Below the pieces are notes generated by a model that was not told the origin of the DNA, did no database searches, and worked only from the letters and a program-made list of their open reading frames with translations. A stretch of DNA of 64,000 bases from an uncultured cyanobacterium. GTDB lineage: Bacteria > Cyanobacteriota > Cyanobacteriia > Pseudanabaenales > Pseudanabaenaceae. The stretch spans positions 2,112,001 to 2,176,000 of the forward strand of contig OY969811.1 of assembly GCA_963703315.1 (NCBI GenBank), written 5' to 3'. Shown here one piece after another: positions 1 through 64,000 of this stretch (position 1 is the first letter of the stretch; the number at the start of each line of letters is the position of its first letter). A program made the translations under genes and the position numbers.

Positions 1-424
1 TGTCAAAGTGCGTCGGACTGAGCAGAAGTTTGACAAGGAAAAAGACAAGGTTACGAAGGAATACAGCAAATTTAAAGTTCGTCTGACGGGTTTGCTGCCA
101 ACTGATGCAGTTGGACAATTCTGGAGTGTTAATGTTCAGCGTCAAGGAGATGTTTTGACGATCATTGACGGTGAATTTATTGGCATCGTGCCTTATAAGG
201 GTAAGCGCCGACCACAGTCTAAGGGTGGTCGTCCTAGCGGTGGTGGTAAGTTTGCTCCACGGAAATATGGTGTCGATCGCCCCTATAGCGATCGACCATT
301 CAAGCCATCGTACTCAAATGATGGTGGTGATGGTTCTATTTATCCACCACGTCCAAGATTTTCTGAAGATCGTCCACCTGTTCCTAAACCATTAATTAAG
401 CGCAAAGATCCTACTGATAGCTAA
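1..424 (+). CDS. Hypothetical protein, 5'-truncated by the window edge; Gly/Pro/Arg-rich C-terminal tail
   Basis: Frame is open from the window start (GTC AAA GTG CGT...) to the TAA at 422-424 and is followed by a terminator-like hairpin. Confidence 0.7.
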   Translation, partial: VKVRRTEQKFDKEKDKVTKEYSKFKVRLTGLLPTDAVGQFWSVNVQRQGDVLTIIDGEFIGIVPYKGKRRPQSKGGRPSGGGKFAPRKYGVDRPYSDRPFKPSYSNDGGDGSIYPPRPRFSEDRPPVPKPLIKRKDPTDS

Positions 425-460
425 AAAAATAAGCTCTCGCATTGCGAGAGCTTATTTTTT
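424..460. terminator. Bidirectional intrinsic terminator-like hairpin
   Basis: aaaaaataagctctcgc-att-gcgagagcttatttttt between convergent genes, with A/T tracts on both sides. Confidence 0.7.
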
Positions 461-472
461 TAAGAGAGGCTC

Positions 473-982
473 TTAAGGTTGTAATACCATGCTCCATTCT
501 TTGTTTTGGCTATCCCAAAAGGGAGCATCAGTTTCACCGACAATATTGGGTCCCCAATAGGTGCGGGAGCCATCAGTGGCAAAGGCAAAAATCACATCAC
601 CTTTACCGATCGCGATTTTATAATTTGGCAAAGATAGTAACAAGCCCTCTTTACCACCTTCATTGGGCGCAAAGTCCCAATTTAGAGGCTCGATCGCTTG
701 CCATTCATTTTGGGACGTAACTCGTGAAAATAGGACAATCCGCACGGAGCGATCGGTACGATTACCAACACGTAGACTGCCAATACTTTCACCATCATTG
801 AGACTGGGGCGTGTAAAAGTAGCAGGTAAGGGCGGCACGATTACCTTAGCTGTTTCCACATTTTCGGGAAGATCACGGGGGGGATGCGGAGTCAAACGTT
901 GCCATAGAGAAACGCCTGTCAAGGCGACTAGCATTCCCAGACACATCGAATAAGCATATTTGACATCAAGAGTCGGTATCAC
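473..982 (-). CDS. Hypothetical protein with N-terminal membrane anchor
   Basis: 169-aa ORF; hydrophobic N-terminal segment (CLGMLVALTGVSLW) and Pro-rich linker; start codon uncertain. Confidence 0.7.
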   Translation of the reverse strand: MIPTLDVKYAYSMCLGMLVALTGVSLWQRLTPHPPRDLPENVETAKVIVPPLPATFTRPSLNDGESIGSLRVGNRTDRSVRIVLFSRVTSQNEWQAIEPLNWDFAPNEGGKEGLLLSLPNYKIAIGKGDVIFAFATDGSRTYWGPNIVGETDAPFWDSQNKEWSMVLQP

Positions 983-1158
983 AGCTTAGTTTTTGATGTT
1001 GATATTTTTATTTTATGCTCTCTGATTTAAAAATCAAAAATTACACCCTAATTTTTTAGGATTGTCAGATGGTTATTGCAAGCATTCGCCTAATGATTGC
1101 AATAACCTTTAAATTGTTGCCATAACTAACAAATTTTTTCTCAAACTCTCTTGGCTTA

Positions 1159-1815
1159 TTAACCTTTCTCGCGAGCGATCGCTACGCCATGAGATGTTCC
1201 CAAGCGAGTTGCTCCTGCATTAATTAAGGCGATCGCTTGCTCTCTCGTCCGAATGCCCCCTGAAGCCTTAACTCCCACCTTGCCTCGTGATACCTCTTTG
1301 AGAAATTTCACCATTTCTACCGTTGCGCCCCCTGCCCAGCCTGTACCCGTTTTTAAAAAGGCAACGCCTGCATCGAGACAGATTTCTGCTGCTAGTTCTT
1401 GTTCATCGGGAGTGAGTAAGCTCAGTTCTAAAATGGCTTTTACGGGCTTCCCTGATTCCTCACAGATTTGAGCAATATCTTGATGCAATAAATTCGTTTG
1501 TCCAGATTTGAGCCAACCAAAATTGATGACGACATCTAATTCCGTTGCCCCATTTTCCACTGCTTCCATTGCTTCATAAAGCTTAACGTTTGAAGTGGTT
1601 GCCCCACTAGGAAAACCAATCACCGTACAAATTTCTACCTTAGTCTTGAGGAGTCGTTCCGTTACGCGCTTGACGTTGCAAGGATAAACACAGACACTAG
1701 CAAACCCAAAGCGATCGGCTTCTTCACAAACACGATCTACCTGTTCATCGCTAGCAGCAGGATCTAACAATGCGTAATCAATATATGGGACGGGATCGAT
1801 ATCATTTTGAAGCAT
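1159..1815 (-). CDS. deoC: Deoxyribose-phosphate aldolase
   Basis: Motifs [42 protein letters not shown] at 1815 preferred over GTG at 1827. Confidence 0.95.
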
Positions 1816-1959
1816 AAAACTATACACACTTAGGCAAGCAAGAGGTTACATTGGTGATTAGTGCCTATAACTTCTTATAATTACTTATTCAGAGTCATTT
1901 CTCTCGACATATTCTCGACATATCAAATCTAAGTAAATATTAACAAATATTAAGTAAGT

Positions 1960-2985
1960 ATGCATATTTCCGAATTAGATGAACTAGAAGCTTCAGTTAG
2001 CGATTTGCTGACCATGGCAAAGGTGGAGTTAGAACAAAATCGTCTACAACAACAACGCGATCGCCAAATTCAAGAAGCAGTAGCCCAAATTGAAGCAAGA
2101 TTAAAACCATTGCTGGCAAAAGTTGAACAGATGCTACAAGAATATGATCGTGAAGGTGGTAGCCCTAACAGTGAGACTAGGCAAAGGCTAGAAAAGAAGG
2201 CGGCGGATATTCGGCAAGAAATAGCCGAGGCTCCTAACCTTGCCTCACAACTCGCAGATCGCCAATTGATCTTGAGCGAAGAAAGACTACTAGACGAACG
2301 AATAACAGAACAAACGGCTCAATGGCGACAGGAATTAAAGGCTGATCTATTGGAGATGATCGAAGAACAAAATGATTTCTTTAGTGCTACCGATGCCTCG
2401 ATCGCCGTACGGGGATATGCCAATGATTTAAAAGCGATCGGTTCTCTCGAAGAAGTAGTTGAGGCACTGATCAATCAAATAAACTCTCACAGTGAAGAAG
2501 GTCCTGTTGCCCGCTTGCGTGGTAGCCATGAACAAACACTAACATTCATTTACAATAAGGCTCTCGAAAATCGCTCTCGCGTTGATCGCGCCCCTGATGT
2601 GCAGCCTAACGCCAGACACCGCAAATCGGAAAAACGCCCAGCTTTGTATACTGATCTCAGTGGTAAGGTGTTGGTCTTTGGTGGACACGATCGCTTGCAA
2701 ACGGCAGTTAAAAACAGATTGCGTGATTCGGCAATTAATTTAATGTGGTACACCGAACAAGATGGCTTACAGCTTGCGGCACAGGGCGAGAGTCAAATTG
2801 CAGGTGGTGATCTCATTATTATTGTGACGGGTTATGCCAGCCACTCACTTACAGAACGTGCGATCGAGGCTTGTCGTCGGGCAAATAAAACCTATGAGAT
2901 TGTAAATACCACAGGTATGACCAGACTCCTTGAAGTCATCGAATCGGGACTAAAAGCAAAACAATTAGCACGTCATTGGAAATAA
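1960..2985 (+). CDS. Coiled-coil protein with C-terminal DUF2325-like domain
   Basis: Long helical N-terminus; C-terminal VLVFGGH...DLIIIVTGYASHSL pattern typical of DUF2325. Confidence 0.7.
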   Translation: MHISELDELEASVSDLLTMAKVELEQNRLQQQRDRQIQEAVAQIEARLKPLLAKVEQMLQEYDREGGSPNSETRQRLEKKAADIRQEIAEAPNLASQLADRQLILSEERLLDERITEQTAQWRQELKADLLEMIEEQNDFFSATDASIAVRGYANDLKAIGSLEEVVEALINQINSHSEEGPVARLRGSHEQTLTFIYNKALENRSRVDRAPDVQPNARHRKSEKRPALYTDLSGKVLVFGGHDRLQTAVKNRLRDSAINLMWYTEQDGLQLAAQGESQIAGGDLIIIVTGYASHSLTERAIEACRRANKTYEIVNTTGMTRLLEVIESGLKAKQLARHWK

Positions 2986-3026
2986 TTATTTTTGCCGCGC
3001 TTGGCGCGGCAAAAAATTAAGATCTT

Positions 3027-3299
3027 ATGGATAAACAAACTTTTAAAACACTAACTGCTGTTGACATTGATCGCATTGTCGAGATGGCATGGGAAGATCG
3101 CACCAGCTTTGATACGATTTACGACCAATTTGGCATTTCTGAGGCAGAAGTGATTAAAATCATGCGTAAGTCAATGAAACGCTCGTCATTTCTGATGTGG
3201 CGAGAACGGGTAAGCGGTCGTAAAACTAAACACGCGAAGACTTCTGAGGCGCAAAGATTTCGTTGTAGTCAGCAAGATAAATTTAAGTCTAAAAATTAG
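3027..3299 (+). CDS. TIGR03643/DUF2805 family protein
   Basis: DRIVEMAWEDRTSF...SFLMWRERVSGRKTKH signature. Confidence 0.85.
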   Translation: MDKQTFKTLTAVDIDRIVEMAWEDRTSFDTIYDQFGISEAEVIKIMRKSMKRSSFLMWRERVSGRKTKHAKTSEAQRFRCSQQDKFKSKN

Positions 3300-3336
3300 C
3301 CCTCACCCCCAACCCCTCTCCCGCAGGAGAGGGGAG
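3299..3336. repeat. C-rich small dispersed repeat of the CCCTCACCCCCAACCCCTCTCCC type
   Basis: gccctcacccccaacccctctcccgcaggagaggggag with internal cccctctcc/ggagagggg hairpin. Confidence 0.55.
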
Positions 3337-3380
3337 AAAATAGCGGAAGGGGACTAACTCTGAAACGAGAGGTAATTTTT

Positions 3381-6275
3381 ATGCGTTCAGTTGGTAACTT
3401 TTTAGGTGTGGCAGTAGCCCTAACAATCATTGGTATACCAATGATCACGCTGCCAAAATTAGAATTTTTAGAATTTAGCGCGATCGCCCAATCATCAAAC
3501 GATCTGCGAACTCAGCAAATTACAGAGGCGGTTTATCTCAAACAATCGGGCTACGATCGCCTACTTAAAGCTGATCCTCAAGGGGCGATCGCGGATTTAC
3601 AAAAGGCTTTAGAACTCTTTCGCAAGTGGAACGCGACAGGTGGTGAACGTGACACTCTGAATTTTTTGGGAGATGTGTATTTAACAACGGGGCAGTATGA
3701 CAAAGCGATGCCCTATTTTCAGCAAGCTTTGAAAATTGCCAAAGATATTGCTAAATCCCCCGATGGTGATCCTGTAGATGTGGGTTATACCTTGCAATAT
3801 ATTGCTGATGTCCATGATAAGCAGCGTCAGTACGAGCAAGCTTTACCCGTTTATCAACAGGCTCTCGATATTTTTCGCGATCGCTTAAAAGCCAAAAAAG
3901 GCGATCGCGAATCTTTGCAAACTAGCGAAAGTGTCACCCTTTCAAGAATGGCTTCGATCTATTTCAAATCTGCCCAATACGATCAGGCTTTGGCAAGTTA
4001 TCAACAAATGTTACCTAGTGCCATTGAGCGCAAAGATATCATTGGCAGAGTCCAGACTTTAAATAATATTGGTGTGATCTATGCCAATCAAACCCAATAT
4101 GCTCAAGCCTTAGAATCCTACGAGCAATCCTTAGCATTAGTCCGCACCCTCTGTTGTTATCGTGGCGATGAAGCAGCAATTCTCAATAATTTGAGCGCTT
4201 TGTATTTTAGTCTGGGACAGAATCGCCGCGCTCTAGAGTTAGCGGATCAGGGGACTAAAATCTATTTCAAGTTAAATACGGAAAATTTTTCAGGATTGCA
4301 AAAAACTGAAATTGAACTGCTCCATGATGTCTTAGGTGAGGATAATAGCAATCCCACGCTGACAAGTCGCGGCTTATCGGTACGCGCCACAGTGGGTGAC
4401 ACTGCCGATAATAATGTCACCGTCAAGGCAGGACAAGCCAATAATCTCAATAATCTTGCCCAACTCTATAGCAATAGCGGCAAATATAAGGAAGCGATCG
4501 CTCTGTTCCAGAAAGCCAAAACTATCTATCAAGATATTGGTAATGATTTAGGAATTGGGATTACCCTCGATAATATCGGTAGTACCTATGCCCGATTAGG
4601 ACAAACAGAACAATCTATTTCTTTCCATCAACAAGCGTTGACGCAATATGAGAAAGTTGGTGATCGCGCAGGTATTGGTGTGGCATTGAGTAATCTCGGT
4701 CGTGCCTATACCAATACGGGCAAGCAATCGGAGGCGATTACTGCTTATCAAAAAGCACTAAATATTGCTAGAGAAGTTCGCGATCGCAGTACTGAAGCCG
4801 TAGTACTCGCAAATATTGGTGATTTATTAACGCAACAAAAACAGATTGAACTGGCGATCGCCTTTCTCAAGAATTCAGTAAATGTGCGCGAATCGATTCG
4901 TCAATCAATCCGTATGCTACCTCGCGAAGATCGGGCGGCTTACAAACAAAGTGTTTCCTATACCTATCGCAATCTTGCCAAGCTTCTGTTACAACAAAAT
5001 CGGATTAATGAAGCGATTCAAATTCTCGATCTCTTAAAAGTTCAAGAACTTCAGGACTATTTGCGCGATGTTAAAGGGAATGATCGCACCTCTGCGGGAA
5101 TTACCCTCTTTGCACCTGAGCAATTGGTAATTAATGCTGATATCAAGTCTTTAATTAATGGCTCCCCTTTAACTGCTCAAATTCAGCAAGCTGCTACCCA
5201 ACAAGAAAGTAGTCTCACCACCTCGCGATCGCTATTGGCAAATGTCCAGAAATTTGGTGATCGGGCGGCTCTCTTCTATCCATTACTATTTGAAGATCGA
5301 TTATTTTTAGTACTGCTACCTGCGAAGTCTGCACCAATTCTGCGTTCTATTGCGATGCAGCCGCAAGAGTTTACCAAATTGTTAGTGAGCTTTCGTGCCG
5401 ATTTACAGGATGCAAGCTCCAGTGATGTTAAAGAGTCTTCTGCTCAACTGTATCAATATCTGATTAAACCCATCGAAGCCGATCTCAAGACTGCCAATAT
5501 TGAACTACTGCTTTATGCTCCCGATGGTCAGATGCGTTATATTCCCCTTGCCGCTTTGTATGATGGCAAACAATGGCTGATCGAGCGCTATAGCTTTAAT
5601 TATCTGACCGCATCAGGATTTCTCGATTTACAAACCGTTGCTAAAGTCCCCCTGAAAGCGATCGCTGCTGCCTTTACTCAAGGTCAAGTCAAATTTGAAA
5701 TCGGCAATGAGAAATTCTCTTTTACAGGTTTACCCTTTGCTGGCAGAGAAATTGATAAAATTGCCGCAATTTTCCCCAACACCACCAAATTAGTGGACGG
5801 CTCCTTCAGTCATCGTGCCACAGTCTCCCAATTCGGTGAATATAATCTAATTCATTTAGCCACCCATGCCGCCTTTGTACGTGGCACACCTGAAGATTCC
5901 TTTGTGCTGATGGGTAATGGCGATCGCCTGAATTTGCGAGAATTACGCGAATGGAAGTTACCCAATACCCAATTAATCGTCCTTAGTGCTTGTCAAACAG
6001 CGATCGGTGGCGTGGTTGGCAGTGGTGAAGAGATTCTCGGTTTTGGCTATCAAATTCAGCGTACTGGCGCAAGGGCAGCGATCGCTTCTCTGTGGACGGT
6101 GAGTGATCAGGGAACACAATCACTGATGGGTAACTTCTATACACAGTTGCAGCAAGGTAAAAATGTTATCAATTCATTACGAGAATCTCAGCTTAGTCTA
6201 TTGCAATCCAAGCAAAGTGAATTTCAACATCCTTATTTTTGGTCAGCCTTCATTCTCATTGGCAATGGAAATTAA
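3381..6275 (+). CDS. TPR-repeat CHAT-domain (caspase-like) protein with N-terminal hydrophobic/signal segment
   Basis: Many TPR repeats (LNNIGVIY, LNNLAQLY); CHAT motifs IHLATHA, VLSACQT, ASLWTVSD, HPYFWSAF. Confidence 0.92.
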   Translation: MRSVGNFLGVAVALTIIGIPMITLPKLEFLEFSAIAQSSNDLRTQQITEAVYLKQSGYDRLLKADPQGAIADLQKALELFRKWNATGGERDTLNFLGDVYLTTGQYDKAMPYFQQALKIAKDIAKSPDGDPVDVGYTLQYIADVHDKQRQYEQALPVYQQALDIFRDRLKAKKGDRESLQTSESVTLSRMASIYFKSAQYDQALASYQQMLPSAIERKDIIGRVQTLNNIGVIYANQTQYAQALESYEQSLALVRTLCCYRGDEAAILNNLSALYFSLGQNRRALELADQGTKIYFKLNTENFSGLQKTEIELLHDVLGEDNSNPTLTSRGLSVRATVGDTADNNVTVKAGQANNLNNLAQLYSNSGKYKEAIALFQKAKTIYQDIGNDLGIGITLDNIGSTYARLGQTEQSISFHQQALTQYEKVGDRAGIGVALSNLGRAYTNTGKQSEAITAYQKALNIAREVRDRSTEAVVLANIGDLLTQQKQIELAIAFLKNSVNVRESIRQSIRMLPREDRAAYKQSVSYTYRNLAKLLLQQNRINEAIQILDLLKVQELQDYLRDVKGNDRTSAGITLFAPEQLVINADIKSLINGSPLTAQIQQAATQQESSLTTSRSLLANVQKFGDRAALFYPLLFEDRLFLVLLPAKSAPILRSIAMQPQEFTKLLVSFRADLQDASSSDVKESSAQLYQYLIKPIEADLKTANIELLLYAPDGQMRYIPLAALYDGKQWLIERYSFNYLTASGFLDLQTVAKVPLKAIAAAFTQGQVKFEIGNEKFSFTGLPFAGREIDKIAAIFPNTTKLVDGSFSHRATVSQFGEYNLIHLATHAAFVRGTPEDSFVLMGNGDRLNLRELREWKLPNTQLIVLSACQTAIGGVVGSGEEILGFGYQIQRTGARAAIASLWTVSDQGTQSLMGNFYTQLQQGKNVINSLRESQLSLLQSKQSEFQHPYFWSAFILIGNGN

Positions 6276-6285
6276 CTAACATGAT

Positions 6286-6323
6286 AGGATTGTTTCCCCG
6301 CCTTTGGCGGGGAAACAATCCTG
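6286..6323. repeat. Palindromic repeat family GATTGT..CCCGCC-TT(C/T)-GGCGGG..ACAATC
   Basis: Hairpin; related copies at 10870-10914 and 32023-32072. Confidence 0.75.
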
Positions 6324-6366
6324 TACTTCTTCATTATTTGAAAGTTACTAGCTTAATTGTATTCTT

Positions 6367-6470
6367 TAAGTAGCTCAGCATCGTTAAAACCCAAAACCAG
6401 AGCTTGTGCCGCCCGCGTAGCGGGCGGCACAAGCTTCTAGGTTTTAAGTTTACTTATGCCTAGCTACTTA
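6367..6470 (+). mobile_element. MITE-like element family A (104 bp, TAAGTAGCT termini, central GC hairpin)
   Basis: Terminal inverted repeats; inverted copy at 56739-56842 differing at 2 positions. Confidence 0.8.
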
Positions 6471-6475
6471 GTATG

Positions 6476-6582
6476 TAATACCAAAACTAAAAATGGCTAC
6501 GCCATTTTTAGTTTTGAAAACCCTTACTGGGTTTGGTTTTTAATTCACAAAAGTGTTGTCACACTTTCGTGAATTGGTATAA
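6476..6582 (+). mobile_element. MITE-like element family B (~105 bp, two internal hairpins, ATACCAA/TTGGTAT ends)
   Basis: Copies at 16073-16181, 45572-45760 (interrupted) and 48546-48617 (partial, inverted). Confidence 0.75.
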
Positions 6583-6691
6583 GGTTAGAAATCCGATTGA
6601 GATTAGAGGATCACTGTTGGGGGTTGGGAAAATAGGCGATCGCCCTGATCTCTCTAATTAAATATTTCCAAAAAATAAGGTTTTGTTGTAT

Positions 6692-6697
6692 TATAAT
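6692..6697 (+). promoter_or_regulatory. Putative -10 box of the tRNA gene
   Basis: TATAAT 17 nt upstream of the tRNA 5' end. Confidence 0.45.
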
Positions 6698-6714
6698 AAA
6701 CCGTGAAATTGTTT

Positions 6715-6788
6715 GGGCTAGTAGCTCAGTTGTATAGAGCAATCGCCTTCTAAGCGATCGGTCGATGGTTAGAGTCCATCCTAGCCTG
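6715..6788 (+). tRNA. trnR: tRNA-Arg (anticodon UCU), CCA not encoded
   Basis: Acceptor GGGCTAG/CTAGCCT, D stem GCTC/GAGC, anticodon stem ATCGC/GCGAT with loop CTTCTAA, T stem GATGG/CCATC. Confidence 0.92.
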
Positions 6789-6803
6789 TTCCTTATAAAA
6801 CCC

Positions 6804-6845
6804 TAAAAGCTGTGGCGCACGCGCAGCGTGCGCCACAGCTTTTAA
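6804..6845 (+). terminator. Palindromic repeat / terminator downstream of the tRNA
   Basis: taaaagctgtggcgcacgc-gca-gcgtgcgccacagctttta. Confidence 0.65.
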
Positions 6846-6958
6846 AAATGGTTATTAATTATACCAAGGTACTTACTATAAAATAGGTGATGGTCAAAAT
6901 TTGCTGATCGCTTATTTCATAATTTTATAGATTTACTTTTAGGATTCAATATTTAAAC

Positions 6959-8041
6959 ATGGGTAGTACATTCGGGCATTTATTTCGCGTCACGACATTT
7001 GGGGAATCTCACGGTGGGGGCGTGGGGGCAATCGTCGATGGATGTCCACCACAGCTTGAGCTTAGCGAAGCTGATATTCAAGTTGATCTCGATCGCCGTA
7101 AACCGGGGCAAAGCAAAATTGTGACTCCTCGCCGCGAAGACGATCGCGCCCAAATTTTGTCAGGAGTGTTTGAAGGCAAAACCCTTGGCACACCGATCAT
7201 GATTTTGGTGCAGAACAAAGATGCTCGTAGCCAAGACTATTCAGAAATGGCTGAAAAATTCCGTCCTTCCCATGCCGATGCTACCTATCAGGCAAAATAT
7301 GGCATTCGTAATTGGCAAGGCGGCGGCAGATCTTCGGCAAGGGAAACTATCGGTCGAGTTGCGGCGGGGGCGATCGCCAAGAAGATCCTCAAACAAGCCG
7401 CAGGTGTGGAAATTATTGCCTATGTGCGACAGGTCAAAGATTTAGTTGCCCCTGATATCGATCCGAATACTGTCACACTGGAGCAAGTGGAAAGCAATAT
7501 CTTGCGTTGTCCTGATGCTGTCATGGCAGAAAAAATGATTGACTTCATCGACAAAATTCGACGTGATGGGAACTCCGTTGGTGGCATTGTTGAATGTGTG
7601 GCGCGAAATGTTCCTGTGGGTTTAGGCGATCCTGTCTTTGATAAGTTGGAAGCGGATCTGGCGAAAGCGGTAATGTCTTTACCTGCTAGCAAAGGTTTTG
7701 AGATTGGATCAGGATTTGATGGTGTGCATTTAACTGGGCGTGAACATAACGATGAGTTCTATATGGATGGCGATCGCCTGCGTACACGCACCAATAATTC
7801 TGGCGGCATTCAAGGCGGTATTTCTAATGGAGAGAATATTATTCTGCGGGTTGCCTTTAAGCCAACAGCAACGATTTTGTTAGAGCAGAAAACGGTATCA
7901 GTTACAGGCGAAGATACCACGCTGACAGGTAGAGGTCGTCATGATCCCTGTGTGTTACCTCGTGCCGTGCCGATGGTGGAGGCGATGGTAGCTTTGGTAT
8001 TGTGCGATCGCTATCTCACTCAAAAAACAATTGCGCTTTAG
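6959..8041 (+). CDS. aroC: Chorismate synthase
   Basis: [30 protein letters not shown] motifs. Confidence 0.98.
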
Positions 8042-8050
8042 AAATAAGAG

Positions 8051-8090
8051 AAGAGTGATGTGCCGCACAAAGCGCAGCACATCACTCTTT
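8051..8090. terminator. Bidirectional terminator-like hairpin between convergent aroC and clpB
   Basis: aagagtgatgtgc...gcacatcactctt inverted repeat. Confidence 0.6.
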
Positions 8091-8096
8091 TAGGAC

Positions 8097-10772
8097 TTAG
8101 TTAAACACTAAGGTGTCATTCTCTACCGTAATTTGGATGGTGTGACCTTCGGCAAAGGTTCCTTCGAGAATTTTGGTAGCGATGGGATTTTCAATTTCTC
8201 TTTGAATAGCCCGTTTGAGTGGACGCGCACCGTAGGATGGATCGTAGCCAACGGCTGCAATATAGTCTTTGGCTTCTTCACTCAGGTTCAGAGAAATCTT
8301 GCGATCGCTCAGTCGATTCTCAATACGTTTAATTTGTAATGTGGCGATCGAGCGAATCTCATTTCTTCGTAACGCATGGAAGATTACGGTTTCATCGATG
8401 CGATTGAGAAATTCAGGGCGGAAATGTTGGCGCAACACATCGAGAACTTTATCGCGCATTTCTTCATATTTAGAATCACCGTCAAGGTTACTGGGCAAGT
8501 CTTTAGATACTTCTAAAATGCGATCGCTACCAATGTTGCTGGTCATGATGATGACTGTGTTTTTGCAATCAACTAAGCGCCCTTGACTGTCAGTAATTCT
8601 GCCATCGTCAAGCACTTGCAAGAGAATATTAAACACATCAGGATGCGCTTTCTCCACTTCATCAAATAGCACCACTGAGTAAGGATGGCGACGCACTGCT
8701 TCCGAAAATTGTCCGCCTTCTTCATAGCCAACATACCCAGGGGGCGCACCGATTAAGCGCGATACGGAATGCTTCTCCATATATTCCGACATATCAATCC
8801 GAATCATTGAGTTGTCAGCATCAAATAAAAACTCAGCAAGGGCGCGAGCCAGTTCCGTTTTACCAACACCTGTGGGACCCAAAAACAGGAAAGAACCGAG
8901 AGGACGATTGGGATCGTTCATACCTGCGCGGGCGCGGCGGATTGCTGATGCTACAGAAGTTACGGCTTCCTCTTGACCAATGACGCGATCGTGGAGATGA
9001 GTTTCTAAGGTGAGGAGTTTCTGACGTTCTGACAGTAATAACTTTTTGAGGGGAATCCCTGTCCAACGCGCCACGATTTCAGCAATATCATCTTCAGTAA
9101 CTTGTTCACGGAATAAAATCGAACCATCGGCTCTGGCGCGATTTAGTTCTAGTTCTGCTTCATCAAGATTTTTCTCTAATTCCGTCAGTTTGCCATATTT
9201 AAGTTCAGCAGCCCGATTGAGATTAAATTCCCGTTCTGCTTGTTCAATTTGCAACTTAGTTTGATCAATCTGTTCCTTCAGCGATCGCAAATTATCGATA
9301 GTATCCTTTTCCTGTTGCCAACGATCATCAAGGGCAATTTGCCGATCGCGCAATTCGTCCATTTCTTTATCAAGGCGATCGAGACGATCTTTTACAGCCT
9401 TACCACTCTTGGTTTTATAAACTACCTTACCCTCAGTTTCCGTGCGTTCGATGGGTGCAAAATCACCTTCCTTTTGCAAAGATAGTCTTTCCATTTCTAA
9501 TTGCATTAAACGGCGATCAATTTCATCGAGTTCTAAAGGTCGAGAATCAACCTCCATTTTTAACTTTGCCGCCGACTCATCCACAAGATCGATCGCTTTA
9601 TCAGGTAAGAAGCGATCGGTAATATAGCGATTGGAAAGGGTTGCCGCCGCTACTAGTGCCGAGTCAGAAATGCTGACACCATGATGAACTTCATAGCGTT
9701 CTTTTAGTCCACGCAAAATCGAAATCGTATCTTCCACTGTGGGCTGATCGACAACAACTTGTTGAAAGCGACGTTCTAAGGCGGCATCCTTCTCAATATA
9801 TTGACGATATTCATCCAAAGTTGTCGCGCCAATACAACGCAGTTCTCCTCGCGCTAACATTGGTTTGAGTAAGTTCCCCGCATCCATTGCCCCCTGCTGC
9901 GTGGCTCCTGCCCCCACCACCGTATGCAACTCGTCAATAAACAGCACAATTTTGCCATCGGAATTGAGAACTTCCTTAAGAACTGCTTTTAGTCGATCTT
10001 CAAATTCACCACGATATTTTGCGCCCGCAATTAGAGAACCCATGTCAAGGCTAATGATGGTGCGATCTTTGAGAGATTCTGGCACATCTCCACGAATGAT
10101 TCTTTGCGCTAAACCTTCAGCGATCGCTGTTTTGCCGACCCCTGGTTCGCCAATCAGCACAGGATTGTTTTTGGTACGCCGTGACAATACCTGCATCACC
10201 CGCCGAATTTCATCATCTCGCCCAATCACAGGATCGAGTTTGCCTTCCTTGGCTTGCTCTGTCAGATCGCGCCCATATTTCTCCAAAGCCGCATACTTGG
10301 CTTCAGGATTTTGATCGGTGATGGTTTGACTACCGCGTACCGCCTTAATGGTTTCCTCTAACTTTTTGCGATCAATGCTCAAATCGCGATAGAGCCGCTT
10401 ACCGAGGCGATCGTCATCGGCTAAGCCGATCAGCAAATGTTCGATCGCCATAAATTCATCACCAAAGCTCTTACGACTTTCCTCAGCGCGATCAAGCCAT
10501 ACTTCCAAATTGCGCCCTAAGTACAACTGTTCTGGACTTGCCACGCGGGGCTGTCGTCGCAAAAATTCTTCCACTTGCCGCCGCACCCGCGCCATTGGCA
10601 CAGACATTGCTGTAAAGATCGTTGCTGTTAAGCCTTCTTCCTGCTCCAATAGCGCCATTACTAAATGTTCGACTTCGAGTTGCTGATGTTGCGATCGCCT
10701 AGCGACCTCTTGCGATTTGACGATCGCTTCCCATGCTTTTTCAGTAAATTTTTTCGGATCGGTTGGTTGCAT
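8097..10772 (-). CDS. clpB: ATP-dependent chaperone ClpB
   Basis: Two AAA+ modules ([16 protein letters not shown]), coiled-coil M domain (AAELKYG), GAPPGYVGY loop. Confidence 0.97.
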
Positions 10773-10959
10773 TGGCTTTGGTTACAGCAGGTCGTGGGGA
10801 TGACTAACGTTAGTTAAGATAAGTTTACATTATTGTCAAAGGCTATATAACGCTTTTCAAGCAAGCGGAGTATGGGATTGTTTCCCCGCCTTCGGCGGGG
10901 AAACAATCCCATACAGGTGATCACCTAGTTATTGAGTAATAGAATCTCTACTTCCGTAA

Positions 10960-12615
10960 TTATTTGAGAATTAAATAAAGTTCACTACTTTGCTTGCTTA
11001 AATCATTGCTGGTACTAGCAAAACCGCTTGTTTGCACATATTTAAAAACTTGTGCAAGAGGAGAATTGCTAATATTTTGAACGATTTCACTGGCGGCGTT
11101 GAGGTTGACAAGGCTGGTCTGGAACCAAGAAAGATCGAGATTTTTGTCAATATAACCGTAGTTTAGGCGATCGCTTGGTAACTTTGCCAAAATAGCTTTA
11201 AAACTCTTAGATGCTGCGATTGATTGACTATCTTTGAGGGTTAATGCAGATTCTAAAACTGGTAAAGAACTTGATAGATATACATACTCTTTAGTCTGAG
11301 TATGCGCCACCACCACATTTCCTGAGACTTCAGACTTGTCGCTAGCCGAGAGCTTTGTCCAGATGGTCACAGGTTGAGTCTTCAGTGAGATTTCACCAAC
11401 GGTAAGCTTATTTCTGGCAATGTCATCAAGAGCAGCGATCGCTGTTTTCGTAGTATTTGCATCTTCTACTTTTGCCACTAGTAACCAATCAGGATGGCTA
11501 TTTGGTTTGGGAAGTACCGCGATCGCATAGTCTTGCTGTACCCATGCCAAAGCATTACTATCTAGAGAGATAGGAGCGATCGCCTTGGCTAATAATTGTT
11601 TCCATTCGGGCAGTAATGTATCTTGCAGACCTTGCAAAGTTGCACCGAGATTATGACCAATGATTACGGAACTAGCCGCCGCAGGGATTGCTTTCGTAAT
11701 ATTGCTAGAGGATTTTTGAGAAGATGCCAGCTTAGATGCCAACTTAGTTGCTTGAAGATCAGCGTTGCTACTACTTGCCACAGTTAACGCAGTTTTCACC
11801 CTAATTCCCGACTTGTCAAAACTAAAGCCCATTAATAAACTTTCTTTAGGCAAATCTTCATCTAGTTCCGCCAAATTCACATAAGCGACACCGACTTTAC
11901 CTGTATTTTTACCACTATCTAGTTGTATGAGGCGATCGCTATAGGTATCGAGACTCGTCAACGCTAAGTTTGGCGATTTGAAATCATCGATCGCACTATG
12001 TAACACCCTTGCATCATTGGCAAATAAGACGAACTTACCCAACGTTGTCCCCGCGATCGCAGGTTTGTCGTCCACAAAACTCGTACTTAAAATGGAAATG
12101 CCCTGATATTGCTCAAAGCCGATATCAGAGCCATTCACCGCTAATCTTTGCCAAAAAGCATCAATACTCGTTTTGGCAAGTTCCACATCTTTAGCCGCAA
12201 AAGCTAATAAATAGCCTGTTTGCAATCCATTAGTAGGTTGATGATCCAGATCAACATCGGTCACAGCTAAGGTAATCTCGCGATCGTGCCAAGGCTGAAT
12301 ATCGCGCTCGTAGTCTAGCAACCAGTTTTGTTGCAATTGCTGTTTGAGATGAGTCAATTCACGCCGCACATCGCCGCGATCGCTGGGTGGTGCTGCCAAC
12401 TTGGCAAATAGTCCTAATTTTTCAGGATTGACCAAAAATGAAATAAAGGCAGGTGATTTTTGCGGCAACAGTTGCACCGCTTCAGGTTGGGCTTTGACAC
12501 CGCGTAAGACATCGCGTGGATTGGCTGCAAATACCTTGGCGATCGTATTCAAACTCAGCACTAGCAGCAAAGCTCCTAGTACGGCAATTCCCACAAAAAC
12601 AGGTTTGATTTTCAT
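10960..12615 (-). CDS. DUF3352-family exported protein
   Basis: Signal-like N-terminus; LDYERDIQPW..EITLAV..D.D....NG...GYLL pattern typical of cyanobacterial DUF3352. Confidence 0.75.
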   Translation of the reverse strand: MKIKPVFVGIAVLGALLLVLSLNTIAKVFAANPRDVLRGVKAQPEAVQLLPQKSPAFISFLVNPEKLGLFAKLAAPPSDRGDVRRELTHLKQQLQQNWLLDYERDIQPWHDREITLAVTDVDLDHQPTNGLQTGYLLAFAAKDVELAKTSIDAFWQRLAVNGSDIGFEQYQGISILSTSFVDDKPAIAGTTLGKFVLFANDARVLHSAIDDFKSPNLALTSLDTYSDRLIQLDSGKNTGKVGVAYVNLAELDEDLPKESLLMGFSFDKSGIRVKTALTVASSSNADLQATKLASKLASSQKSSSNITKAIPAAASSVIIGHNLGATLQGLQDTLLPEWKQLLAKAIAPISLDSNALAWVQQDYAIAVLPKPNSHPDWLLVAKVEDANTTKTAIAALDDIARNKLTVGEISLKTQPVTIWTKLSASDKSEVSGNVVVAHTQTKEYVYLSSSLPVLESALTLKDSQSIAASKSFKAILAKLPSDRLNYGYIDKNLDLSWFQTSLVNLNAASEIVQNISNSPLAQVFKYVQTSGFASTSNDLSKQSSELYLILK

Positions 12616-12621
12616 AAAGTC

Positions 12622-15600
12622 CTACTTAATCAATCTAATAATTTCTTGTATATTAATGGGTTTACTAATGTAAGTATTCATCCCTGCATCTAAACAAGCT
12701 TGACGATCTTCAGGCATGGCATTAGCGGTCATGGCGACAATCTGCACTTGATATTTGGAATTCATCAAGTATTCACGAATTAACTTGGTTGCAGTTAAAC
12801 CATCCATTTCAGGCATCTGCACATCCATAAAAATGAGATCATAGATTTGTTTCTGTACTGCCTCTACAGCTTCTAAACCATTGTTAGCTAAATCTGTCTG
12901 ATATCCAAGTTTTTGCAACAATCTAGTGGCTACCATTTGATTAACTCTGTTGTCCTCGACTAGCAAAATCCGTAGAGGAAACATTTCGGCAAGTTTATCA
13001 TTAGCTAGTAATTGATTGGCTTTGGGAGCTATTGATGCTTGTGGTTGCGCGATCGCGGAGCTAACTGATACAGAGGTCGTAAAATAGAATGTGGAACCTT
13101 GAGAAGGCTCTTGAGTTTGCCAATTTAAAGGGGGATTGCCCCCAACTTGACCAAAGCTCTCCACCCAAATTCTGCCACCCATCAATTCGACAAGGCGCTT
13201 ACTAATTACCAGTCCCAAACCAGTGCCGCCATATTTACGACTAATCGAAGCATCGGCTTGGGTAAATGCTTGAAATAATTGCTGAAGCCGATCGCCTTGG
13301 ATACCAATACCTGTATCAGCGATCGCAAACTCTAGTTGATATTTGCCATATTGATTAGCTTTCAAAAATCGCCCGTTGACGGAAATTGATACCTGTCCCT
13401 GTGGTGTAAATTTAATCGCATTGCCAATTAGGTTTAATAGAATTTGACGTAAACGAGTCTGATCGCCGATCAATAGGTTGGGAATGTCAGGCGCGATCAT
13501 ATATTGGAGATCAATATTTTTGGTGATCGCTTGACTATGGAGAATGTCACCAACGCTACTCACCACATTTTGCAAACAAAATTCCCTTGACTCAATGGTT
13601 AACATCCCCGATTCAATTTTGGAGAAATCGAGAATGTCATTGATCACTGCTAATAGGACTTCACCACTTTCCGCAATTGTGTTCACAAAATCTTGCTGCT
13701 CTTTAGTTAATTCCGTAGTTTGGAGCATCTGTGTCATGCCAATCACGCCATTCATGGGAGTACGGATTTCATGACTCATGTTAGCGAGAAACTCACTTTT
13801 TGCTTTAGTTGCAGCTTCCGCGGTTTCTTTGGCTTTCGCCAACACTATTTCCGCCTGTTTGCGATCGCTAATATCTGTCGAGATAATTGTGACAGACCAA
13901 GCATTTTGAGTAGCATCCCAACATGAATGATTAGTTTGGGAAATCCATCGCCAAGTTCCATTTTTATGCAGTATCCGATAAACATATGTTCCTGAACATT
14001 CTGTACGGATATCTGCAAAAACTTGTGCTTCTATGGGTTGCCAATCTTCAGGATTAATGATGCTCAGCCACAATGATTTATCGGTAATTAATTCTCCTGA
14101 AGTATAGCCACAAACATCCTTACAACCTTTGGAAACATAAACAATTTCCCAATCTCCATCTGGTTTTAAAAGTAATCTGGTAACTGCTGCTGCGACACTA
14201 TTTAAGATGTCATTGAGTTTGTTTTCTGAAACCTGCAAAGCAACTTCCAATCGTTTGCGATCGCTAATATCTATAATTGTGCCAACTAATTTGATTACCT
14301 GTCCCTGATCATTGCGGATTGCTTCCCCTCGGCTGATGATGTAACAGATTGAACCATCGGGACGGATGATTCCATGTTCTTCGGTGTAGGGTGTGCCATG
14401 CGCGATCGCTTCCTCTACCGCTTTACGCAGTTTCGGCTGATCATCTTTAGGAAGCAGATCAAAAAAGTTGGCATAGCTTGGTAAGGGTAGATTTGGATCA
14501 AATCCCAAAATCTGGAATTGTTCGGCTGACCAATTACTCGTCCCAGTTGCGACATCAAATGTCCAACTTCCCACACGGGCAATGCGTTGAACTTCTGTTA
14601 AGGCGATCGTTTTATTGGCAACCTCCCACTCCAAATCCTGCTCATAATTTAAGCGCATTTGATCAGCATCACGAAGGTCGTGCATCATCTGGTGTAACGC
14701 TTCTGTTAAGACCCTTAGTTCATGAATGTTGGTATCTGGGATTGGTTGCTCAAGACGACTTTCAGCAAAAGATCTGGCGGTTTGCGTGAGTTGCAATAGC
14801 GATCGCGTAATTCGGCGAGATGTCCAAATACCGATTCCCACAGCAGTCAACAGCGCTAACCCGCATAATAGAATTGTGCGTTCAACATTAGCGCGAATTT
14901 GCACTGTAAAGTCTGACTCTGGAACTACAGTGACAATCAGCCAATTTAATCCATAAGTATCGTTGTAGGGAGTGACATTTAAGAAATAATGATTACCATT
15001 GCTCCAAAAATTTATCCTTTGTGGCGATCGCAGCGTTGTCAAATCCGTAAAAGTAGACTTGAGATATTGATAAGAACGTTGAATGTCAGGTTCAGCAATA
15101 TCTTGAGCCGATAACCGATTAAACTTCCGAGTTCCAAATTGAGCGATTCTATTGAAATTACTTGGATCTGTTACAAAATAGGAAGCTTGAGTAGTGGAAT
15201 TGGCAATTAGTAAGCCATTGTTCTCAATGATAAAGACCTTGCCTGTATGACCTACCTTTAAACTACTCAAAAATTGACTTAATTGATTAAGGCTGATATT
15301 AACCGCAAAAACACCTAATAAATTTTGGGTTTTGCCATAAAAAGGTTGATAGGCATTAAGAGCCAAGAGATTCGTACTACCAATTAAAAAGGGTTTGCTC
15401 CAGCCTGCTTTTTTTGTTTCCACCGCTAGCCGATACCAAGGGCGATCGCGCACATCACTATTTGAGAAAGTTTCCAAAAAGCGAACTAGATCTCCTGAAG
15501 CATTGATACTGTAGAGGTCAAATTCTTTACTAGATGGAAATGGCTTTGATAAGCCTGCTTCGTATGGCATATCATCAGATCTTAGTGACGAATTGCTCCC

Positions 15601-16005
15601 CAACTCACGAGGATTCACGTAATGACAGATCCTAAAATCTCCCTGAGGAGTTCCGAATAAAAACGTTGTTAAATCACTATTTTGCAGATGCTGAAGAATG
15701 AGATAGCGGTGCAGTTGGTCAAGATTTTGCAAGCTAATCACTCCTGACTCGATCGCCGCAATATGACGCTGATTGGCATTATGGGCAGTCTTCAAATAAC
15801 GGTCTAGCTTTTGAGTGACTTGCTGCCCCGTATTTTCCATCAGTTGATTGGTGATTTCCTCGATCGCCTCTTGCCCACTCCGATAGGAAAGATAACCGAC
15901 TAAACCAACTACACCAAACACTTGCAGCACAAATGGAAGCACAATCACCCATTGCAATGATGTGTTAAAAAAAGGCGATCGCTTTGGCTGCTGATTGTCC
16001 TTCAT
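12622..16005 (-). CDS. Hybrid sensor histidine kinase (Cache, HAMP, 2 PAS, HisKA, HATPase, REC)
   Basis: RDRPWY Cache motif, two TM segments, FLANMSHEIRTPMNG H-box, GGTGLGL G-box, receiver LLVEDN...FMDVQMPEMDG. Confidence 0.95.
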   Translation of the reverse strand: MKDNQQPKRSPFFNTSLQWVIVLPFVLQVFGVVGLVGYLSYRSGQEAIEEITNQLMENTGQQVTQKLDRYLKTAHNANQRHIAAIESGVISLQNLDQLHRYLILQHLQNSDLTTFLFGTPQGDFRICHYVNPRELGSNSSLRSDDMPYEAGLSKPFPSSKEFDLYSINASGDLVRFLETFSNSDVRDRPWYRLAVETKKAGWSKPFLIGSTNLLALNAYQPFYGKTQNLLGVFAVNISLNQLSQFLSSLKVGHTGKVFIIENNGLLIANSTTQASYFVTDPSNFNRIAQFGTRKFNRLSAQDIAEPDIQRSYQYLKSTFTDLTTLRSPQRINFWSNGNHYFLNVTPYNDTYGLNWLIVTVVPESDFTVQIRANVERTILLCGLALLTAVGIGIWTSRRITRSLLQLTQTARSFAESRLEQPIPDTNIHELRVLTEALHQMMHDLRDADQMRLNYEQDLEWEVANKTIALTEVQRIARVGSWTFDVATGTSNWSAEQFQILGFDPNLPLPSYANFFDLLPKDDQPKLRKAVEEAIAHGTPYTEEHGIIRPDGSICYIISRGEAIRNDQGQVIKLVGTIIDISDRKRLEVALQVSENKLNDILNSVAAAVTRLLLKPDGDWEIVYVSKGCKDVCGYTSGELITDKSLWLSIINPEDWQPIEAQVFADIRTECSGTYVYRILHKNGTWRWISQTNHSCWDATQNAWSVTIISTDISDRKQAEIVLAKAKETAEAATKAKSEFLANMSHEIRTPMNGVIGMTQMLQTTELTKEQQDFVNTIAESGEVLLAVINDILDFSKIESGMLTIESREFCLQNVVSSVGDILHSQAITKNIDLQYMIAPDIPNLLIGDQTRLRQILLNLIGNAIKFTPQGQVSISVNGRFLKANQYGKYQLEFAIADTGIGIQGDRLQQLFQAFTQADASISRKYGGTGLGLVISKRLVELMGGRIWVESFGQVGGNPPLNWQTQEPSQGSTFYFTTSVSVSSAIAQPQASIAPKANQLLANDKLAEMFPLRILLVEDNRVNQMVATRLLQKLGYQTDLANNGLEAVEAVQKQIYDLIFMDVQMPEMDGLTATKLIREYLMNSKYQVQIVAMTANAMPEDRQACLDAGMNTYISKPINIQEIIRLIK

Positions 16006-16025
16006 GGAATGAATATAATAAAAAT

Positions 16026-16072
16026 CCTAAGAATCGAGTGGCGGCGCGAAGCGCCGCCACTCGATTCTTAGG
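16026..16072. repeat. REP-like palindrome with GGCGGCGCGAAGCGCCGCC core
   Basis: Long-stem hairpin; family members at about 19968, 20051, 21911, 26050, 26606, 27180, 28493, 31280, 31352, 34545, 45648 and 46567. Confidence 0.8.
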
Positions 16073-16178
16073 TTATACAAAAACTAAAAATAGCATAGCC
16101 ATTTTTAGTTTTTGTATAACCCTTATTGGGTTTGGTTTTTAATTCACGAAAGTGTTGTCACACTTTCGTGAATTGGTA

Positions 16179-16181
<3 letters not shown>
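16073..16181 (+). mobile_element. MITE-like family B copy; its right end overlaps the pgm stop codon
   Basis: High similarity to 6476-6582. Confidence 0.75.
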
Positions 16182-17825
<1,644 letters not shown>

Positions 17826-18057
17826 CTAAACCATGCTCTAAAAAATGCTCTAAACAATTCTAAAAAGCCCATACCTTTAGGCTTGATTTAATTTTACGAG
17901 TCATTGGTTAGCTAGACACAGAAAAATTCAACCTCAGCAGAGGCTTTTAGGGTTTTCCTTTCGATAGATATTTGCGATCGCGCGATCCCATTGATTGAGG
18001 AACATGGTAAGTTAAGTTTAGTTAAGAAATTATTTTGAACATCAGGCTCTTTGCTAT

Positions 18058-19944
18058 ATGAAATCCTCTTGGAGAACTGCACTGCTGTGGTTACTGCCCA
18101 TAGCGATCATCGGCTTTTTTGGCTGGCAGACTTTAGTTGCTCGTCCTGCCCCTAGCCGTCCCACTGTAAATGCGGCAAATACCCGCATTGCCTACGGAAG
18201 ATTCCTTGAATATCTCGACGAACATCGGGTACGCAAGGTTGACATTTTTGATGGTGGTCGCACGGCGGTAATCGTAGCAAGCGATCCCCAAATTGAAGGT
18301 AAAGAGCAACGCGCTAGAGTTGACTTACCAATATATGCCCCTGAGTTGATGGACAAACTCAACGAAGGCGGTGTGGATTTGGCAATCTATCCACCTAGCA
18401 ACAATAGTGCGATTTGGGGCTTTGTTAGTAATTTAATTTTCCCTGTAGCTCTGCTTGCAGGTTTATTTTTCTTGTTCCGTCGCTCCAATCAAATGGGTGG
18501 ACCGGGACAAGCAATGGACTTCGGTAAGTCGAAAGCGCGTTTCGCAATGGATGCGAAGACGGGCGTAATGTTTGATGATGTTGCTGGCATCGAAGAAGCA
18601 AAGGAAGAACTGCAAGAAGTTGTCACTTTCTTGAAGAAGCCCGAACGCTTTACTGCGGTTGGTGCAAAGATTCCTAAGGGCGTTTTGTTGATTGGTCCTC
18701 CTGGGACAGGTAAAACTTTGCTTGCCAAAGCGATCGCTGGCGAAGCAGGTGTACCTTTCTTCTCCGTATCTGGTTCGGAATTTGTCGAAATGTTCGTTGG
18801 AGTCGGTGCATCCCGTGTACGCGACTTGTTTAAGAAGGCTAAGGAAAATGCACCTTGCATCATCTTTATCGATGAAATTGATGCCGTAGGTCGTCAACGT
18901 GGTGCTGGTATTGGCGGCGGTAACGATGAACGAGAGCAAACCCTGAACCAAATCCTTACAGAAATGGATGGTTTTGAAGGTAACTCTGGTGTGATCGTGA
19001 TTGCGGCAACTAACCGCGCCGATGTGCTTGACTCCGCACTATTACGTCCCGGTCGCTTCGATCGCCAAATTGGTGTTGATCCACCTGATATCAAGGGTCG
19101 TCTACAAGTTTTGAATGTTCATGCTCGCGATAAAAAGATTAGTCCTGAAGTTTCCCTAGAAGCGATCGCTCGTCGTACTCCCGGATTTGCAGGTGCGGAT
19201 CTTGCTAACCTGCTCAATGAAGCCGCGATTCTCACCGCCCGTCGTCGTAAGGATGCGATGACAATGGCAGAAATCGATGATGCTGTAGATAGAATCATTG
19301 CTGGTCTGGAAGGAAAAGCCCTTGTCGATAGCCGTAACAAGCGCTTGATTGCCTATCACGAAGTTGGTCATGCGATCGTTGGTACTTTGATGAAGGATCA
19401 TGACCCAGTTCAAAAAGTTACCCTCATTCCTAGAGGTCAAGCGGCTGGTTTGACATGGTTTACTCCCGATGAAGAACAAACCCTAGTTTCTCGCGGTCAA
19501 ATCCTTGCTCGGATCACGGCCGCCCTCGGTGGTCGTGCTGCTGAAGAAGCAGTCTTTGGCTCTGCGGAAGTAACTACTGGTGCGGGTGGTGACTTACAAC
19601 AAGTAAGCGGCATGGCGCGTCAGATGGTCACTCGTTTTGGTATGTCCAATATTGGTCAACTTGCCCTCGAAGGTCAAAGTTCGGAAGTATTTCTCGGACG
19701 CAGCATGGGTGGTGGATCGCAATATTCGGAAGATATTTCCGCAAAAATTGATCAACAGGTTCGCGAAATTGTACAGAAATGCTATCAAACCGCACTTCAG
19801 ATCGTGTATGAAAATCGAGCAGCGATCGATCGCGTTGTCGATCTTCTCGTTGAAGCAGAAACTCTCGATGGTGAAGAGTTCCGTCGCATTATTTCTGAGT
19901 ACACCTCTGTTCCTGTAAAAGAACGCTTTGTACCTCAAATCTAG
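18058..19944 (+). CDS. ftsH: ATP-dependent zinc metalloprotease FtsH (FtsH2-like)
   Basis: Two TM segments, [16 protein letters not shown] zinc motif. Confidence 0.97.
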
Positions 19945-19967
19945 AATCTTTAGCAAACCCAGAAAAT

Positions 19968-20105
19968 AAGTGGCGGCGCTTCGCGCCGTCACTCATATAC
20001 AAAAAAGTAGGGGCAGTTCATGAACTGCCCCTACTTTTTTGTGGCGTTATAAAACCAAAAAGATTGATAGCGGCGCTTCGCGCCGCTATCAATCTTTTTG
20101 GTTTT
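19968..20105. repeat. Cluster of three palindromes, including a GTAG-type REP-like perfect palindrome
   Basis: 19968-19994; 19999-20042 (core gtaggggcagttcatgaactgcccctac); 20051-20105. Confidence 0.7.
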
Positions 20106-20194
20106 GATGAAAAAACTTTTCGGAATAGGTTAATCTCTTTCATAGGGGTTTTATAGCTATAAAACCCCTTCCTAATTTTAGAAATAAGCCCTTT

Positions 20195-20905
20195 ATGTCT
20201 CCATTGCCCGAACCAATTTTACTGCCCAATAATTTAGAAGATGCCACCGAGCAAGCGATCGCGGCTACCCATCAAGCGATCGCTGATGGCGCTACTCGTG
20301 TAATCGCGGATCTCAGATTTCCTGAACTGAAGGTATTGCCGATCGCTTACGAATTTGCGACTAGTTTTAATCAACGCTATGGCAACGCATGGCAAGCTAT
20401 TTTTTCGGACGCTGGGGCGGCGGCACTGGCAAAACGCGAGTGGGCAGATCTTGATGTATCGGTACGCGGTGTCAATGAAGGGCGCAGGGCAATTCGGGAA
20501 GAAGATAAAGCTTTTTTGTTAGTTGAGCCAAGCTCGGTTGAAGTCGATCAGGTGGAAAAGTTGGTGCAATTAGCAGGCGATCGCCCCTTTGTGATTCTCA
20601 ATCCTCGCCTTGAAAATAGTGAAGTGGGATTAGGACTATCAGCAAGACGAATGCGCGATCGCTTTTTAAGTACTTTTGAATCTGCCTATTACATTAAACC
20701 CTTAGAACTTGGTGCATTGTGGCGTTGCTACCCGCAAACATGGCAAGTATGGCAACAAACTGAAGAGGGAATGCAAAAACTGGCTGAAGTAGCACAACGC
20801 CCCTCTAGTGATGATATTGATCGCCTATTTCGTCAAAAGACTGGCAAACAGTCAGGATCATTTTTAGGACAATTGCAACAGTTTTTTAATGCATTGTCTC
20901 GCTAA
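20195..20905 (+). CDS. DUF1995 family protein
   Basis: FPELK, DAGAAALAKREW, LNPRLE, GALWRCYP.TWQ patterns. Confidence 0.85.
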   Translation: MSPLPEPILLPNNLEDATEQAIAATHQAIADGATRVIADLRFPELKVLPIAYEFATSFNQRYGNAWQAIFSDAGAAALAKREWADLDVSVRGVNEGRRAIREEDKAFLLVEPSSVEVDQVEKLVQLAGDRPFVILNPRLENSEVGLGLSARRMRDRFLSTFESAYYIKPLELGALWRCYPQTWQVWQQTEEGMQKLAEVAQRPSSDDIDRLFRQKTGKQSGSFLGQLQQFFNALSR

Positions 20906-20968
20906 AAGAGTCACTAGTTAGATTTTGTATAGCGCGGCTTTGCCGCGCTATACAAAATCGCTTCCTTT

Positions 20969-21019
20969 CAGTCATCTTTAGATGACTTTAGCTTTTAGCC
21001 AAGAACTTGAGTTCTTGGT
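20969..21019. repeat. Dispersed repeat (CCAAGAAC-TTGA-GTTCTTGG family)
   Basis: Reverse complement of part of 43550-43600. Confidence 0.65.
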
Positions 21020-21038
21020 GACTTGTGTGTATATCGTA

Positions 21039-21079
21039 GAAAAAAGAGAGGGGACACTTTGTGTCCCCTCTCTTTTTTT
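21039..21079 (-). terminator. Terminator hairpin downstream of rpe
   Basis: aaaaaagagaggggacac-ttt-gtgtcccctctctttttt. Confidence 0.7.
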
Positions 21080-21083
21080 GGGA

Positions 21084-21773
21084 TTAAGCAGTCACTAACT
21101 CAGGGCGCTTGCTATTGCGAATACCGTCGATCGCCTTTGCATAGTCAGGAGCATTAAATACTGCCGAACCAGCCACGATCGCATTAGCACCAGCTTCCAA
21201 AACTTGCCAAGTGTTATTTGCCTTCAGACCACCATCAACCTCGATCCAAGGATCAAGTCCGCGATCGTCACACATTTGACGCAACTTCGCGATTTTAGGG
21301 ATCACATTAGGAATAAAGCTCTGACCACCAAATCCGGGGTTGACGCTCATGATTAACACCAAGTCGCAAAGATCGAGAACATACTCAATAAAGCTCAAGG
21401 GAGTCGAAGGATTGAGGGATACACCAGCGAGTTTGCCGAGTTCCTTAATTTGGCAAAGATTGCGATGCAAGTGAGGACAAGCGGTATGCTCAGCATGAAC
21501 GGTGATGATATCTGCACCAGCCTTTGCAAAGTCAGGTACATATCTTTCTGGCTCCGCAATCATCAAATGCACATCTAAAATTTTGGTGGTGACGGGACGA
21601 ATCGCCGAAACAACTAATGGACCAATGGTGATATTCGGTACAAAACGACCATCCATCACATCAACGTGAATCCAATCTGCACCCGCCGCATCAACTGCAC
21701 GAATGTCGTCACCCAAACGGCTAAAGTCAGCAGACAGGATCGAGGGGGAAATAACTGTGGACTTTTTAGGCAT
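21084..21773 (-). CDS. rpe: Ribulose-phosphate 3-epimerase
   Basis: [38 protein letters not shown]. Confidence 0.98.
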
Positions 21774-21957
21774 ATGATTTACGGGGGGGCTTGGCTTAAC
21801 AAAAATCTAAAAAACAGCTAAGAATGGTAATTTAAATTACAGTCTTGTATTAATTATTAATTAAATTTAGCAGTTTTGATCGGCAGAATCATAATTTATC
21901 ACTACAAACCCAAAAGAGAGTGGCGGCGCTTTGCGCCGCCACTCTCTTTTGATAAGC

Positions 21958-23436
21958 CTAGAAAACGGGTTTGTGAATTACGAATAGCCCGATCGCATAC
22001 GTTCCAAAGCCCAACAAAATGCAACAGGGCAAAGTTAACACCCAAGCTAGTAAAAGATTTTTTAAGGTATTCATCTGTAAACCTGAGCGATTGGCGACCA
22101 TTGAACCTGCGATTCCTGAAGAAAGGATATGCGTGGTGCTAACGGGTAAGCCAAAGTAATCGGCGGCGCTGATCGTCGTCATGGTCACTAATTCGGCAGT
22201 CGCACCTTGAGCATAGTTAAGATGTTCTTTGCCAATCTTTTCTCCTACAGTGACAACAACACGCTTCCATCCAATCATTGTTCCTAAACCTAGCGCAAGC
22301 GCAATGGATATCTTCACCCAATAGGGAATAAATTTGATGATTTGATCTAATTGATTTCGATAGTCAATCAATAGGTTGTCTTGCTCAATATTAGTTAATT
22401 GATGTTGTTTTTCTAATTTTGTAATCGCACTAGCGACCAGATAAAGATCATTTCTAATTTGACGGCGATCGCTCTCTAATACATCCCCAAAACTACGATT
22501 ATTTGCCAATTTTTCGGCAATGATCTGACTTTCCGTGATGAGCGATCGCCAAGTATTTTCGCTGACCTGACCCTGCGGCTGTAAAAATCTTGTAAGTTCT
22601 CCCAAGCTATTTTCTAAGGATAGCTCAGGGATATTCGGGATATTAATTTGTTGTGCGAATACAGGAATTACGGCATTGGATGTGGCGACTAATTGGGCGA
22701 TCGCTTGAGGACTAGCATCTAGATTTAGGGCAAAGGTACTTGGCAAAATTCCCACCAAGATCAATAACATTAAACCCATGCCCTTTTGTCCATCATTAGA
22801 GCCGTGAGCAAAGCTAACCCCCGTACAGGTCAAAACCAACAAAGCGCGAACCCAAAAAGAAGGAACGTTTTCTTCAGGAGCCGTAAAGAGTTCTTCTTGT
22901 TTCAGTAAAGCTCTAGCAATTAGAAATAAAATCGCGGCTCCACCAAATCCTGCCAATGGCGAAATCAAAAGGGAAAGCAAAATCTCTTGCATTTTGCTCC
23001 AATTGATGCCATTCCACCAATTAAGCTCAACTGTGGAATTAATGGCGGAATTGAGAAGAGAATTAGTAAGCCCAATGCCTGTAATTGCCCCGATTAAGCT
23101 ATGGGTGCTAGATACAGGCAATCCCAAATACCAAGTTCCCAAGTTCCAAATAATTGCTGAAATCAACAAAGCCAAGATCATGACTGTGCTTTGGGTTGAA
23201 GATGCATCAGTCAGTAGCTCCACAGGCAAGAGCGCAATAATCGCAAAAGCGACTGTACCACTAGAAGTCAGTACTCCCAACAAGTTAAAAATTCCTGACC
23301 AAACCACCGCATAAACTGGTTTAAGCGTATTCGTATAAATGACTGTAGCCACAGCGTTAGCCGTGTCATGGAACCCATTTACAAACTCAAAGCCAAGTAC
23401 TAAAGCGATCGCGACACCTAAAAAAAGATGTTCCAT
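21958..23436 (-). CDS. pitA: Inorganic phosphate transporter (PiT family)
   Basis: NGFHDTANAVAT, PVSSTH, HGSNDGQK, PVSTTH; start moved to ATG 23436 (MEHLF), which has an upstream AAGGAAGGAAG RBS. Confidence 0.9.
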   Translation of the reverse strand: MEHLFLGVAIALVLGFEFVNGFHDTANAVATVIYTNTLKPVYAVVWSGIFNLLGVLTSSGTVAFAIIALLPVELLTDASSTQSTVMILALLISAIIWNLGTWYLGLPVSSTHSLIGAITGIGLTNSLLNSAINSTVELNWWNGINWSKMQEILLSLLISPLAGFGGAAILFLIARALLKQEELFTAPEENVPSFWVRALLVLTCTGVSFAHGSNDGQKGMGLMLLILVGILPSTFALNLDASPQAIAQLVATSNAVIPVFAQQINIPNIPELSLENSLGELTRFLQPQGQVSENTWRSLITESQIIAEKLANNRSFGDVLESDRRQIRNDLYLVASAITKLEKQHQLTNIEQDNLLIDYRNQLDQIIKFIPYWVKISIALALGLGTMIGWKRVVVTVGEKIGKEHLNYAQGATAELVTMTTISAADYFGLPVSTTHILSSGIAGSMVANRSGLQMNTLKNLLLAWVLTLPCCILLGFGTYAIGLFVIHKPVF

Positions 23437-23443
23437 TTCTAAA

Positions 23444-23563
23444 TTAATCTTCCTTCCTTTCGATAGATCGCCACCAGCGACTGCTCTAAATCTAAAACTT
23501 TTCACTTCGTGAAAAGTTTTAGATTTAATCTTCCTTCCTTTCGATAGATCGCCACCAACGACT
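23444..23563. repeat. 39-bp direct repeat (mreD 3' end duplicated) flanking an 18-bp-stem hairpin
   Basis: 23444-23482 vs 23525-23563 with one mismatch; hairpin 23488-23526. Confidence 0.85.
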
Positions 23564-24073
23564 AAGGGGAAAATAAATTGCGGGTGACCATAAACTACTC
23601 AAAATTGCTGAACTTAAAGCAATCCGTTGCTGTAAAGTCCAGACATTATCCATGCTAGCTCCCATGACAGTCAGTTGCACCGCGTGCATGGTCTCAACGA
23701 TCACCGCCATTCCAAAGACGATCAGAGCGATCGAAACAAAGTCCTCTTGCATATATCTTTGCTTTTGCAAAAGCGACGTAATCCCACCAGCGATCGCCAA
23801 GCCTAGTACATGAGTCGGCGAAACACTTACACCCGTAACCGTCGTCATCCCATCTTGCACCATTCCCAGCGCAATGCCGACCATTACTGCTAGCACCACA
23901 GGACGATTAACACTCCATGCTACTAACCAAATCAATAACCAATTTGGAGCAATTCCCATCAGAGTCATTCCGGGGAATCTGGTATACATAGCTAAGATGC
24001 AGATCAGTAGTGACCCAATAGTTACAGTCCAATTTAAAAGTTTTCTTGATAGAGGAACTTTGCGATCGAGCAT
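23525..24073 (-). CDS. mreD: Rod shape-determining protein MreD
   Basis: Polytopic membrane protein with PNWLLIWLVAWS, directly downstream of mreC. Confidence 0.9.
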   Translation of the reverse strand: MLDRKVPLSRKLLNWTVTIGSLLICILAMYTRFPGMTLMGIAPNWLLIWLVAWSVNRPVVLAVMVGIALGMVQDGMTTVTGVSVSPTHVLGLAIAGGITSLLQKQRYMQEDFVSIALIVFGMAVIVETMHAVQLTVMGASMDNVWTLQQRIALSSAILSSLWSPAIYFPLSRWWRSIERKED

Positions 24074-24151
24074 TTACACAGATTTACCAAATTGAGTTAT
24101 TAGTATATGTAAACAAGAGACCACGCAAAGCGTGGTCTCTTGTTTACAATT

Positions 24152-24898
24152 TTATAGCTTCTCTTTAAAAGGATATACCTTCACATATTCCAATAAACCG
24201 AGTGGAGTTGAAAACTCTACGATCGCCTCAGGAGAAGGTTGCTTATCAAGATTGATCGACTTAATGCGCCCTACAGGAATATTTTCAGGAAACAGGGTAC
24301 TAAACTGCGAAGTATGGATAATGTCACCAACCTTTGCATCGGGATCTCGCTCAAAAAATTCGAGTATGGCAGTATTTTGGCTTTGTCCCTTGAGCATTCC
24401 ACTAAAGCGACTACGACTAACCACCACCCCGACCTGACTATTAGGATCGCTGACCAACAAAATTTGACTACTATGGGGAGAAACATGGGTAACTCGACCA
24501 ACTAATCCACCAGGGGCAACCACAACAGCACCTGCGGCAATCCCATCATTGCTACCCTTACCAATTAGGATCTGATTCCACCAAGAGTCTGCCCCACGAC
24601 CAATCACAGTTGCCCAAATACTAGGATCGTTAGGACTGACTTTTACCTTCAATAGTTCTTTCATGCGGAGATTCTGAGACTCTAGCTCAGTCAAGCGATA
24701 ACGCAATTCTCGCACTTCAGCATCTTGTAACAACTCTTGCTTCGATATGCTGGACTGAAAAGGACGACTGAGAAACTGATAAGTTTCCATAATCGCCACA
24801 CCCTGAGTCTGGCGGATAAACCAAGCTAAGCCAATGCCAGCAGTAACAACAACAGTTTGAAAGCTATATCGCTCCCACCAACTACGGATTGAGTCCAT
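24152..24898 (-). CDS. mreC: Rod shape-determining protein MreC
   Basis: Coiled coil followed by VIGR..WW..I.IGKGS.DGI and GGLVGRV; operon context. Confidence 0.93.
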   Translation of the reverse strand: MDSIRSWWERYSFQTVVVTAGIGLAWFIRQTQGVAIMETYQFLSRPFQSSISKQELLQDAEVRELRYRLTELESQNLRMKELLKVKVSPNDPSIWATVIGRGADSWWNQILIGKGSNDGIAAGAVVVAPGGLVGRVTHVSPHSSQILLVSDPNSQVGVVVSRSRFSGMLKGQSQNTAILEFFERDPDAKVGDIIHTSQFSTLFPENIPVGRIKSINLDKQPSPEAIVEFSTPLGLLEYVKVYPFKEKL

Positions 24899-24909
24899 GA
24901 AAAATTTAC

Positions 24910-25935
24910 CTATAAACTTTTCAAGCGGCTGGTTAATACACGACCTAGATTCTTGTAGTCTTCTAATACACGACCTGCCCCGATAACCACACAGTTAAGT
25001 GGCGCAGGGGCAATATGCGTAACGATTCCTGTTTCATGACTGATGAGGGTATCAATGCCATTGAGCATTGCGCCACCACCAGCTAGCATGATGCCGCGAT
25101 CGATAATATCGGCTGCGAGTTCAGGAGGAGTACGCTCTAGGGTACGTTTTACCGCTTCAATAATTACTGATAGTGGCTCACTCATACTTTCACGAATCTC
25201 TGAAGATTTCACAGTGACTGTACGAGGTAAACCTGACAATAGGTGTAAGCCTCTTACTTCCATCGAAGTTTCTTCTTTGATCGGATAAGCAGATCCAATT
25301 TTGATTTTAATTTCTTCAGAAGTACGTTCCCCGACAACGAGGTTATGCACAGTTTTCATGTACTTCATGATCGCTTCGCTGAGTTCGTCACCTGCAACAC
25401 GCACAGATTCACTCAGGACAATGCCTTGTAAACTCATAACCGCAACTTCGGTAGTACCGCCACCAATATCGATGATCATGTTGCCTGTTGCTTCAGTTAC
25501 AGGTAGCCCTGCGCCGATCGCGGCAGCAATGGGTTCATCGATGGGGTAAACTTCACTAGCTCCAGCACGACGCGCTGCATCCATGACGGCACGCCATTCT
25601 ACACCTGTAACGCCGCTTGGAATACCGATCGCAATTCGTGGATTAAAAACACCTTTTTTGACTTTTTGAATGAAGGAACGGAGCATTAGCTCAGCAGAGT
25701 CAAAGTCAGCAATCACACCATCCTTGAGAGGACGCACAGCAATGATGTCCCCTGGGGTGCGCCCAATCATCTTATTGGCTTCATCTCCAACTGCATAGGC
25801 GGTCTTGTCTCGTTGGTCGATCGCAACCACAGATGGCTCTTGCAAAACGATACCTTCACCAGACACATAAATAAGTGTGTTGGCAGTACCGAGATCAATA
25901 CCGATGTCTTTCGTAAAATGGCGTAAAAAACCCAC
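24910..25935 (-). CDS. mreB: Rod shape-determining protein MreB
   Basis: GIDLGTANT, DIGGGTTEVA, LAGGGA actin-like motifs. Confidence 0.98.
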   Translation of the reverse strand: MGFLRHFTKDIGIDLGTANTLIYVSGEGIVLQEPSVVAIDQRDKTAYAVGDEANKMIGRTPGDIIAVRPLKDGVIADFDSAELMLRSFIQKVKKGVFNPRIAIGIPSGVTGVEWRAVMDAARRAGASEVYPIDEPIAAAIGAGLPVTEATGNMIIDIGGGTTEVAVMSLQGIVLSESVRVAGDELSEAIMKYMKTVHNLVVGERTSEEIKIKIGSAYPIKEETSMEVRGLHLLSGLPRTVTVKSSEIRESMSEPLSVIIEAVKRTLERTPPELAADIIDRGIMLAGGGAMLNGIDTLISHETGIVTHIAPAPLNCVVIGAGRVLEDYKNLGRVLTSRLKSL

Positions 25936-26163
25936 AGCAAACTCTTCCAGTGGTCAAACTAGCTATACCGCCTTAACATTTTATTACGATTGTTGTCACT
26001 TAGTCTACCCTTCTTAACTATTCCGAAAGTCTTATGTTTGCAAAAACAACAAGAGATGGGCGGTGCGAAGCGCCGCCCATCTCTTGTCCGCGACATTACG
26101 CGACATTAAAGTTTGCGATATGATTAGTATCATTAAAGACTTGTAACAATTGATAATTATCCA

Positions 26164-26607
26164 ATGAGTGATTGGCTAGAACATACCGTCCAAACTGAAG
26201 TTGCGATTCCTGTCGAATACGCATGGTCGTTGTGGTCAGACTTGCGAGCAATGCCCCGTTGGATGAAGTGGATTGACTCTGTAGTAATTACAGAAGACCC
26301 TGAAATATCAGCTTGGAAGCTTGGCACAAACGGCTTAACTTTTACTTGGAAATCTCGGATTCTTAAGCAAATTCCCAATCAAATTATGCAATGGGAGTCA
26401 ATTGGCGGCTTACCTAATCGGGGAGCCGTGCGCTTTTATGGTCGCCCCAATAATGTAACCATCGTGAAATTAAGTATTGCTTACGTGATGCCTGCGATCG
26501 GGCAGCTTATGGACAATTTGTTTTTAGGAAAACTAGTGGAATCAACTCTACAAGAAGATTTAGAGAGATTTCGCGTTTATGCCCAAGCAGATTTTGCAAA
26601 GGACTAA
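26164..26607 (+). CDS. SRPBCC/polyketide cyclase family protein
   Basis: MSDWLEHTVQ, MPRWMKWIDSV, GLPNRGAVRFY typical of the cyanobacterial family. Confidence 0.85.
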   Translation: MSDWLEHTVQTEVAIPVEYAWSLWSDLRAMPRWMKWIDSVVITEDPEISAWKLGTNGLTFTWKSRILKQIPNQIMQWESIGGLPNRGAVRFYGRPNNVTIVKLSIAYVMPAIGQLMDNLFLGKLVESTLQEDLERFRVYAQADFAKD

Positions 26608-26653
26608 AAATAGAGTCGGCGCAAAGCGCCGACTCTATTTTTAAAGTATCGAT

Positions 26654-27115
26654 TTAAAAGATCGATCGCTGACCTTCAGGACTGACCCCTATAATCGTGA
26701 GTTGGCAGTCTAGCACCGAGAATCCGTACTTATCAGCTACTTTTTTGCTAATCGTGAGAATCTGATCATTTTTGAACTCGATCACACGATTGGTTTTGAC
26801 GCAGACCAAATGGTGGTGATGATGTGGCTTGGGCTGATTGATTTCATAATGTTTATGATCTTCGGTAAGTTCTAGCTCACGCAAAATCCCCATGCGTGCC
26901 ATCATTTTGACAGTACGGTAAATTGTCGAAAGGCTAATATTTTCCCCTTGCTCCTTAAGACGCTCGTATAAATCTTCAGCACTAAGATGCTGACCTTCGG
27001 GCAAGGTTTGAAATGTATTTAAAATTACCTCTCGTTGCGGGGTCATGCGGCAACCCTTAGAGTTGAGTTCAGCCTTGAGTGATTCAGGTGAATAGGTGGT
27101 CTCCGCAGAAGTCAT
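26654..27115 (-). CDS. fur: Ferric uptake regulator (FurA-like)
   Basis: RMTPQRE, HLSAEDLY, SLSTIYRT, HHHHHL; start moved to ATG 27115 because the longer ORF runs through a palindrome. Confidence 0.93.
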   Translation of the reverse strand: MTSAETTYSPESLKAELNSKGCRMTPQREVILNTFQTLPEGQHLSAEDLYERLKEQGENISLSTIYRTVKMMARMGILRELELTEDHKHYEINQPKPHHHHHLVCVKTNRVIEFKNDQILTISKKVADKYGFSVLDCQLTIIGVSPEGQRSIF

Positions 27116-27289
27116 GGCATTATCAATAACGCTAGCTTCTTGAGAATAACATAAAAGGCATATAGCATTTTTCAATCTATTGATAGCGGCGCGAAGCGCC
27201 GCTATCAATCTTTTGGGTTTTGATCCTCACTCGGCGATACTTTTGTGCTATGGTTAGCAACCTGTCTCAATCTAAAAAACTATTAAGCC

Positions 27290-28489
27290 ATGACATCGTT
27301 GCCCCGTGCGATTATTCATCGTAAAAAAGTCGATGCGGTTCAGCGTTTTCATCCTTGGATTTTTTCGGGGGCGATCGCCAAAATTCAAGGTGAAGTCCAT
27401 GATGGCGATCTAGTTGAAGCCTATAGTGAAGATGGCAAGTTTTTAGCGATCGGTCTATGGGGCATGGGCAGTATTGCGATCAAAGTTTTGTCTTTTCAGC
27501 AAGTAGAGACAATTCAACAGTTATTAAGCGATCGCCTCAAGCAAGCTTTTACGCTGAGAAAACAACTGGGGTTAATCGACAATCCAGATACTAATTGCTA
27601 TCGGTTGATTAATTCGGAAGGGGATGGTTTAGCAGGTTTAATCATTGATGTGTATGGTAGTACGGCAGTTTTACAATGCCACTCTTTGGGAACCTATCGC
27701 TATCGTCAGGAAATTGCGGAAATACTTAAAGATATCTATGGCGATCGCCTACAAGCAGTTTATGACAAAAGCTCAGCCACTCTTTCTCGCAAATCACAAA
27801 CCCAGTCTCAGGATGGGCTATTGATCGGTGAAAAATCAAATGATAGTGCCGAAGTTTTAGAATATGGGCATCGCTTTATAGTTGATTGGGAGAGAGGACA
27901 AAAGACAGGCTTTTTCTTAGATCAACGCGAAAATCGGCGCTTGTTTGGCAAGTATGCAACAGGCAAAAAAGTTTTAAATACCTTCTGCTATTCAGGCGGA
28001 TTTTCAGTTTATGCAGTGGCGGCAGGGGCGCAGGAAGTGCATTCAATTGATAGCTCTGTGAAGGCGATGGAATGGACAGATCGCAATATTGCGGCAAATT
28101 TTGATGCTGAGCGGCAGGCGACCCATACTTCCTTTACAGGCGATGTGTTTGATTTTCTGAAGCAATGCGATCGCGACTACGATGCGATCGTGCTTGATCC
28201 ACCTGCGTTTGCCAAGAGTCTATCGGCACGACATTCGGCGATGCAAGCTTATAAGCGCTTGAATTTACAGGCAATGTCTAAGTTAAAAAGCGGTGGTTTA
28301 TTATTTACGTTCTCCTGTTCACAGGTGGTAAATGTAGAGAACTTTACAGGGGCAGTCACCGCAGCAGCGATCGAGTCAGGACGCACCATTCAAGTTTTAC
28401 ATCATCTAACCCATCCACCTGATCATCCTACCAGTATTTTTCATCCTGAAGGTTCATATCTCAAGGGCTTAGTCTTGAGTGTTGTATAG
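27290..28489 (+). CDS. rlmI: RlmI-like SAM-dependent 23S rRNA methyltransferase
   Basis: HPWIFSGA, GQKTGFFLDQRENR, VLDPPAF, FSCS, YLKG. Confidence 0.85.
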   Translation: MTSLPRAIIHRKKVDAVQRFHPWIFSGAIAKIQGEVHDGDLVEAYSEDGKFLAIGLWGMGSIAIKVLSFQQVETIQQLLSDRLKQAFTLRKQLGLIDNPDTNCYRLINSEGDGLAGLIIDVYGSTAVLQCHSLGTYRYRQEIAEILKDIYGDRLQAVYDKSSATLSRKSQTQSQDGLLIGEKSNDSAEVLEYGHRFIVDWERGQKTGFFLDQRENRRLFGKYATGKKVLNTFCYSGGFSVYAVAAGAQEVHSIDSSVKAMEWTDRNIAANFDAERQATHTSFTGDVFDFLKQCDRDYDAIVLDPPAFAKSLSARHSAMQAYKRLNLQAMSKLKSGGLLFTFSCSQVVNVENFTGAVTAAAIESGRTIQVLHHLTHPPDHPTSIFHPEGSYLKGLVLSVV

Positions 28490-28525
28490 CCTAGAGTGGC
28501 GGTGCGAAGCGCCGCCACTCATCTA

Positions 28526-30139
28526 TTAGGATTTTGTACAGCGTACAGTAGATAGAAGTCCATATTCTAAGCCTTCGACAAGGGCTTTGCACGAAGCATC
28601 AATAATATTGTTGGATACACCAGCCGTTGACCAGCGTCTTTTACCATTGCTGAATTCAATCAATACTCTCGTAGTTGCCTGAGTACCTGAGTCGCTATTG
28701 AGAATCCGTACTTTGTAATCAGTGAGATAGAAATTCGCAATTTCAGGATAGAAGTTAATCAAGGCTTTACGAAGGGCAAGATCGAGGGCAGCAACAGGTC
28801 CATTACCTTCGGCGGCAGTGAGATGTTCTTCATCTTTGACGATCACTTTGACAGTGGCTTGAGAATTTACGCCTCCATCAATATGGGTTGCATCAGTGGT
28901 GCAGTACACGTGGAAACTGCTAATCGCAAAAAACTTAGGGCGATCGCCTAGTGCCTCGCGTACTAGCAATTCAAAACTTGCTTCTGCCGACTCAAATTGA
29001 TAACCGAGTTGTTCTAGTTCTTTAGTCTTTTGCAAAATTTGCCGACAAGCGGAATCCTCTTTGCGAAGACAAATACCGAAGGTTTCGACTTTCGAGATCA
29101 CATTGCTGAGTCCTGCTTGCTCAGAGATGACAATGCGGCGGTTATTGCCAATACTTTCAGGAGTAATATGCTCGTAGGTGAGAGGATTGCGCTGCACTGC
29201 ACTGACATGGATACCTCCCTTATGGGCAAAGGCGGAAGCACCGACAAAGGGCGCATGGTCGTCGGGGGCAAGATTAACGATTTCACTAACTTGACGGGAA
29301 ACTTCGGTGAGTTGCGGTAGTTTTTCGGGCGCAATACATTCATAACCCATTTTCAGTTGCAGATTGGGAATCACAGTGCAGAGATTGGCATTTCCACAGC
29401 GTTCACCATAGCCATTAATTGTGCCTTGTACCATCGTTGCGCCATGCTGAACAGAGGCGATCGCATTGGCAACGGCTAAACCTGCATCGTTATGGGTATG
29501 AATGCCAATTTGCGGTAATTCCCCATTGCTCCATTGACTGAGCGAGTGATAGACAACCTTCGTAATCTTGGCAATCTCATCGGGCAATGTACCGCCATTG
29601 GTATCACAAAGGACGAACCATTCGGCTCCTGCATCAAAGGCGGCTTTTAAGGTTTGGAGGGCATAGTCGGGATTGTTTTTATAGCCATCAAACCAATGTT
29701 CAGCATCATAGATGACGCGGCGATCGCAACTTTTGAGATAGGCGATCGTATCACTGATCATCGCCAGATTTTCTTCAAGCGTTGTTCGCAAACCCTCAAT
29801 CACATGAAGATCCCAAGATTTGCCAAAAATGGTAATCCATTTAGTTTCAGCCGCGATTATAGGTACAAGCATTGGATCATCCTGAGCTTTGATCCCTGCG
29901 CGTCTCGTGGAACAAAAAACCACTAGTTCGGCATTACTAAGACGATATTCTTGCATTCGCCGAAAAAATTCGCCATCCTTAGGATTCGCACCTGCCCAGC
30001 CACCTTCGATAAAGGCGACTCCCATGCGATCAAGGCGATCGGCAATTCGCACTTTATCTTCCACTGACAGTGACAAACCTTCGCGCTGTGTACCATCACG
30101 AAGCGTCGTGTCGTAAATCAAGATGTTTTGATTTCCCAT
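28526..30139 (-). CDS. cimA: Citramalate synthase
   Basis: YDTTLRDGTQREG, FGKSWDLHV, DAEHWFDGYK, HKGGIHVSA, GNGPV. Confidence 0.92.
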   Translation of the reverse strand: MGNQNILIYDTTLRDGTQREGLSLSVEDKVRIADRLDRMGVAFIEGGWAGANPKDGEFFRRMQEYRLSNAELVVFCSTRRAGIKAQDDPMLVPIIAAETKWITIFGKSWDLHVIEGLRTTLEENLAMISDTIAYLKSCDRRVIYDAEHWFDGYKNNPDYALQTLKAAFDAGAEWFVLCDTNGGTLPDEIAKITKVVYHSLSQWSNGELPQIGIHTHNDAGLAVANAIASVQHGATMVQGTINGYGERCGNANLCTVIPNLQLKMGYECIAPEKLPQLTEVSRQVSEIVNLAPDDHAPFVGASAFAHKGGIHVSAVQRNPLTYEHITPESIGNNRRIVISEQAGLSNVISKVETFGICLRKEDSACRQILQKTKELEQLGYQFESAEASFELLVREALGDRPKFFAISSFHVYCTTDATHIDGGVNSQATVKVIVKDEEHLTAAEGNGPVAALDLALRKALINFYPEIANFYLTDYKVRILNSDSGTQATTRVLIEFSNGKRRWSTAGVSNNIIDASCKALVEGLEYGLLSTVRCTKS

Positions 30140-30191
30140 CTTTAGTCCTAAAACTTTTATCTAAACCGATTTTCATCGCGCAAATTGTTGC

Positions 30192-31046
30192 TTATTTACC
30201 CATAGCCTTAACTAGGAAAATGCCACCAAAGTACAAAAGCCCCACTGCTCCCGCTAGCAAACTTTGAGTCATGGGATCGGTGGATGGCGTTAGCACTGCG
30301 CCAAGAATCACTGCCCCAAGCACCACATAGCGCCAACCCGCCAGCATTCTCTTAGAGTTGACAATGCCTGTCATTGCCAATAAAGCCTGAATCACAGGAA
30401 TCTGAAAGGCTAACCCTGTACTAAATAGTAGTAATAAAACAAACTCGAAATAGCGATCGATTGACCAAAACTGCTCGACGACATCACCGCCATAGCTAAT
30501 GAAGAAATTGAGGGCGGCGGGGATCAGTAACTCGTAAGCAAATACAATTCCTAAAACAAACAAAATGCTAGAGCCAAACACAATTGGCGCGATCGCTCGT
30601 TTTTCTTTGCGAGTGAGTCCCGGTAAGATAAATCGCACAATTTGATACAAAATCGCAGGGCTAGCAACTAGTAAACCACTGTAACCAGCGACCTTGATCG
30701 ATACAAAAAAGTATTCCCCTGGTGCAAGCTGCAAAAATTTCACTCCTTGAGCAGGAATTTCCAATAACGCCACAATTTTATTAACTACGGCAAAGCAGCC
30801 AATGATGCCAACAAAGATCGCAATTAAGGCGTAGAAAATCCGCGATCGCAGTTCCTCTAAATGGTCAAATAGAGACATCTCCACATCATCAATTGCTTCT
30901 TCAGGCTCGTTGTCAACAACTGGGGGATCAATAGGGCTATCAACCACAGCGATCGCTGCATCATTATTGACTGGATTTACTAGCTCAATAGCTTGCTCAT
31001 CCGAAACATCCTTTGGTTGATCTGCTTCACTTACCGTCTCTAGCAT
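30192..31046 (-). CDS. tatC: Twin-arginine translocase subunit TatC
   Basis: [29 protein letters not shown]. Confidence 0.96.
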
Positions 31047-31188
31047 GGTGTCGTTACTTAACCCAATTGTTTAACAAACTATCAAATAATCGAACTATAT
31101 CGCTACTATAGCAACCAAAATCAGCAAAATTCCAAAAGCAGAGATAGAGCTAAGTGCTACTTGCACTTTTTACAGCGCTTTGCGCTCA

Positions 31189-31386
31189 AACCGAAACAAA
31201 AGAATTTTCATGAAAATTCTTTTGTTTCGGTTGATTTGCAAGTGATTTATATAGCTGTAGCCTATCATGTCAAAACCCAAAAGAGAGTGGCGGCGCAAAG
31301 CACCACCACTCTCTTTTAGTGATGTGCGACGAATCCTCTTACTAGTAAAAGATTAGGGGGGCGGCGCGAAGCGCCGCCCCCCTAAT
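31189..31386. repeat. Intergenic cluster: 44-bp perfect palindrome, family C-like element end, GCGAAGC palindrome
   Basis: 31189-31232 perfect; TATAGCTGTAGCC at 31250; hairpins 31280-31317 and 31352-31386. Confidence 0.65.
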
Positions 31387-31577
31387 TCTTGGTTTTTAAT
31401 GTCTATTTTGATAGTGGGAAGGGGGTATCACTAATGATTTGGGAAAGAATATGTAAACTTTCTGACATTTAACCGCAAGGCTTAGATAGTAATGTTAGTC
31501 TGAGTATAACTTTGGGTAGATACATCATGTTGCCGTTCATCATGTAAAAACTATATAAAATTTCAGGAAAACTCAAA

Positions 31578-31973
31578 ATGGCTTCATCCAAAATCTGGGG
31601 TTTATTAGCAATTTCAGGTAGTGTATTCGCTTCAAATATTGATTATCTCAATGCCCAAATCCAAATGGGGGGCGGTCAATCCAATGCATTATCACCTGCT
31701 CAGCAAATTTTAGTAGATATGCAACAAAGTAATGCACCTGCTGTGGGTGGGGGAAGTATGCATTTACTGCGCTTCACAGGTAATAATGTTTCGTTTGCTC
31801 CCTTAGAAGGTTTAGACCGATTGTTCAATTGGCAACCTTCTGAAGATACAGGCATGACGGCTGAAAAAACTATGGGCGATCGCGTTGAGAAGTTTAAACG
31901 CAATCAGCGTCAGCAGATAGTTTCTGATAGCCAAATGTTTGAAGCGATCAATCGCATTAATAGCAACAACTAA
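31578..31973 (+). CDS. Hypothetical exported protein
   Basis: 131-aa ORF with signal-peptide-like N-terminus; AGGA RBS; terminator hairpin at 31988-32024. Confidence 0.65.
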   Translation: MASSKIWGLLAISGSVFASNIDYLNAQIQMGGGQSNALSPAQQILVDMQQSNAPAVGGGSMHLLRFTGNNVSFAPLEGLDRLFNWQPSEDTGMTAEKTMGDRVEKFKRNQRQQIVSDSQMFEAINRINSNN

Positions 31974-32150
31974 CAGCAGTTTTCTGATAAATAAAAAAGG
32001 GCGCAATGCGCCCTTTTTTATTTATAGCAGCGATTGTATTCCCGCCTTCGGCGGGAATACAATCGCTGCTATAAGATAACCTTCTATTAATGTTCGTGGG
32101 TTATGATTAATATTTTTGCAAACATACCAGTTTGAGAAAGTGAATAAAGA

Positions 32151-34526
32151 ATGCGATCGCTTGCTGCACTCATCAAAAACGCCTTACTTGACCTAGGTAT
32201 TAAAGTAAATGTCACGCTCAGGCAAAAGCATCAAGAATTACATATTTTATTGGAGTCTACTTATTTTGGCGATCGCCAATTGTTAGTGGAGGCGATCGCT
32301 AAATGTTGTCATGATTTTGATTATCGTGATATCAAAACAGCACGAATTTATGCATTTTGGTTTGGGCAGCCCTTACCGCAATGGATCGAAAAAATTGAAT
32401 TTGCCGTTGATGAGGTTGCCATAGATTTTGCGCAAAAAGAACCTCAATCTGAGAATTTAGCTGTCAATAAGGAAAGCACAATTTGCGATCGCTTCATTGT
32501 CTGTGGATTGGGGAGCCTCGGACAGCATTCTGTATTTAACTTAAAAAAGTTTGCCTATCGAGAATATGAAGTCAAAATTTGTGCGATCGACAAGGTACAG
32601 CCAGAGATTATGGAGTTTGATAATTTTTCAGAACTTCTGGATCAAGCAATTATTTTGGGAGATTGTCGTCGTTCAGAAGTTTTGATTAAGGCAGGAATTG
32701 ATAATTGTCGGGCGATCCTACTAGTTACTAGCAATGAGAATGTGAATATCGAAACTGCGATCGCTGCCCGTCGCCTCAATCCTAACGTGCATATTGTCGT
32801 GCGATCTTCCCGCCAAAATCTCAACCAATTACTAAAAGAGCAACTAGGAAACTTTGTCGCCCTCGATCCTGTCGATCTGCCTGCGGCAGCCTTTGCTGTA
32901 GCAGGATTAGGTGAAGGCACATTAGGATTGTTTCAACTAGGCGATCGCAAATTACGAGTAGTGGAATGCACAGTGGAAGCAGATAGCTATCGATTTTTGC
33001 GAACTCCCGCCTATCTACTCCACAAAAAGCATTCTCGCCTACTGAGTATTGCTGATCCCAACTCCGATCGCCTTTTCTTTCAATGGCAACCTGATCTGCT
33101 GATTGAAGTTGGAGAGAAAATAGCCTTTATTGAATATGTTGAGAATGATTTTACAGCGACTAGCCGCTATTCTCCCCTACCAGAACATCCTATTGATGAT
33201 CATCCTTCCGCATTTCAAAGACTGGCTCAACTAGTACAGCAAATTACAGGTTCAGGATTTTGGAAGTCTAAATGGCATCAGCTTAGCTCTTGGTTTCAAG
33301 CAGTGCGATCGCGCCGACTTGTTCTCTGGGGCATTATTACCGCAATTATCCTTTGGGGAATTAGCTCTATCATTTTATTCCTGAATGTGCCGAACCTTTC
33401 ATGGCAAAAGGCTATTTCCACAAGTATGATCTTGCTACTAGGCGGATTTGGTGATGTATTTGGTGGACTGGGTGAAGATCAAGTTCCTTTATGGGTAATG
33501 ATATTTTGCCTATTGGTTACTTTGATTAGCCTATTGTTTGTATTGGGAGTTTTGGGACTAATCGCTGACAGCATTCTCAGTGCTAAGTTTGAATTTTTTA
33601 AGCGATCGCTACCCTTGCCCACTCGCGATCATATTGTCCTGATTGGATTTGGCAGACTCGGACAGAGAATTGCCGATCTACTATTTAAGTTGCAACTTCC
33701 ATTTGTAATCGTCAGCGAAAATCCCCATGACTGTGATCTGGCGGACAAAGTACCTTGGGTCACTGGCAATATTATTGAAGAATTATCGAAGACTAATCTG
33801 GCTAGAGCGAAGAGTGTTCTTTCTGTTACCGATGATCAGATGCTGAATCTCGAAGCCGCCTTGCTAGCCCGTGATGCTGCCCAAAAGATTAATCGCCAGA
33901 TGAATCTCGCGATCCGTACCTACGATCGCTACTTTAGCGAAAATCTAGCCGAACTTCTCCCCAGTTCTCAATCATTGTGCGCCTATGCCCTGTCGGCTGA
34001 AGCCTTTGCAGGAGCAGCTTTTGGCGAAAATATGTTGAGTCTATTTCGCCTCAATCAACGCACGGTCTTAGTCGCTGAATATGTCATTGCTGAGAACGAT
34101 ACTTTAATTGGGAAAAATCTTTCGCAAATTGCCTATGGTTATACCGTTGTGCCAGTGTATTTAAAAACGGCACAACCAAAAGCTGATGGACATAGTGAGT
34201 TCTATATGCCATCCGATGATGAGGTGATGAAGGTAGGCGATCGCCTGACGATTTTAGCTTCCATTTCAGGACTACGGCGCATTGAGTTGGGCAATCTGCA
34301 TTCACCCAAACGTTGGCAATTACGCGCTAAGCCGCCTCTAAACTCTAGTGTGTTACTTGATGCTGGCAACAAGCTTAAAAATATTTCAGGTTGCGATCTC
34401 GAACTTGCCCGCCGATTTATGCAAAGTCTCCCTGCGGCGATCGAGCTTCCTATGTATGACCCGCAAGCCTATCGCTTAGGACAAGCTCTAATGAGACTCC
34501 TGCCAATCAAGATTTATCCTTTATAG
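32151..34526 (+). CDS. Potassium channel-like protein with two TrkA-N/RCK domains
   Basis: IVCGLGSLG and VLIGFGRLG Rossmann motifs; TM-pore-TM region with LGGFGD filter-like sequence. Confidence 0.85.
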   Translation: MRSLAALIKNALLDLGIKVNVTLRQKHQELHILLESTYFGDRQLLVEAIAKCCHDFDYRDIKTARIYAFWFGQPLPQWIEKIEFAVDEVAIDFAQKEPQSENLAVNKESTICDRFIVCGLGSLGQHSVFNLKKFAYREYEVKICAIDKVQPEIMEFDNFSELLDQAIILGDCRRSEVLIKAGIDNCRAILLVTSNENVNIETAIAARRLNPNVHIVVRSSRQNLNQLLKEQLGNFVALDPVDLPAAAFAVAGLGEGTLGLFQLGDRKLRVVECTVEADSYRFLRTPAYLLHKKHSRLLSIADPNSDRLFFQWQPDLLIEVGEKIAFIEYVENDFTATSRYSPLPEHPIDDHPSAFQRLAQLVQQITGSGFWKSKWHQLSSWFQAVRSRRLVLWGIITAIILWGISSIILFLNVPNLSWQKAISTSMILLLGGFGDVFGGLGEDQVPLWVMIFCLLVTLISLLFVLGVLGLIADSILSAKFEFFKRSLPLPTRDHIVLIGFGRLGQRIADLLFKLQLPFVIVSENPHDCDLADKVPWVTGNIIEELSKTNLARAKSVLSVTDDQMLNLEAALLARDAAQKINRQMNLAIRTYDRYFSENLAELLPSSQSLCAYALSAEAFAGAAFGENMLSLFRLNQRTVLVAEYVIAENDTLIGKNLSQIAYGYTVVPVYLKTAQPKADGHSEFYMPSDDEVMKVGDRLTILASISGLRRIELGNLHSPKRWQLRAKPPLNSSVLLDAGNKLKNISGCDLELARRFMQSLPAAIELPMYDPQAYRLGQALMRLLPIKIYPL

Positions 34527-34619
34527 CTGATCGCCTTTTGCAAAACAACGAGTGACGGCGCTTCGCGTCGTCACTCGTTGTTATAACGAAAAGAGAGTCG
34601 CGCCGCGACTCTCTTTTCG

Positions 34620-37600
34620 TTATAACCAACTACCAATGAGGACAAAGGAAGACCAGAAGTAGGGATGTTTGATATTTGTGAGAAGGCTATTTGGGGGTAG
34701 AGAAACTACTGGCAGATTGGGAATACCAATAATTTTGTTATTCTTAATCTCTACTTCACCTTTTAAAATTGCCAATTGAGCCTTTTGTAAGGCGATCGCT
34801 TTACTCGGTGCATCTTTAAAACGACTATAAAAACTCAGCATTAAAGGAACAGTACCCGCATCACTAACTTGCCAAAGAGAAGCTAAAACACTATTAGCAC
34901 CTGAATTTACAGCTAGTCCTCCAAGACCAAGATTATTACCCACTGCGGTTTGACAAGCACTCAATGTTAACATTTCCACATTGAGGTTAAGAGCGGGAAT
35001 TTGTTTAATATTGATGCGTTCATTGTAAAGTTGAATGAATGTACTATCAGCTTTGCTACTTACAAACTGGGCATGAGTTGCAAAATGGATAATTCCATAC
35101 TTCTTTTTCTGTCTCTGCAATTTGATGTTCTCAACTGTAAAAGCTTCATTCAAAAAAGCATCACCACTGAGTAAAGCTGGTTTTTGCATATTGCCAACGA
35201 GATTTTGGATCTCAGTACCTACCGCAGGTAATGCTGCAAATCCTTGCACAGCATCAGTTAACCCCATCGCTAATACTTGATTATTTGTGCGATCGCGGTT
35301 TTCTAGCTGCACTAACTGAAAACTAGGTACACTAGCGATCGCATATCTCTCAATTAGAAACTGTTTACCATCATGGAGTACTCCCACTGGAATCACCCGC
35401 AAATCTCCATCCATGACAAAAACGAGAGTGCTAATTTTTTGAGATTGGAGTACTGTATCAATCGGTTTAATGAGCCAATTGTAGAGTTTTTGAGCCTCAT
35501 CAAGATAGTCATCACTCTTTTGATCGAGTAGATTAGCTCGAAATTCAGCTATGACTGGAATGAGAATGTCTTTGGGACTATTGGCAACCTTTTTATGAAT
35601 GATTTTTCCATCTGGAAATACAACGGATATCTCTAGCCGATCGCCTTGCATGACAGGATAAACTAGTGCAGTCTGACTGCCTGTGAGTTTGGAAATCCTA
35701 GCTAATTGGGGTGCTGGTGCTTGGTCTAAAGGTGTTAAAGTTCTCTCTGTAAAAGCTTCTAGTTCAGAAATATAACGAGATTCAATTCTAGAAATTATCT
35801 CTAGTTCTTGATTACAATTAACAGTACAGCTTGGCAGTGGAGGTATTGGCTTAGTACAGTTAGTAATACATTCTATCGTGGGCGTGGGTGTTGGCGTTGG
35901 CGTTGGCGTTGGCGTTGGTGTCGGTGTTGTCGCTACATATTCAAAAGCACCGATATCGCGAATACCATTAGCAGCCGTACCAATTTGGTCGGTTGTGGTT
36001 GGAGTTGCTCCCCCTGCGGTGCTACTAGCATTAATGGCAATGCTTCCAGTCGTAAGGGCAAAGGTCTGAGTAGCACCGCCATTATTCGCAAGAGTAGTAT
36101 TAATCACCGTATTAGCTGCACCAGTTGGCACAATGGGAGTTCCCCCCGTAAATGAACCACTAATTCCATTTGATCCATTCGTGCCAATAATATTTGCGCC
36201 TGTAAAGTTGAAAGTACCGAAATTTGAAATTTCTTGTCCAGTTGATGCAGTGTTCCCAATTACAATGCTATTGGAAATCGTAGCATTGCTACTAGCTAAG
36301 TTGAGAATAGCACCACCAAAATTTGTTGCCGAATTGCCAAATAAGGTGCTGTTAGCCATTGTCCATGTTCCATTACTGCCATAAATAGCGCCTCCATTAT
36401 TTGCTGCATTGCTAGCAAAAGTACTGTTGGAAATCGCAGACGATGCTGTATTGTTAGCGATCGCACCGCCACTGTTAGTTGCTGAATTCCCAGAAAAAGT
36501 GCTGCTAGAGATGGTTGCGGTTCCATTATCGTTAGCAAATGCACCGCCAATATTTAGTGATGAATTCCCAGAGAAAGTACTGTTGCTGATTGTGGCTGTA
36601 CCCGTCTGATTGGCGATCGCACCACCACTATTGGTTGCCGAATTTCCAGAAAAAGTGCTATTGGCGATCGCCGCATTGATATTATTGATGTAAATAGCGC
36701 CGCCATTTGTTGCCGAGTTGTTAGAGAAAGTACTATTGGCGATCGTGAGTGTTCCATTAGATGTGTTAATAGCACCGCCCCGAAAGCTTGCCGAATTATT
36801 AGAGAAAGTGCTGTTGGTAATGGTGACCACACCACTGCTTGATATAGCACCACCGCTACTTAGTGAAGAATTTCCAGAGAAATTGCTGTTGTTGATATTG
36901 ATGACTGAGCCTGTATTCAGCAATATGCCCCCACCATTATTTGAATCAGAATATCCATTAGCCACAGTCAAATTATTCATATTGACAACGCTGTTTGTGA
37001 CATTCCCAATGTTAAAAATTTGAAAAGCATTGTTGCCGCTAACTGTTGTATTTGCTGCCCCTACACCATTCAGGGTGAGATTTTTATTGATAGTAATTGT
37101 TGAGCCTAACGTATAGGTTGCTGCTGCCAGATTAACCGTTCCACCAATCGCTACAGCATCTAAACCGTTCTGCACCTTCCCCCCAGCACCAACATTCACA
37201 GTCGTCGCAGTCCCTGACAATACACCTCCAGTAAAGAGAATAATCGGCGCATTAAGATTAGTTGTCGGTGCTGTCAGTGTCAAATTACTTGGCAAAAAAT
37301 TGCCACTCGCATCGATCGCCGCATTAACTGTTATCGAATTTGTGGCAGTCAAATTGACATTAGTAGAATAGAGCGCAGCCACAATCGTTGAGCTATCGAT
37401 GGTGCTATCACCCGTACTGTTATCCCCAAACATATCAATCGAACCCGTTCCACCACTTCCCACGACTGTTAAATCCGTCGGATCAAGTAGCCAAGTTCCA
37501 AAAGTACCTTGCAGAGCCGAAGTATTTACGGATGCAGTATTGCCAATAGAGAGATTAATTTTGCCAGAAGTCTCAACTAAGCCCCCATTACCACTCAGAG

Positions 37601-38705
37601 AGCCACCCTTTGCGGAGATCGTACCATCGAAAGCAGTCGTACCATCCGACCAGACAATGACTTTACCGCCATTACCCGTCGTCAAAGCATCAGCATAAAT
37701 AGAGCTGTTAGCATTAACCGTCGTAAATATAGACGTAGGCGTAGTGCCAGTACCTTGATAGTCTCCACCAATCAAAACTGTGCCGCCGCCATTAGTTCCA
37801 GACGCATTAATATTGGCATTGACTAAACTGACATCATTTCCCAAAACTTGGACATTACCACCGTTATTACCTGAAGTATCCAAGTTTCCCGAAGCGATCG
37901 CGGTTCCTGCGGACTTACCCGTAAGTAAACTCGGTAAATTTACCCCCTGTAACACTGGCGCATTCCCCAGAGCTTGTTGATCCGCGATCGGTAATTCCAG
38001 ACTAAGGACATTGCCCTCATTGGTGATTTTGATAAATTTGTTGTCAGGTGTGGCGGCGATCGTGATTTTGCCTGACGATGCAGCGATCGTGCCTGTGTTT
38101 ACAACCATGCCCCCAACGAGAGTGACACTTTTGCCAGTATTGACACTCAGATTTCCCTGATTCAGGATTACACCAGATGTTGAGCCGAAACTTGGCAAAG
38201 TGCTAGTAAAACCATAGCCATTAATATTTCCAGTCAATTGACTAATATCATTAACATTGCTGTTGATACCAAACCAGCCATTTCCTACTTGAATCCCTGT
38301 TGCTGTCGTTGCCGAGAAATTGGCTGGTACATTTAAACTTGCATTAGCTCCAAAGATGATTCCCGCAGGGTTCAGAATAAACAGATTAGAATTTCCCCCT
38401 GTCACTTGGATTAATCCATTGATTACAGAAGCTTCCCCTCCAGTAACACGAGTTAAAATATTCTGAACGCTGGGATTGCTCAGAAAGTTAGCAATTTCTC
38501 CTGCTGATAGTCCTAGTTTTTGCAAGCTATGGAATAAGTTTGTACCTGCTTGAGTCCCACCAGAAATATTGTATTGATTCCCTATTTGATTAACATTTGT
38601 ATTTAGTCCATCATTGGCAGGCGTAATGTTTTGAGCAACGACACTATTCGCTGAAATCAATGTAAATGATGCAAGAATAAACCTGAGAGAATGCTTTACA
38701 ATCAT
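34620..38705 (-). CDS. Filamentous haemagglutinin N-terminal (TPS) / beta-helix / CHAT domain protein
   Basis: NLFHSL, NLFILNPAGIIFG TPS motif, WLLDP, repeated FSGNSA..GGAI repeats, PT linker, CHAT motifs HFATHA and TLSACQT. Confidence 0.9.
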   Translation of the reverse strand: MIVKHSLRFILASFTLISANSVVAQNITPANDGLNTNVNQIGNQYNISGGTQAGTNLFHSLQKLGLSAGEIANFLSNPSVQNILTRVTGGEASVINGLIQVTGGNSNLFILNPAGIIFGANASLNVPANFSATTATGIQVGNGWFGINSNVNDISQLTGNINGYGFTSTLPSFGSTSGVILNQGNLSVNTGKSVTLVGGMVVNTGTIAASSGKITIAATPDNKFIKITNEGNVLSLELPIADQQALGNAPVLQGVNLPSLLTGKSAGTAIASGNLDTSGNNGGNVQVLGNDVSLVNANINASGTNGGGTVLIGGDYQGTGTTPTSIFTTVNANSSIYADALTTGNGGKVIVWSDGTTAFDGTISAKGGSLSGNGGLVETSGKINLSIGNTASVNTSALQGTFGTWLLDPTDLTVVGSGGTGSIDMFGDNSTGDSTIDSSTIVAALYSTNVNLTATNSITVNAAIDASGNFLPSNLTLTAPTTNLNAPIILFTGGVLSGTATTVNVGAGGKVQNGLDAVAIGGTVNLAAATYTLGSTITINKNLTLNGVGAANTTVSGNNAFQIFNIGNVTNSVVNMNNLTVANGYSDSNNGGGILLNTGSVININNSNFSGNSSLSSGGAISSSGVVTITNSTFSNNSASFRGGAINTSNGTLTIANSTFSNNSATNGGAIYINNINAAIANSTFSGNSATNSGGAIANQTGTATISNSTFSGNSSLNIGGAFANDNGTATISSSTFSGNSATNSGGAIANNTASSAISNSTFASNAANNGGAIYGSNGTWTMANSTLFGNSATNFGGAILNLASSNATISNSIVIGNTASTGQEISNFGTFNFTGANIIGTNGSNGISGSFTGGTPIVPTGAANTVINTTLANNGGATQTFALTTGSIAINASSTAGGATPTTTDQIGTAANGIRDIGAFEYVATTPTPTPTPTPTPTPTPTIECITNCTKPIPPLPSCTVNCNQELEIISRIESRYISELEAFTERTLTPLDQAPAPQLARISKLTGSQTALVYPVMQGDRLEISVVFPDGKIIHKKVANSPKDILIPVIAEFRANLLDQKSDDYLDEAQKLYNWLIKPIDTVLQSQKISTLVFVMDGDLRVIPVGVLHDGKQFLIERYAIASVPSFQLVQLENRDRTNNQVLAMGLTDAVQGFAALPAVGTEIQNLVGNMQKPALLSGDAFLNEAFTVENIKLQRQKKKYGIIHFATHAQFVSSKADSTFIQLYNERINIKQIPALNLNVEMLTLSACQTAVGNNLGLGGLAVNSGANSVLASLWQVSDAGTVPLMLSFYSRFKDAPSKAIALQKAQLAILKGEVEIKNNKIIGIPNLPVVSLPPNSLLTNIKHPYFWSSFVLIGSWL
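35878..35932 (-). repeat. Hexamer tandem repeat encoding a (TP)n linker
   Basis: (GTTGGC)n-type run translating to TPTPTPTPTPTPTPTPT. Confidence 0.85.
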
Positions 38706-38779
38706 TGGTTTTTGCAGGATAAATTTCAGTTATAACTACCGCCATTTGCATCAGGATACTATAGCGGTAGCCAGTTAAG

Positions 38780-38876
38780 TATAGCTGTCGCGATTTGTAC
38801 TAGGACAAATGAAGGGCAAGGTGTGGCGCTTCGCGCCGCATCTTGCTCGATCCTAATAAAACTGGCGACAGCTATA
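38780..38876. mobile_element. MITE-like element family C (TATAGCTGTCGC terminal inverted repeats)
   Basis: 12-bp perfect TIR including TA ends; central GCTTCGC hairpin; a partial end of another copy at 38760-38780. Confidence 0.7.
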
Positions 38877-38991
38877 TTAATTTTCAATCAACTTTTATAG
38901 TCATCAATACTCTGTCAAGTTATCTTAAAGATTAGAGTATGTTGCTTGGCAGTATAACTCTAAGTGTCAATTTATTGAGGTTTTACAAATT

Positions 38992-40476
38992 TTGATTACA
39001 GCTACACCGTCAAGCTTTGTCACCTCTGATTTTCCCGCCATCTGCGGTAACGAAGAAGTAATTCAACTTGCTGTCCAAGAAGATGCCCCTGTCTTTCTAG
39101 ATCATCAGAATCTCTGCCTCGAAGAGATTACTTCTGCTTTTGCTTGTGCTTTGCATATGCATCAACCTACGATTCCCGCAGGAGCAAATGGAGCGCTAAT
39201 TTGTAACCTTCAGAATATGTTTGAACATCAAGGTGAAGGTGATAATCATAACGCTTCTGTATTTGCGTGGTGCTATAGCCGTATGGGTGACTTCATTCCG
39301 CAGCTAGTTGCACAGGGGAGCAATCCTCGGATTATGTTGGACTATTCGGGCAATTTGCTTTGGGGCTTGCAGCAGATGCAACGCCATGACATTTTGGATA
39401 ATCTCAAACGGATTACCTGCGATCGCCAATATCAGCCCTATGTCGAATGGCTAGGAACAATGTGGAGTCATGCCGTGATTCCATCTACTCCCATTCCTGA
39501 TATTAAGTTACATATTCAAGCATGGCAAAGTCATTTTGCTTCGATATTTGGAATTGATGCCCTCAAGCGCGTTAAAGGTTTTTCACCCCCTGAGATGCAT
39601 CTTCCCAATCATCCTGATACCCTCTATGAATATATCAAAGCGCTCAAAGAATGTGGTTATCGTTGGCTGATGGTGCAGGAGCATTCTGTAGAATGTCTAG
39701 ATGGTTCAGGATTAACTCAAGATCAGAAATATATACCAAATCGTTTAGTGGCAAGGAATTCTCAGGGTGAATCCATTAGTATCACAGCGCTGATTAAAAC
39801 TCAAGGCTCTGATACCAAACTTGTTGCCCAGATGCAGCCTTACCATGAGGCAAAGGGTCGTGGCAGACAGATGCTTGGTAATATCTCTGTACCTTCGCTA
39901 GTTACCCAAATTGCCGATGGAGAGAATGGCGGTGTAATGATGAATGAATTCCCCCGTGATTATCCTTTAGTTTGGGATCAGCTTAAAAATAATGGTCGTG
40001 GCACTTCAGGAGTGGTCGGGCTAAATGGAACTGAGTATTTAGAACTAATTGAAGCGGCAGGTGTCAGTCCGCTCGATTATCCTGAAGTTCAGGCAGTGCA
40101 ACAACACAAAGTGTGGAATAAGATTGATCAAATGGGCGATCGCCAAAATCTCAATCCTGCTGCTGTAGAACAGGCAATTAAGGAACTCAAAGCGAATGAC
40201 CATCAATTTCACATGGATGGAGCGTCATGGACAAATAGTATGAGTTGGGTCAATGGTTATGAAAATGTATTAGAACCAATGAACCAACTCAGTGCCAAGT
40301 TCCATGAAAAATATGATGCGTTGGTAGCGCAAGATCCTGCGACTACTAAGCGATCGGACTATCAGCAAGCCTTGCTTTACAATCTCCTCGTCCAAACTAG
40401 TTGCTTCCGTTATTGGGGACAGGGAACTTGGACAGACTATGCCCGCGAACTCTATCGGCGCGGTGAAGCTTTGTAG
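38992..40476 (+). CDS. Glycoside hydrolase family 57 protein
   Basis: ALHMHQP, GFSPPEM, DGENGGVMMNEF, GASWTN, TSCFRYWG. Confidence 0.88.
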   Translation: MITATPSSFVTSDFPAICGNEEVIQLAVQEDAPVFLDHQNLCLEEITSAFACALHMHQPTIPAGANGALICNLQNMFEHQGEGDNHNASVFAWCYSRMGDFIPQLVAQGSNPRIMLDYSGNLLWGLQQMQRHDILDNLKRITCDRQYQPYVEWLGTMWSHAVIPSTPIPDIKLHIQAWQSHFASIFGIDALKRVKGFSPPEMHLPNHPDTLYEYIKALKECGYRWLMVQEHSVECLDGSGLTQDQKYIPNRLVARNSQGESISITALIKTQGSDTKLVAQMQPYHEAKGRGRQMLGNISVPSLVTQIADGENGGVMMNEFPRDYPLVWDQLKNNGRGTSGVVGLNGTEYLELIEAAGVSPLDYPEVQAVQQHKVWNKIDQMGDRQNLNPAAVEQAIKELKANDHQFHMDGASWTNSMSWVNGYENVLEPMNQLSAKFHEKYDALVAQDPATTKRSDYQQALLYNLLVQTSCFRYWGQGTWTDYARELYRRGEAL

Positions 40477-40682
40477 TTCTCTTTGTAATCCAAAGTCGGC
40501 ATTTAGTGCCGACTACTAGGTGAACTGGTTTCTGTAGTTTTGCAGTCTTAAGATATTTTTTCTTAGACTATTTTGTTTTTTCAGAATTTCCTGTCTGTGG
40601 AGTTAATAGCCTTTTATTTTTATAACTGATGACATATCCTAGAATCATATAAATCATATAACTGATGTATAGAAAAGTGTAA

Positions 40683-41060
40683 ATGAATAAAAGAAAAGAT
40701 GCCAGATCCTTGCTACTCATTTCAGTGTGCCACTATATATATGGTGGTATGTTTCTAGTGCTTTGTATGGCAATCGTTTTATTGAATTTAGATGGCATAA
40801 AAAGCATGATTGATGCAATACCCAAAACAACGACAGTATTAATTTTCTTGGGTATTTTATTAATTATTCTTTTAACTTTCTCTATTTGTTTAATCACATC
40901 AGGCTATTTCATATACAAAAGAAAACGCTATCAATTTAGTTGGAATGTTGCACAGATGTTGATCGCCGTTTTCCCTTGGGGGACAATATTAGGATTTTTT
41001 ACTCTTTATGTCCTATCAAAGGAATCTACAAAGTCTTTGTATGAAATAAAGAGACAATAG
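40683..41060 (+). CDS. Small AT-rich membrane protein
   Basis: Three hydrophobic segments; FPWGTILGFFTLYVL..ES.K.LY C-terminal motif. Confidence 0.7.
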   Translation: MNKRKDARSLLLISVCHYIYGGMFLVLCMAIVLLNLDGIKSMIDAIPKTTTVLIFLGILLIILLTFSICLITSGYFIYKRKRYQFSWNVAQMLIAVFPWGTILGFFTLYVLSKESTKSLYEIKRQ

Positions 41061-41105
41061 AACATTAATCTTGGCAAAATTTCCCTAGAATCCTATGCGA
41101 TCGCG

Positions 41106-41200
41106 GCACTGGTCATTTAGTGAGGGATAAGTGCTGAAATGCACATTTCATGCCGACAAAAAGACGTAAACACGTCGATCAAGATTTAGCTGACCAGTGC
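41106..41200. other. Structured non-coding segment closed by a 10-bp inverted repeat (candidate ncRNA or degenerate MITE)
   Basis: GCACTGGTCA...TGACCAGTGC with two internal hairpins. Confidence 0.35.
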
Positions 41201-41273
41201 TGATTTGCCAATTGATGCAATTTGTGAAAATGTTGCGTCAAATGTCGAACAGGCGATCGCTTGTTCTGCCAAA

Positions 41274-41387
41274 TCAGGGCTTACGCAAAAGAACGAAATG
41301 TAGGGGCTTAGCATTTGTGCCACAATCTAAAAAAACACCACAGAAATCTCGATCCACAAATGCTAAGCCCTCTGTGCTTATCCCTGA
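41274..41387. repeat. Small dispersed repeat with AGGGCTTACGCA-type end and internal GTAG-REP-like inverted repeat
   Basis: tcagggcttacgca...tgcttatccctga; inner gggcttagcatttgtg/cacaaatgctaagccc; same left end at about 43535. Confidence 0.55.
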
Positions 41388-41445
41388 GTTGCAAGGTTTG
41401 GGGTAGACAAAGCGCTAATATCTTCACAGATGACAAGGTATATCT

Positions 41446-41862
41446 ATGAGCCGTTATCCTAAACGCGATCGCCTGATTGAAAAGCCAGAACAAATATCGC
41501 GTGACTCGACGCAAGAGCGCATTGAGATGTTTTTTTGCTTAATGCCAGTTTTCGGGCTGATCCCCTCGGCGATCGCTTTGGTGCGTCAGAGAAGTAGTCG
41601 TAAAGTACGCGATGTTAGCCAAGTGGCGATCGCTTTGATGATTACTTGGGCGATCGCCTATAGCTCGATGGGCAGTACAGATGGTGTGCAAGTTACTACC
41701 GAATTACTTAAAGCATCCTTAAGTTCAGGCTACTTTGCTGTTTGTATGTATTTGATGTATCGGTTATACCGCCATCAGGCGATCGCTTTGCCTTGGTTGA
41801 GTAGCATTTTAGAAAGTAAAGAATCGCGATCGGCAAAACGTGATCAAAAGCCTGATAATTAA
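41446..41862 (+). CDS. Hypothetical membrane protein
   Basis: 138 aa, three hydrophobic segments, HIP1-rich like native genes. Confidence 0.7.
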   Translation: MSRYPKRDRLIEKPEQISRDSTQERIEMFFCLMPVFGLIPSAIALVRQRSSRKVRDVSQVAIALMITWAIAYSSMGSTDGVQVTTELLKASLSSGYFAVCMYLMYRLYRHQAIALPWLSSILESKESRSAKRDQKPDN

Positions 41863-41943
41863 AACCTGTTTACACAAATCGATGATTAGTAATGCTTGGC
41901 ATTGTTAATCATCGCCAGACTTAAATTTCAGGAGGATAATTTT

Positions 41944-42369
41944 ATGGCTTTACAAAATGGTAGACGTGCGGCTGGAGGTTTTATCAAAGACTTTCAGGCT
42001 TTTATCTTAAAAGGCAATGTGATCGATCTCGCGGTTGCGGTCATCATTGGTGGTGCATTCGGTAAAATTGTCACTTCTTTAATTGAGGACATCATCACGC
42101 CTGTATTGCTAAATCCTGCACTTAAAGCTGCCAATGTTGAGGATCTAGCCAAGCTCCAATTTAATGGTGTCAAGTACGGTGTGTTTCTTGCCGCCGTAAT
42201 TAATTTTCTAGTGATCGCCTTTGTGATCTTCTTGATTATTCGTTCCTTTGAAGCGGCAAAGCGCAAAGAAAAGCGTGAAGAAGAGGCAACCCCTGAGGTT
42301 AAGCCCGATCCTCAAGAACGCTTGACTCTAGCGGTTGAACGCTTAGCCGAAGTGATGGAATCCAAATAG
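41944..42369 (+). CDS. mscL: Large-conductance mechanosensitive channel
   Basis: FILKGNVIDLAVAVIIGGAFGKIVTSL and YG.FL.AVINFL; ATG 41944 preceded by AGGAGG. Confidence 0.95.
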   Translation: MALQNGRRAAGGFIKDFQAFILKGNVIDLAVAVIIGGAFGKIVTSLIEDIITPVLLNPALKAANVEDLAKLQFNGVKYGVFLAAVINFLVIAFVIFLIIRSFEAAKRKEKREEEATPEVKPDPQERLTLAVERLAEVMESK

Positions 42370-42506
42370 AATATATGGGGGTGCTTAGGGACTAAAGAAC
42401 CGATTTTTAGAAGCGCGGCTTCGCCGTACTTCTAAAAATAAGTCGCAAAAACCTTAGCACCCATATTATTTGATTGAGAAAGATACCTCTAGACTGCTTG
42501 CAAATC

Positions 42507-43529
42507 ATGCCATTTAGACAATTCACTAATAAATTTCATCGCGCTGTATTGATATCTCTTACGACTTTAGGAATTGCTATTGGTCTCAATGCTTGCGTTA
42601 GTCCTAATAATAATCAAAAACCTGAAGAAGCGAAATCACCTGTTCCAATTTTTTTGTTTATGCAAGCTTCTCCTGATGGTAAGACGATTGAGGGAATTGT
42701 CCCGTCAGATCTAGTGGAACAATTTGGTAGCTTAGATCGGGTCATTCAATCGATCCCTGTGGGGAGTAAGTTTTCCTTGATCCAGTTTGGTAAGCCTCTG
42801 GGGATGTTTCAGGTGAGTGCAGTGCGAGGTTCCGATGCTTTTGGGGCGATCGCTAGTTTTAAAGTGCAAGCGCCTACGGAAGGTGATAAGAATCAAACCG
42901 TGAAACCCTTAGATCCTGCGGTATTGCGTCAGCCTAATTTAACGATTGTGGCAAGTGATCGCATTAATACGGCGACCAGCGATCGCACTTACTTTTTTAA
43001 CTGTCCTAGCAAAATTCAGCCCCTTGTGTTGGAAAAGTCCCGCAATTTATTTCTAAAATTAGGGGCAAATCAAGCGGCAACTTCCCAAGTGGCGATCGCC
43101 TCAGTAGTTTGTGCCGATATTGATGGTGATCAGCAGCCTGAGATCATTGCAGGTTTACGCCTTGACAATTCCCTCCGTCCCACAGGTATTCCCGATCCCC
43201 AAGCATGGAAAGAGTTTTTGTCACGTCCTGCGATCGAGCGTCAGGAGTACAGTATGTTAGTCATGTTGCGAAAATCTGGTAATGATTGGATTTCAGAACC
43301 AATTTTGACCCATACGCGAGCGCTTTCTTATATCAATGATAGTGTCAGTAGTTATGCGCTCTTTGGTATTCAAGAAGTTAGCGGCGATCGCTATCCCGAA
43401 ATCATTGTCCAAGAAATTGGCTTAAATTCCCTTGATGTGCGCGTTTTTACGCCTAATGTGGACGCACAGGGCAAATGGCAATGGCGGAGTTATTACCAAA
43501 ATCAGCGATCGCTAAATATTGTGCAGTAA
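42507..43529 (+). CDS. Hypothetical lipoprotein with FG-GAP-like Ca-binding loop
   Basis: Lipobox LNAC after a hydrophobic segment; ADIDGDQQPEII motif; start taken at ATG 42507. Confidence 0.7.
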   Translation: MPFRQFTNKFHRAVLISLTTLGIAIGLNACVSPNNNQKPEEAKSPVPIFLFMQASPDGKTIEGIVPSDLVEQFGSLDRVIQSIPVGSKFSLIQFGKPLGMFQVSAVRGSDAFGAIASFKVQAPTEGDKNQTVKPLDPAVLRQPNLTIVASDRINTATSDRTYFFNCPSKIQPLVLEKSRNLFLKLGANQAATSQVAIASVVCADIDGDQQPEIIAGLRLDNSLRPTGIPDPQAWKEFLSRPAIERQEYSMLVMLRKSGNDWISEPILTHTRALSYINDSVSSYALFGIQEVSGDRYPEIIVQEIGLNSLDVRVFTPNVDAQGKWQWRSYYQNQRSLNIVQ

Positions 43530-43533
43530 TAGT

Positions 43534-43670
43534 TAGGGCTTACGCAAATTAACCAAGAACTCAAGTTCTTGGCTCAAAGCTAAAGTCAGCTAAAGCAGAC
43601 TAACCAGTTCTTCAGATCAACCCCTTTCAACGGGTTTAAGCTTTCAGCCCGTAATTTATTACAGGGCTAT
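43534..43670. repeat. Composite dispersed repeat between convergent genes
   Basis: tagggcttacgca end, ccaagaac/gttcttgg hairpin, agccc...gggct hairpin. Confidence 0.55.
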
Positions 43671-43672
43671 TG

Positions 43673-45562
43673 CTACTGAGCATGGAAATGATTATAAATA
43701 TGTTGAGCTAACTTTTTGCCGATACCTTCTGTTTCAGCAATTTGCTCGACCGTTGCTTGACGAATATATTCAACGGAATGGAACTTCTCCAGTAACACCT
43801 TTTGGCGATGATGTCCTAGTCCCGTAATTTGATCGAGGTGCGATCGCTGCATTCGTTGGCTCCGTTTTTGACGATGAAAAGTAATTGCGAAACGGTGAGC
43901 CTCATCGCGCAAACGCCGTAAAAGTTGGACACCTACTCGTTCAGGATCACCACTAACTAATGGCTCTGACTGTTCAGGCAAAAAGATTTCCTCACGTTTT
44001 TTAGCAAGGCTAATCACCGTCAGGCGATCGCGCAATCCTAATTTATCAATAATTTTCATCACCGATGAAAGCTGTCCCTTACCTCCATCAATCATCACCA
44101 GATCAGGAAAATCATCCGTACTTTTGTTTGCAACTCCTTCAGCTAGAGAAGACTCAGATTCAAAGATGGAGTGCTTTCTAAATCTTCTGGCAATCACTTC
44201 CGCAAGGCTGGCGAAATCATCGGAGTGACCCGTCTGGATATCGGGATTACGGATTTTATAATGACGATAATGTTGCTTAGCAGGAAGTCCATCGATAAAG
44301 ACAACTTGACTCGCCACCGCATCGGAACCTTGAATATGCGAGATATCGTAGCCTTCAATGCGATGCGGGAGACTATCAAGATTAAGGATTTCGGCGAGGT
44401 CTTCCAATCCTTGTAAATTGCGATCGCTTTGTTTTTGGATGCGGGCTAACTCATACTGAGCATTGCGCTCCACCATTTCAATTAACTCCGCTTTGACCTG
44501 TCTTTGGGGCGTGGAAATGACCACCTTACGTCCCTTGCGATCGCTGAGCCATGCTTGCAAAATTTCTACTTCAGGAAGTTCCAATTGAGTATGGACTTCA
44601 TTAGGAATTTCTACAGGATCACAGTTTTGATAATGAGACTCTAAAGTACGCTGCAAAATTGCCTCTGGGACATCGCTCTGACTATCCGCCACAAAGGCTA
44701 ATCTGCCCACTAAACGTCCTGCCCGAATTTGGAATAGCTGAATACAGGTATGCTGCTCATCGTAAGCAAGGGCGATCGCATCACGGGAAACCGTATCATC
44801 GGGTAAAGATACTTTTTGATTACTCCCCAGATTTTGTAAAACTTGAATGCGATCGCGTAAATCGGCAGCCTTCTCAAATTCCAAATTCTCCGCAGCAAGT
44901 TCCATTTTCTCCGTAAAAGTCTCGATCAATTCACTAGATCTTCCCTGAAAAATCATGGCAACCCGCAGCATGATTTTGCGATATTCCTCTGGTGAAATTA
45001 GCTCCTGACATACCCCTGGACATAAACCCATATCGTAATTTAGACAGGGACGATCTTTAAACATCGGCATCGGTCTTTGGCGGAGAGGAAAGGCTCGCTT
45101 GATAATTCCCAAAGTTCGCTTGAGATTGAATACATCCACATAGGGACCATAATATTTATCTTTTGTGCCGCCCATTTTGCGTTTGCGGGTGATAAAGATA
45201 CGTGGATACTCCTCTGACCAAGTAATGCAAACATAGGGATATTTTTTATCATCCTTCAGTAAAACATTGTAGTAGGGTTGATATTGCTTGATTAGATTAG
45301 CTTCTAGGGCAAGAGCTTCCGCTTCTGAATCCGTGACAATAAACTCAATTTCATGGACTAACTGCACCATCATCGCAATGCGTGGCGATAAATCCTGACT
45401 ATTACGAAAGTACGATCGCACCCGATTGCGTAAGGCTTTCGATTTGCCGATATAAATTACACCATCGTGGCGATCGCGCATAAAGTAGACCCCTGCTTCC
45501 AGAGGAATTTCTTTCAATCGCACCTGTAATTTTTCGGAGTTTTGCAGTAGAGGCTCAGTCAT
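43673..45562 (-). CDS. uvrC: Excinuclease ABC subunit C
   Basis: GIY-YIG (GVYFM...IYIGKS), [24 protein letters not shown], HhH tail. Confidence 0.98.
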
Positions 45563-45571
45563 AAATCAATT

Positions 45572-45760
45572 TTATACCAAAACTAAAAATGGCTATACCA
45601 TTTTTAGTTTTAAAAACCCTTACTGGGATTGGATTTTATAGCTATAAAGAGAGTGGCGGCGCGAAGCGCCGCCACTCTCTTTTGGTTTTTGTTTTTGTCC
45701 TAACATAACTGACTACAGCTATAATTCACAAAAATGTGACAACACTTTTTCAATTACTAT
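45572..45760 (+). mobile_element. Family B MITE interrupted by a family C-like element (45637-45723)
   Basis: B halves match 6476-6582; insert is bounded by TATAGCT...AGCTATA at a TA site. Confidence 0.75.
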
Positions 45761-46157
45761 TCGGTGGTAACAGATAAAATGGGTAAACCATACTGCGGGT
45801 GTCATGGCTATCCTTAATTTGATACAAAATTTTCATATCTAGTCGCCCCTTAATCGGATCAGGCTCTGCATAAACCCCTATCACTTTAATCCTCGGCTCC
45901 CATCGATTTAACGCCTCTTCAACATAGATTCTAGCTAGCAAAATCGTTTGTGGATTCATCGGCGCAAAGGTCAAATCTGATAAGCGACTACCAAAATTAG
46001 GTCGATATACCCGCTCCCCTAATTTAGTATTTAAAATCGTGGCAATCGACTCCTCCAAATTGCGATCGCCGCTATCGGTTTTTAGTTCACCTTGGACATT
46101 AATGCGTAAGGGAAAAGAAATACCTCTACCCAGATAATCACGGTCTAAGTTGCTCAT
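45750..46157 (-). CDS. GPW/gp25 family baseplate wedge protein (Afp9-like) of a contractile injection system
   Basis: LGRGISFP, ILNTKLGERVYRPNFGS, LNRWEPRI, SMVYPFYL. Confidence 0.92.
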   Translation of the reverse strand: MSNLDRDYLGRGISFPLRINVQGELKTDSGDRNLEESIATILNTKLGERVYRPNFGSRLSDLTFAPMNPQTILLARIYVEEALNRWEPRIKVIGVYAEPDPIKGRLDMKILYQIKDSHDTRSMVYPFYLLPPNSN

Positions 46158-46546
46158 GGAATTTGTTCCGTTACTTGTCCAGCAAAGTTAATCGAAATCA
46201 CACCTCCCCACATACACATACATTTTGAGGAATTGTTAAGCGCAGGAAAATTGTTAATCATTACAGTTGGAGAACCAGGAAACCAAGGCGCTACAGTTAC
46301 AGGGATACAAGGCATCGGTGTTAATACTCCCAAAGCCGCCGCAGTAGCCGCCGCAACCATTGGGTTAGAAGGCGTATTACACATCCCGAAGGGGGGGATA
46401 TTAGCGATCGGCGCAAAGTCCATAATTGATGCAGCAGGTAGTCCACTTGACAGTACAGGCAGACCTTTAGGGATGACAATTAGTGAGCTTGGGGCTATGC
46501 CAAAACTACATTGCAGCAATGCTCCTGTAACCACTTGTTGTCCCAT
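46154..46546 (-). CDS. DUF4280 PAAR-like spike tip protein
   Basis: GALLQCSFG, NIPPFGMC, PMPCIP, CMCMWGGVISI; AGGAGG RBS. Confidence 0.92.
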   Translation of the reverse strand: MGQQVVTGALLQCSFGIAPSSLIVIPKGLPVLSSGLPAASIMDFAPIANIPPFGMCNTPSNPMVAAATAAALGVLTPMPCIPVTVAPWFPGSPTVMINNFPALNNSSKCMCMWGGVISINFAGQVTEQIP

Positions 46547-46590
46547 ACTTTACCTCCTACAGATTGAGTGGCAGCGCTTCGCTTTGCCAC

Positions 46591-48519
46591 TCAATTTATC
46601 ATAACCGTAGCACCTTTAATACCTACAGAGGCGGCTCCATTAATACTCACAGATGCACCTGAACTGGCACTTAACGACCCACCTGCACTAGCACTTACTG
46701 AGCCACTAGATTGTACACTTACTGAACCACCTTGGATGCTTACTGTTCCACTGGTTTTTAATGTAATCCCACTGGGAGTAATTTCTACACTACTGCCACC
46801 TACAGTAAGAGTGATCTTTTGCGCTCCAGTGAGAGCGATTTCACCACCATCCACACTAATTTTACTAGCTGTACCAGTATTTCCAGACTTCACTATGATA
46901 TCGCCAGTGGAAGTTAAACTAATGCTTTTATCATTATCATCAGCACGAAATTTATGTTTGCCAGTAGTTTCTAATTCGGCAAATTTCTCGCTATCATTCA
47001 TGCGTAAATTATGTCCATCAATAGTATTGAGATAAACTCCCTTTTTAGTATCTTTATCTTCTTCTACAAACTGTAATTTATGTCCAACACGAGTTTTAAA
47101 CGTGCGTAAGCGGACTTTCCCATCAACTATAGTATTGGCTACAGTTTCGGGCGGTGCATCAGTTCCATTCCATACACCACCAATCACGTAAGGACGATGA
47201 ATATCGCCATGCTCAAACGCAACTAAAACTTCATCATTTACTTCTGGCAAACAATCAAAACCCCTAGTTATACCAGCACCTACACTGACGACTCTTGCCC
47301 AGTTACTCTCATGCTCTTCCGTCAATGTAGGAAATTTAACTCTGACTCTTCCCCATCCTTTCGGATCTTTATTGTTACTCACGATTCCTACTAGCATCGT
47401 TTGCCCTGGTTGAAGGTGAGTTTTAGATGACAATATAGAGAATAAGTTGCCTCCACGCAAACCGCGCACGCTGAATTGTGTATTATAGGTTCTCTCTCGG
47501 AAGAGATGATGGGTTTCCGTAACATAATAACTACCACTGTAGTTCCCAATATCAGCTAAATTCACCACCTTTCCTGGTCTGATATTGGGATTTCCTTCCC
47601 CTTTAGCATCAGCATTAACAAATTCACCACCTAGTTCATTACATAGCGACTGAGCTATTTTCTGAGCTTCGTTAGTACTAAAAACTGGCTGATCAACCAC
47701 GATCATTTTGGGCTGACTACTAAATTTAGTACTTGCGGCTTTGCCTGTACCACTTTCAGTTTCAGTAAGAACTGTTCCTGTTGATGCTGTAGAAACAATG
47801 GGAATCTTTTGTTGATAATCCCATCCCCTTACTTCAACAGAGCTAACCTGTTCAGCACTCGTAACCCGCACGCGAAAACTATGAATATCTTCCAACCATT
47901 TGAGAGTTAAGGCTTCATCTTGACTAGACTCACGAAAGTTTAACTTCCCATCTTGGACATATAGCTCAAAACCCATACGCGCTGCTCGTTCTCGCAGAAA
48001 TTCCATGTTAGTTTGATTTTCTTGAAAAACATATTCATGGACAATCGTAGTTGCAGTAACAGTTCCAGCAGTAATTCCCACTTCACCAATCAACTGGCGA
48101 ACAACATCGCTATCGGTAACATTTTGGAAAGAGCGATTATAGCGACCTCGGTGTAGTCGATGAGAGATATCATAACCACGAATAATAATGGGAGCCTGCG
48201 ACTTTTCGTTTAGTTCAGTTTCGATCGCTGTGACTTCACCTTCTAATAAATATCCTGTAACTTCTTCAGAAAAGTCTGCATCTTCAGTCGTGCTAGATGT
48301 AAATCCGATTTTTATCTTGTTACCGATCGCAAATTTACTTTGATGCTTCCAAGCGGTGTCTGCGTTACCTGAAAAGTAGTCGTTACTAATAATTATGGTA
48401 AACATTCCTGCTTGATGCAGACTTTCTTCGACGGATATTTGTAAAATATCATTGAGTAAATCGGCGGCGGCAGCAGTTCCATCAATTTCGAGTAATGGGG
48501 TAGATATATACTTTGGCAT
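46591..48519 (-). CDS. vgrG: VgrG-related spike protein (Afp8-like)
   Basis: Q.NQTNMEFL..RA, DP.GWGRVRVKFP, LPEVNDEVLVAFEHGD..RPYV.G, C-terminal SVS..G beta-helix repeats. Confidence 0.93.
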   Translation of the reverse strand: MPKYISTPLLEIDGTAAAADLLNDILQISVEESLHQAGMFTIIISNDYFSGNADTAWKHQSKFAIGNKIKIGFTSSTTEDADFSEEVTGYLLEGEVTAIETELNEKSQAPIIIRGYDISHRLHRGRYNRSFQNVTDSDVVRQLIGEVGITAGTVTATTIVHEYVFQENQTNMEFLRERAARMGFELYVQDGKLNFRESSQDEALTLKWLEDIHSFRVRVTSAEQVSSVEVRGWDYQQKIPIVSTASTGTVLTETESGTGKAASTKFSSQPKMIVVDQPVFSTNEAQKIAQSLCNELGGEFVNADAKGEGNPNIRPGKVVNLADIGNYSGSYYVTETHHLFRERTYNTQFSVRGLRGGNLFSILSSKTHLQPGQTMLVGIVSNNKDPKGWGRVRVKFPTLTEEHESNWARVVSVGAGITRGFDCLPEVNDEVLVAFEHGDIHRPYVIGGVWNGTDAPPETVANTIVDGKVRLRTFKTRVGHKLQFVEEDKDTKKGVYLNTIDGHNLRMNDSEKFAELETTGKHKFRADDNDKSISLTSTGDIIVKSGNTGTASKISVDGGEIALTGAQKITLTVGGSSVEITPSGITLKTSGTVSIQGGSVSVQSSGSVSASAGGSLSASSGASVSINGAASVGIKGATVMIN

Positions 48520-48545
48520 AGTCGGCTTTAGTTAGTTTTAGAAGT

Positions 48546-48617
48546 TTTGTGAATTAAAAACCAAACCCAGTAGGGGTTTGAGATTCCAAAAATGGCGTTG
48601 CTATTTTTGGAATCGTT
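48546..48617 (-). mobile_element. Partial inverted family B MITE inside the CIS operon
   Basis: ttttgtgaattaaaaaccaaacccagta matches the reverse complement of 6525-6552. Confidence 0.65.
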
Positions 48618-48632
48618 ACTACTTTCTACTTG

Positions 48633-49079
48633 TCACAGTTGAGTACTATCGACTTCCTCTAAAGACATATTGACCACTGCGCGGACAGGTGTGCCATCAG
48701 CGAGAAACATAGTTAGTTTATAGCTAACTTGCTTGACAAAGCATTTGAGATATTGGGTTTGTCCCCATGCAAATACATATACTGGTGGTCTTTCGAGTTG
48801 TCCCGTAAAGTCGGTGGCTTTGATGATTGGATCAATTAATGTTAAAACACTGGTTCCTGCTTCGTAGGTATCAAAAACTAAATTGCTTAAGGAAAGGCTA
48901 ACTGGTTCAGGATAAGCAAAGGTAACTTTGGGTAAGCCTGATGCTGTGCGTGCGCCTGCGGAGCGATTAAGGCTAACCGATCGCTGAAATTGTAGTTCAG
49001 TAGGATTGAACTGAAAGTTGATGGCGGCGGCTCCTGCATCGGTGGTGGTGAGCATCGCTTTTACAAGTTGACCTGTCAT
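48633..49079 (-). CDS. CIS tube-initiator protein (Afp7-like N-terminal domain, no LysM)
   Basis: FQFNPTEL, L.FDTYE, RPPVYVFAWG, MFLADGTPVRA signature. Confidence 0.85.
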   Translation of the reverse strand: MTGQLVKAMLTTTDAGAAAINFQFNPTELQFQRSVSLNRSAGARTASGLPKVTFAYPEPVSLSLSNLVFDTYEAGTSVLTLIDPIIKATDFTGQLERPPVYVFAWGQTQYLKCFVKQVSYKLTMFLADGTPVRAVVNMSLEEVDSTQL

Positions 49080-49139
49080 AGTTTTAAATCCTAAAAATTT
49101 ATGGTTTGCCTTAATGGTTTATTTCAACGAATGCGACAA

Positions 49140-52100
49140 CTACCAAGGTAATCGCCCTTGATAGTGAGATCCCTGTCGCTCTTTTTCTATCTCTAAGCGT
49201 TGTTTCAGTAAAACATATATTTCTTGGGCTAAGGATTCAAGGTTTTTAGAGAAATTCTCTTCATCTTCATTTTCCTGCTCTTGTCTTGGTTGAACAGAGA
49301 CCGTTGCTTCTGGCAAATCACTATTTTGTGAATTACCATTTTCCGAACTGCGTTGGATTGCATTAGATATTGAATTGGATTTAGTCTGCACTACTTGATT
49401 AGGATTCCCTTTTTGTAAACCTGTTGGAGTTAAGTATAAGTCTTGATCATTATCACTATTTACATTGTTATTCACGTAACTAGGATCAGGCGATCGCTGA
49501 ATAGTTGTAGTACTGCTAGGTAAACTTGTGGATGAGGTTGAAGTAGAACTTGCTAAAGAACTGCGATCGCTAGAGTTTGTTTGTTGCTTATTTAAAGAGT
49601 TTGTGGAGGAATTACTAGAACTTGTAGGTGGTGGAAGATTAGCAAGAAGTTCTGAAATGTTTGACCATCCCATTGAGCCAGTTTCATTAAGATCAGAATT
49701 CTGCTCATGTTTAGTCTGAATTGTTGTAGGCAAGTTGTTGGACAGACTATTTGGACTAAGCTGATTGGAGCTAGACTTTGATAGCAATCGTTGTGAATTC
49801 GTGATAGGTGATTTAGAGGTTGTCAGTGATGAGAAATTACCTAAATATTCTGTTTGACCAAGATTTTGAATGACTGTGGGTAGTTTTAGCTCTTGGTCAT
49901 TACTGGTATCTGTCATCATCTGAATAATTTTTTGATCCTCATTGTCTGCTGTAGAAATTTTTTGAATCTGTTGAGTGATATCAACCTTTGCAACACTTTT
50001 ATTATAGTCAGTCTCAGATATTTTATCTGTCGAGATATTGCTCTCTGTGACAGGGCTATCTACAGCAATTTTAGTATTAATTAAATTATCATCTCTTTGG
50101 ATTTGTTGAGGATAATCGCTTTCTGTAACAGGATCATCTGAGTTACTTGAAGAAGTTGGAAGACTTTGAACTACTGATATATCTTGAGAAGTTTCGGAAT
50201 TAGAAAAATCATCTTTCCTTTGAATTTGTTGAGCTTGAATACTGTCTAAACTTTTTGAAGAAACCCTATCAGTAGAAGTTTCAGGATTTGGTGCTGCTGA
50301 ACTAGGAGTATCTAAAACTGAGTTGTCTAAAGAAATTTTAGGACTAGTTAAATTAGGGGATTTTTGAATCTTTTGAGTAGTATCTTCTTTTGTAACAGAG
50401 CTATCTGAAAAAGTTTTAGAATTATTTGTTTGGTTTCGTTGGGTGTAATCACTTCCTGAAATACCAGCATTATCAGAAATTGGTTCAGGACTATGAACTA
50501 ATAATGTCTCTTTAGAAATTTCTTGAGTTGATGTGTAATCACTTTCTAAAACAGGACTATCAACAAGAGATTCAGGACTAGTTAAATCAGAAGATCTTTG
50601 AATTTGTCGAGTAACATTGCTTTCTGAAATACTGCTATTAGCAAAATTTGTAGGGCTTGATATTGCTAAAGGATCACTCTCTAAAATAGGATTATCTACC
50701 GAAATTTCAGGATTGGTTAAATCAAATGCTCTTTGAACTTGTTGAGGGCGATCGCTTTCTGCAATATAAGCATCTAAAGTTTCGTTACTTGGAGATACTG
50801 AAGTAACAGTTTCTAAGTTATTGCTACCTAAATTAATTTCAGGAGTGATTAAGTCAGAAGTTCTCTGAATCTGTTGAGGGCGATCGCTTTCTGAAACAGT
50901 ATTATCAGAAGTGGTTTCAATACTCTGAACTAGTGAGGTATCCTTAGAGATTACAGGACTAGTAAAATCAGAAATTTTCTGGATTGATATGTCATCACTT
51001 TTTAAAACAGGACTATCAACAAGAGATTTAGCACTAGTTAAATCAGAGGATCTTTGGATTTTTTGAGTAACATCAGTTTCTGAAATACTGTTGTCAGCAA
51101 AATTTGTAGGACTTGGTATTACTGAAGTATCACTCTCTAAAATAGGATTATCTACCGAAATTTCAGGATTGGTTAAATTAAATGCTCTTTGAACTTGTTG
51201 AGGGCGATCGCTTTCTGCAATATAAGCATCTAAAGTTTCGTTACTTGGAGATACTGAAGTAACAGTTTCTAAGTTATTGCTACCTAAATTAATTTCAGGA
51301 GTGATTAAGTCAGAAGTTCTCTGAATCTTCTGTTGAGAGTGATCGCTTTCTGTAGCAGTGGTATCAGTGGAAGTTTTAAAAGTTAGGTTTGTCGAAGGAT
51401 TAATTTCTTCAACAGGACGAACCACAGAAATTTCAGGGTTAATTAAATTAGACGCTCTTTGAATTTTCTGAGCGCGATCTCTTTCAGAAATTTGGCTATC
51501 AACCAAAATCTTAGAACTAACCACATCAGAAGATTTCTGAATCTGTTCCCTTTGATCGCTTTTTAAAATATTGTTATCAGAGGAAGCTTCAGAACTTTGA
51601 ACTACTGATTTATTGCTATCTACAACAGAAATATCTACAGGAATATTAGGAAAGTCTAAATTAGAGCTTCTTTGAATCTGTTGGGGAAAACCGCTTTCTG
51701 AAATATGACTATCTGAAATATTTTCAGAACTTTGGACTGTTGAAATAGCAGTATCTGAAGCTAATATTTTTCTAGAAATTGTAGAGCTAATAACATCAGC
51801 ATTTCTTTGTATTTGCTGAGTTTGATTAACTTCTGGAACAATGCTATCTAAAGTCTCGTTACTTTGGGATAATGAATTAATAGTTTCTAAGTCATTACTA
51901 CCTAAAGTGATTTCAGGATTGCTTAAATCATCATTTCTCTGAATTTGGGGAGAGCGATCTCTTTCTGAAATGCCTCTCTTAGATAAGGTTTCAGAACTTT
52001 GAACTACTGATGTATCTCTAGAGTTTTCAGGACTATTGATGTCAGAGTCTCTTTGAATTTGTTGAGGTTGATTAACTTCTACGGCGGCACTATCTGTAAA

Positions 52101-55100
52101 ACTGGTAAAACTTGGAATTGGGGTAAGATTACTATCATCTTGTAAGATATTGATATTTAAGGAAGGCACATCTGATAGTTTTGGGATATCCTGAGTGAGA
52201 TTATTTTCTAAAATAGAATTATCTGAAGAACTTATGGGAATTCCTAAATCGGAGCTTCGCTGAACTCCTGAGAGAAGATATTCTCTTGGCGACGCAATAC
52301 TATCTATAGATGGCTTAGAACTAGTTAAGTCAGCAGTTTTTTGAATCGGTTGAGATTGAGTGTCTTGTGAAACAGTAATATCTGAAATAGGGCTATTCAA
52401 ATCAGAAATTATTGGTATTGACTGAGGGCGATCGCTTTCTGGAATATAAGCATCTAAAGTTTCGTTGCTTTGAGGTATTGAAGTGATATTTTCTAAGTCA
52501 TTACTATTGAAAGTAATTTCAGGAGTAATTAAGTCAGAAGCCCTCTGAATCTGTTGAAAGCGATCGTTTTTTGTAACAGCATTACCAGAAACAGTTTCAG
52601 GATTTTGGATTACTGAAGTATTGCTTTCTAAAATAGAACTATTTAGATTAATCTCAGGAGTGTTTAAATTAGAAGTTCTTTGAATTTGCTGAGGGCTATC
52701 ACTTTCTGTAACAGCATTACCAGAAAACATTTCAGGACTGTCAATAACTACTGGAGTACTGCTCTCTGAGATAGTGCTTTTTAGATTAATATCAGGAGTA
52801 ACTAAATCAGAATTTCTTTGAATTTGTTGAGGGTGATCGCTTTCTGCAACAACATCCGAGAATATCTCAGGACTTTGAAATAATGAAGTATCTGTAGAAC
52901 TTTCGGAATTAGAAAAATCATAGTCTCTCTGAATTTGTTGAGATTGATTGCTTTCTAGAAAACTTTTATTAGAAAAAGTTTCAGAACTTTGGACTACTGA
53001 ACTATCACTCTCTAAAATAGAACTATCTACAGGAATTTCAGAACTGGTTATATCATCGTTTCTTTGAACCTGCTGGAGATGACCACTTTCTAAAATAGTA
53101 TTAGTATTATTAGAGAAACTTTTAGAACCTTGAATTACTGATGGATCTCTAGAAGTTTGAGAACTAGTGAAATCCAAATTTCTTTGGATCTGTTGAGGGC
53201 GATCGCTTTCTGAAGGTTGACTATCAACCAAAATCGCAGGACTAGGTAAATCAGAAGAGTTCTGAATCTGTTGAATTTGATCACTTTCTAAAACATTTCG
53301 ATCAGAAAAAGCCTCAGAACTTTGAACTACTGATTCATTGCTATCTGCAACAGAACTACGAGAATCAGAAGATCTTTGAATGTGCTGAGAGGTATTTTCT
53401 TCTGTAACAAGGCTATCTGATGAAATTTCGGGACTAGTAAAATCAGAGGATTTTTGAATCTTTTGAGAGAGAGAGTTTTCTGAAGCAGCCTTATCAGTAA
53501 AGTTTTGAGAACTTTGTACTACTGATGTATCTTTAGAACTTACAAGATTGGCTAAATCTGAATTTCTTTGAATTGCTTGGGGTTGATCGCTTTCTAAAAC
53601 ATCATTATCAGCGAAGTTTTGAGAAATTTCTGGAGTGAGACTACTATCCTTGTGCAAGATATTGCTATCTAGGGGAGATCCATCTAGTTTTCTTTGAATA
53701 TCCTGAATGCGATCGCTTGCTAGAGAATTTTTGTTGATAGAAGTACTGGAGTTAACAGAATCATAGTCTTTTTGAATGTACTGAGTAGTACCTCCCTCTA
53801 CAATAGAACCATCTGATAAAGTTTCTGGACTAGGTAGATCAGATGCTAATTGAATTTGTTGAGTGTTACTACCCTCTAAAATAGAACTATCAGAAAAAAT
53901 CTCAGGACTTTGAAACAATGAAATATCTGTAGAACTTTCAGAATCAGAAAAATCAGCAACCCTCTGAATTCGTTGTGTGTTATTGCTTTCTGGGCAATTT
54001 CTATCAAAGGGATTTTCAGGATTGTGTATATCTGAAATGAGATCACTTTCTACAGGAATGTCTACAAAATTTTCTGAACTAATTAAATTAGTATTCCTTT
54101 GAATTGGCAGAGTTAAATCATTTTGTAAAGCAGCATTATCTCCAGAGGATAAATCAGGCATCCTTTGGATTTTTGATTTATCTTCTCTCGCTGAAACACT
54201 GTTATCAGAAAAATTGATAGGATTTGAGGATTCTAAATTATTATTCCCTAAAATAGGACAATCTAAAGAAATATTAGGAGTATTTAAGTCAGAAGCTCTT
54301 TGAATATGCTGAAAGCTCTCCTTTGCTTCTAAAACAGGACTATCTAGAGTATTTTCAGAACTTTGGGCTATTGAAATATCATTATCTGAAACTGATGTAT
54401 CTCTATGAATTTCAGGGTTAGCAAAAGTTGAGGTTTCTTGAACTGGTTGAGGGCGATCGCTTTCTATAACCCTATTATCAGAAACAGTTTCAGTATTTGG
54501 AACTAGTGAAGTATTGCTCTCTGAAGTAGAACTATTTGGATTGATTTCAAAAGTAAGGAAGTCAGAAGTTCTTTGAATGATTTGAGGGGGTTCTCCTTCT
54601 AGGATAGTATTACTAGAAATAGTTTCAGTATTTGAAGCTGGTAAAGTATTTTTGTCTGAAACAGAGTTGCTTAGATTTATTTCAGAACTTTTTTGGATTT
54701 GTTGATGGCAATCACTTTCTAGAGTATTTTCATCAAAGAATTTTTTAGGATTTTGAACTACTGGTGTATTTTTAGAAGCTTCAGGATTAATTAAATCAGA
54801 GATTTTTTGGATTTGTTGAAAGTCATTACTTCCTAAAATAGGGCTATCTGAAAAAGTTTCAAGATTTGAGGAGACCGATCTATCTAAAGAAATTTCAGGA
54901 TTTGTTGAATCAGAGCTTTTTTGAATTTGTGGATTGTGATCGATTTCTGAAGCAACGTTGTTGTCAGAGAAAGCCTCATGATTTTGAATTATTGACGTAT
55001 CTCTAGTAGTTTCAGGGGTAGCAAAATCAGGATTTCTTTGAACTTGCTGAAAGGCATTACTTTCTAAAACAGGGCTATCAGATAAAGTTTCAAGATTTGA

Positions 55101-55955
55101 GGAGACTGACCTATCTACAGAAATTTTAGGATCTGTCAAATCATCGGTTCTTTGAATTTTTTGTTGAGGGTGATCACTTCCTAAAGTAGCGTTCTCAGAG
55201 AAAATTTCATGATTTTGAATTACTGGTGTATTTCTGGTGGTTTCAGGGTTAGCAAAATCTGAAGTTCTTTGAATTTGTTGAGGGCGATCGCTTTCTGAAA
55301 TAGTGTTATAAGTTAAACTTTCAGGACTTTGAATTACTGATATATTTTTTGTAGTTTCAGGAATGATCAAATCAGATGTTCTTTGAATTTGTTGATCGCT
55401 ATCTAAGTTAGAGCTAGATGCAATTGGCGAATCATCAGATTCCTGAATAGATAAATTTTCGGATATATTAGCTGGTACATCTGATGTCAAATCATTTACT
55501 AGGGAAGGATTTGTAAGAGATTCTTGACTAGGTAATTCTAGAGAATTATTAATTTGTGGATTGTCTAGAACTTGCCGTTGAATTGATATAGATTGAGGAG
55601 GAGTATCTAGCGATCGCTGTAACTGTGAATTTGGTTGAGAAGATAGCTGCTGAGATTGAATATTAGGTTGACTTGATGCTTGCGGTATAGGTTCTAGATC
55701 GGATGAAGATTGAATCGGCTGATTGAAAAAAGGCAAGCTATCAAAGGAGTTATGCAAAGATCCTAAATCGCCACCAAATTCAATACTATCAGGATCGACT
55801 AACGAGATTGCCCCTAACGGATAAATAAATTTAGGTTGTAGAAATGACTGTCCCAGAGGCTGTGGTACAAGCAAAGGGGTGTAATTACCTAATGGAATTT
55901 CATCAGGTATACCATCGTTACTAGCATCAAAAGGAATTGCGGTATTTTCAGCCAT
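49140..55955 (-). CDS. 2271-aa Ser/Asp/Gln-rich repeat protein in the CIS operon (candidate tape-measure-like)
   Basis: Open frame with roughly 45-50 (I/V)Q(R/K) repeats; C-terminal LAQEIYVLLKQRLEIEKERQG motif; lies between the tube and tube-initiator genes. Confidence 0.8.
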   Translation of the reverse strand: MAENTAIPFDASNDGIPDEIPLGNYTPLLVPQPLGQSFLQPKFIYPLGAISLVDPDSIEFGGDLGSLHNSFDSLPFFNQPIQSSSDLEPIPQASSQPNIQSQQLSSQPNSQLQRSLDTPPQSISIQRQVLDNPQINNSLELPSQESLTNPSLVNDLTSDVPANISENLSIQESDDSPIASSSNLDSDQQIQRTSDLIIPETTKNISVIQSPESLTYNTISESDRPQQIQRTSDFANPETTRNTPVIQNHEIFSENATLGSDHPQQKIQRTDDLTDPKISVDRSVSSNLETLSDSPVLESNAFQQVQRNPDFATPETTRDTSIIQNHEAFSDNNVASEIDHNPQIQKSSDSTNPEISLDRSVSSNLETFSDSPILGSNDFQQIQKISDLINPEASKNTPVVQNPKKFFDENTLESDCHQQIQKSSEINLSNSVSDKNTLPASNTETISSNTILEGEPPQIIQRTSDFLTFEINPNSSTSESNTSLVPNTETVSDNRVIESDRPQPVQETSTFANPEIHRDTSVSDNDISIAQSSENTLDSPVLEAKESFQHIQRASDLNTPNISLDCPILGNNNLESSNPINFSDNSVSAREDKSKIQRMPDLSSGDNAALQNDLTLPIQRNTNLISSENFVDIPVESDLISDIHNPENPFDRNCPESNNTQRIQRVADFSDSESSTDISLFQSPEIFSDSSILEGSNTQQIQLASDLPSPETLSDGSIVEGGTTQYIQKDYDSVNSSTSINKNSLASDRIQDIQRKLDGSPLDSNILHKDSSLTPEISQNFADNDVLESDQPQAIQRNSDLANLVSSKDTSVVQSSQNFTDKAASENSLSQKIQKSSDFTSPEISSDSLVTEENTSQHIQRSSDSRSSVADSNESVVQSSEAFSDRNVLESDQIQQIQNSSDLPSPAILVDSQPSESDRPQQIQRNLDFTSSQTSRDPSVIQGSKSFSNNTNTILESGHLQQVQRNDDITSSEIPVDSSILESDSSVVQSSETFSNKSFLESNQSQQIQRDYDFSNSESSTDTSLFQSPEIFSDVVAESDHPQQIQRNSDLVTPDINLKSTISESSTPVVIDSPEMFSGNAVTESDSPQQIQRTSNLNTPEINLNSSILESNTSVIQNPETVSGNAVTKNDRFQQIQRASDLITPEITFNSNDLENITSIPQSNETLDAYIPESDRPQSIPIISDLNSPISDITVSQDTQSQPIQKTADLTSSKPSIDSIASPREYLLSGVQRSSDLGIPISSSDNSILENNLTQDIPKLSDVPSLNINILQDDSNLTPIPSFTSFTDSAAVEVNQPQQIQRDSDINSPENSRDTSVVQSSETLSKRGISERDRSPQIQRNDDLSNPEITLGSNDLETINSLSQSNETLDSIVPEVNQTQQIQRNADVISSTISRKILASDTAISTVQSSENISDSHISESGFPQQIQRSSNLDFPNIPVDISVVDSNKSVVQSSEASSDNNILKSDQREQIQKSSDVVSSKILVDSQISERDRAQKIQRASNLINPEISVVRPVEEINPSTNLTFKTSTDTTATESDHSQQKIQRTSDLITPEINLGSNNLETVTSVSPSNETLDAYIAESDRPQQVQRAFNLTNPEISVDNPILESDTSVIPSPTNFADNSISETDVTQKIQRSSDLTSAKSLVDSPVLKSDDISIQKISDFTSPVISKDTSLVQSIETTSDNTVSESDRPQQIQRTSDLITPEINLGSNNLETVTSVSPSNETLDAYIAESDRPQQVQRAFDLTNPEISVDNPILESDPLAISSPTNFANSSISESNVTRQIQRSSDLTSPESLVDSPVLESDYTSTQEISKETLLVHSPEPISDNAGISGSDYTQRNQTNNSKTFSDSSVTKEDTTQKIQKSPNLTSPKISLDNSVLDTPSSAAPNPETSTDRVSSKSLDSIQAQQIQRKDDFSNSETSQDISVVQSLPTSSSNSDDPVTESDYPQQIQRDDNLINTKIAVDSPVTESNISTDKISETDYNKSVAKVDITQQIQKISTADNEDQKIIQMMTDTSNDQELKLPTVIQNLGQTEYLGNFSSLTTSKSPITNSQRLLSKSSSNQLSPNSLSNNLPTTIQTKHEQNSDLNETGSMGWSNISELLANLPPPTSSSNSSTNSLNKQQTNSSDRSSLASSTSTSSTSLPSSTTTIQRSPDPSYVNNNVNSDNDQDLYLTPTGLQKGNPNQVVQTKSNSISNAIQRSSENGNSQNSDLPEATVSVQPRQEQENEDEENFSKNLESLAQEIYVLLKQRLEIEKERQGSHYQGRLPW

Positions 55956-55958
55956 GTT

Positions 55959-56465
55959 TTAAGAACTAGGGAAAGAACCATTATTTGCATCTCGCGCTAC
56001 CACAGAAGCAACACCACCACCCGTTGTCGCTACCGTCAAGCCTTCAATCGCTAAAGTTAACTCTTCGATCGCCACAGCATTACCATCAGCTTGTAAGGAT
56101 GGCGCTTGCCAACTGACAGGAATTGCACCAATCAAAGTCCAGCATTGTCTAGTTTCACCCGCTTGATTAAATAGCAAAATCCGAATATTCCGTCGTCGCG
56201 ATGTAGTTGCTGTAAACCAACTCCAAAAGCTGAGGTCATCAGTTACGCCACGTTTAAGCTTTACCTCCGAAAAAGATGCATGACCTAAGAGAATCTTCTG
56301 TTGGTTATTATTACCACCCTCAAAATAGGTTTCGTAGTTTACTTTGGCACTCAACCCAGCACATTCTGTAAAACAAGCCACAATCGTTGAATCAGGAGTC
56401 ATTTCCACATAGAAGTGATTAGTGGTGACGTAGGACTCAGCCCTAGCAAATCCGCTACTGGTCAT
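55959..56465 (-). CDS. Phage tail tube (T4 gp19-like) protein, Afp5-like
   Basis: F.EC.GL, EGG.N, V.LKRG.T, W...GA.P..W..P.L.A.GNAVAIEEL.L. Confidence 0.92.
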   Translation of the reverse strand: MTSSGFARAESYVTTNHFYVEMTPDSTIVACFTECAGLSAKVNYETYFEGGNNNQQKILLGHASFSEVKLKRGVTDDLSFWSWFTATTSRRRNIRILLFNQAGETRQCWTLIGAIPVSWQAPSLQADGNAVAIEELTLAIEGLTVATTGGGVASVVARDANNGSFPSS

Positions 56466-56638
56466 AACCTACCCTCATAATTTCTGCCAGTGCGTTCTTT
56501 TTGCTGTCGCAGATCATCGGCAAGCAATTCATAGACCCGATCGCTAAGTAATCTCATCTGTAAAGGTTCCTGAAGAATTTTGGCAGCAAACTTGGCTAGT
56601 TCTGCCTTTGCCTTTAGTTCATCAGAATGCTTTACCAT
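56462..56638 (-). CDS. Small 58-aa CIS-associated protein (absent from the ORF track)
   Basis: Manual translation MVKHSDELKAKAELAKFAAKILQEPLQMRLLSDRVYELLADDLRQQKERTGRNYEGRL*; its TGA overlaps the tube ATG (ATGA). Confidence 0.8.
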   Translation of the reverse strand: MVKHSDELKAKAELAKFAAKILQEPLQMRLLSDRVYELLADDLRQQKERTGRNYEGRL

Positions 56639-56738
56639 CGGGATTTTACTGAATTTTGTATATTTACACGTATATTCACACGTATATCTATTCTATCGTA
56701 ATACCAAAATTTTGTTATGCGCGGTTTCTCTTGATTTG

Positions 56739-56842
56739 TAAGTAGCTAGGCATAAGTAAACTTAAAACCTAGAAGCTTGTGCCGCCCGCTACGCGGGCGG
56801 CACAAGCTCTGGTTTTGGTTTTTAACTATGCTGAGCTACTTA
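56739..56842 (-). mobile_element. MITE-like family A copy (inverted relative to 6367-6470)
   Basis: 102/104 identical by manual comparison. Confidence 0.8.
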
Positions 56843-56871
56843 ACGAAATGACGTGCGTCATTTCGTTAAGA

Positions 56872-59268
56872 CTATTTGATCGGGAACTTCAAAGGAATTA
56901 ATCCCGTTTGTTTCAATAAATTCTGGGCTTCCTCGGTTCTCATGATTGCCACAAAACGCTCAGCGATCGGTACGCGCCGATTGTCGCGGGTATAGACGAC
57001 GGAAATCGGATAGGCAAGGGGATAGGTTTGATTAATAAAAGCTGTGTAGTTTTGGATATAGCTACCTTTTTCATTACAGAGATCGATATCAGGGGCGATC
57101 GCCTTTCCTGTTTTAAAAACTAACGGTGGGACAAATGATTTGTAATCATCGGCAAGAGTCAAGGGATAAACTGAGCATTGTCCAAAAACTTGACTGATGG
57201 AGCCGAAGGAAATACTACCAATATTGCGATCTTCAAAATCTTGAATTACTTGTCGTAAGGAATCAAAAACTGATAAGGATGAGATTCCATTACTGCCTTC
57301 CTGTTGCAATTGTCGAAAAGCAGCGATCGCCGCTTCATCCTTGAGAACTCGATTTTCAAAGATTTTGATGGACTCACTATCTAGAGGTATATAGAGCTTG
57401 ACAGGTAAATTAGGTCCCCCTAACTGTCGCCAATTGATAATTTCGCCTGTGTAGAGTTGGCGCAATTGGGCAAAGGTAAGTCTGCCTTGGAGGGCTGTCG
57501 GTAAGCTGTTATTACGTTGGGCATAACTAAAAGCCACAAATACCGTTAAGCCATCGTAGGCAATATCTTGAGTAATGAAATTGCCACCTCGATTATTAAT
57601 TACGCTAGAGATGGCAAAGTCGGCTTGGTTGGATTGCAACTGGGAGATCGTTGACTGATCATTGCTGATAGGTTGATAGCTAAGCTGAAGTTTTGGTTGA
57701 CGTTTTTGTAGTTCATCTTCAAGGGTTGCACCTTTAGCAATCAAATTATTTTGGAGAAGTGTGTAATTCCAAGTGCCATTCTTCTCTGATGTATAGGTAA
57801 ACTTACCTTCGGGAATATCCGATATTTGGTTAATGCAGCAGGGGAAGTTCAAATTAGCCGCTTTGGGCGGTTGGGTTAACCAGAAATATAACAAGAAAGC
57901 TAGTAAAACTAAGAGAATGACTGCAATAGCGATCGCAATTACTTTCTTGGTGATCCAACTCCACCAAGTTTTTTTCTGTTCAAATCCTACTGCTTTTTGA
58001 TCAACGAATTCAATAATTGCTTCACGATCAATATGGATACGGAGTAAAGCTCGACGGGCTACTTCGGCACTACTATAACTAGTCTCACCAAACCCAATCA
58101 AGTTCTGAATAAACTTTCGCAAACCAGCATTAGTTTGGATTCCCCAATGGTTAATTTCGTGGGGATTTAGACAAGTCCGATTTTCTAAATCAATCACACC
58201 ACCTTGTAATAGATAGAACGCGATATAGCCCAAATCTTCAAGATCGCGATTGATGGAATACGTTGGCGCTTGGGTGTCTGGTGTATAAAATCGATCTTCC
58301 CAAAGTGCCATATCACTAAGATAAATCGTAAATCCTTGGAAATTCGATCTAATGGCAATGCTATAAAAAGTCAAGTTGCCGTGAGGTAAGCCTGATGTAA
58401 CTACACCAGAGCGTAGTCTGTACTTTTGAGAGTGCAAGGATTCAAGAGTCTGTAAAGCTTGATTGAGAAATGACTTGACTTGCCAGCTATTCATCGCTCC
58501 ATTAATTGCGAGATAGTCAGCTAAAGCGATCGCCTGATCACTTTGAGGAAGAATTACATAACATCGTTCTTCGCGACTATCAGCGATCGCCTCAATTGGC
58601 GTTACTAACCGTGAGTCTTGGACTCTACCATCCGATAGTTTTAGCTCTGCGGAAGCTTCAAAATTGCGTTGACAAGCTCTAGTTTCCTGTTCATTAAAAT
58701 ATTTTTTAGGAATGACATATTCCTTCAGTAAAAACGATTCTCCATCCGATAGGTTAGTGGCGTTATAAAGTCTGCCACTGCCACGAATACCAATGTAATT
58801 ATCTACTTGATAAACTCCTTTTCTTCCACGCAACTTTACTTCAGAAGGTAAACTGGCTGGGAACTGACATTTTTTACAATATTTATTATTGGGATCGTCG
58901 ATAACGGTTTCATGGGGATATTCACACCGAAAAGGGTTGGATTCTTGACATTTATAACGCAAAAATTGCGGCTTAATTTGCCAGATCGTCCCCACTCGCG
59001 ACTCAATGGCAATTTCTTTTAAAACCTCCTTAGTCTCTAGCTTTTCAGGAAGACCAATACCTTTAAAGGAAGTAATTGAAGGAGGCTCAATCCCTAAGTC
59101 ATCCCGCAAAAATGGAATCAGAAACCGTAAAGGTGCAGGAACGTTTTTGTTTAAAAATTCAACAAAACGATTACCAATGAGACCATCGATCGCTCCAAGA
59201 AACTGACTCCAAACTTCGGTAATGCGTTTCCATAGTTTTTGCCAGACATTCGGAGCTTTACTTGCCAT
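56872..59268 (-). CDS. Cys-cluster / Ser-Thr kinase-like domain / TM / PstS-like substrate-binding domain fusion
   Basis: C-x6-C and CKKC; G.RGSGRLY, LLKEY, HGNL, DL..LG; TM at IAIAIAVILLVLLAFLLYFW; IAYDGL.VFV, LRQLYTGEI.NW..LGGP, YPL..PI.VVY. Confidence 0.85.
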   Translation of the reverse strand: MASKAPNVWQKLWKRITEVWSQFLGAIDGLIGNRFVEFLNKNVPAPLRFLIPFLRDDLGIEPPSITSFKGIGLPEKLETKEVLKEIAIESRVGTIWQIKPQFLRYKCQESNPFRCEYPHETVIDDPNNKYCKKCQFPASLPSEVKLRGRKGVYQVDNYIGIRGSGRLYNATNLSDGESFLLKEYVIPKKYFNEQETRACQRNFEASAELKLSDGRVQDSRLVTPIEAIADSREERCYVILPQSDQAIALADYLAINGAMNSWQVKSFLNQALQTLESLHSQKYRLRSGVVTSGLPHGNLTFYSIAIRSNFQGFTIYLSDMALWEDRFYTPDTQAPTYSINRDLEDLGYIAFYLLQGGVIDLENRTCLNPHEINHWGIQTNAGLRKFIQNLIGFGETSYSSAEVARRALLRIHIDREAIIEFVDQKAVGFEQKKTWWSWITKKVIAIAIAVILLVLLAFLLYFWLTQPPKAANLNFPCCINQISDIPEGKFTYTSEKNGTWNYTLLQNNLIAKGATLEDELQKRQPKLQLSYQPISNDQSTISQLQSNQADFAISSVINNRGGNFITQDIAYDGLTVFVAFSYAQRNNSLPTALQGRLTFAQLRQLYTGEIINWRQLGGPNLPVKLYIPLDSESIKIFENRVLKDEAAIAAFRQLQQEGSNGISSLSVFDSLRQVIQDFEDRNIGSISFGSISQVFGQCSVYPLTLADDYKSFVPPLVFKTGKAIAPDIDLCNEKGSYIQNYTAFINQTYPLAYPISVVYTRDNRRVPIAERFVAIMRTEEAQNLLKQTGLIPLKFPIK

Positions 59269-59334
59269 AAATTGCTTGCCTTATTCCCTGTTGCTATAGA
59301 CTATTATCACTAATGTTACAATGTTTGGGATAAG

Positions 59335-59397
59335 ATTTGTAAAATAACTGTTTCAGCCATATTCTTCTCAACAATAAATCATAAAATCAGCGATCGC
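59335..59397 (-). repeat. Array repeat copy R1 (truncated)
   Basis: atttgtaaaataactgtttcagccatatt; minus strand reads MAETVILQI; HIP1 at 59390-59397. Confidence 0.8.
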
Positions 59398-59417
59398 CTT
59401 ACTATTTGATACTTCTG

Positions 59418-59718
59418 CTAGAGGTGAAGTATTAACTTATCGTATTCTGCATGGGAGTCTATCCAAAACCAGATAACTGTATCTTTATCCAATTGTCCGA
59501 CAGCACGATAGTTTTTGCTAATACGCACTGAATAGATTGGTAGTTCTGAATGTATTTTTTTAAATCGTAAGCTGGGATGACTTGGATCTTCTTTAAAATG
59601 AATTATTCCATTGAATTTCATCTTCGAGTTCTTCTAAAATTATCATGGCGATCGCGTCTTGTTGCTCGACAGATAATGTTTTTAGTTTGGTAATTGTGCG
59701 ATCGAGTAACTCTGTCAT
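59418..59718 (-). pseudogene. Collapsed toxin-antitoxin pair: antitoxin 5' part (59593-59718) joined to RelE/ParE-like toxin 3' part (59418-59600)
   Basis: MTELLDRTITKLKTLSVEQQDAIAMIILEELEDEIQWNNSF* abuts FKEDPSHPSLRFKKIH...YSVRISKNYRAVG...WFWIDSHAEYDKL in another frame. Confidence 0.75.
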
Positions 59719-59768
59719 GGTTTCTATGTTCTTTAGTGAGAGTTAGTTATTACTGTATTTTAACTTTT

Positions 59769-59865
59769 ATCGCTAAGCATTGGTACAATCCTTCTGGTAT
59801 TTGCAAAACAACTGCTTCAACCATATTGTTAATAGAATCGCTAAATTTTTATATCTAGCGATCAC
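59769..59865 (-). repeat. Array repeat copy R2
   Basis: atcgctaagcattggtacaatccttctggtatttgcaaaacaactgcttcaaccatatt; minus strand reads MVEAVVLQIPEGLYQCLA. Confidence 0.85.
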
Positions 59866-59876
59866 ACGAAAACATA

Positions 59877-60950
59877 TTAATCCTGTTCTGATGAAGGTAA
59901 TCGCTGACGTGCCGATGCGATCGCTTGTTGGAGTTTTGCTTGAAGCAATTCTTTGGGTGGTAATACGGTGAGATATTCGGCGACATGGATACCGCTTTTG
60001 TCTAGTTCAAGTAATTCAATTTGTTCTTGTTTTTTACCTGCACATAAAATGATGCCCAATGGTGATTGTTCATCACTCTCTTGGTCATATTTGGCAAGCC
60101 AACGTAAATAAAGTTCCATTTGGCTTTTGTATTCATGGCGAAAGTTACCTAGTTTGAGGTCGATCGCTACTAGTCGTTTGAGTTTGCGGTTATAGAACAG
60201 CAGATCAATATAAAAGTCATCGTTATCGATTTGGATGCGTTTTTGTCGTGCGATAAAGGTGAATCCTGCACCAAGTTCTAATAAAAATTTCTCGATGTCC
60301 CGTAAGATAGCATCTTCGAGGTCTTTTTCGAGATAGCGATCGCTTATATCTAAAAAGTCTAGGATATAGGGATCTTTAAGCAGTAAATCAGGGGATATTT
60401 GCTTGTTTTGGCGAAGTTGTTCTAAATCGTGGCGAATAGTTTCTTCGGGCTTGCGTGAAATTGCAGTGCGCTCGAAAAGCATGGAGTTGATGCGTTCTTG
60501 CAGTTGGCGAGATGACCAGCCCTCTAAGCAGCAGATTTCGATGTAGAAGTTTCGTTTTAGTGGATCATCAAAGTACATGAGGGTCTTGATGTGTGTCCAG
60601 CTTAATTGTCTCCGCAGTGCAGAGACAATTTGCTCGTCAGGGAAAGTCTCTGCAAAATGAAGGCAATGTCTGAGTTGTTTTTCGCTCCAGCCTTTGCCGT
60701 AAGTTTGTGTAAGTTTTTGAGATAGGGTTGCAATAATTTGTTTGCCATATTCGGCACGTTGACCTTGCAGTATTTCGGTTTGAATGCGATCGCCGACTTG
60801 CCAATAGAGTAGAGTAATTTCGGCATTGATGGCAACGGCAGCGCGTTGTTTGGCGGCATCAATAAGCTGACGAATTTCGCTAAAGAGTGTTTGCGGTGTT
60901 TCTTGGATATTTGGAGTAATTTGTGGCGGGTTGCGATCAGCTTCGTTCAT
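59877..60950 (-). CDS. YhcG/DUF1016 family PDDEXK nuclease-domain protein
   Basis: YW.VG..I, RAEYGK, LSWTH, KDPYILDFL, LELG.GF.F..RQ, IDLLFY, IDLKLG.F, GIILC. Confidence 0.92.
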   Translation of the reverse strand: MNEADRNPPQITPNIQETPQTLFSEIRQLIDAAKQRAAVAINAEITLLYWQVGDRIQTEILQGQRAEYGKQIIATLSQKLTQTYGKGWSEKQLRHCLHFAETFPDEQIVSALRRQLSWTHIKTLMYFDDPLKRNFYIEICCLEGWSSRQLQERINSMLFERTAISRKPEETIRHDLEQLRQNKQISPDLLLKDPYILDFLDISDRYLEKDLEDAILRDIEKFLLELGAGFTFIARQKRIQIDNDDFYIDLLFYNRKLKRLVAIDLKLGNFRHEYKSQMELYLRWLAKYDQESDEQSPLGIILCAGKKQEQIELLELDKSGIHVAEYLTVLPPKELLQAKLQQAIASARQRLPSSEQD

Positions 60951-60982
60951 AGGATTTCTCTATTTTGAGAATAAGTATTAAG

Positions 60983-61060
60983 GCGATCGCTAAGCGTTGG
61001 TATAAATGCTTCTAGTATTTATAAAACAACGGTTTCAGCCATTTTTTGTAAATAGCATTG
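60983..61060 (-). repeat. Array repeat copy R3
   Basis: gcgatcgctaagcgttggtataaatgcttctagtatttataaaacaacggtttcagccat; minus strand reads MAETVVL*. Confidence 0.85.
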
Positions 61061-61063
61061 AAT

Positions 61064-61402
61064 TTAATTTCCGCTAATTTCTACTAATGATTCACCTGTA
61101 GCCAGAATTTCTAATGCTCTAGGTAAAGTAGCAGTTAGAATCTCTTTTAATTGGGCATTGGAAGTATTGCCAAACGTCAACCAAATAATTTGCGGTGGCG
61201 ATCCGAGCCGTTCAACTAGATCGACAAAATCACTATCTTTGGTCATGAAAATAATTTGCTGAGCTTTACCTGCTTCAAATATTTCTGGATCTTCTGCATC
61301 TCTTAAACCCAGATCTCGTAAAGCGAAGGCGCTTATGTTAAAGGTTCTAGAGATCCAAGGGGCGATCGCTGGTGATAAATGGGCATCAATCCAGATTGTC
61401 AT
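61064..61402 (-). CDS. DUF5615 PIN-like toxin
   Basis: IWIDAHLSP, GLRDAEDPEIF, MTKDSDF, PPQIIWL..GN.SN. Confidence 0.88.
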   Translation of the reverse strand: MTIWIDAHLSPAIAPWISRTFNISAFALRDLGLRDAEDPEIFEAGKAQQIIFMTKDSDFVDLVERLGSPPQIIWLTFGNTSNAQLKEILTATLPRALEILATGESLVEISGN

Positions 61403-61623
61403 GCGACTAATACGGGATGATTGAGTTTACGCGATGCATAGGCTAGTGCTGCTTTTAGGTCATCTCTTTCTAGATCGGGCATTTCTTCTAAAATCTCTTC
61501 GGCACTTAGTCCAGCTACAAACAAATCGAGAACATCTGAGACGCGAATTCTCATGCCACGAATGCAGGGACGACCGCCACATTGTCTGGGGTTGATAGTG
61601 ATTCTTCTAAGTAGTTCTGGCAT
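61399..61623 (-). CDS. DUF433 family antitoxin
   Basis: RITINP..CGGRPCIRGMRIRV, EEILEE.PDLE.DD..AAL.YA; ATGA overlap with the toxin. Confidence 0.92.
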   Translation of the reverse strand: MPELLRRITINPRQCGGRPCIRGMRIRVSDVLDLFVAGLSAEEILEEMPDLERDDLKAALAYASRKLNHPVLVA

Positions 61624-61674
61624 TTGAGTAGTTTCCTAACACTTTTCTCTAGTATAAATGGGTTGTATGGTAGT

Positions 61675-61758
61675 GCATCGCTAGGCGTTGGTACAATGCT
61701 TCTGGTATTTGCAAAACAACTGTTTCAGCCATATTTTTTCAATAGGTTAAATCATCTT
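61675..61758 (-). repeat. Array repeat copy R4 (best preserved)
   Basis: gcatcgctaggcgttggtacaatgcttctggtatttgcaaaacaactgtttcagccatatt; minus strand reads MAETVVLQIPEALYQRLA. Confidence 0.85.
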
Positions 61759-61811
61759 TATTTTATAGTCTATAATCCTAGATGATGTTGATTTTGAGGC
61801 TGAGTACTAAT

Positions 61812-62018
61812 ATGGCTGTAGCTAAAAAAGTTAGTCAAGAAAAAACAAGTAGTACTAGTAAGAAATCTGCTGGTGTTAAAAATTCTTCTCGGAAAAAGAA
61901 CTTAAGCCGTAAAGAGAAGTTGGAGTTGATTAGAAAAGCTAATCAGCTTCTGGAAAATGTTTGGGATAAGATTTACGATTCTCACCATCAGACTACGGAT
62001 GCCAAAATTAACCTTTGA
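61812..62018 (+). CDS. Small basic protein, putative antitoxin of the downstream PIN toxin
   Basis: 68-aa Lys/Ser-rich ORF overlapping the PIN gene start; TATAAT at 61771-61776. Confidence 0.6.
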   Translation: MAVAKKVSQEKTSSTSKKSAGVKNSSRKKNLSRKEKLELIRKANQLLENVWDKIYDSHHQTTDAKINL

Positions 62019-62442
62019 CACCAATATTTTTATCACGCATAAGCGGATCAAACTTCCTGAAAGTTTCTATATGTCGGTGGTTGTACTTCAGGAATTAGTT
62101 GCTGGGGCGGATGATGATGCAACTGTAAAAAAGCTTTTGAACATCAAAAAGTTTTACGAAAAGGTTGATAGGTTGCTTGTTCCTAATGCTGAGGATTGGT
62201 GGCTTGCGGGTAAGGTGATTAATTCTTTGCAGCGTGGGCTAAAGTCTGAGAGGGGTGGGCTTGCGCCTAAAATGACTGCGGATCAAAAGCATCGAATTAG
62301 TCATGATGTTTTGATTGCTCGGACAGCAAAACGGGCTGGGGTAACTGTAATTACGGACAATATCAAGGATTTCGAGGCAATTCAGAAGTTTTGTAATGTG
62401 CGTTTGATGAGTAGTGGTGAGTATTTTGAGAATAAGTATTAG
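61999..62442 (+). CDS. PIN-domain (VapC-like) ribonuclease toxin
   Basis: FDTNIFI, S.VV.QEL..GA, D.LIA.TA, VIT.N.KDF; start taken at ATG 61999. Confidence 0.88.
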   Translation: MPKLTFDTNIFITHKRIKLPESFYMSVVVLQELVAGADDDATVKKLLNIKKFYEKVDRLLVPNAEDWWLAGKVINSLQRGLKSERGGLAPKMTADQKHRISHDVLIARTAKRAGVTVITDNIKDFEAIQKFCNVRLMSSGEYFENKY

Positions 62443-62454
62443 GGAACTTAGAAG

Positions 62455-62500
62455 GCGGTCACTACTAGGTGTTGGTAGAATATTTCTGACATTTAAAACA
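62455..62500 (-). repeat. Array repeat copy R5 (degenerate)
   Basis: gcggtcac-ta-ctaggtgttggtagaatatttctgacatttaaaaca aligns with R4. Confidence 0.65.
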
Positions 62501-62513
62501 TTTCTTAGCTAAA

Positions 62514-62852
62514 ATGATAATTAGTAAACAGCAAAATAAAAAAATGCAAAAACAAGGTTACTTATACGCTGTGATTGGTGAATCTTATATTGTTACTAAC
62601 AAACAATCTCTTAAAAAGACATGCGCGATCAAATCTGAGCATCAATATTTAATTGGACGTTATTTAGAAATAGAAGGATGTGTTGCCATTGTTTTGTCGA
62701 ATGAGTCTTTTAGCTTAGCCACTAATTTTGGTGAAGTGGCAAATATTCGTCCATCTACGGGAGATATATTTTCTGATGTGGATGGGAATACATTTACTGT
62801 GATTGGTGTTCAAGAGGATGGTATAGAGCCATTTGTAACCATCGAATATTAG
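62514..62852 (+). CDS. Hypothetical protein (AT-rich)
   Basis: 112-aa ORF; no recognised motif. Confidence 0.5.
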   Translation: MIISKQQNKKMQKQGYLYAVIGESYIVTNKQSLKKTCAIKSEHQYLIGRYLEIEGCVAIVLSNESFSLATNFGEVANIRPSTGDIFSDVDGNTFTVIGVQEDGIEPFVTIEY

Positions 62853-62887
62853 AGAATAAGAAATTTTGGCAAGCTTATAACTGAGAA

Positions 62888-64000
62888 ATGAATATGCAAG
62901 ACTTGAATCAAAATAAAATTGATAATTATTTATATGAGGCTGAAAGTTTATATAACATCGTAGGTACAGAAAGACAGGCTATAGAAATATATTCTAAAGT
63001 TCTAAAAATTGCTCCTAAAAATTTGCAAGCACTCTACTCTAGAGCAGAGCTTTATAATCTTTTAGGAGATTACGACAAAGCTCTTGCCGATTTAAACTTT
63101 GCAAATAACATTAACCCTGATGATTTTGCTGTTCTTATTCTTAGATGTAAAGTTTATCTTGCTTTGTCAGAATATGTTAAAGCTCTTGCCGACTTAGACT
63201 TAGCTAATGATAATAAGCCCAAAAGCTTTGGTGATTTTCACTTTGATCTTCCTAAGGACTTCGGCATTGCTTTCCTTAGAGCCAGATCTAATTATTATAT
63301 TGGAAACTATCAGCTTGCTGTAGATGATTCAGAATATGGCATCCGTCTTCTCGAAGAATTTCTTGAAAGAACAAAAAGCGAAATCTCGTTAGAGCAACAT
63401 TTAGATCGACAACATACCTATATCAATTCTTATATAATTAGAGGACACGCATATGTTGCAGTTGAAGAATACGATAAAGCCCTTCGTGATTATAGCTATG
63501 CCATTAATATTATTAATCGATCTATTGAACAAGAAAACTATAAACCTTCAAAAGTTGATGTGAATGACGAAGTTGAGTTTGTTCGTTTGAATCGAGGTAA
63601 ATGGCAAAACGAACGTTATCATTTATTTGCTGATAGATGTGAAGTCTATATTGAGTTAGGTAACCTAGAGAAGGCTCTTGAAGACTGTAATTTAGCAAGA
63701 CTTTTTGCTTGGAATCCTATTAGTTATAGCCAGAGTGAACTTAAAGAAACTCCTCTTGAAGAACTTCGTTGGGATTTAACTCCACATGCTTATTTTGGAC
63801 GTATTCAATTCGGTCTTGGAAATTATAAAGAAGCTATTAATGGATATAATTTCTTAGATATAATTGATCAATGCAAAGAAGCAACTAAAAAAAATAATCC
63901 GAAATCAATACATTCATCACACGAGTGGAATGATTGGGCTATTGCTCTTTCATTTGAGCAAAGGGGATTATCTTATTCTTATTTAGAAGACTTTGAACTA
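62888..64000 (+). CDS. TPR-repeat protein, 3'-truncated by the window edge
   Basis: Manual translation MNMQDLNQNKIDNYLYEAESLYNIVGTERQAIEIYSKVLKIAPKNLQALYSRAELYNLLGDYDKALADL...; TPR pattern; no stop in the part I translated and no closed ORF in the track. Confidence 0.8.
   Translation, partial: MNMQDLNQNKIDNYLYEAESLYNIVGTERQAIEIYSKVLKIAPKNLQALYSRAELYNLLGDYDKALADLNFANNINPDDFAVLILRCKVYLALSEYVKALADLDLANDNKPKSFGDFHFDLPKDFGIAFLRARSNYYIGNYQLAVDDSEYGIRLLEEFLERTKSEISLEQHLDRQHTYINSYIIRGHAYVAVEEYDKALRDYSYAINIINRSIEQENYKPSKVDVNDEVEFVRLNRGKWQNERYHLFADRCEVYIELGNLEKALEDCNLARLFAWNPISYSQSELKETPLEELRWDLTPHAYFGRIQFGLGNYKEAINGYNFLDIIDQCKEATKKNNPKSIHSSHEWNDWAIALSFEQRGLSYSYLEDFEL

What the first reader, a model, noticed from the sequence alone, without database searches (positions are those of the whole stretch)
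59320..62500. Toxin-antitoxin/nuclease cassette array punctuated by a repeated, HIP1-bounded gene-start fragment: candidate cassette-capture system
Seen: five same-orientation copies of a ~60-90 bp unit (R1 59335, R2 59769, R3 60983, R4 61675, R5 62455) alternate with unrelated cassettes. In order these are a collapsed RelE-type TA pair, a DUF1016 nuclease, DUF433/DUF5615, and a basic protein plus PIN toxin in the opposite orientation. On the minus strand the unit is an ATG plus about 17 codons (MAETVVLQIPEALYQRLA). In R2-R5 it stops at a HIP1 or decayed HIP1 (ATCGC 59769, GCGATCGC 60983, GCATCGC 61675, GCGGTCAC 62455). R1 and R2 also have HIP1-like sites on the other side (59390, 59858). The copies show graded decay (nonsense codon in R3, heavy divergence in R5). 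Established: the peptide pattern (beta strand, then P-E-x-L-Y-x-R-L) resembles the N-terminus of ribbon-helix-helix antitoxin-like proteins; HIP1 has been proposed to promote recombination; integron arrays accumulate TA cassettes. Inference: cassettes were added one after another at a HIP1 site inside this gene start, regenerating the unit each time. That would be an integron-like array with no attC structure and no integrase in view.
Basis: partly seen in the sequence, partly recalled or inferred. Interest (0 to 1): 0.85.

Follow-up and report, generated by a model that had tools for sequence, protein, structure and literature searches.

The report
Two-armed shuffling arrays around defence genes
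Short repeats, one of them the clipped start of a gene, separate toxin-antitoxin modules that sit in different orders on either side of a swappable anti-phage gene across one cyanobacterial genus, likely reshuffled by ordinary recombination rather than by an integrase.

Summary
The repeat is real (R2-R4 clear, R1 partial, R5 a weak 34-bp remnant). It is the first 56-85 bp of a 135-aa antitoxin-like gene, whole in relatives but not in this genome. It occurs in 20 of 24 same-genus (Pseudanabaena) genomes and 0 of 16 others. Of 134 copies, 90 end at one of the gene's two 5' HIP1 sites, and fixed-length cassettes recur in different orders. The array is one arm of an 8.9-kb island. A second, non-coding HIP1-rich repeat (V) punctuates the opposite arm, and in 45 of 46 loci with both, V and U arms face outward from a variable, often anti-phage, centre. 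R1 ends in an IS701-like terminal repeat at the island's insertion point (empty site in 13 of 16 relatives). Best reading: HIP1 likely makes new joints and homologous recombination at the repeats likely shuffles modules. The scan noted similar HIP1-jointed arrays elsewhere in this genome.

The parts
56872..59268 (-). Kinase-like/PBP gene; chromosomal flank, outside the island
   Evidence: Pfam PBP_like_2; in relatives its upstream region abuts the far flank
59305..59308 (.). TATC, one copy of a 4-bp target duplication (other copy beyond the window, genome C1 2180243-2180246)
   Evidence: the IS701/MITE family gives a 4-bp duplication in 6 of 21 elements
59309..59319 (+). 11-bp IS701-type terminal repeat; left end of the 8,934-bp island
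   Evidence: matches the first 11 bases of the family's terminal repeat; this 11-mer occurs 16 times in the genome
59335..59372 (-). R1: truncated unit (about 26 bp from the ATG at 59360)
   Evidence: E 6e-7
59418..59718 (-). Collapsed antitoxin (41 aa) plus ParE-like toxin (67 aa); 72 and 88 aa in L216
   Evidence: PF24732
59769..59836 (-). R2, ends GCGAT; its upstream side runs to a HIP1-like joint at 59858
59877..60950 (-). DUF1016/YhcG PD-(D/E)XK nuclease cassette
   Evidence: PF17761, PF06250
60961..60980 (+). 20-bp stub of the PIN gene's 3' end, left in front of DUF1016
   Evidence: same sequence as 62422-62441
60983..61055 (-). R3, intact HIP1 at 60983, TAA at codon 8
   Evidence: homology of five other loci stops at 60983
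61064..61623 (-). DUF433 + DUF5615 pair; 690-692 bp unit-to-unit in six loci
61677..61745 (-). R4, best copy (53/56), ends GCGAT
61746..61810 (.). Shared upstream segment (class U0), carried with the unit in 19 copies
61782..62442 (+). Basic protein + PIN/VapC-like toxin, reversed in the arm
   Evidence: PF01850, NF047959 below cut-off
62455..62498 (-). R5, 3' remnant of the unit
   Evidence: E=0.16; synteny with L038 and L039
62514..64000 (+). Central cargo: 112-aa ORF and 566-aa TPR-HNH protein, which runs past the window end to genome C1 2176588. Beyond it lies the V arm (genome C1): V at 2177002-2177034, 2178569-2178602 and 2180066-2180122; duplicated DUF433 gene; IS1; IS701 3' stub ending 2178693; a 205-aa ORF; MazF/MazE; 16-bp IS701 terminal repeat at 2180227-2180242
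   Evidence: PADLOC HNH E 1e-15

Best explanation
The repeat is the clipped 5' end of an antitoxin-like gene that separates toxin-antitoxin modules in one arm of a two-armed defence island, and the modules are likely reshuffled by homologous recombination inside the repeats, with HIP1 likely serving as the favoured point at which new modules are first joined. Shown: the identity of the stub, its ends at HIP1, the reassortment of flanks, the V-centre-U layout and the empty site. Inferred steps: (1) in this genus the gene carries two HIP1 sites at +52 and +75, and recombination there joined its start to unrelated modules, each joint arising once or a few times; (2) once several joints existed, the 60-110 bp repeats (U in one arm, V in the other) let islands exchange modules and whole arms by host recombination, between chromosome copies or with DNA taken up by transformation; (3) because U pairs only with U and V only with V, the outward-facing layout is kept while order and centre change; (4) in this genome an IS701 element made the insertion site, either by moving the island between its ends or by leaving a MITE whose interior the island replaced.
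For: Stub of a 135-aa gene, 27 of 134 copies full or nearly full length. Right ends: 61 at HIP1 #1, 29 at HIP1 #2, 12 at +93 to +114, 5 elsewhere. The loci from other genera (L171-L196 except L180; 25 loci) lack the +52 HIP1 and show no stub within 1.5 kb. 100 distinct upstream-downstream pairings and 16 pairs of upstream classes that share two or more downstream classes, which needs recombination. Reversed orders: XisH/XisI vs truncated DUF433 in L045 and L121; DUF1016 vs RelE in G000 and L046. Unit identity is 0.881 with the same upstream and 0.884 with the same downstream flank, against 0.845 background. L067 and L153 look like left/right chimeras of two lineage types. 42 of 101 homology ends in the array fall in units that cover 12% of it. 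45 of 46 loci have all V upstream of all U, and 83 of 83 V are on the opposite strand; 11 of 11 further loci with both agree, some overlapping earlier ones. 32 of 49 central proteins hit PADLOC, 21 at E<=1e-20. Flanks of two other islands are unlinked in the other genomes listed, as arm exchange predicts. G000 has no IntI, no resolvase and a ComEC gene. A homologous HIP1 raises integration in Synechococcus 7002 (10.1101/2024.09.10.611283; abstract and Discussion read).
Against: No recombination event or circle was observed; only assembled contigs were available, and the near-identical run X1 showed the same order with no listed joint inside the array. 60-bp repeats at 85-95% identity are short for RecA (own knowledge). 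The left edge of the unit is also fairly sharp (27 of 50 upstream classes join within -15 to +1 of the ATG) and mostly lacks HIP1, which this model explains only by A-tract microhomology and selection to keep the gene's start. The SNP linkage is weak and mixed with copy age; the two chimera markers on the right also occur in the main lineage. 48 of 101 homology ends lie outside units and HIP1 sites. Most loci were selected for carrying U; among 20 V-selected loci only 7 had U, 9 had none in 5 kb or more, and 4 were cut by contig ends. Related genomes are not independent events.
Confidence: 0.6

Rival explanations
1. A dedicated, trans-acting recombinase or HIP1-recognising nuclease uses U and V as attachment sites, excises cassette circles and inserts them at the HIP1 of another unit.
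For: Sharp right ends at HIP1; fairly sharp left edge; strict arm polarity; in one lineage the unit is a HIP1-to-HIP1 module with 52-56/56 identity between adjacent copies (L033, L105, L158); V is built of 17-33 bp HIP1-to-HIP1 tiles too short for RecA; the two HIP1 sites of the full gene form an 11-bp inverted repeat (z -2.7 and -3.4); HIP1-linked site-specific recombination is cited in PMC4390886 (passages read). A roughly 510-aa tyrosine recombinase is present in G000.
Against: Only 33 of 61 stubs keep GCGATCGC, and decayed joints still reassort; no polarity; R4 has no significant fold (z 0.3 and 0.7); no recombinase was seen among the central proteins scanned or the 64 near-unit ORFs annotated; the 510-aa recombinase lies 0.4 Mb away and a similar hit occurs in a genome without U (G006).
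Confidence: 0.2
2. The stubs are passive scars. The antitoxin-HNH pair inserted repeatedly in TA hot spots and was then deleted from its first HIP1 onward, so the arrays are decay products that spread as blocks and are not reshuffled at the repeat.
For: Other stubs litter the island (PIN 3' end, IS701 3' end, truncated DUF5615); cassettes often occur without U; HIP1-promoted excision is cited in PMC4390886.
Against: Fixed-length cassettes in reversed orders and 16 four-way reassortments; strict two-arm polarity; the third HIP1 of the gene (+326) yields no truncation among 134 copies.
Confidence: 0.12
3. The islands are non-autonomous IS701 transposons, and transposition accounts for the arrays.
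For: G000's island has terminal repeats, a 4-bp duplication and an empty site; the terminal motif is in 46 of 48 genus genomes; L057 shares the V-IS701 stub joint.
Against: Among the other loci scanned (about 1.06 Mb, plus 20 more loci), the motif was found only in separate MITE-sized pairs or single ends away from the arms and as one 11-mer inside an island centre; G000 lacks a full transposase of this type; transposition does not explain the internal order.
Confidence: 0.08

Closest known systems
PeSL-mediated modular shuffling in T4-type phages (Arbiol et al. 2010, PMC2839356; abstract and passages read)
   Same: Short repeats border accessory modules, crossovers fall inside the repeat, and no integrase was identified.
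   Different: PeSLs are promoter-terminator cassettes in phages with demonstrated mini-circles. Here the repeats are a gene-start stub and a HIP1-tiled spacer on a chromosome, in two diverging arms around a defence gene; circles are untested.
Integrons and CALIN arrays (Cury et al. 2016, PMC4889954; passages read)
   Same: Array of accessory cassettes, each ending in a repeated site; integrase may be absent.
   Different: No attC motif or hairpin, no IntI in G000, no polarity, two arms, and cassettes also occur without the repeat.
dif modules of Acinetobacter (PMC6449649, abstract read; PMC13141974, search listing only)
   Same: Genus-restricted shuffling of small modules between repeated short sites.
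   Different: pdif sites are Xer sites with two binding arms (arm layout recalled). U is a coding stub without dyad symmetry.
HIP1-associated recombination (PMC4390886 passages; 10.1101/2024.09.10.611283 abstract and Discussion; PMC5861425 passages; PMC13756078 abstract)
   Same: HIP1 is linked to recombination and promotes homology-dependent integration.
   Different: The parts I read concern plasmids, constructs or statistics, not natural cassette arrays.
IS701-family elements and their MITEs (NCBIfam NF049921)
   Same: The island ends carry this family's terminal repeat and a duplication of the family's length.
   Different: Seen at this island only; the left repeat is 11 of 16 bp and no transposase is inside.

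Membership tests
Integron / CALIN | IntI integrase at the array or in the genome | tested here: not met
   TIGR02249 over cut-off in 23 of 48 genus genomes, not in G000 (best 32 bits); no U hit and only two marginal V hits (11-12 bits) in 10 intI loci
Integron / CALIN | attC sites (RYYYAAC...GTTRRRY, bottom-strand hairpin) | tested here: not met
   No motif pair 40-150 bp apart in the 9-kb island; one well-folding pair found in the integron control loci. R4 fold z 0.3 and 0.7. IntegronFinder's covariance model was not available.
Integron / CALIN | Polarised acquisition at one end | tested here: not met
   First (n=36) vs last (n=37) copies, identity to reference, p=0.26
Integron / CALIN | Excised circular cassettes | not testable with these tools
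   Only assembled contigs could be laid
PeSL-type repeat-mediated shuffling | Short repeats at module borders, modules in differing orders | tested here: met
PeSL-type repeat-mediated shuffling | Crossovers inside the repeat, chimeric repeats | tested here: inconclusive
   Symmetric weak linkage; two apparent chimeras
PeSL-type repeat-mediated shuffling | Repeat is a promoter plus terminator | tested here: not met
   U is coding sequence and R4 lacks a significant hairpin; promoter or terminator activity of V was not tested
PeSL-type repeat-mediated shuffling | Mini-circles | not testable with these tools
   needs inverse PCR or raw long reads
dif/pdif modules | Xer-type site with two inverted binding arms | tested here: not met
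   No inverted repeat within a copy among the 25 longest listed and no significant fold of R4; no dif profile was run
IS701-derived non-autonomous transposon (this island) | Terminal inverted repeats at both ends | tested here: inconclusive
   Right end 16 of 16, left end 11 of 16
IS701-derived non-autonomous transposon (this island) | Target duplication and empty site | tested here: met
   TATC on both sides; empty site in 13 of 16 loci fetched; family duplications 4 bp in 6, 5 bp in 9, 6 bp in 2, unclear in 4 of 21
IS701-derived non-autonomous transposon (this island) | Cognate transposase in the genome | tested here: not met
   Only a 34-codon stub inside the island; other hits about 27% identical
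Type II TA with ribbon-helix-helix antitoxin (parent gene) | RHH N-terminus | tested here: inconclusive
   PF22513 in 9 of 76 homologues, best E 0.0017, query 15 bits against a cut-off of 27; two Atlas neighbour clusters carry it in 16% and 22% of members; model has helices 11-24 and 28-38 but no strand; no PDB match
Type II TA with ribbon-helix-helix antitoxin (parent gene) | Directly upstream of a toxin-type gene | tested here: met
   Followed by an HNH gene in 10 of the 41 loci mapped
Type II TA with ribbon-helix-helix antitoxin (parent gene) | Neutralises the HNH protein | not testable with these tools
   needs co-expression

The most novel reading that the evidence does not exclude
Pseudanabaena has an undescribed gene-capture element: two outward-facing attachment repeats (one recruited from a gene start, one built of HIP1 tiles) bracket a slot into which whole anti-phage systems (CBASS, Lamassu, DRT, Argonaute, retron, GmrSD, R-M) are loaded, and a host HIP1-recognising activity, not an element-encoded integrase, performs the joins. 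This would give HIP1 a direct role in assembling defence islands.
Probability: 0.25. Interest if true: 0.88.

Novelty: new variant of a known kind. Interest (0 to 1): 0.68.

Why it matters
HIP1 has no settled function (PMC13756078 abstract; PMC5861425 start of abstract and passages). These islands give a natural substrate with mapped joints: 134 copies of one repeat, 90 ending at HIP1, in a genus with public genomes, so the roles of HIP1, its methylation and RecA can be tested directly. The layout also gives a search rule for new defence genes: the centre between V and U held 55 protein clusters in 45 loci, and 17 of the 49 scanned had no PADLOC match. My paper searches listed no description of this layout; that library lacks most subscription journals.

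Tried and rejected
Integron: no IntI in G000, no attC motif. Serine recombinase: none in G000. Tyrosine recombinases of G000 lie at 1.75 and 4.37 Mb, away from both islands. Xer/dif-like reading of the island ends: dropped when the motif proved to be an IS701 terminal repeat. IS701 as the general mechanism: ends not found at other arrays. Hairpin in the unit: not significant. Age gradient: none. Full-length parent gene in G000: not found with this query. Stubs in other genera: none within 1.5 kb in 25 loci, and no clear stub series in 151 class genomes by protein search, which is weak for 20-aa pieces. V outside the genus: marginal hits in 3 of 186 other genomes and one 2-mismatch hit in a sister genus. 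Empty sites for the L052 and L216 islands: not found; their flanks are unlinked in the rows listed. Population variation: contigs only; X1 colinear and broken at the repeats; joints seen in X3 and X6 come from other strains at 88% likeness and were not used as evidence. The sequence that follows the insertion point in one X3 contig was not identified. Fold search of the parent protein: no match at E<=0.001. Elhai et al. 2008 (PMC2527708) is not held; I saw it only as cited in PMC4390886 and PMC5861425. No supplements were opened. No complex prediction was run.
Full report
Observation. The window is G000:C1:2112001-2176000, in a 4.57-Mb genome with 8,189 HIP1 sites. Four copies are clear on the minus strand, with ATG at 61732, 61042, 59824 and 59360. 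A profile built from copies in other genomes scores them at E 6e-22 to 6e-7, finds a sixth partial copy at 4018439, and gives R5 only E=0.16 over 62465-62498. R5 is accepted on synteny with L038 and L039. Only R3 ends in an intact HIP1, and identity does not fall in order along the array.

What the unit is. Relatives carry the whole gene: 135 aa, followed by an HNH gene in 10 of 41 loci mapped. It is widespread in cyanobacteria (60 of 151 class genomes at E<=0.05) but was not found whole in G000. Its ribbon-helix-helix assignment is weak: PF22513 below cut-off for the query and seen in 9 of 76 homologues, a model with two short N-terminal helices, no PDB match. The antitoxin role is inferred from position. 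In this genus the gene has HIP1 at +52, +75 and +326; the 25 loci from other genera lack the +52 site and show no stub within 1.5 kb. The DNA unit was found in 20 of 24 same-genus genomes and 0 of 16 others; the named records matching it are Pseudanabaena or unclassified cyanobacteria.

How the copies end. From 133 loci I collected 134 distinct copies. 61 end at HIP1 #1, 29 at HIP1 #2, 12 at +93 to +114, 27 are full or nearly full, and 5 end elsewhere; none ends at the third HIP1. The patterns required sequence up to the first HIP1, so shorter stubs are under-counted. Only 33 of the 61 keep GCGATCGC. The left edge is broader: 27 of 50 upstream classes join within -15 to +1 of the ATG, the rest between -70 and +28.

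Shuffling. The copies fall into 52 upstream and 42 downstream classes, giving 100 distinct pairings and 16 four-way reassortments. Cassettes have fixed lengths (690-692 bp for DUF433/DUF5615 in six loci, 881-884 bp for XisH/XisI in four) and occur in reversed orders (L045 vs L121; G000 vs L046). In the G000 array, 42 of 101 homology ends lie in units covering 12% of it, 11 at other HIP1-like sites (6% of it) and 48 elsewhere. The system is loose: DUF433/DUF5615 has a unit after it in 17 of 30 copies, before it in 11 of 27, and on neither side in 12.

Where the crossover lies. If cassettes carried their own unit and crossed at HIP1, unit variants would follow the upstream flank. They follow both flanks equally and weakly (0.881 and 0.884 against 0.845; 106 copies, after setting aside 26 from one homogeneous lineage and 2 incomplete ones). 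The DUF433 joint, usually with a decayed HIP1, pairs with 12 upstream classes. L067 and L153 look like chimeras with the switch inside the unit, although the markers are not exclusive. First and last copies of arrays do not differ (p=0.26). These results fit homologous exchange inside the repeat better than ordered insertion at HIP1.

The larger structure. Searching with the two flanks showed the array to be part of an 8,934-bp island, from window 59309 to genome 2180242. 13 of 16 relatives' loci fetched show the empty site. The far arm, beyond the window end, is punctuated by a second repeat, V, apparently non-coding and made of HIP1-to-HIP1 tiles, ending at a HIP1 followed by diverse sequence. 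In G000 both repeats are confined to two islands. In 45 of 46 loci with both, every V lies upstream of every U, and all 83 V are on the opposite strand; the exception has a neighbouring island. The centre is 0.8-4.1 kb and held 55 protein clusters. Of 49 scanned (six TA-type or arm clusters left out), 32 hit PADLOC and 21 at E<=1e-20, including CBASS, Lamassu, DRT, Argonaute, retron, GmrSD-type, AbiTii and type II R-M. These loci were chosen for U. Of 20 chosen for V, 7 had U in the expected place (two already seen), 9 had none in at least 5 kb and 4 were cut short, so the U arm is optional. For two other islands the left and right flanks were unlinked in the other genomes listed, which fits arm exchange between islands but also general rearrangement.

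The ends of this island. The right end is a complete 16-bp terminal repeat and the left end, inside R1, its first 11 bp, with TATC on both sides. The repeat belongs to a 1.1-kb IS701 element (NF049921, 349 bits, cut-off 250) whose duplications are 4 bp in 6 of 21 cases. G000 holds only a 34-codon stub of this transposase, inside the island. Other arrays lack such ends. So IS701 explains this insertion site, not the arrays. Whether it moved the island or left a MITE that the island replaced is open.

Enzymes. G000 has no IntI (23 of 48 genus genomes do), no attC motif in the island, no resolvase, two distant tyrosine-recombinase-like genes and a ComEC gene. Run X1, near-identical to G000, shows the same order in contigs that break at the repeats; circles could not be tested.

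Mechanism. Most likely (0.6), HIP1 seeds joints and host homologous recombination at U and V reassorts them; every step of this is inferred. A dedicated HIP1-directed activity (0.2) is kept open by the sharp ends, the strict polarity and the very short V tiles. Passive decay (0.12) and IS701 transposition as the general cause (0.08) fit worse.

Comparison. It works most like PeSL-mediated shuffling in T4-type phages (PMC2839356, abstract and passages) and looks like a CALIN (PMC4889954, passages) but fails the attC, IntI and polarity tests. HIP1's link to recombination is from PMC4390886 (passages) and 10.1101/2024.09.10.611283 (abstract, Discussion). PMC4963859 (passages) describes clustering of TA and defence genes in Synechocystis without such repeats in the passages seen. 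Searches listed no paper on this layout. Earlier notes of this scan describe HIP1-jointed cassette arrays elsewhere in this genome; they are not independent support, I did not check their loci, and my reading was set before I saw them. They prompted the IntI and attC tests. Sequence look-ups for U and V found nothing. The gene-start hub, the two-arm layout with a defence slot, and the IS701 ends are what this locus adds.

Verdict. Real, genus-wide and more structured than first reported; a new variant of repeat-mediated module shuffling, with an untested mechanism. Interest 0.68.

Noticed in passing
G000:C1:4014000-4021500 (L001 3400-10450): Second island of the same layout: three V copies, AbiTii plus a 370-aa gene in the centre, a partial unit, then XisH/XisI interrupted by a 530-aa transposase-like gene (IS1634-like by recalled resemblance).
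   Followed up: partly
L002 8568-9419: DUF433 gene duplicated in tandem (382 bp, 97%), each copy followed by the same 74-bp tail; an IS1 sits in the second tail.
   Followed up: partly
G000:C1:2026940-2027090; L257-L276: IS701-derived MITE of about 166 bp; up to 134 terminal motifs in one genome (G172). In G000 it contains a REP-like G-rich repeat.
   Followed up: partly
window 59309; run X3 contig: A related strain continues with different, unidentified sequence at the same insertion point, so the site may be a hot spot.
   Followed up: partly
L035, L037 (centre): 749-aa Argonaute-like (PprPIWI, E 2e-88) gene as the central cargo.
   Followed up: no
L033, L060, L093 (centre): UG36-type reverse transcriptase with a DEDDh exonuclease, the same cargo beside different neighbours.
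   Followed up: no
L040, L066, L034, L111, L047, L048 (centres): Central genes of 233-646 aa with no PADLOC match and no Pfam match over cut-off; candidate new defence genes.
   Followed up: no
L310 (G041:C88): V arm with four V copies in tandem about 60 bp apart, and an HNH gene behind a 139-aa ORF inside the V arm.
   Followed up: no
L333, L336, L337, L339, L347: The DUF433/DUF5615 cassette starts at nearly the same HIP1-like point but is joined to a different short upstream repeat: a possible third hub.
   Followed up: no
L036, minus strand 650-1960: Unit plus 157 bp of downstream sequence duplicated around a two-gene (129 aa and HEPN) pair, as a single crossover would leave.
   Followed up: partly
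G000:C1:1754114-1755637: 507-aa protein with two tyrosine-recombinase domains beside PIN-like, ParA-like and MazF-like genes; similar-sized hits occur in many genus genomes.
   Followed up: partly
window 49140-56638: 2271-aa low-complexity repeat protein and a gene that looks like a tail-tube protein (recalled resemblance, not searched), suggesting a contractile injection system locus.
   Followed up: no
23 of 48 genus genomes: Integron integrases are common in the genus; the 10 loci fetched hold no U.
   Followed up: partly
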